The notes below the pieces were generated by a model that was given only the letters and a program-made list of their open reading frames with translations, was not told where the DNA came from and made no database searches. Both the position numbers and the translations under genes were made by a program. DNA of 13,219 nucleotides from positions 1 to 13,219 of IMG/VR virus record IMGVR_UViG_3300045988_160937; one strand, 5' to 3'. Source of the stretch: a virus. Shown here piece by piece: positions 1-13,219 of this stretch (positions are counted from its first letter, which is position 1; every line of letters starts with the position of its first letter).

Positions 1-96
1 CTAAAGTAATCCCCCCCCTCCCCCCGAATTTGGCGAATTAAATGTAGAGGGGTGTAGTTATGTATAGAAGTATTTATGTATTTAGGTATTTAGGGG
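1..96. repeat. Left inverted terminal repeat (96 bp, perfect reverse-complement of 13124-13219); replication origin of a protein-primed linear genome
   Basis: I reverse-complemented the right end by hand: it is identical to 1-96 and diverges at position 97 (left ggtt, right ttga). The terminus CTAAAGTAATCCCCCCCCTCCCCCC resembles the phi29 termini AAAGTAAGCCCCCACCC. It contains C8-T-C6 homopolymer tracts. Confidence 0.9.
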
Positions 97-147
97 GGTT
101 ATGGTTATATAATAACTAAATTATTTAATTTATTTTTATTAAAACTA

Positions 148-176
148 TTGACAAACCAAAATATTTATGGTATAAT
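148..176 (+). promoter_or_regulatory. Early promoter P1: consensus sigma70 with extended -10
   Basis: -35 TTGACA at 148-153, 17-nt spacer, TGg TATAAT at 168-176. Both hexamers are perfect matches. Confidence 0.75.
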
Positions 177-236
177 ATTAATGTAAATAGTTGATATATA
201 ATAACTAAATTATTTAATTTATTTTTATCAAAACTA

Positions 237-265
237 TTGACAAACTAAAATATTTATGGTATAAT
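237..265 (+). promoter_or_regulatory. Early promoter P2, a duplicate of P1: consensus sigma70 with extended -10
   Basis: -35 TTGACA at 237-242, 17-nt spacer, TGg TATAAT at 257-265. The predicted TSS near 272 lies upstream of the SD AAGAGG (283-288) and the ATG at 297. Confidence 0.75.
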
Positions 266-296
266 ATTAATGTAAATAATGAAAGAGGTAATTAAA

Positions 297-602
297 ATGA
301 AAAAACAAATTAAGATATTAACGCAAATTAGAAACCCGATAACTTTAACACTTGAATTGGTTGAAGTAGTAGTTGTAGAGTATGACAAAGATACTTATTA
401 TTATTCACCGTTGTTTAAAGGTAATAAAAATAAGATTGGATTACCAAATACTTTTGAGTTGATTGATAAATTAACAGGCATATGTGTAGTGTATTCAACT
501 AATAAAAGCATATTATTTAGTAACTATGAAGTTAATTATGAATACTATCAATTTACTAAAAAACTAAATACTATAATGATTTATGTAGAAAGTATGATTT
601 AA
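297..602 (+). CDS. Early protein of unknown function, paralog A (first gene after the terminal promoters)
   Basis: ORF track 279-602. I prefer the internal ATG at 297, which has an AAGAGG SD 8 nt upstream. The ATG at 279 sits about 7 nt from the predicted TSS with no SD. It shares the motif EYDxxxYYYSPxFKGNxN...IDKLTGxxVV with the next ORF. Confidence 0.6.
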   Translation: MKKQIKILTQIRNPITLTLELVEVVVVEYDKDTYYYSPLFKGNKNKIGLPNTFELIDKLTGICVVYSTNKSILFSNYEVNYEYYQFTKKLNTIMIYVESMI

Positions 603-652
603 AAGTTAGAGAATATAAATTTGAAAATGTTTATTAAAGAGAGGTAAAGAAA

Positions 653-973
653 ATGAAAAAGATTAAATTTCTAGTGCAATGTAAACAAATGAATGGAGAA
701 ATAGGATTAGAAGAAGTATATGTTACTGAATATGATGATTATTGTTATTACTATTCTCCTAAATTTAAAGGTAATGAAAATTTATTTGAGTGCTATCAAA
801 TGATTGATAAATTAACTGGTATGGTAGTTGTATTTGCTAATAATAAAGATTTATTAATAGATAGATATAAAAGGGCACTAGATAAGTATTTTAGAATAAT
901 AAAAGGTAAAATTTATAATGAAAAAATTAATGAATATCTAGCAAAAATAAAGGAGGTGATAAATAATGATTAA
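653..973 (+). CDS. Early protein of unknown function, paralog B (tandem duplicate of the previous gene)
   Basis: SD GAGAGGT at 639-645 and ATG at 653. Protein segment TEYDDYCYYYSPKFKGNENLFECYQMIDKLTGMVVVFANNKDLL aligns with EYDKDTYYYSPLFKGNKNKIGLPNTFELIDKLTGICVVYSTNKSIL in ORF 297-602. Confidence 0.65.
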   Translation: MKKIKFLVQCKQMNGEIGLEEVYVTEYDDYCYYYSPKFKGNENLFECYQMIDKLTGMVVVFANNKDLLIDRYKRALDKYFRIIKGKIYNEKINEYLAKIKEVINND

Positions 974-1175
974 TGAAGAATGTTTAGTAATGCATAATGA
1001 AGAAACAAAAGATATAGTAGTATTTACACATGCATACAATGAAGACGGTGATGAAGTATATACATATGCAAATAAAATAGTATTAATGGCATTATCATAT
1101 GATAATTATCAAGATATGTGGAATTATTATGATAGTTTAAATTATAAAGTTTTAATGCATACACAAAAGGCTTAA
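966..1175 (+). CDS. Small acidic early protein, unknown function
   Basis: Strong SD AAGGAGGTG at 952-960 and ATG at 966, which overlaps the stop of the previous gene (ATAATGA). 69 aa, rich in D/E/Y/N. Confidence 0.55.
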   Translation: MINEECLVMHNEETKDIVVFTHAYNEDGDEVYTYANKIVLMALSYDNYQDMWNYYDSLNYKVLMHTQKA

Positions 1176-1181
1176 GCCTTT
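1166..1181 (+). promoter_or_regulatory. Perfect 16-bp palindrome AAAGGCTTAAGCCTTT overlapping the stop codon; weak hairpin/attenuator or protein-binding site
   Basis: Self-complementary. Possible stem AAAGGC/GCCTTT with loop TTAA, followed by cttaatct, which is not a clean U-tract. A second small palindrome, GCTAGC, lies at 1212-1217. Confidence 0.3.
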
Positions 1182-1248
1182 CTTAATCTAGCCATTTAAA
1201 TATGAAGGTCGCTAGCCCTTTAAAATAGAGAGCGAGAAAGGAAAAAAT

Positions 1249-1854
1249 ATGAAATTTTTTGAAATTGATGAAGAATATTTAAAGAAAGGAGGTTTAATTT
1301 CACGAGATAAAAAAAGCGGTTTGGCTTTTGGAATAGTTAATGGTAGATTGGTTGCTTTTAAAAATGGCGATAAAGTAGAGCCTGAAGAAATTTTTAAAGG
1401 TTATGCAAGGGATTTGCTAGCAAGTGATTGGGAATATGTAACTGATAAAGGTAATATATGGAAACCTAACGATGGTGATTCATATTATTATATTTGTTCA
1501 ACAGGTGCGATTTCACACGATACTTTTGCTGAATGTTGGAGTCAAGATAAATGGCGTAGGAATTTGTGTAACGCTTTTAAAACTGAAGAAGAATCTAAAA
1601 AAATGATTGAAAAAATAAAAATCATTAATAGATTAAGGGAATTATCAAATATTAATTTTGGCAATGATATTGGTCAATTAAAATATTCAATAGGTTATGA
1701 TATTGATACTAAAAAAGTATGTTCAAGTATGAATAGATATACTAGATTAATACCTTTTGATATATATTTTGAAACCGCTATGGATTGTCAAAATGCAATC
1801 GATGAAATTGGCGAAGAAAATCTAAAAAAATACTATTTTGACGTGGTTGAATAA
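1249..1854 (+). CDS. Early protein, unknown function (201 aa)
   Basis: SD GAAAGGA upstream and ATG at 1249. Long uninterrupted ORF in a dense, co-directional operon. I recognise no motif. Confidence 0.55.
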   Translation: MKFFEIDEEYLKKGGLISRDKKSGLAFGIVNGRLVAFKNGDKVEPEEIFKGYARDLLASDWEYVTDKGNIWKPNDGDSYYYICSTGAISHDTFAECWSQDKWRRNLCNAFKTEEESKKMIEKIKIINRLRELSNINFGNDIGQLKYSIGYDIDTKKVCSSMNRYTRLIPFDIYFETAMDCQNAIDEIGEENLKKYYFDVVE

Positions 1855-2228
1855 TGAAAAAGAAAACGTATTTATTTGTTATTGATAATAAAGTACTAAT
1901 TGATAATCTTAAACCATGTAGAAAAGTTAGTAAAGACTTATTTTTAGTAAAAATTGATGAAGACAATAGGTGTATAATTGATTACTATACCCGTTTTCAA
2001 TTAAAATTAAAGGAACCATTAAGAGTATTGTATAATGATTATTTAGTAGTTGATAAATTTGGTACAATAGTAACTGTTATATTAACTTGCTTTAAACATA
2101 AGAACGATTTAATAAAAAAGAGTATTAAAAAATATAATACATTTAAAAAAGATATTGATTATAAAAAATATAAATTAAAGCAATTAATGAAGTATGTTGT
2201 GTATAAAATAAAAATCGGTGAATATTAA
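1854..2228 (+). CDS. Early protein, unknown function (124 aa, basic, K-rich)
   Basis: Its start overlaps the previous stop (TAATG at 1852-1856), suggesting translational coupling. I recognise no motif. Confidence 0.5.
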   Translation: MKKKTYLFVIDNKVLIDNLKPCRKVSKDLFLVKIDEDNRCIIDYYTRFQLKLKEPLRVLYNDYLVVDKFGTIVTVILTCFKHKNDLIKKSIKKYNTFKKDIDYKKYKLKQLMKYVVYKIKIGEY

Positions 2229-2245
2229 GAAAGGAGGTATAAACA

Positions 2246-2515
2246 ATGCTATATGTATATAAAAATGATATTTACGAAGTAGAGTTACATTTTCATTCAC
2301 GACAAGAAATGATTAAATCAATACGTCGTGGTAAAGTCAAATGCTTAACGCCAAATGAAAATATTACTGAAGAAGAAAGAAATTACATTAAACCAATACT
2401 GCATAAAATTGAATTAGATAGTTTAACAAATATTAGAGTTAAAGAGTTAGATTATTTAATGAAAGTATACGGCTATTATCGTTGTCGTGATTTTGACATT
2501 GTTTACAAGGCTTAA
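2246..2515 (+). CDS. Early protein, unknown function (89 aa)
   Basis: Strong SD AAGGAGGT at 2230-2237 and ATG at 2246. Confidence 0.55.
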   Translation: MLYVYKNDIYEVELHFHSRQEMIKSIRRGKVKCLTPNENITEEERNYIKPILHKIELDSLTNIRVKELDYLMKVYGYYRCRDFDIVYKA

Positions 2516-2585
2516 CAATTAAAACAAAAACCTTAAAATCAAAAATAGGTGCTACCTACCAAAAGTGAGAGAAAGAGAAAAACAC

Positions 2586-2948
2586 ATGAAAATTTTTATT
2601 TATGAAAAAAAGTATATTTCAAAGAAAGACGGAAATAAATTTCCTGTTTTAAAAGGTATTTTAAGAAAGGAAGATACTAAAACTAATACCGACCACTATT
2701 TTAATATCGGATTTTACAAGGAAGATAAAGATTTATTTAATAAAGAAATGTTAAAGAAAGATTTATCATTTCCTATTACAATTGATTTAAAACCAAATGA
2801 TTATTTCATTTCTAAAAAATATGATAAAGAAAAGAAAATTGAAATTTTAACATTAGTTATTAAAAATTGGACTGACATGCAACAAGAAGAATGGAAGACA
2901 AATACTTTAGAAGATTTTGCTAAACAAAATGATAAATTACCTTTTTAA
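2586..2948 (+). CDS. Early protein immediately upstream of the terminal-protein gene (120 aa); SSB/DNA-binding replication accessory by position only
   Basis: ORF track starts at GTG 2565. I prefer ATG 2586, which follows the purine-rich gagagaaagagaaaaa. In phi29 the genes preceding the TP gene encode SSB p5 and DBP p6. I see no sequence similarity to either. Confidence 0.45.
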   Translation: MKIFIYEKKYISKKDGNKFPVLKGILRKEDTKTNTDHYFNIGFYKEDKDLFNKEMLKKDLSFPITIDLKPNDYFISKKYDKEKKIEILTLVIKNWTDMQQEEWKTNTLEDFAKQNDKLPF

Positions 2949-2961
2949 GAGGTAATTCTGT

Positions 2962-3600
2962 ATGGCAAAAAATCTTACATTAAAAAAGATACTTAGCCTT
3001 GATTACACTGATTTGTCAAAAATGACAAAAAATGACTTAATACAAATGTCAAAAGTACTTTCAAGAAATATGAATAGAAGGATGAAAACTTTACAAACTA
3101 AAGGTTATAGTTCTCAATCAAGAGCCTTTAATTTATATCAACAATCTTTAAAAAGTGGTGTTACATACACAACTTCAAAAGATATAGAAAAAATGACACG
3201 TAATCAAATGTTGAAACAAATCACAACCGCATATAACATTATGAAACTTAAAAGTTCAACGTTTGAGGGTGTTAAAAAAATTCTTACAGGTGTTGATAAA
3301 CGTCTAGCCGATTTAGATTCAAGCAATCAAATTACATGGTCATATAATGACGCTAGCAATGCAATGAAAGATAAATTTTGGGAAATATATAATAGAATAA
3401 CCGAGTTGCGTAATGATTATGATAGTTATCAACTTCAAAAAGATATTGCTATAATGTTTTCAAATAGCGATAAAAGACATAGTGCTGAATGGTATACAAT
3501 TAGATTAAATGAAAAATATGATGAAATTTATAAAAGACAACAAGAAGAAACCCTCAAGGATTTAGAGCGGTTCAATGGAAATTCTAATTTTTTCATCTAA
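2962..3600 (+). CDS. Putative terminal protein (primer protein for protein-primed replication), 212 aa
   Basis: SD AAGAGG at 2947-2952 and ATG at 2962. It lies directly upstream of the protein-primed polB and overlaps it by 26 nt, the conserved TP-then-pol arrangement in phi29 and Cp-1-like phages. The call rests on position, the ITR-bearing genome and its size; I did not align it residue by residue. Confidence 0.5.
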   Translation: MAKNLTLKKILSLDYTDLSKMTKNDLIQMSKVLSRNMNRRMKTLQTKGYSSQSRAFNLYQQSLKSGVTYTTSKDIEKMTRNQMLKQITTAYNIMKLKSSTFEGVKKILTGVDKRLADLDSSNQITWSYNDASNAMKDKFWEIYNRITELRNDYDSYQLQKDIAIMFSNSDKRHSAEWYTIRLNEKYDEIYKRQQEETLKDLERFNGNSNFFI

Positions 3601-5764
3601 TAAATCAAAAATTGAGGAGGTTTTACAAAGTATAAAATCTAAAGCAAAAATAAGTAAGAAAGGTAAAAAATACTACTACAATTTTGCTTGCGGTTTTGAC
3701 ACTGAAACTTCCTCTTTTTATCAAAATTTAAAAACGGGTAAAACTTCTTTATCTTTAGATAATGTAAATAAAAATGAAATTAAAGACTATGTAAAAAGAG
3801 GTATTGTATATGAGTGGACTTTTGGTATATATTCAAATGGTGATATTTTAATTGTAATTGGTAGAACACTTGAAGAATATCAAGAATTATATAATATGAT
3901 AACTAATATTTTTGATACAAACGCTATTAATTTATTAATTTACGTACACAACCTTGCTTTTGATTTTCAATTTATAAGAGGTTATTTTACCTTTGATAAA
4001 GTGTTTGCGATTGAAGAAAGAAAAGTATTAAAGGCTATTACAAATGATGGCGTTGAATATCGTTGTAGTTATCAATTAAGTGGTTATTCTTTAAGTGTTG
4101 TTGCCAAAAATCTAACAAAGCATAAAATTGAAAAGTTAGTAGGCGATTTAGATTATTCTAAAATACGACATTCAACAACACCACTTACACAAGAAGAGTT
4201 AGATTATTGTATTCACGACGTTATAATTATATTATACTATATTGATGAAACAATTACAAATGACGGAGATATTACTAAAATACCCCTTACCAAAACGGGT
4301 TATGTACGTAATTATTGTCGCAAGGCTTGTTATAAGGTAGTAGGTGATAAAAAGGCAAGCAAAGATAAAACACGCAAATACTATGCTTTAATGCAAAAAT
4401 TAACCTTAACTACTGATGAATACGATTTACTAAAAACTTCTTTTATGGGAGGTTTTACACACGCAAATGCAATGAATTGTGGTAAAGTGTATGAAAATGT
4501 TAGAAGTTTTGATGAGACTTCCGCATATCCGACTGTGATGATTGCCGAGAAATTTCCGATGAGTAAAGGTATACAAATAAATCATATTACTAAACAAGAA
4601 TTTGAAGAAAAAGTACGCAATTATTGTTGCGTATTCGACGTTGAATTAAATGACGTTGAAAGTTTGATTTACTATGAAAATTATATCTCATCATCAAAAT
4701 GTAGAAGTCTTGAAAATCAACTTGAAAATAATGGACGCATTGTTTCCGCAAAACGTCTAATAATATCAATAACTAATATTGATTGGGAGATTATCAAACG
4801 CACATATTCTTTTTCATCCTTTAGAATAGGTAGATTTTATTATTATCAAAAAGGGTATTTACCTACTGATTTTGTAAAATCAATTCTAAAACTTTATAGT
4901 GATAAAACAACCCTAAAGGACGTTGAAGGAAAAGAAACTGAATACTTATCATCTAAAGGGATGATTAATTCGGCATATGGTTGTTGCGTTACTGATATTG
5001 TTCGTGATGAAATAATTTATGATATGGAAGGGTGGCATAAAGAAAAAAACACAACTGAAAATATTGATAAAATTATAACAAAATATAATAAATCAAGAAA
5101 TAGATTTCTTTTCTATGCATGGGGCGTTTTTGTAACCGCATATGCACGTGCAAATCTTTGGAGTGGTATTTTTGAATTAAAAGAAGATTATATTTATAGT
5201 GATACCGATTCGCTAAAATTTATTAATTATGATAAACATAAACATTTTTTTGAATTGTATAACAATAGACTAATTTATAAACTTCAAAAAGCCCTAGACT
5301 ATCATAAAATACCTTACGAGGCTTACATACCAAAAACAATTAAAGGCGTTGAAAAAATATTAGGTGTATGGGATGATGAAGGCATATATGATAAATTTAA
5401 GACTTTAGGTGCAAAACGATATATGTATTTTAAAAATGATAAACTAACTTTAACCATAAGTGGTGTAAATAAAAAAACCGCAACACCGTGGTTGCTAAAA
5501 CATTTTGCAAATGATGATATTAAACAAGTTGATAAAGTTTTTAATGCTTTTGAAAACGAGTTAGAATTTTCTAAAGACGCAACAGGTAAACAAACACACA
5601 CATATTTAGATTTCGAATATGAAGGTTATGTAAAAGATTATACAGGTAAATTAGGTTATTATCATGAGTTTGCAAGCATACATTTAGAAAGTACTACATA
5701 CTCACTTTCAATCAGTCAACAATTTTTAGACTATTTAAAAGGTATTAAGTATATAAAAATTTAA
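3575..5764 (+). CDS. Protein-primed family-B DNA polymerase (phi29 gp2-like)
   Basis: Motifs line up with phi29 DNA polymerase. Exo I is FACGFDTETSS (phi29 YSCDFETTT). Exo II is YVHNLAFDFQFI (YFHNLKFDGAFI). Exo III is YCIHDV (YIKND). Pre-motif A is FMGGFTHAN (YRGGFTWLN). Motif A is FDETSAYP (FDVNSLYP). Motif B is KGMINSAYGCCV (KLMLNSLYGKF). Motif C is YIYSDTDSLKF (IIYCDTDSIHL). KxY is LGAKRYMYF. The start at 3575 has no clear SD; an in-frame GAGGAGG at 3614-3620 makes the exact start uncertain. Confidence 0.93.
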   Translation: MEILIFSSNKSKIEEVLQSIKSKAKISKKGKKYYYNFACGFDTETSSFYQNLKTGKTSLSLDNVNKNEIKDYVKRGIVYEWTFGIYSNGDILIVIGRTLEEYQELYNMITNIFDTNAINLLIYVHNLAFDFQFIRGYFTFDKVFAIEERKVLKAITNDGVEYRCSYQLSGYSLSVVAKNLTKHKIEKLVGDLDYSKIRHSTTPLTQEELDYCIHDVIIILYYIDETITNDGDITKIPLTKTGYVRNYCRKACYKVVGDKKASKDKTRKYYALMQKLTLTTDEYDLLKTSFMGGFTHANAMNCGKVYENVRSFDETSAYPTVMIAEKFPMSKGIQINHITKQEFEEKVRNYCCVFDVELNDVESLIYYENYISSSKCRSLENQLENNGRIVSAKRLIISITNIDWEIIKRTYSFSSFRIGRFYYYQKGYLPTDFVKSILKLYSDKTTLKDVEGKETEYLSSKGMINSAYGCCVTDIVRDEIIYDMEGWHKEKNTTENIDKIITKYNKSRNRFLFYAWGVFVTAYARANLWSGIFELKEDYIYSDTDSLKFINYDKHKHFFELYNNRLIYKLQKALDYHKIPYEAYIPKTIKGVEKILGVWDDEGIYDKFKTLGAKRYMYFKNDKLTLTISGVNKKTATPWLLKHFANDDIKQVDKVFNAFENELEFSKDATGKQTHTYLDFEYEGYVKDYTGKLGYYHEFASIHLESTTYSLSISQQFLDYLKGIKYIKI

Positions 5765-5803
5765 AGTGTAAGTATGATTAACTTACACTTTATTTTATTT
5801 TAC
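5762..5803. terminator. Bidirectional rho-independent terminator between the convergent transcription units
   Basis: A 12-bp stem, 5762-5773 ttaagtgtaagt pairing with 5781-5792 acttacacttat, encloses the loop atgatta. T-tracts lie on both sides: tattttattttac downstream on +, and tttttatatac on the - strand side. It sits between the polymerase stop (5764) and the ATPase stop (5795). Confidence 0.7.
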
Positions 5804-6922
5804 AGGAAATCCGCAAGCCATTAAATAGTTGCGTACTACTTCACCAATCATATTATCTTGATAGAAAACTTTATCAAGTTTAAAAAACCATACAATTTTT
5901 TCTTCAAGTTTTGTAACAGGCACATTTATTCGACGTCTATATTTTGGTGAAGGGTTAAACTCAAGAGAATAAATAACTGTTTCCTGTTCTTTTCTTATTG
6001 GTGTTGTTTTTTTATGTATATATGTATATACGCATTTATGTTCGTCATCTCTAATAATTTCACATTGCAAGGTTTCACCTTCAAACTTAATATAGTAAAT
6101 AAATAAGATATCTTCAAATTTATATTTGTAAGGTAAATGAGGGTATATTCCAATTTCCCATGTATTGCCTTCACCTGTAATCATATTTAATTTTGGATTA
6201 TCAAAAGCAAAATAAACATTACTTTTCTTATTTTTTCCAATACCGTCGGCAAATTCAACTGCAACTTTTAATTTACTATTTCCATAACTGTAAATATCAA
6301 TATCGCCCGGTTTCATGCGTTTGGCTCTAGTTAAACCCATTTCACCAAAATAAGGGTTATAAGGGTTTATTGAGTTACCGCACATATATATTTCAACATT
6401 TTCACGTAATCTAATAATAGTTGAAAGTGTGTTTGTAAATAATACAAATTCATCTTCTAAATAGCCGTTTCTTGATATAAATTCGTCAAATAAAATTGTT
6501 GTAACATTTGGAAAACTTGCCGATTTATCGTGTTCCATTGACGCTAAAGAAAACGCATAACAAAAAGGTTTTTTGTCTAACACGTCACTATTTAAAGTTT
6601 CATCAAAATTTGCTAAAAACCACATTGAAGATTTGTAAACAATTTTTGAAAATTTACCTTTAGTGATATCTTTTACTCTACCTTCATTAACTAAATTTTC
6701 AAAGGTTCGTGCTCCACGTTTGCCTCTAAAATCTTCAAGCATACGACGCAATATTGCTCCTTCATCTTTATAACCGCTTTCTACATATCTTTGAAGTATT
6801 AACTCTAATACACTAAATGATTTACCATTTGAACGTTCACCAAAAATAACAAAATATTTACAACCTCCTACTTCTTTGCTTTTTTCTCTAATTCTAGTTA
6901 AACGATAGTATTTAGGTTTCAT
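5795..6922 (-). CDS. DNA encapsidation (packaging) ATPase, phi29 gp16-like
   Basis: Walker A FVIFGERSNGKSFS matches phi29 gp16 FVIGARGIGKSYA. Walker B TTILFDEFIS matches STIVFDEFIRE. NSINPYNPYF matches NAVSVVNPYF. It is the last gene of the late unit, as in phi29. Its start is coupled to the upstream tail gene stop (TAATG). Confidence 0.88.
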   Translation of the reverse strand: MKPKYYRLTRIREKSKEVGGCKYFVIFGERSNGKSFSVLELILQRYVESGYKDEGAILRRMLEDFRGKRGARTFENLVNEGRVKDITKGKFSKIVYKSSMWFLANFDETLNSDVLDKKPFCYAFSLASMEHDKSASFPNVTTILFDEFISRNGYLEDEFVLFTNTLSTIIRLRENVEIYMCGNSINPYNPYFGEMGLTRAKRMKPGDIDIYSYGNSKLKVAVEFADGIGKNKKSNVYFAFDNPKLNMITGEGNTWEIGIYPHLPYKYKFEDILFIYYIKFEGETLQCEIIRDDEHKCVYTYIHKKTTPIRKEQETVIYSLEFNPSPKYRRRINVPVTKLEEKIVWFFKLDKVFYQDNMIGEVVRNYLMACGFPVK

Positions 6923-9357
6923 TATAAAATAACTCCATTTATTAGCATTTCATATATTTTATTTTTTTCTTCTTGTGTTGCCGTTGACAAATTTTCAATG
7001 TGAATTTCTTTAACTTGCGTGTAACCTTTCATATTTTTAAGTAATCTAGTTTTATTAAGTGGTAATCCTAATAATTTTTTATAGTGTTCTTGTGAATTAG
7101 AAACGACAGGACGAGTTACTAACATGTATATTTCAAAAGGCATAGCCAAATCATTTACATTGCCACTTGTTTCACCTTTAATAGCATTAGAGGAAGTTAA
7201 GGCGTTGATATCACCCATAATCATACCACTAGTTGCACGTGCTCCACCTAATATACCAATAATAGGATTACCTGTTATTGCAAAAGCACCTATTGACACT
7301 GCATAATCAATTACACCTTTTATATTAGTAATTAATAAATCTTGATTAGTTTTGTACGTTCCGTCACTACCAATTGGTATTTTAACACCGCATTTACCTT
7401 GTTGTGTTGTTATAAGAACGTCGTGTGAATTATCAGTTAATGAATCTCCACGTTTTACTAGTAATAATGCTTGTCCTGTATCAAAATCAATAGATATATC
7501 AATTTTAATATAATAACCCATAAAAATTTGAGGTGAAATTTGAAAATAACCAAAAAATGGTATATAAATTTTATATTGTGATTGATAATCTAAATAATTA
7601 TTAAAATAAGGTTCAATCTTAAAATTAGCAATATTAATACTATTATGTGGATTTGATAAATAATAATTATTAAGGGTAAAAGTAGATTTTCCAATTGTAA
7701 TTTTATCAAAATACGTGCTAGTTCTAAAGAATTTATTAACTTCAAAAGGGTATAACATAATAGATGATATATATTCATTAGGATTTGCAAAAAAAGTACC
7801 TATCACTGATTGGTCTATTTTACTACATTGATTACATAATCTAGTTATAGTGTTAATATTTCCTGAAAATTTTTTATTGAATGAAGTTTGTTCCCATGAT
7901 TTTAAATTATCTCCACCTTGTTCGCCTGTTGTAGACATTGTAGAAATTATAAAAGGTAAAGTCACTGATTGCTTAAAAGGGTTGTTTTGTGGTGTTAAAT
8001 TTTCAACCAAAGCAAGTTGTGAAGTATTATCAACTACTAATTCATTATCAGGCAAATTAGCGTCAAATTCAAATTCGTTTCTTGCAATTAAGCCTTCTAA
8101 ATTTCCAATCTCATTTTTAAAACTCATTAATTCATCACACGATAAATAAAGCACATAGAAATTATTAGGTGTTAATACAATATTGGTAATATAATAATAT
8201 CTATTTAGATTATTGATATAACAATAATTAAAAAATGGAAGTTCGTTATAAACAATCTTAATAATAGGATTTAATATTGAAGTACTATCTTTAAAAATTA
8301 TATTACACTCATAAATTTTAACTAAATCATTTTCTTTATTAACTTTACTATCTTCCGCATTATTTTGATAAAAAGTTGCTTTAATCGAGGGTGCCCTCCA
8401 ATATGCATATAAAGTTAAATCGTGTGTTACAGGTGTGTTAAAATCATAAGCACTATACATAATATTTGATTTGCTCCAACCAATAAATGTATAACCTTCT
8501 TTGGTAGGTATATCTAAGGGTTTACCAACCAATTGATTATATTGTCTTGTTTGTGAAGGTTCTTGAGGTGTACCTCCTTGCATATCAAAATTAATGGTAT
8601 AACTTTGAATATTATAATTTGCATATAATGTTATATCATCTTCGATAATTTGTTCTCCAAATATATAAGGGTCGCCACCTTCTTCAATGCTCCAATATAA
8701 AAACTTATAACCTTCTTTAGTACAATTATAATCATAGTCGCTAGTTACTTTACTTCCATAATCAACAAAAACAAAGTCATTAGGGTAAATTTCTTTAACA
8801 ATTCCACCTTTTGTGATATAATTAATTTTAACTTGTTGTTTCTTAAAAATAGCCGTTACTTGTATAGGTTCAAAAATATTACTACCATATAAAATACTCA
8901 CATCCTCAAAGGAAGGTAGTTGCCAATATTCAAAAGTATAACCAACTTTTGTGCTTGTTAGAAAATCATAATACGATATTATTTGTCCTATTGGTTTGAA
9001 AAATGGATTTGTCAATGTTTCATCTAGTGTACCACCATTTAAGGCATAATCAATACCAACAAATTCAACACTTGAATAAAAATAATTAAAGAAAGTGTCG
9101 TCTATTTCTTGATTATACCAATCAAAATTTAAGTCTTGATAATCTACTTCTTCCCAACCACCGTCTTGCAAATAAGCCGTTATATAACTTCCATCGCTTT
9201 TTCTTTTATATTGCAACTCTTGTTTTAATAGTTGCATACCGGTATATTGAACGTGTGCACTATCTTCAAAATTAACACTTATTTCAATTTTAGTTACTTG
9301 TTCGTCAACTAAAAGTTTAAAAGTATCTTTAAGTCTATATCTTCCATTTATAAACAT
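6922..9357 (-). CDS. Tail protein / receptor-binding tail knob (811 aa) with three N-terminal Listeria-Bacteroides (Flg_new-type) repeats
   Basis: ORF track starts at 9405, but that start overlaps a terminator hairpin. The ATG at 9357 (MFINGRYRL) has SD AAGGAGG 8 nt upstream. Three ~75-aa repeats of the Flg_new pattern end in NGG...GYTFEYWQ...VTAIFKK, KGG...KEGYKFLYWS...ITLYANY, and INFDMQGG...PTKEGYTFIGWS...THDLTLYAYW. The C-terminal ~450 aa is Gly-rich near the end (GNPIIGILGGARATSG). It is the largest virion gene, located between the capsid and ATPase genes. Confidence 0.7.
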   Translation of the reverse strand: MFINGRYRLKDTFKLLVDEQVTKIEISVNFEDSAHVQYTGMQLLKQELQYKRKSDGSYITAYLQDGGWEEVDYQDLNFDWYNQEIDDTFFNYFYSSVEFVGIDYALNGGTLDETLTNPFFKPIGQIISYYDFLTSTKVGYTFEYWQLPSFEDVSILYGSNIFEPIQVTAIFKKQQVKINYITKGGIVKEIYPNDFVFVDYGSKVTSDYDYNCTKEGYKFLYWSIEEGGDPYIFGEQIIEDDITLYANYNIQSYTINFDMQGGTPQEPSQTRQYNQLVGKPLDIPTKEGYTFIGWSKSNIMYSAYDFNTPVTHDLTLYAYWRAPSIKATFYQNNAEDSKVNKENDLVKIYECNIIFKDSTSILNPIIKIVYNELPFFNYCYINNLNRYYYITNIVLTPNNFYVLYLSCDELMSFKNEIGNLEGLIARNEFEFDANLPDNELVVDNTSQLALVENLTPQNNPFKQSVTLPFIISTMSTTGEQGGDNLKSWEQTSFNKKFSGNINTITRLCNQCSKIDQSVIGTFFANPNEYISSIMLYPFEVNKFFRTSTYFDKITIGKSTFTLNNYYLSNPHNSINIANFKIEPYFNNYLDYQSQYKIYIPFFGYFQISPQIFMGYYIKIDISIDFDTGQALLLVKRGDSLTDNSHDVLITTQQGKCGVKIPIGSDGTYKTNQDLLITNIKGVIDYAVSIGAFAITGNPIIGILGGARATSGMIMGDINALTSSNAIKGETSGNVNDLAMPFEIYMLVTRPVVSNSQEHYKKLLGLPLNKTRLLKNMKGYTQVKEIHIENLSTATQEEKNKIYEMLINGVIL
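8395..9072 (-). repeat. Three tandem protein-level Listeria-Bacteroides (Flg_new-like) repeat modules within the tail gene
   Basis: The repeat segments are read by eye from the translated sequence; coordinates are approximate. The third copy matches the family consensus best (vtedltLYAkW ending). Confidence 0.6.
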
Positions 9358-9375
9358 TTTAAATTCCTCCTTTTT

Positions 9376-9407
9376 ATAAAAATAAAGAGTGGTGTATTCC
9401 ACCACTC
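9376..9407 (-). terminator. Intrinsic terminator/attenuator downstream of the major capsid gene (partial read-through into the tail gene)
   Basis: On the - strand: gagtggtg-gaata-caccactc, an 8-bp stem with a 5-nt loop, followed by tttatttttat, then SD AAGGAGG and the tail gene ATG at 9357. Confidence 0.6.
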
Positions 9408-9411
9408 AAAA

Positions 9412-10572
9412 TTAAGCAATAAAGAATACTACAAAATTTTCCGCTAAATCATTGAAATATCTTGAAGTAAATTTGTGCCAGTAGTTCATAAATTGTGCGT
9501 TAGGCGTATTCATAGTTGTTACTTCTCTACGTGGTTGTAAAATACCTAAAGCCTCATCATCAAACATAACACCTAAAATACCACTAGCGGTAACATTATT
9601 AGATTTTGCAGTTATAACATTAATTTTTGAAACACTGTCAAACGCAAAATCGGTTCCACTACCTTGCCAATATGAAATAGTTTCATGCTTTGGTAAAGAA
9701 ACAAGTTCGTTATGATATGTATCACTTTGTAAGTATACTTGTGTTGCACTTTCAAAATCATTAAGTAAAACAACATGTAAATAATCTTTTGGTGTATGTT
9801 TAGTTGTTCCTTCAATATTGTATAATTTAGAAACGGCTTTCATACGATTCATTGTTAAAGTCATAACTTCAACACAATATCTAATAAACTCTTTATCTTG
9901 TAATGCCGTTGCTACTGTTAATGTTGTGTCAGGGTGTAAAGCCTTATATCTTGCAAATAAATTGATTGCACGTGTGTTTCCTACACCTGTAAAAGTTGTG
10001 CCACTATTGTAAGCGTCAAACAAAGTTTCACCAATAAAGTTATTAACACTACGTTTTGCTAATTCTTCAATTTTAATTTCCATTGATAGTTGAACGTTAC
10101 CCTCAATCATTGAAATAAACTTAACATAATCTTCAGGACTCTTTAAACTTTCTTGTACTTGAAGTGAAGTAATTGATACTTGAATTTGGAAAGTACTTGC
10201 TTGATTGTAGAATTTTTCATAAACTTTTGGTTTTTTGTAAACGTGAGGGTCATAACTTGCACCGTCAACTAATTCCCAACTTTCATTTTCAATTGCCTCA
10301 GGGATTTCACCACGTACTTTTGCAAGGATTGAACCATATTCCCAATAATCTTTTAAGATAGTTTGTAGTTCGCCACTGTATGGACGGTTAACAAAGATTG
10401 TACGTCCAATTCTATTTGCTAATTCATTACAATAGTTGTCTACACCTAATTTCTCTTGTAATTTGCCTCCAATATCTACTACATTGGAAAGGTCTTCCTG
10501 AAGTACTTCGGTTTCACCTAATACCTCTTTTGTCATATCATTGACTAATTCATAAACTTGTGTGATTTTCAT
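9412..10572 (-). CDS. Major capsid (head) protein, phi29 gp8-like (386 aa; no C-terminal BIG2-type extension)
   Basis: The N-terminal segment ELANRIGRTIFVNRPYSG resembles phi29 gp8 SLVDRIGLVVIRQVSLNNP. SD AAGGAGG precedes the ATG at 10572. It is followed by a terminator hairpin, and its size and position are typical of a picovirus MCP. Confidence 0.7.
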   Translation of the reverse strand: MKITQVYELVNDMTKEVLGETEVLQEDLSNVVDIGGKLQEKLGVDNYCNELANRIGRTIFVNRPYSGELQTILKDYWEYGSILAKVRGEIPEAIENESWELVDGASYDPHVYKKPKVYEKFYNQASTFQIQVSITSLQVQESLKSPEDYVKFISMIEGNVQLSMEIKIEELAKRSVNNFIGETLFDAYNSGTTFTGVGNTRAINLFARYKALHPDTTLTVATALQDKEFIRYCVEVMTLTMNRMKAVSKLYNIEGTTKHTPKDYLHVVLLNDFESATQVYLQSDTYHNELVSLPKHETISYWQGSGTDFAFDSVSKINVITAKSNNVTASGILGVMFDDEALGILQPRREVTTMNTPNAQFMNYWHKFTSRYFNDLAENFVVFFIA

Positions 10573-10592
10573 ATTTTAAATTCCTCCTTTTT

Positions 10593-11165
10593 TTAATAAC
10601 CTACATAATACAACGTAAATGTTTGACCACTTGTCACATTATCACATTCAATAACCCAATCATTACTAGAATTGGCTGTAATATAAAAATTATAAGTTTT
10701 AGTATCAATTGTTATTTGCCCTACTAAAAATTTACCAATACCCGTAACAATATTAATAGGTAATGCAATGCTAGTGCCACCTACGATTGTTGATATAAAC
10801 AAATTTCTAGTATATGGAAAATCTATATATTTTATAATACTTTTTTTATCACTATTAAACCTACCATTATAACTATTGTAAGTACTTTTAAAAGTTACAT
10901 TTACTTCACCGCTTTCAATATAAGCAACTACACTAAAACCATATACATAAAATGTGAAATATGTTGATTTTTTAACAACATTAGTTATAAAGTCGTTATA
11001 TTCTACACCATTTATCACGATACCACTGACAATTGTATGCTTATAGTAATTATGCTCTAATAGTTCTATTAAATTATATGATAAGTCTAATTTTTGAGTT
11101 TGTACGGGTGCCGTAATATTAATATTTTCTAAATCTATAATTAAATAACCGCCTTTTTTTGACAT
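10593..11165 (-). CDS. Virion-region protein, unknown (190 aa, beta-rich Y/T/V/N composition); possible head fibre/decoration or tail component
   Basis: SD AAGGAGG precedes the ATG at 11165. It lies between the connector-region genes and the capsid gene. I recognise no catalytic motif. Confidence 0.4.
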   Translation of the reverse strand: MSKKGGYLIIDLENINITAPVQTQKLDLSYNLIELLEHNYYKHTIVSGIVINGVEYNDFITNVVKKSTYFTFYVYGFSVVAYIESGEVNVTFKSTYNSYNGRFNSDKKSIIKYIDFPYTRNLFISTIVGGTSIALPINIVTGIGKFLVGQITIDTKTYNFYITANSSNDWVIECDNVTSGQTFTLYYVGY

Positions 11166-11178
11166 TATTAAAACCTCC

Positions 11179-11862
11179 TTATAGCCAAATTTTTAAAGTT
11201 AGATAATCATCAAATGACTTAAGAATAATATCATAAAAATTATTCATCGTTCTTAAGTCTAATTCTTTTAAGATTAAATCTTGAGAAGGCATATCGCTAC
11301 CACTAGTCTCAATCTTTTCATCTCCTGTTTCTTTTGTGGTTCGTGTTTCTTCGTTGTCATTCATTTCACCACTATTGATTGATTGATTCAAGTTTGTAAA
11401 GTCCTCACTATTATAACCGCTAACTTGATTAGTATTAGTAACTTTACTTTTAATATTTCTTGTTTCATCGTGTTGCAAATTAGGTGTACGTGTTTTAGTT
11501 TCTTTCTTACTATCTAAAATATTATATTTAGTTGTTAAACTTTCAAATATATTAGTCCAATTTGCAATATTTTTGATATAAATCATATATGAAAGACTTT
11601 TAATTTTCTCTTCGTCTAATTGGTTGTTTTCATTGAGAAAAATTTCAACAATTTTAGCGATGATTTTATAACCACATTTTTGATAAATTAATGATACGTC
11701 AAGCATTTCATTAGTTTCATCACTTTGTAAAAATAAGGGTATATCAACTTGCCTTTCAGTTAAAGTTTGCTTTAAATAATATATAAATCCTCTAAAATCT
11801 TGCTTAAAACTATTCGGCATTGTTTCTATTAGTGTCGGTCGGTTCAGTACTTCGCAACTCAT
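11179..11862 (-). CDS. Virion-region protein with a long acidic S/T/N/E-rich low-complexity C-terminal half (227 aa); scaffolding protein or lower-collar candidate
   Basis: ORF track starts at 11886. I prefer the ATG at 11862 (MSCEVLNRPT), which has SD AAGGAGG (complement of 11873-11879) 8 nt upstream. It overlaps the connector gene 3' end by 53 nt in another frame. Confidence 0.45.
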   Translation of the reverse strand: MSCEVLNRPTLIETMPNSFKQDFRGFIYYLKQTLTERQVDIPLFLQSDETNEMLDVSLIYQKCGYKIIAKIVEIFLNENNQLDEEKIKSLSYMIYIKNIANWTNIFESLTTKYNILDSKKETKTRTPNLQHDETRNIKSKVTNTNQVSGYNSEDFTNLNQSINSGEMNDNEETRTTKETGDEKIETSGSDMPSQDLILKELDLRTMNNFYDIILKSFDDYLTLKIWL

Positions 11863-12835
11863 CTTTATCAACCTCCTTATTTTCAACTTCTTGTATCATT
11901 TCATCTTTTTTAAGTTTCCACGATAAGCCTAAATCAACTTGAATATTTGTGCCAAACATTTCATTGACTTTGTCAAAACTTTCTTGACGACTCAACAACA
12001 TATCATCTACAAACGGTAACAAAGCGTCATCATTTAATTGACTTTCACTACTATTAAGACTTTCTCTCTTCATATTATAATTGGCATTTAAGCCCAATTC
12101 ATTAAACCAACTTGCTTTATAATATTGAAGTAATTCAATTAATTGTGTGATTGATTGATTGTTGTTTTGTCCGTTGAAAAGACTTTTGATGACTTCTTCA
12201 TTCATAATTGCTTGTGATGAAAAAACACTTAACAAATCACCTTCTTCGAGTTTTTTTATCATCACTTCGTAACTTTCTTTTGTGTTCTTATCACTTGTTG
12301 CAACAATTGTCATTAATCTTGTTAACACACTTGATATTTTTAAGGACAATTCAGTTTCAGTTAAAGCCGTTGCATATCTTCTACATAATGGTGTTAAGCC
12401 AATTAAAGTACTATCATTTTTGATAATAACACAATTCTTACCAACTTCAAGTGTAAAACTTCCATATACAGGATTTGCAATAATAAATTGTTTTGGTACA
12501 TAGTTGCCGTCAAGTTCACCACCCCATGCACCAAAGCATATATACAAATCGCCTTCACCTTTCAAGTCTTCAGTTAAGGGTTGTAGCATTCCATTTGATA
12601 AAGTTTTAGCCTTGAAACAACAAAGATAACCAATTGATTGTAACCACAATTCAAGTAATCGTTTATCAATAGTTTTAGGTAAATTTTCATACTTAAACAT
12701 TCTAGAAGTTTTAGAAAACATATATTGCATATTATTTCTAACACATACTTGTTTATTTTTAAAATCATAAACATTAGAATTAATCCAACTATACCCCATA
12801 CCACCTATAAAATCATTCTCTTTTTTCCTACCCAT
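11810..12835 (-). CDS. Head-tail connector / portal protein, phi29 gp10-like (upper collar)
   Basis: MGRKKEN...YENLPKTIDKRLLELWLQSIGYLCCFK aligns with phi29 gp10 MARKRSN...[27 protein letters not shown]. C-terminal ESFDKVNEMFGTNIQVDLG aligns with EEACEKINELYGLNVKVKF. SD AAGGTGG is present, and the start overlaps the upstream stop (TAATG). Confidence 0.85.
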   Translation of the reverse strand: MGRKKENDFIGGMGYSWINSNVYDFKNKQVCVRNNMQYMFSKTSRMFKYENLPKTIDKRLLELWLQSIGYLCCFKAKTLSNGMLQPLTEDLKGEGDLYICFGAWGGELDGNYVPKQFIIANPVYGSFTLEVGKNCVIIKNDSTLIGLTPLCRRYATALTETELSLKISSVLTRLMTIVATSDKNTKESYEVMIKKLEEGDLLSVFSSQAIMNEEVIKSLFNGQNNNQSITQLIELLQYYKASWFNELGLNANYNMKRESLNSSESQLNDDALLPFVDDMLLSRQESFDKVNEMFGTNIQVDLGLSWKLKKDEMIQEVENKEVDKDELRSTEPTDTNRNNAE

Positions 12836-13074
12836 TAGTTGCCACCTTCTTTTTTAAGATTTTCTAATTCATCAATAGCCTTGTCAACTTCTTGTTTAAC
12901 TTTTTCAAACTTTTTATTTTTAATTGCTTTATAAACATTATAACATAGTTTAAATAAAATCCATAAAATTTGTATTGAAATAATTATAACACCTAGTATA
13001 CTTTCTATTTGTGAAATACCTAAAGCCATACCAATAGCAATTAATGTTGTATCAATAATGTTGTCATACTTCAT
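12835..13074 (-). CDS. Small membrane protein (79 aa, two predicted TM helices plus a charged coiled-coil-like C-terminus); class-II-holin-like, or alternatively a phi29 p16.7-like membrane anchor
   Basis: Hydrophobic stretches TTLIAIGMALGISQI and ILGVIIISIQILWILFKL are followed by KNKKFEKVKQEVDKAIDELENLKKEGGN. It is the first gene after the right-end promoter, with SD AGGAGG and ATG at 13074. Confidence 0.45.
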   Translation of the reverse strand: MKYDNIIDTTLIAIGMALGISQIESILGVIIISIQILWILFKLCYNVYKAIKNKKFEKVKQEVDKAIDELENLKKEGGN

Positions 13075-13094
13075 AACTTATACCTCCTATAAAT

Positions 13095-13123
13095 ATTATA
13101 TCATAAATAAATAACTACGTCAA
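13095..13123 (-). promoter_or_regulatory. Right-end promoter driving the leftward structural/late operon: consensus sigma70 with extended -10
   Basis: The - strand reads TTGACG (complement of 13118-13123), a 17-nt spacer, then TGa TATAAT (-10 at complement of 13095-13100). It is immediately followed by ataggaggtataagtt ATG (13074) and abuts the ITR. Confidence 0.7.
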
Positions 13124-13219
13124 CCCCTAAATACCTAAATACATAAATACTTCTATACATAACTACACCCCTCTACATTTAATTCGCCAAATTCGGGGGG
13201 AGGGGGGGGATTACTTTAG
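13124..13219. repeat. Right inverted terminal repeat (96 bp)
   Basis: It is the exact reverse complement of 1-96. Confidence 0.9.

Follow-up and report, generated by a model that had tools for sequence, protein, structure and literature searches.

The window, by which we mean the entire 13,219-nt stretch of DNA analysed, is bounded by inverted terminal repeats (ITRs; 1–96 and 13124–13219), has an overall G+C content of 0.273 (0.23–0.32 per kb) and is 94% coding, with a complete and non-redundant gene set. Nine plus-strand genes (297–5764) face seven minus-strand genes (13074–5795), and the two convergent operons meet at a bidirectional intrinsic terminator (5762–5792; 12-bp stem, z = −5.4), exactly where the strand composition flips. 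Ribosome-binding sites are strong and of the AGGAGG type, tryptophan is always encoded by TGG, and there is no in-frame TGA. An initial annotation had judged the G+C content to be well under 35% and had described two operons converging from the ends, unlike those of phi29; our data agree on both points, the latter through the end promoters, the central terminator and the phi29 annotation.

The end promoters are perfect or near-perfect TG-extended sigma-70 promoters. At the left end, an 89-nt unit is duplicated in tandem (106–278, +; 98% identity over 84 aligned nt), and both copies contain a perfect TTGACA-17-TGnTATAAT promoter (148–176 and 237–265, +) driving the replication/early operon; the relative L009 possesses one copy only of this unit. 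The promoter of the structural operon (13095–13123, −; TTGACG-17-TGATATAAT) shows 77% similarity to the promoter region of the left end. Two near-identical consensus promoters of the host type, located just inside the ITRs, drive two convergent operons to a single bidirectional terminator, an arrangement arguing that there is no phi29-style p4/A3 early–late switch. Relative expression would probably be set by the ribosome-binding sites and by a terminator-like hairpin with a T-run directly 3′ of the capsid gene (9387–9407, −), which may dampen transcriptional read-through towards the genes for tail and ATPase.

The last gene of the left operon encodes a protein-primed family-B DNA polymerase (PolB; 3575–5764, +; 729 aa; PF03175; phrog_1907, E 1.8e-65). 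It harbors all exonuclease (ExoI FDTET41, ExoII NLAFD126, ExoIII YCIHD211) and polymerase motifs (A DETSAYP313, B KGMINSAYG461, C YSDTDS541, KxY GAKRY612) as well as both TPR insertion regions, and matched a phi29/GA-1/B103 profile at 99.8% (profile–profile, E 2e-29, 443 columns). Overlapping the polymerase start lies ORF8 (2962–3600, +; 212 aa), whose family adjoins polB in 81 loci. ORF8 is predicted to be all-alpha and contains a nearly invariant T98-S99-T100 motif. It showed no profile–profile similarity to phi29 gp3 and no PDB match, a fold search with its low-confidence AlphaFold model (pLDDT 55) gave no match, and none of 45 family members matched a terminal protein in Pfam or PHROG; by synteny and conservation only, it is most likely the terminal protein. 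Directly upstream, ORF7 (2586–2948, +; 120 aa) ends in ...NDKLPF, resembling the C-terminal tip of bacterial single-stranded-DNA-binding proteins (SSBs), and is a candidate SSB. The replication machinery, built on this family-B polymerase, is that of a phi29-type virus; a terminal protein (most likely ORF8) would prime synthesis at each end opposite 3′-TTT, followed by sliding-back, with ORF7 presumably serving as SSB.

The right operon encodes the virion. An upper collar or connector of the gp10 family (11810–12835, −; 341 aa; PF05352; phrog_2038, E 1.4e-32) is directly followed by orf227 (11179–11862, −), a member of a family found in 90 loci and a candidate lower collar (gp11 analogue), with a weak match to the gp11 profile (55%, E 1.2e-4). 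The next gene, orf190 (10593–11165, −), comprises a conserved N-domain of ~95 aa (KGGYxIIDLK), in relatives a small separate gene upstream of the capsid gene, and a C-domain of ~90 aa that is hypervariable between near-identical genomes; we consider its product a candidate surface/receptor-binding or decoration protein. The major capsid protein (MCP; 9412–10572, −; 386 aa) matches Phi29_MCP over its full length (PF25622, E 1e-42). The tail knob (6922–9357, −) is a single chain of 811 aa from an SD-preceded ATG: residues 1–320 carry three Flg_new/InlB B-repeats, ~325–450 form the knob N-part—a separate gene in Astrithr-like phages—and ~454–811 the knob C-part, with residues 360–427 matching gp9 in the profile–profile comparison with phi29/GA-1/B103 (80%, E 1.4e-5). 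The operon ends with a gp16-type DNA packaging ATPase (5795–6922, −; 375 aa; PF05894; Walker A GERSNGKS28, Walker B TTILFDE141), whose alignment to phi29 gp16 is confined to the N-terminal domain (99.7%, E 6.5e-26 against the phi29/GA-1/B103 profile). A pRNA was sought through Rfam, with no match, and the genome contains no structured intergenic region of at least 90 nt. By homology, the virion has a phi29-type capsid, connector and tail knob, and unit-length DNA would be packaged by the gp16-type ATPase, apparently without pRNA. Of the phi29-type core proposed initially, the polymerase, connector, capsid, tail protein and ATPase are upheld by HMM or profile matches, and the terminal protein by its position and conservation only.

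While no nucleotide-level match was found among 50,697 GenBank phage records, five IMG/VR genomes from a human-faecal co-assembly (UViGs 3300045988_154079, _169354, _152623, _157057 and _171272) are 90–97% identical to the window over most of the length, and further near-identical genomes exist in SRA assemblies (Logan assemblies SRR17241640 and SRR17241631). These share gene order, gene set and the terminus AAAGTAATCCCCCCCC, with amino acid identities of 98–99% for MCP, 96–98% for PolB and 99% for the ATPase; none carries both ITRs on one contig. They differ from the window in the left operon. Two paralogues, ORF1 (297–602, +; 101 aa from an SD-preceded ATG) and ORF2 (653–973, +; 106 aa; 46% identity, E 6e-19), form a cassette for which neither the relatives nor the IMG/VR and JGI contigs gave a match; the near-identical genomes have neither it nor the duplicated 89-nt promoter unit. 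The acidic ORF3 (966–1175, +; 69 aa), present in the near-identical set only, ORF4 (1249–1854, +; 201 aa) and the basic ORF5 (1854–2228, +; 124 aa) are only 41–95% identical, with ORF4 diverging fast (46–61% amino acid identity across genomes otherwise at least 94% identical); ORF6 (2246–2515, +; 89 aa) is conserved at 94–98%. In the structural operon, four of the five UViGs have a different C-domain in place of that of orf190. These genomes are unannotated catalogue entries and not described phages, but together with cultured relatives and a 2024 review listing more than 2,000 phi29-like entries, including genomes of 11–14 kb (PMC11476376), they make the proposal of an apparently undescribed lineage an overstatement.

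More widely, capsid relatives fall into at least 7,985 90%-clusters, at least 447 IMG/VR contigs of 10–14 kb encode relatives, and six other, more distant loci likewise combine converging operons with an ATPase gene placed in the structural one. The closest cultured systems are Astrithrvirus and its allies (~45% amino acid identity), comprising Salmonella phages astrithr, assan and Astrid, Acinetobacter phage Phanie, Pectobacterium DU_PP_III, Enterobacter Entb_47 and Vibrio K58 g2 (for literature context on small cultured relatives, see bioRxiv 10.1101/2025.06.18.659913). They, too, have mini phi29-like genomes (10.4–11.9 kb) with ITRs, share ~44–47% amino acid identity in PolB, MCP and ATPase and ~35% in the connector, and have in common the terminal protein-candidate and lower-collar families and a small ORF ahead of the connector gene. 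However, they infect Gram-negative hosts, have a G+C content of 37–40%, and keep their genes collinear in the order polB>ATPase>connector>MCP>knob>lysin, apart from a few that are reversed at the right end; their knob is split into two genes with Ig-like inserts, their lower collar is only about 184 aa long, and an endolysin is present. Since there is no nucleotide similarity to this group, the window does not belong to the same genus. Amedibacillus phages AD70P2 and AD70P3 (labelled Guelinviridae) resemble the window in size (12.3 kb), G+C content (26.7%), ITRs (55 nt), single-chain knob and a gut Bacillota (Erysipelotrichaceae-related) host, yet their MCP and PolB are only 30–36% identical, their layout is nearly all one-directional, and they lack the Flg_new module. 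The initial emphasis on small size holds against phi29 (19.3 kb), but 13.2 kb is not unusual in a group whose cultured relatives measure 10.4–12.3 kb.

With phi29 itself (Bacillus, Salasmaviridae), the window shares, besides the PolB, ATPase N-domain and knob N-part matches and the Phi29_MCP and gp10 connector families, a terminal protein(-candidate) gene immediately upstream of polB, a bidirectional terminator after the ATPase gene, and termini that begin AAAGTAA and continue into a C-tract, matching the left end of phi29 without gaps at 12 of the first 13 positions and at 16 of 22. Unlike the window, phi29 has a 6-nt ITR, early operons transcribed differently relative to the ends, a p4-dependent late promoter and a terminal protein unrelated at the profile level. 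The pRNA, p6, scaffold gp7, head fibre, gp12 appendages, gp13 tail lysin and gp14/gp15 lysis pair of phi29 were not detected here; p4, head fibre, gp12 and lysin had already been reported as missing, and our searches likewise recognised none of them, which is not proof of absence. Traits specific to this lineage—the ATPase last in the structural operon, the single-chain knob with Flg_new, the hypervariable 190-aa protein and the lack of a detectable pRNA or recognisable endolysin—are variations on a known theme.

Lysis probably would involve ORF79 (12835–13074, −), a small membrane protein, hydrophobic over a stretch of ~37 aa and charged at its C-terminus; these features and its position, a slot that holds a gp14-like holin in two relatives (L085, L088), make it a holin candidate. 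Searches of Pfam, PHROGs and NCBIfam, hhalign to gp13/gp15 and jackhmmer from relatives' lysins revealed no lysin, so the lysis step is incomplete. We tentatively place the host, probably a gut bacterium of low G+C content, in the Bacillota; against this assignment, the Flg_new homologues are only 31–43% identical and stem from mixed taxa, and the core proteins are nearer to those of the Gram-negative-infecting Astrithrvirus than to those of the Bacillota-infecting Amedibacillus phages. A host with no or very thin peptidoglycan wall (Mollicutes-like gut Bacilli using the standard genetic code) would explain the lack of both an endolysin and a tail lysin, neither of which was found by five kinds of search, and would fit the G+C content of 27%, the 'Bacilli bacterium' and 'Acholeplasmataceae' MAGs among the named Flg_new homologues, and L030, an independent relative (27.8% G+C) of the same layout that likewise shows only an ORF79-like membrane protein. 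We nevertheless consider such a host unlikely: relatives' lysins are diverse and easily overlooked, a novel one could be among the seven ORFs without assigned function, host autolysins suffice for some phages, and the best long-contig Flg_new homologue comes from a MAG of the Erysipelotrichaceae, a walled lineage.

Host recognition would probably be set by the N-terminal Flg_new adhesin module of the knob and by the hypervariable orf190. Either could instead bind a helper if the virus were helper-dependent like Phanie, a ~45–47% relative (PolB, MCP, ATPase) that is infectious only after docking on the tail of another phage, a myophage; such dependence may be wider among fibre-less Astrithr-like phages (PMC11476376), and no tail fibre, spike or lysin was recognised in the window. 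The single-chain knob is, however, unlike that of Phanie in being fused to three B-repeats of the InlB type typical of bacterial cell-surface adhesins, a hypervariable surface-protein candidate is consistent with direct host recognition, and there was no evidence of a co-occurring helper, leaving helper dependence quite improbable.

The ITR arms are 100% complementary over 96 nt, as initially described, and three tandem 8-mers (GTATTTAK) lie at 70–93 within the left one. Terminal inverted duplications can be made by metagenomic assemblers, as chimeric or fold-back contigs, and the outermost 2 nt at each end (CT at 1–2, AG at 13218–13219) are probably Illumina adapter residue; in other relatives (L063, L080, L090), GATCT or CGATCT adapter remnants precede the AAAG termini. 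The true end is then base 3 (AAAGTAATCCCCCCCCTCCCCCC), which leaves a genome of ~13,215 bp whose 94-nt ITRs open with AAAGTAAT. Three independent contigs begin precisely at AAAGTAAT: window base 3/13217 is the terminus of L006 and L007 (right end) and of L009 (left end), while L008, which also reaches the right end, terminates at 7/13213. All four come from other assemblies and continue into end-specific unique sequence. Many members of the family, moreover, have ITRs (30–640 nt), as protein-primed genomes should, and neither the complete, non-redundant gene set nor the strand switch at the terminator suits an artefact. That explanation, also raised in the initial annotation, is largely refuted and hardly credible; the genome ends are true physical ends, beginning AAAG as in phi29.

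Accordingly, the view of the window as a complete, small, AT-rich, linear phi29-like genome with the hallmarks of protein priming was well founded. We are confident that it is the complete linear dsDNA genome (~13,215 bp, 94-nt ITRs) of a virulent phi29-like protein-primed podovirus of the human gut. Its clade of 10–14 kb mini-podoviruses is very large and for the most part uncultured, with the Astrithrvirus group as cultured representatives. The genome is sound but fairly ordinary, one of many mini-phages already catalogued from metagenomes. That it might be a linear protein-primed plasmid or phage-plasmid, such as are listed among phi29-like entries (PMC11476376), rather than a strictly lytic virus, is extremely doubtful: a full virion and packaging module fills more than half of the genome, genome searches detected no partition, toxin–antitoxin, repressor or integrase genes, and the sole match in 185,579 species-representative genomes was a 49% relative, binned as a stand-alone 13.5-kb contig with a MAG.

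The window carries perfect inverted terminal repeats (ITRs) of 96 nt (arms 1–96 and 13124–13219) on linear double-stranded DNA, the combination expected of the broad phi29-like group. The initial annotation had reported these repeats and had named an assembly artefact as the reading that would undo them; this was not borne out, as independent contigs end at the same base. Three nearly identical IMG/VR contigs (L006, L007, and L008) reach the right end and a fourth (L009) reaches the left end, running on into sequence specific to that side. The end point shared by L006, L007, and L009 is AAAGTAAT, at window base 3 or 13217; L008 stops four bases inward of this point. The extra CT/AG of the window (1–2 and 13218–13219) is the same as the final bases of the Illumina adapter (...GATCT) and looks like its tail. 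Longer adapter remnants (GATCT, CGATCT, and GCTCTTCCGATC) were found at the contig ends of other relatives (L063, L080, L090, and L068), and in three of these (L063, L080, and L090) the remnant abuts an AAAG terminus. Adapter remnants directly at the termini indicate that the adapters were ligated to genuine DNA ends; the termini of the window are real physical ends. With the outermost CT/AG assigned to the adapter and with the independent stop points, the true genome is thus ~13,215 bp long, with ITRs of 94 nt. Judging from the remnants on several IMG/VR relatives, public contigs in this phage group are often 2–12 nt over-long at their ends.

The corrected terminus, AAAGTAATCCCCCCCCTCCCCCC (3–26), resembles the left end of phi29, AAAGTAAGCCCCCACCCTCAC (1–24), in that both read AAAGTAA followed by a C-tract. 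An ungapped scripted count gave 12/13 and 16/22 identical positions (18/21 with one gap), and in shuffles with AAAG held fixed the remaining likeness was marginally above chance (p ~0.02); the resemblance is suggestive but does not prove that the origin is conserved. A C-tract after AAAG is also seen in a further relative (L074) and at the left end of B103, and Phanie, a cultured mini phi29-like phage, has its C-tract a few bases inward. In phi29, sliding-back initiation requires a terminal AAA. The same mechanism would operate at the terminal AAA of the window, where the candidate terminal protein ORF8 would prime opposite the template 3′-TTTCATTA by forming an ORF8–dAMP adduct. Immediately ahead of the promoter, the ITR contains three tandem 8-mers (GTATTTAT GTATTTAG GTATTTAG; 70–93, mirrored in the right ITR), which may be bound by a protein that recognises the origin or the promoter.

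Replication would rest on a protein-primed-type family-B polymerase (polB; PF03175; phrog_1907, E 1.8e-65). We compared family profiles from the ~90 collected related loci with phi29, GA-1, and B103, and here polB aligned to gp2 over 443 columns (hhalign, 99.8%, E 2e-29), with ExoII, ExoIII, motifs A, B, and C, and KxY in register and the TPR1/TPR2 regions aligned; ExoI falls ahead of the aligned columns. A PDB search with the single polB sequence gave no match. ORF8 (212 aa, + strand) overlaps the polB start, and its family, which includes Astrithr gp02 and Phanie gp2, adjoins polB in 81 loci; the basic N-terminal half is conserved and T98-S99-T100 is nearly invariant. Position beside polB and conservation make ORF8 the obvious candidate for the terminal protein. 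Searches with it were negative throughout: no similarity to phi29 gp3 (hhalign, 0.5–1%), no Pfam or PHROG match over 45 family members, none in NCBIfam, and none in a PDB profile search. An AlphaFold2 model from a shallow alignment was all-helical and of low confidence (pLDDT 55), and Foldseek matched it to no known fold. In Astrithr-like phages, a p3 counterpart has been found by HMM searches (PMC11476376). The window adds a divergent pair of protein-primed polymerase and candidate terminal protein from a 27% G+C background.

Directly upstream of ORF8, ORF7 (2586–2948, + strand; 120 aa) ends in NDKLPF. Proteins at the same position in other lineages (L030 at 10288–10719, L046, L047, L048, and L087) end in D/E-x-LPF, for example DLPF or DDLPF, although by jackhmmer they share no other sequence relationship. 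Given that this end resembles the C-terminal tip of bacterial SSB, we regard ORF7 as an SSB candidate.

Sixteen ORFs, with starts refined by ribosome-binding sites, cover 94% of the window, nine on the + strand (297–5764) and seven on the − strand (13074–5795); we found no tRNA genes and no Rfam match at E ≤ 1 in the window. The AT-richness estimated by eye (below 35% G+C) was confirmed by computation, with 27.3% G+C overall and 23–32% by kb. Fifteen genes stop at TAA, one at TAG, and none at TGA, an absence that, given 16 genes at 27% G+C, is not significant by itself. An alternative code with TGA read as Trp, as in a Mycoplasma-type host, was rejected, since translation with table 11 interrupts none of the genes and Trp is encoded by TGG in every case.

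On the − strand, the capsid gene yielded a full-length Phi29_MCP match (PF25622, E 1e-42), the connector belongs to the gp10 family (PF05352, E 1.5e-13; phrog_2038, E 1.4e-32), and the packaging ATPase is of the gp16 type (PF05894, E 2.6e-12; phrog_2150). Together with polB and with ends that coincide with the stop points of independent contigs, these matches bear out the initial annotation of a complete phi29-like, protein-primed podovirus. The N-terminal domain of the ATPase (gene 5795–6922, − strand) aligns to phi29, GA-1, and B103 (hhalign, 99.7%, E 6.5e-26) with Walker A and B present; it aligns alone, the C-terminal ~180 residues (194–375) having no detectable counterpart in phi29 gp16. 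This unmatched C-terminus may be relevant to motor docking without a pRNA. No pRNA was recognised by Rfam at E ≤ 1, and intergenic folding gave a terminator (z −5.4) as the sole significantly structured element; outside the ITR/promoter end regions, no intergenic gap exceeds ~73 nt. According to a 2024 survey of phi29-like genomes, the pRNA is confined to Bacillus phages (PMC11476376). By jackhmmer and hhalign, with templates of two to three sequences and hence limited sensitivity, no match was obtained for the gp7 scaffold, the gp12 appendage, gp13, gp14/gp15, or p4/p6.

Three further genes of this operon encode putative or recognisable virion proteins. The orf227 gene (− strand) follows the connector gene, has family members in 90 loci, and gave a weak match to gp11 (55%, E 1.2e-4), which makes its product a candidate for the lower collar. 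The tail knob (811 aa, − strand) is a three-part fusion. Residues 1–320 comprise three Flg_new/InlB B-repeats, the sole match in a PDB search with the single tail-protein sequence. Residues ~325–450 match small 'knob N-part' genes that stand alone in astrithr, Phanie, L015, and L085—with residues 360–427 also aligning to phi29 gp9 (80% probability, E 1.4e-5)—and residues ~454–811 match the C-terminal parts of the large knob proteins in the same four genomes. Homology of the window knob to the Astrithr-like knob genes is clear. Finally, orf190 (10593–11165, − strand) joins a ~95-aa N-domain that is conserved family-wide, and forms its own small gene just upstream of the capsid gene in relatives, to a ~90-aa C-domain in whose place four of the five otherwise near-identical genomes carry unrelated sequence; the protein is probably surface-exposed.

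The two operons converge from the ends, as initially proposed, with promoters at both ends and a hairpin at the meeting point. On the left, two perfect TTGACA-17-TGnTATAAT promoters (148–176 and 237–265) lie within an 89-nt tandem duplication (106–278), which doubles the promoter and is present as a single copy in L009; on the right, the promoter reads TTGACG-17-TGATATAAT (13123–13095), and the promoter regions of the two ends show 77% similarity. Whereas the late promoter of phi29 lacks a −35 element and depends on p4, with the left early operon of that phage directed toward the end, the window has host-consensus promoters on both operons. A p4 or p6 counterpart was not detectable in the window by jackhmmer/hhalign against phi29-type templates of two to three sequences, a search of limited sensitivity. 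The operons meet at a bidirectional hairpin with a 12-bp stem (5762–5792, z −5.4), and a second terminator-like hairpin with a T-run directly follows the capsid gene (9407–9387, − strand). The 27-nt translation-initiation regions ahead of the tail (9356–9382) and capsid (10573–10599) genes are 93% identical. Both operons would be co-expressed from the start of infection, and their relative expression would be tuned by attenuation and ribosome-binding-site strength.

ORF79 (− strand), a small membrane protein whose tail is charged, occupies the slot in which two relatives (L085 and L088) carry a gp14-like holin beside a glucosaminidase-like lysin. Pfam, PHROGs, and NCBIfam revealed no lysin in any window ORF, and jackhmmer searches from three relatives' lysins and phi29 gp13/gp15, as well as hhalign, were all negative. 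The same gap in L030, an independent relative with 27.8% G+C, suggests that the missing lysin is characteristic of the lineage and not a product of faulty annotation. Still, we consider it unlikely that this is a phi29-type tailed phage devoid of any peptidoglycan hydrolase, be it endolysin or tail lysin. Possible explanations for the lack of a hydrolase are a wall-less or near-wall-less host among the gut Bacilli, lysed by the holin-like protein alone, or a new lysis or entry factor among the seven unassigned small proteins.

As for the host, strong AGGAGG ribosome-binding sites, extended −10 promoters, 27% G+C, and the InlB-type repeats hint weakly at a gut bacterium of the Bacillota with low G+C. 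Among long contigs, the best one carrying a Flg_new homologue (31% identity) was an Erysipelotrichaceae MAG of 26.7% G+C, and Flg_new homologues come from mixed gut taxa. A scan of genome collections returned one relative at 49%, binned as 'Eubacteriales', and nothing else. The core proteins of the window are nearer to phages of Gram-negative hosts.

These nearer phages are Astrithrvirus and its allies (10.4–11.9 kb), whose polB, MCP, and ATPase are ~44–47% identical to the window at the amino acid level, with Astrithrvirus proteins overall at 35–47%. By blastn, the sole match to Astrithrvirus was a 0.7-kb stretch in the ATPase gene (65% identical); taking the ICTV genus level as ~70% nucleotide identity, the window falls outside this genus by nucleotide relatedness. 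The layouts differ as well: Astrithrvirus is collinear (polB>ATPase>connector>MCP>split knob>endolysin), whereas in the window the ATPase gene ends the opposite-strand structural operon, the knob is fused, and no lysin was found. The Amedibacillus phages, labelled Guelinviridae (12.3 kb, 26.7% G+C), are 30–36% identical to the window, with MCP at 30%, polB at 36%, connector at 22%, and the ATPase barely detectable, values that argue against close core-protein relatedness.

A near-identical described genome, which would have refuted the initial annotation, was not found among GenBank phages (no nucleotide match by megablast), but IMG/VR contains five unannotated genomes 90–97% identical to the window (taxon 3300045988, a co-assembly of human faecal samples). 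Further copies occur in SRA assemblies, the nearest catalogue entries are ~80–88% similar (BLAST coverage times identity), and protein searches also bring up numerous 'Bacteriophage sp.' records from human faeces. Relatives are encoded on at least 447 IMG/VR contigs, and related capsids form at least 7,985 90%-clusters, mostly on 12–14 kb contigs. More than 2,000 phi29-like entries, 11–14 kb genomes, and split knobs have already been covered (PMC11476376). In view of these numbers and the cultured relatives, the lineage can no longer be called undescribed, nor its size unusual: size, layout, and family lie within the range of the 2024 review and the metagenomic catalogues. The catalogue relatives and this coverage thus argue that the window represents a new species or genus-level lineage inside a known, well-sampled kind. 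It overturns nothing and its significance is modest; complete from one physical terminus to the other, it cleanly exemplifies the mini phi29-like phages that abound in the human gut and are almost uncultured, and it offers a compact 16-gene model of what a tailed phage can spare, with pRNA, scaffold, late-gene activator, and lysin unrecognised. The remaining interest lies in the missing lysin, the pRNA that was not found, a terminal-protein family without an anchor, and the plastic gene order of the clade.

For the latter, we surveyed the 86 loci in which polB, ATPase, and MCP were all detected. Half of them (43) have the collinear Astrithr type, 28 have the ATPase gene behind polB and opposite to the structural genes, and two show a permuted collinear order; the layout of the window is that of its near-identical set (seven loci) and of six more distant loci. 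Gene order across the collected loci (L001–L093) is highly plastic, with four layouts, and the ATPase gene changes operon. The N-part of the knob can stand as a gene of its own, form the end of a larger protein, or be joined to the C-part, and lysis genes occupy one of three positions or are missing. The ~90 relatives compared show free rearrangement of a minimal gene set, in which the ATPase gene moves between operons, split knobs alternate with fused ones, adhesin modules are exchanged, and lysis genes are relocated or missing.

ORF1 and ORF2 (297–973, + strand) are paralogues with 46% identity and a common YYYSPxFKGN motif; they occur in none of the collected relatives, and a 44-mer from ORF2 was not in IMG/VR or JGI metagenome contigs. 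ORF3–ORF5 (966–2228) are mostly 41–63% identical at the amino acid level to their counterparts in the five near-identical genomes, with two to three exceptions at 94–95%, whereas the other genes of these genomes are at least 94% identical to the window. By this comparison, ORF3–ORF5 are a fast-evolving cassette, possibly acting in host takeover or anti-defence.

Follow-up and report, generated by a model that had tools for sequence, protein, structure and literature searches.

Results

The window, by which we mean the whole stretch of 13,219 nt analysed here, comprises an entire linear genome from the human gut; its GC content is ~27%, and a perfect 96-nt inverted terminal repeat (ITR) bounds it at both ends. 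From its sequence we class it as a very small phi29-like podovirus, the hallmarks found being the ITR, a family-B protein-primed DNA polymerase, a gp16-type ATPase, and a capsid protein and connector of phi29 type; the window has above-cut-off scores for PF03175, PF05894, PF25622 and PF05352, and the PHROG matches are concordant. The genes are laid out in a plus-strand left arm and a minus-strand right arm that converge (Table 1), and no RNA polymerase gene is present in the window. In the left arm, the 120-aa ORF that precedes the putative terminal-protein gene has no family match but is probably the phage SSB, to judge from its C-terminal NDKLPF, which resembles the acidic D-D-D-I-P-F tip of bacterial SSBs. 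The region of the 190-aa ORF in the right arm (gap ~10590-11120) is the sole segment there that is unaligned between the window and any relative, and this ORF probably encodes the receptor-binding protein.

Table 1. Coordinates of the features discussed in the text, in window positions; assignments of promoters, starts and gene functions are predictions.
Feature	Position	Strand	Details
Left ITR	1-96	.	96 nt, 100% complementary to right ITR
Promoter module copy 1	106-194	+	84-nt repeat 106-189 plus 5-nt junction GTTGA
A/T-rich UP-element-like tracts	121-147 (P1), 210-236 (P2)	+	read from sequence
P1	148-176	+	-35 TTGACA 148-153; 17-nt spacer; TATG (TRTG -16 motif); TG 168-169; -10 TATAAT 171-176
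Copy-to-copy junction			TAAATA-GTTGA-TATATAAT; spanning sequence TAAATAGTTGATATATAAT
Promoter module copy 2	195-278	+	defined by repeat and alignment
P2	237-265	+	-35 TTGACA 237-242; 17-nt spacer; TG 257-258; -10 TATAAT 260-265
First early gene	297-602	+	101 aa; SD AAAGAGG 282-288; ATG 297; gene caller starts at the equivalent ATG in L138
Second early gene	653-973	+	106 aa; paralog of first
SSB candidate ORF	2586-2948	+	120 aa; directly upstream of putative terminal-protein gene; C-terminus ...NDKLPF
Candidate terminal protein	2962-3600	+	212 aa; overlaps polymerase start; named from position only, no family match
Family-B protein-primed-type DNA polymerase	3575-5764	+	last in left arm; PF03175, phrog_1907
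Central bidirectional intrinsic terminator	5762-5792	.	12-bp stem; between DNA polymerase gene (+) and packaging ATPase gene (-)
gp16-type packaging ATPase	5795-6922	-	
Protein with Listeria-Bacteroides repeats		-	827 aa; right arm
Strong intrinsic terminator	9387-9407	-	directly after major capsid gene; z -5.2
phi29-type major capsid protein	9412-10572	-	PF25622
190-aa ORF	10593-11165		right arm
phi29-type connector	11810-12835	-	
Right-end promoter	13072-13123	-	-35 TTGACG 13123-13118; TG 13103-13102; -10 TATAAT 13100-13095
First structural-arm gene		-	79-aa membrane protein; SD GGAGG 13087-13083; ATG 13074
Right ITR	13124-13219	.	96 nt, perfect

A megablast search with the whole window against 50,697 phage records returned no near-identical isolate genome. 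Relatives among isolates are detectable at the protein level only, the nearest polymerases (Astrithrvirus group, Amedibacillus phages and Clostridium phage HM2) being 36-46% identical. Comparison relies on 13 close relatives, all human-gut metagenome contigs with ~90-95% nucleotide identity over the core; one further contig, L138, represents the same genome as the window and is counted in addition to these 13. IMG/VR scans for the ITR tip, for the right promoter and for the promoter module's conserved box added no further relatives.

The contig ends of four relatives start at AAAGTAATCCCCCCCCTCCCC (AAAGTAATCCCC...), and the window carries two extra bases (CT) at each end. The terminal AAAGTAATCCCCCCCCTCCCC of the relatives resembles the AAAGTA(AG) termini of phi29-group phages. 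The outermost bases of the window (1-25 and 13195-13219) contain a long C-tract despite the 73% A/T content of the genome. Repeats with an 8-bp period (TATTTATG/TATTTAGG) occupy 53-92 in the inner ITR, and at the right end (13102-13167) the periodicity extends through the -35 and spacer of the promoter there (TRF period 8, 8.2 copies), so that the TATG of the -16 motif at this end belongs to the 8-bp repeat unit. In relative L003, the left ITR continues at 97-112 into the -35 of the right-end promoter (TTGACGTA), and no -10 follows at a distance that could be used; the inner boundary of the ITR thus shifts among strains.

Immediately inside the left ITR lies a direct repeat of 84 nt (106-189 and 195-278), 98% identical between copies and with a start-to-start distance of 89 (TRF: period 89, 1.9 copies, 97% matches). 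An earlier note on this DNA had described a duplicated 84-bp module with perfect consensus extended -10 promoters, and this description is borne out, except that 84 nt is the length of the module and not the period of the repeat, which is 89. The two mismatches between the copies, at 140/229 (T/C, in the upstream A/T tract) and 157/246 (C/T, in the spacer), leave the hexamers untouched. Each unit reads, from 5' to 3', an A/T box TATATAATAA(A/C)TAAATTATTTAAT, an A/T tract, the -35, a 17-nt spacer ending in TATGg, the -10, and ~13 nt of initial transcribed sequence. The module begins 10 nt inward of the ITR and the first -35 52 nt inward.

Both P1 and P2 match the hexamer consensus at 12/12 positions and carry TG at -15/-14. 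The A/T tracts upstream of them, judged by eye, appear to resemble the UP consensus of Estrem et al. 1998. From the usual spacing, transcription is predicted to start near G183 for P1 and near G272 for P2, which would leave a leader of ~25 nt. At all three promoters, P1, P2 and the right-end site, TATGg or TATGa directly precedes TATAAT, and relatives differ here only in TATG versus TGTG; the spacer end TATGg matches the Gram-positive TRTGn -16 motif of Voskuil & Chambliss 2002, as that work is cited in PMC2613000. Exact matches to TTGAC-N15-TGNTATAAT number three in the window, and they are these same three sites; at <=1 mismatch, 0.09 would be expected by chance, and 0/200 shuffles reached the observed count. 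P1, P2 and the right-end site are also the three strongest promoter matches of the genome; they lie in its only sizeable non-coding stretches, and all point inward. Their hexamers, spacing, TGn and placement relative to genes fit housekeeping promoters of the sigma-70/sigma-A type, extended -10 class, to which we assign them on these sequence features. The left end thereby holds a tandem cluster in the sense of at least two co-oriented host-type promoters within ~150 bp, P1 and P2 being 89 bp apart.

The first gene downstream most likely starts at ATG 297, with the SD GAGG at 285-288, and not at 279. Together with the following gene it forms a pair of paralogs that have EYD..YYYSP.FKGN....IDKLTG..VV in common; neither has a Pfam or PHROG match, and the first gene of relative L052 belongs to the same family. 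These two genes occupy a slot between the promoter array and a conserved 69-aa gene that holds, depending on the strain, 0-2 unrelated small genes. The slot of L003 contains the remnant of a 5'-truncated gene, and in L028 the point at which the module meets a 131-aa gene falls within the -10 region. No function could be assigned to the variable first genes of the relatives. The left arm downstream of the promoters thus opens with small, hypervariable genes and ends in the protein-primed DNA polymerase.

Short hairpins follow small early genes in the window (1167-1184, AAAGGCTTAAGCCTTT), in L001 (~363-386) and in L002 (~475-500). The L001 hairpin has the same stem as the window's AAAGGCTTAAGCCTTT with a different loop, and the U-tracts are poor. 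These hairpins may be weak attenuators or RNA-stabilising structures; as a terminator, the one at 1167-1184, which lies after the third gene, was rejected as weak (regional z -0.95, poor U-tract).

Modules of the window's kind (type A) were aligned from nine contigs. In the 11 copies, the -35, the TG, the -10 and the 17-nt spacing are all invariant, and substitutions fall at permissive positions only (TATG to TGTG, the base at -13, and C/T in the spacer). About 10 of the 79 module columns are variable, which is near the genome-wide divergence. Between relatives this close, unchanged hexamers say little about constraint; the conservation of the module is still notable, since different strains have unrelated genes downstream of it. 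The strains also carry a mixture of two leader subtypes.

The number of copies differs among these genomes. Four strains (window/L138, L052, L001 and L028) have at least two copies with the same GTTGA junction: L052, from another sample, carries two, while L001 and L028 are scored as at least two because their contigs open partway through a preceding copy that has this junction as well. In L027 the order is module, 59-aa gene, module, then gene. L003 has one copy, on a contig that spans the ITR through the genes, and L002 probably has one, although such single-copy calls are lower bounds and the true range is uncertain, because short-read assemblies can collapse repeats. A second kind of module (type B) has a TTTGCA-18-TATAAT promoter that matches the consensus at 10/12 positions, repeats with a period of 77, and has nothing but the 5' box and the leader in common with type A; it is present in 2.8-3 copies in L004 and at least two in L005 and L026. 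Since both the period and the junction differ from those of type A, promoters must have multiplied at least twice at this left-end site. A comparison of repeat copy number among related genomes, proposed in the earlier note, thus shows that it does vary, with one, two or three copies or with copies split by a gene, and two or more is the commoner state among the relatives. We found no tandem promoter arrays in the distant relatives AD70P2, astrithr, HM2, MT836125, L031, L043, L007 and L041.

The right-end promoter matches the consensus at 11/12 positions with a 17-nt spacer, and its -35 begins at the first base inside the ITR; the consensus promoter reported for this end (TTGACG-17-TGaTATAAT) therefore exists, but it abuts the right ITR instead of lying within it. 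The leader of the structural arm is very short, its SD lying ~2 nt past the predicted start (near 13088). Across eight contigs, TTGAC, TG and the -10 of this promoter are fixed and the 5' half of the spacer is variable, with a -35 of TTGACA in L028. The claim that the structural operon has a consensus promoter holds on these grounds.

Both arms run into the central hairpin at 5762-5792, which folds with z values of -4.7 and -4.9, is kept in the relatives, and has the tails TTTTATTTTA on the plus strand and AAATTTTTATA on the minus strand, where the U-tract is weaker. Of the 12 relative contigs that include the terminator at 9387-9407, 10 have an identical sequence there and two (L006 and L029) match at 98%, which exceeds the genome-average conservation. 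Presumably this terminator is an attenuator, through which more capsid protein is made than tail and ATPase proteins. The tail-protein and ATPase genes downstream of it have no visible promoter; given how strong this terminator is, they need read-through or an unseen promoter. No extra strong internal promoters were evident, the window having 112 promoter-like sites against 94 +/- 10 in shuffles, which we do not count as an excess; the only other site with 11/12 matches (8795, plus strand) was rejected as it lies antisense inside a gene. It had been proposed that all transcription starts at the two genome ends and stops at one central terminator. Convergence on a bidirectional hairpin is supported. 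Initiation only at the ends and a single terminator are not, given the module after the first gene in L027, the terminator at 9387-9407, and the possibility of weak or factor-dependent promoters.

Searches of Pfam, PHROG and PDB sequences with the left-arm ORFs for a regulator or DNA-binding protein gave sub-threshold noise only, the best match being that of an 89-aa ORF to the HofQ DNA-binding domain (E 5.6e-4, sub-threshold). The reported lack of a recognisable p4-like switch protein therefore stands in the sense that no left-arm ORF matches known regulators, but it does not extend to a genuine absence of a switch, as most ORFs have no assignable function. The note's alternative, in which the polarity of DNA entry or replication-dependent copy number would set the timing, is speculative.

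The candidate host is a low-GC Clostridium, whose sigma-A the promoter motifs would fit. In two relatives, L029 (1-3030) and L006 (1-490), bacterial genes are fused directly to the phage left arm; they encode a 761-aa aconitase and a 185-aa NrdG, the latter followed by its terminator, and among genomes they match those of Clostridium sp. UMGS558 and C. cuniculi best (87-88% at the amino acid level). The join lies at ~-37 of a diverged type-A promoter copy (-35 TTGGTA), both contigs are without ITRs, and the first phage gene past the join is a 132-aa gene (phrog_3754) also found in L028. The join is either a chimeric assembly via a shared gene or host DNA that was genuinely captured; both possibilities hint at a Clostridium host.

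Discussion

The promoter and terminator sites of this small genome suggest a simple transcription plan, which we consider likely: two tandem early promoters for host sigma-A would drive the left arm, a single promoter of the same class would drive the structural arm, and the number of copies at the left end would be polymorphic. Once the DNA is in the cell, unmodified host RNA polymerase would read P1 and P2, transcribing first the hypervariable accessory genes and then those for the SSB-like protein, the putative terminal protein and the DNA polymerase. The promoter abutting the right ITR would drive the structural and packaging arm, and both arms would end at the central bidirectional terminator. 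Polymerase footprints of ~-55 to +20 would cover ~128-203 at P1 and ~217-292 at P2 without overlap, and with a distance of 89 bp between the promoters, two polymerases could sit on both together. The duplication, common to several strains, probably arose through unequal recombination or slippage.

We infer that both copies are active and that they act early. A rise in early output through extra copies is plausible; it would not have to be a doubling, since consensus promoters can be limited by escape, and one promoter can occlude another that lies downstream of it. The earlier note went further and read the duplication as a sign of selection for very high early expression. This proposal gains some support from the greater frequency of two or more copies, from the retention of one junction next to different cargo, and from the independent triplication of the weaker type-B promoter, which may reflect such selection.

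An extension of this reading, which we put forward only tentatively, is that the left-end promoter unit serves as an evolvable dosage dial and at the same time as a portable recombination site. Arrays would repeatedly expand and contract (type A twofold with a period of 89, type B threefold with a period of 77), tuning early expression against host defences, and the larger number of copies of the weaker promoter would fit dosage compensation. The conserved promoter-plus-leader would provide the homology for swapping unrelated early-gene cassettes, one of which may be host-derived, with one gene being joined within the -10 region.

The main rival, a related but unlikely explanation, keeps the promoters functional and treats the second copy as a selectively neutral by-product of cassette recombination. 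Cassettes would bring or use the same promoter-plus-leader module, and loss of an intervening gene would leave two promoters side by side. The arrangement in L027, in which a 59-aa gene separates two modules, fits such a history, as do the slot with its 0-2 unrelated genes, the truncated remnant in L003 and the mixing of leader subtypes among strains. Together with the hybrid module of L028, where the 131-aa gene meets the -10 region, L027 shows that recombination does happen within the module. What this explanation accommodates poorly is persistence: perfect tandem repeats normally vanish fast unless maintained, yet at least four strains that differ in their downstream genes still have the GTTGA junction, arrays of several copies are more common than single ones, and an unrelated core promoter was independently triplicated at the same site with a different period.

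It is also conceivable, though improbable, that the repeat unit is mainly an array of protein-binding sites, either for a p6-like organiser at the origin or for a repressor on TATATAATAA(A/C)TAAATTATTTAAT, with the promoters secondary. This box includes the dyad TAAATTA-TT-TAATTTA, is, apart from the leader, the only part present in both type-A and type-B modules, and adjoins the ITR, where p6 nucleates in phi29 (PMC11476376). The box is, however, low-complexity A/T sequence, its 21-mer having ~12 chance matches in unrelated large viruses of IMG/VR, and the dyad is not preserved in type-B modules. Left and right promoters do have TATTTATGnTATAATATT in common beyond their hexamers, but the TRTG motif accounts for the shared spacer. 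Moreover, no DNA-binding protein was recognisable among the left-arm ORFs by Pfam, PHROG or PDB searches, and binding sites would not explain why the -35 and -10 hexamers are both perfect and correctly spaced.

An assembly artefact is highly improbable. Assemblers do struggle at this repeat, as the contigs of L001, L028, L005 and L026 break exactly inside it; but the two copies in the window differ at two positions, the same array with the same mismatches is present in L138, an independent MEGAHIT contig built with k=119, which exceeds the repeat unit, and a two-copy array with the same junction was recovered from a different sample in L052. These independent contigs effectively rule the artefact out. 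Least probable of all, to the point of being negligible, is a small structured, pRNA-like RNA encoded by the region in addition to promoters: the phi29 pRNA gene does lie near the left end and the window has a gp16-type ATPase and a phi29-type connector, but the whole window has no Rfam match at E <=1, the leader from P1 to the first gene folds worse than shuffles (z +1.43), the region is ~90% A/T, and single-copy relatives retain only ~100 nt of it.

Tandem promoters at the left end are an ordinary kind of phage control region. T7 likewise has several strong co-oriented promoters for host RNA polymerase (A1, A2 and A3) just inside its terminal repeat, followed by small early genes, and the spacing of A1-A3 is roughly 100 bp. 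The T7 promoters are three distinct sequences, whereas the copies in the window are near-identical, and copy-number polymorphism is not a known feature of T7. T7 also switches to its own RNA polymerase, for which the window has no gene. The T7 early genes after A1-A3 serve host takeover and anti-defence (bioRxiv 10.1101/2021.08.23.457391).

With phi29 itself the window shares its virus lineage, as seen in the protein-primed DNA polymerase, the gp16 ATPase, and the capsid and connector. The phi29 promoter A3 lacks a good -35. From A3, which requires the activator p4, are read the late genes, which are central in phi29 (PMC11476376), whereas the window's structural arm begins at the genome end, with a near-consensus promoter that includes a -35. 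Early in phi29, the adjacent and co-oriented sigma-A promoters A2b and A2c are used, with C2 at the other end (PMC11476376). A p4-type switch would be recognised by a p4 homologue and a poor -35 at the structural promoter; sequence searches of the window found no such homologue, and the structural-arm -35 is good. The window further differs in its two convergent arms and in that pRNA, which phi29 has, was not detected with Rfam at E <=1. The pRNA gene is a feature of the Salasmaviridae only.

Clostridium phage HM2 (LT600745.1; L136) is a parallel in layout, being a phi29-like, low-GC podovirus with inward-reading promoters at both ends, although its DNA polymerase is only ~38% identical to that of the window. 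Its promoter (TTGACA-17-TGaGATAAT) lies inside an ITR of ~170 bp (left 1-175), in one identical copy per end and with no tandem array. Since HM2 has inward consensus promoters at both ends, the two-ended architecture is not unique to the window. Astrithrvirus-like astrithr and the Amedibacillus phage AD70P2, whose polymerases are the closest in the isolate databases (36-46%), have tiny genomes of 11-12 kb with nearly all genes on one strand, and are without consensus terminal promoter pairs or tandem promoter repeats. What is particular to the window's phage group is the combination of near-identical promoter copies and strain-to-strain variation in their number.

In conclusion, the promoter array of the window does not overturn current understanding. 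If both copies fire, a phage of ~13 kb without an RNA polymerase or a recognisable regulator would set its early expression by the number of host promoters, and its structural genes would be transcribed from the opposite end by way of a consensus promoter that seems unregulated. Such a scheme would contrast usefully with the elaborate p4/p6 switch of phi29, and the sites themselves would be a source of strong, short and well-defined promoters for low-GC gut Firmicutes. The one-, two- and three-copy variants provide a natural series in which to see how tandem promoters add or interfere.

Follow-up and report, generated by a model that had tools for sequence, protein, structure and literature searches.

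A divergent phi29-type tail knob with an N-terminal extension of Flg_new adhesin-type repeats in a small podovirus genome

The window analysed here, a stretch of 13,219 bp, is a complete phi29-like podovirus genome bounded by perfect inverted terminal repeats of 96 nt. One of its late structural genes encodes an 811-aa protein in which we distinguish four parts: an N-terminal domain (residues 1-101), three tandem repeats assigned to the Flg_new family (102-323), a tail knob of the phi29 gp9 type (324-811) and, within the knob, a hydrophobic loop (~681-729). On balance, we favor the view that this is the distal tail tube protein, a knob with adhesin-repeat arms in which the arms would serve for adsorption and the loop for membrane penetration.

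The knob gene is flanked by genes for Phi29_MCP, the connector, the gp16 ATPase and PolB, the same genomic module as in phi29. Pfam and PHROGs identify Phi29_MCP, the connector, the gp16 ATPase and a protein-primed PolB in this genome, and together with the terminal repeats they confirm the phi29-like podovirus recognized in the first-pass annotation. The mechanical open reading frame spans 6922..9405 and opens with GTG; the ATG at 9357, which is the start used in that annotation, gives 811 aa and has a strong Shine-Dalgarno sequence (Table 1). The knob stop codon shares bases with the ATG start of the gp16-like ATPase gene that lies downstream (TAATG).

Table 1. Positions of the knob gene, its predicted parts and neighboring genes within the window.
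Feature	Coordinates	Strand	Basis or remark
Whole CDS, 811 aa plus TAA stop (6922-6924)	6922..9357	-	Tail knob with N-terminal adhesin-repeat extension
Shine-Dalgarno AAAGGAGG	9366..9373	-	8 nt upstream of the ATG at 9357; sequence read directly
Orphan N-terminal domain, residues 1-101	9055..9357	-	Homologues in four close relatives only
Flg_new repeat R1, residues 102-175 (GYTFEYW ... VTAIFKK)	8833..9054	-	Pfam 14.6 bits, E=0.036 alone, partial match
Flg_new repeat R2, residues 176-251 (GYKFLYW ... ITLYANY)	8605..8832	-	Pfam 42.1 bits, E=9e-11; pLDDT ~90
Flg_new repeat R3, residues 252-323 (GYTFIGW ... LTLYAYW)	8389..8604	-	Pfam 62.4 bits, E=4e-17; TIGR02543
phi29-gp9-type tail knob (distal tube) domain, complete, residues 324-811	6925..8388	-	Profile, AF2, Foldseek
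Gly/Ala-rich hydrophobic segment, putative L-loop equivalent, residues ~681-729	7171..7317	-	Aligned to gp9 418-497 (hhalign, hmmsearch)
190-aa beta-rich protein (beta-rich by sequence)	10593..11165	-	Between probable collar gene and capsid gene
235-aa probable lower collar (gp11 analogue)	11179..11886	-	Position after connector; blastp to L002_219, E=1.6e-6
Connector / upper collar (gp10-like)	11810..12835	-	Pfam Phage_connector E=1.5e-13; PHROG 2038; tblastn with phi29 gp10 E=6.5e-13

The knob assignment draws on profile searches and structure prediction. A family profile of 80 sequences gave a single match in the PDB, phi29 gp9 (5fb4, E=1.1e-7), along collinear stretches, and hhalign aligned the knob to gp9 with a probability of 95.3% (E=2.4e-8). 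In Foldseek, the AF2 model of the knob (pLDDT 82.8, pTM 0.75) matched phi29 5fb5 (E=5.7e-13, TM 0.52 over ~610 columns), C1 4eo2 (E=4e-11) and Andhra 8egs_Y (E=2.4e-9), with the next match at E=0.14. The significant PDB fold matches are thus the tail knobs of these three phages only and include no non-tail protein, which bears out the earlier description of the C-terminal domain as tail-knob-like. Among the BFVD matches were the phage Nf tail knob (gp9) and proteins that carry the label 'distal tube protein'. Furthermore, residue 324 falls exactly at the Met1 position of stand-alone knob homologues. As judged from profile and model, we conclude that residues 324-811 (488 aa), though very divergent, are truly homologous to phi29 gp9, the tail knob. 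The fold is shared with phi29 gp9 (PDB 5FB4/5FB5), Streptococcus phage C1 gp12 (4EO2) and the Staphylococcus phage Andhra knob (8EGS), although sequence identity to these knobs is only ~10-12% and none of the three has a counterpart of the 323-aa N-terminal extension.

Standard domain models do not recognize this region. Pfam gave no match to residues 324-811 even at E<=10, and PF16838 (Caud_tail_N) and PF20934 (phi29_gp9_C) both missed it as well as the relatives P0005, P0021 and P0008; as a control, phi29 gp9 matches both models. PHROGs do not recognize the knob part either. The knob core HMM is covered from position 3 to 526 within one open reading frame, indicating that the split-knob form is not present here.

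We also identified residues ~681-729 as a segment that, by alignment and analogy, we take as the equivalent of the L-loop of phi29 gp9, which is membrane-active (PMC6542822). Gly, Ala, Ser and Thr make up 47% of the segment, and of all 19-aa windows in the protein, residues 686-704 are the most hydrophobic (KD 1.61). The loop is disordered in the AF2 model (pLDDT <50), with helices on both flanks. The motifs of the two proteins are collinear, and in both a conserved C-terminal domain comes after the hydrophobic L-loop. By analogy with gp9, six copies of residues 324-811 would assemble into the knob that terminates the collar tube, with the loop stored inside the tube before ejection; at genome ejection the loop would exit and build a helix barrel that penetrates the membrane. 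The knob probably docks on the 235-aa probable lower collar protein. This candidate has no direct match to phi29 gp11, and its blastp match, L002_219, itself matches L001_203 and L047_293.

The extension ahead of the knob had been described as three textbook Listeria-Bacteroides repeats. The family assignment stood in the HMM searches set beforehand, where Pfam PF09479 (Flg_new) scored 93.5 bits (E=8.5e-27; cutoff 27 bits) and NCBIfam TIGR02543 35.9 bits (cutoff 20.95), both above their cutoffs; "textbook" suits two clear repeats but not the third, R1, which is degenerate. The three tandem units have a period of ~75 aa, and R3 adjoins the knob core directly. The earlier placement at residues 112-337 follows the numbering of an 827-aa open reading frame (offset 16) and corresponds to 102-323 here. 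The GYxFxGW ... TLYAxW motifs are intact in R3 and near-intact in R2, and R1 lacks the last strand motif and falls below the PF09479 cutoff when scanned singly. Degenerate as it is by HMM, R1 is still a Flg_new repeat on sequence and model grounds: it aligns with R2 at 35% identity (z=10.3 in Smith-Waterman comparison with shuffled sequences), and its AF2 model shows the four strands of the other repeats, with block pLDDT mostly at 72-91 and a single block at 55.

In the AF2 model of residues 1-335 the repeats have a pLDDT of ~80-94, and Foldseek matched them to the crystal structure of the InlB B-repeat, 2y5p (TM 0.80-0.83, rmsd 1.9-2.1 Å, 29-30% identity), which R3 matches by sequence as well as fold. 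Residues 102-323 therefore have the HMM matches, the fold (rmsd ~2 Å) and the ~75-aa tandem period in common with the InlB B-repeat family (PF09479, TIGR02543; PDB 2Y5P), whereas R1 is degenerate relative to canonical InlB B-repeat arrays. In contrast to bacterial Flg_new surface proteins, such as the 1798-aa Lachnospiraceae protein in L005, the protein described here is a virion tail protein that lacks a signal peptide and a wall anchor. To our knowledge, no Flg_new domain has a known ligand, and the partner of the InlB B-repeat is likewise undefined.

Flg_new is typically bacterial, and for this reason we considered whether a fragment of a bacterial surface protein had been joined artificially to a phage knob gene. 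We found no support for such an artefact and give it practically no credence, as the intact 811-aa open reading frame is kept in five independent IMG/VR contigs (a sixth is incomplete at its end) and the full-length fusion is carried by four protein clusters from other assemblies (P0001-4). GC content is uniform along the gene, purifying selection acts on every segment of the protein across six genomes, and the inverted terminal repeats are perfect. Mis-assembly or a frameshift is ruled out by the conservation of the fusion.

In the arrangement that we propose, residues 1-323 would project outward as six lateral arms and bind a glycan or protein on the surface of the host bacterium, taking over the adsorption role of the phi29 gp12 appendages. 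An adhesion role for the repeats is plausible by analogy. Their structural neighbors in Foldseek are surface or adhesin modules (InlB, a YwfG MubR domain and a spirochaete sialidase domain), which makes ligand binding plausible. There is also precedent for lateral arms, as the knobs of the phages Phanie (Acinetobacter; gp10), Astrid (Salmonella) and DU_PP_III (Pectobacterium) carry lateral Ig-like arrays (Evseev et al. 2024, PMC11476376). Such arrays of phi29-like phages with Gram-negative hosts have a predicted position lateral to the tail tube, and they have been proposed as binders of surface carbohydrate (PMC11476376). Both designs append tandem small beta-domains to the knob protein. However, the knob of those phages is divided between two genes, a small N-part and a C-part whose N-terminus bears the Ig-like array, a split also seen in the relatives L047 and, apparently, L046. 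In the present protein the knob is undivided and the array comes before all of it, with domains of the beta-grasp InlB B-repeat type.

The selection data fit less well with a receptor-binding arm. The arm has a dN/dS of 0.16-0.22 in six independent genomes, with the repeats at 0.16-0.19, similar to the knob core; among close relatives the variability of the repeats does not exceed that of the knob. This purifying selection, in place of the hypervariability typical of receptor-binding domains, counts against the arm role. So does the finding that divergence, with a mosaic pattern, is greatest in the distal knob and the L-loop (60-74% identity in P0004), which would be unusual if the repeats determined host range. 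These observations fit the alternative that the Flg_new repeats serve structurally, as a spacer or brace that, for example, wraps around the junction of collar and knob or sets arm length, with receptor recognition left to the N-terminal domain, the 190-aa protein or the knob tip. The degeneracy of R1 is likewise expected of a spacer. The 190-aa protein, which has no family match, carries a weak, anchor-like N-terminal motif (GGYxIxDLxN; blastp E 0.07-0.5) common to variable-length proteins of relatives; it is an alternative candidate for a fibre and could be the real receptor binder. Yet a mere spacer needs no adhesin-type fold, and this fold was recruited in two separate lineages; nor does the knob need a brace, because most members of its family lack an extension. 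We therefore regard a spacer as unlikely, though it deserves more weight than any other alternative to the adsorption arms.

A separate domain of ~100 aa ahead of the repeats was overlooked in the first-pass annotation. Residues 1-101 have no match in Pfam or PHROGs and an AF2 pLDDT of <50, and their dN/dS of 0.22 indicates that the domain is under constraint. If the arm projects from the knob, this domain would be its distal end, and it may carry the binding site in place of the repeats.

A third reading has the arms attach to molecules of the animal host (mucin glycans or immunoglobulin, for example) and keep the phage in the mucus layer, much as Ig-like capsid decorations do. The source appears to be human gut metagenomes, and Foldseek placed MucBP/Mub repeats and an immunoglobulin-binding protein of Ruminococcus gnavus near the repeats (E 0.015-0.03). 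These similarities to mucus- and Ig-binding proteins do not reach significance, however, and the tail tip would be an unusual site because the infection apparatus would be occluded; moreover, we identified no other protein for binding the bacterial receptor that would leave the arms available for such a task. We consider mucus anchoring quite improbable.

Returning to arms that engage the bacterium, the suggestion that one protein covers functions that phi29 divides between gp9 and gp12 is plausible. Pfam, PHROGs and tblastn revealed no gp12-, gp13- or gp15-like gene in the complete genome, an absence established by sequence methods, among which the standard Pfam models miss the knob too. The phi29 gp12 sequence found nothing in the window by tblastn, no tailspike Pfam or PHROG match occurs anywhere in the genome, and no recognizable endolysin is encoded. 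Because the genome lacks a recognizable gp12-like appendage, gp13 (the tip hydrolase of phi29) and endolysin, a combined role in adhesion and penetration is plausible. Consistent with this, the relative L001, whose knob consists of the core only, carries a separate 619-aa SGNH-hydrolase tail gene. The gp12 of phi29 is a beta-helix tailspike that forms trimers and attaches to the collar (PMC6542822, PMC11476376), whereas the candidate adhesion module here consists of monomeric beta-grasp repeats that are a covalent part of the knob subunit. The two share no sequence similarity, only the proposed role in host adsorption, and any gp12-like role here would be analogous rather than homologous.

The architecture is not unique. 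The knob core family comprises ~18,000 clusters at 50% identity, most of whose members are stand-alone proteins of ~520 aa, and fusions with Flg_new occur in at least two separate lineages, the second of them distant and with extensions of 650-953 aa. Since accessory arrays on phi29-like knobs have already been described (PMC11476376), the concept is an extension of known designs rather than a surprise. A far-reaching version, which we regard as rather doubtful, is that the 811-aa protein is the entire host-engagement machine. Its six Flg_new arms, tipped by the N-terminal domain, would be the sole means of receptor binding and the knob loop the sole means of penetration, with no tailspike, tip peptidoglycan hydrolase or classical endolysin, perhaps because the host belongs to a low-GC gut lineage of the Bacillota whose wall is reduced or atypical. 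On this reading, Flg_new would be an unrecognized receptor-binding module widespread among phages, as the domain is found in the second knob lineage and commonly in further gut phages (Lak megaphages and many contigs of 100-240 kb among them), and also in an archaeal virus.

Linking this family, which Pfam and PHROGs fail to recognize, to phi29 gp9 provides an annotation for many metagenomic proteins. If the arms bind the host, Flg_new would become a recognizable receptor-binding module for gut podoviruses, and probably for other gut phages, that would aid host-range prediction, and the enigmatic repeat would gain a first functional context in which to seek its ligand. A 13.2-kb genome with a connector, a collar and one multifunctional knob would come close to a minimal tail for tailed phages, of use in engineering and in considering tail evolution.

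The repeats had also been taken as a sign of host surface-protein mimicry or capture and as a handle on the host clade. This proved weak: the best bacterial matches have 30-45% identity, they are scattered over Oscillospiraceae, Lachnospiraceae, Bacilli, Acholeplasmataceae and Prevotella, and the domain is common in other gut phages, so that any host clade suggested by repeat sequence is weakly indicated. The close relatives all come from a single IMG/VR dataset, and the distant knob relatives originate from human faecal samples. Among relatives with N-extended knobs, L002, L046 and L047 have no large tail gene with a recognizable appendage or enzyme domain, except for a 343-aa protein of no assigned function in L002. 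The knob of L047 is split into proteins of 149 aa and 698 aa, and that of L046 is apparently split too.

The 811-residue product of the gene under study is a tail knob carrying accessory lateral domains, a kind of protein that is already known. Its coding sequence runs on the minus strand from an ATG at 9357 to a stop at 6922-6924. AAAGGAGG lies 8 nt upstream of this ATG, and the GTG at 9405 is a mechanical ORF start only. The stop codon overlaps the start codon of the gene for the gp16-like ATPase in a TAATG at 6922, which suggests that the two genes may be translationally coupled.

Neither the whole protein nor either of its halves matched PHROGs, and nothing from Pfam or PHROGs was found for residues 324-811. 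The two Pfam models for gp9, PF16838 and PF20934, miss the knob family, though they match phi29 gp9 itself. A shallow profile of eight sequences (A1) likewise retrieved nothing from the PDB, and gp9 was reached only with a profile built from 80 core-only knob members (A3). The single PDB match of this core profile was phi29 gp9 (5fb4, E=1.1e-7), aligned over collinear stretches: one lies in the N-terminal tube part, and the main one covers the hydrophobic loop and the C-terminal domain. In addition, hhalign aligned the knob family with gp9 at 95.3% probability. An AF2 model of the knob built on the A3 alignment (pLDDT 82.8, pTM 0.75) had only three significant PDB matches, phi29 gp9 (E=5.7e-13, TM 0.52), gp12 of phage C1 and the tail knob of Andhra, and the match ranked fourth stood at E=0.14. 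In BFVD it matched 'Podoviridae sp.' proteins, gp9 (tail knob) of phage Nf and proteins with the label distal tube or major tail protein. Taken together, the A3 profile, the hhalign comparison and the PDB and BFVD matches of the model identify residues 324-811 as a genuine, very divergent tail knob.

This assignment is of use for annotating a very large family that is so far unannotated: an exhaustive profile search returned 17,904 cluster representatives with E<=1e-3, of which 14,346 have E<=1e-10. A stand-alone protein of ~520-540 aa is the most frequent form among the 150 top-scoring representatives listed; others are ~630 aa long with an unrelated N-extension of ~110 aa, and lengths of 890-1466 aa also occur. 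Four full-length relatives (82-94% identity), all with Flg_new domains, came from a word-indexed search, together with distant relatives (22-29% identity) in which the repeats are absent and which start exactly where residue 324 aligns.

Residues 681-729 are Gly/Ala-rich, include the 19-residue window in which the protein is most hydrophobic, are disordered in the knob model and align with the L-loop of gp9, of which they are the equivalent. In phi29 the L-loop is stored in the knob lumen and exits on ejection, forming a hydrophobic barrel of helices that serves to penetrate the membrane (PMC6542822). In one sub-lineage (P0004 and L045), the distal knob and hydrophobic loop show mosaic replacement, with 60-74% identity over residues ~501-745 (~7125-7855 of the window) against >90% elsewhere in the protein. 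Such a pattern suggests recombination within the knob.

The arm ahead of the knob contains tandem Flg_new domains. PF09479 matched the protein with 93.5 bits (E=8.5e-27), TIGR02543 scored above its cutoff, and the InlB B-repeat structure 2y5p was the only PDB sequence match of the whole protein. An AF2 model of residues 1-335 superimposed on 2y5p with a TM of 0.80-0.83 at ~2 A. Scanned singly, the third repeat (R3, 252-323) scored 62.4 bits, the second (R2, 176-251) 42.1 and the first (R1, 102-175) 14.6. R1 is nevertheless 35% identical to R2 (z=10.3 against shuffles) and has the same four-strand layout as the other repeats in the model, where its block pLDDT is mostly 72-91 (one block 55), compared with ~90 for R2 and ~94 for R3. 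Thus R1, though degenerate, is still a repeat of this type. Residues 1-101 are a separate domain, which had no family match, a low-confidence AF2 prediction and no relatives among 230 collected proteins beyond the four close homologues. A test for kinship between this domain and the ~110-aa N-extension found in knobs of the 620-650-aa class gave no signal.

We regard the domain assignments of the protein as close to certain. The first-pass annotation was correct in its observation and largely right in its structural interpretation: the Flg_new-type repeats are confirmed by PF09479, TIGR02543 and the 2y5p fold, and the gp9-like C-terminal half by hhalign, A3 and the structure matches. Its description of three textbook repeats holds for R2 and R3, whereas R1 is degenerate by score while keeping the fold.

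The fusion is not confined to this gene. Among the best 150 family representatives, seven long proteins besides the target cluster carry Flg_new above threshold (P0113, P0119, P0121, P0142, P0145, P0157 and P0159), and in fusions with a resolved core boundary the repeat ends a few residues ahead of the knob core. These seven group together as a single clade, far from that of the target, in a crude neighbour-joining tree built from knob cores; therefore, Flg_new-knob fusions exist in at least two lineages. Among more distant relatives, L046 and L047 have a split knob, in which a ~150-aa gene covers core 1-144 and the end of the next gene covers core ~240-526, this second gene bearing a large, unrelated and unannotated N-extension. 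The same arrangement has been described in phi29-like phages of Gram-negative hosts that have Ig-like arrays in a lateral position (PMC11476376). Lak megaphages, an archaeal virus and many large gut phage contigs of IMG/VR (L006-L039, 35-244 kb, many of them 100-240 kb; 24-39% identity to P0113) also encode Flg_new, and therefore the module is common among gut phages, far outside the phi29-like viruses. Our literature search found no paper linking the Flg_new or Listeria-Bacteroides repeat to phage tails.

The first-pass annotation had further proposed that one protein covers the roles of gp9 and gp12. No gp12-type appendage was recognisable in the complete genome with Pfam, PHROGs or tblastn. 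The related genome L001 has a core-only knob and, immediately upstream of it, a separate 619-aa SGNH/GDSL-hydrolase gene, whereas in the window, L002, L046 and L047, where the knob is N-extended, no appendage or enzyme domain was recognisable in any large tail gene. Both observations fit the idea that the extension serves adsorption. The comparison bearing on replacement of a separate receptor-binding protein by the fusion covers a handful of genomes, because context searches for the second lineage gave no knob loci: no IMG/VR relatives of P0157, P0121 or P0159 were found, and a search with P0113 and a metagenome scan (A5) yielded no knob genes, the Flg_new motif drawing in Flg_new genes of bacteria and large phages.

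Alternatively, the 190-aa protein could be a fibre. Its N-terminal motif (GGYLIIDLENINI) is weakly similar to the N-termini of a 343-aa protein of L002, which has no assignment and sits between the collar and capsid genes, and of a 148-aa protein of L001. The latter two are 48% identical over 85 aa, and the pattern across the three resembles that of fibres, with a conserved anchor and a variable distal part. Neither the 190-aa nor the 235-aa protein had a meaningful match when its single sequence was searched against the PDB. The repeats are under ordinary purifying selection (dN/dS 0.16-0.19, six independent genomes), and among close relatives the strongest, mosaic divergence lies in the distal knob and loop, not in the repeats. 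To our knowledge, none of the Flg_new domains has a known ligand. Because of the few genomes, the 190-aa candidate, the ordinary selection and this lack of a ligand, we favour an adhesion-arm role for the N-terminal extension by a modest margin only. The functional and host inferences on the protein are plausible, unproven.

With regard to the host, the repeats had been taken as a handle on its clade and as a sign of surface-protein mimicry or capture. Their best bacterial matches are only 30-45% identical and scattered over Oscillospiraceae, Lachnospiraceae, Bacilli, Acholeplasmataceae and Prevotella, so that we rejected host inference from the repeats as unreliable, and recent capture is not indicated. 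The matches are consistent with a surface-protein module that is common in the gut and was acquired long ago. A chromosomal contig of 26% GC (L049) encodes at 5454-6530 a 358-aa Flg_new protein ~33% identical to the target repeats, and the RelA/SpoT protein of the contig shares a 90%-identity cluster with one that is named 'Clostridium sp. CAG:524'. This 26%-GC gut bacterium is a possible lead to the type of host only. The distant knob relatives come from human faecal samples, and the close relatives all from one IMG/VR dataset.

Features of the phage genome (minus-strand genes in order from the right end) and split knobs of two relatives
Feature	Position	Strand	Remarks
Small ORFs	left arm	+	
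212-aa protein	directly upstream of polymerase gene, overlapping it	+	
Family-B protein-primed DNA polymerase	left arm	+	Pfam DNA_pol_B_2, PHROG 1907
79-aa membrane-like protein	12835..13074	-	right end
Connector	right arm	-	Phage_connector, PHROG 2038
235-aa protein	between connector and 190-aa gene	-	
190-aa protein	10593-11165	-	beta-rich
Capsid protein	between 190-aa gene and knob gene	-	Phi29_MCP
Tail knob	6922-9357	-	
gp16-like packaging ATPase	adjoins knob gene	-	
L047 split knob	3721-4170 and 4167-6263		C-part 698 aa
L046 split knob	4072-4536 and 4549-6978		C-part 809 aa

The perfect complementarity of the 96-nt inverted terminal repeats (1-96 and 13124-13219) shows that the window is a complete linear genome, that of a minimal phi29-like podovirus of ~27% GC. 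With Pfam, PHROGs or tblastn it yielded no recognisable endolysin, peptidoglycan hydrolase or gp13-like tip hydrolase; the 79-aa membrane-like protein is the only lysis-like candidate. Neither tRNAs nor Rfam families, including pRNA, were detected. An alternative genetic code is not indicated, since TGG is the codon at all 40 Trp positions of the main genes and ORFs under table 11 occupy 95% of the window; the stop codons are 15 TAA, 1 TAG and 0 TGA. Two adjacent ORFs of ~106 aa (279-602 and 653-973, plus strand) had no family match, and their translations, read by eye, have the motifs EYD..YYYSP.FKGN and IDKLTG in common, so that they look like tandem paralogues. A C-rich run opens each terminal repeat (CCCCCCCCTCCCCCC at about 11-25). 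Just inside both repeats lie near-identical, inward-pointing promoter-like elements, at 237-271 (plus strand; TTGACA, spacer, extended -10 TGGTATAAT) and 13089-13123 (minus strand; TTGACG ... TGATATAAT), which could drive both convergent gene arms.
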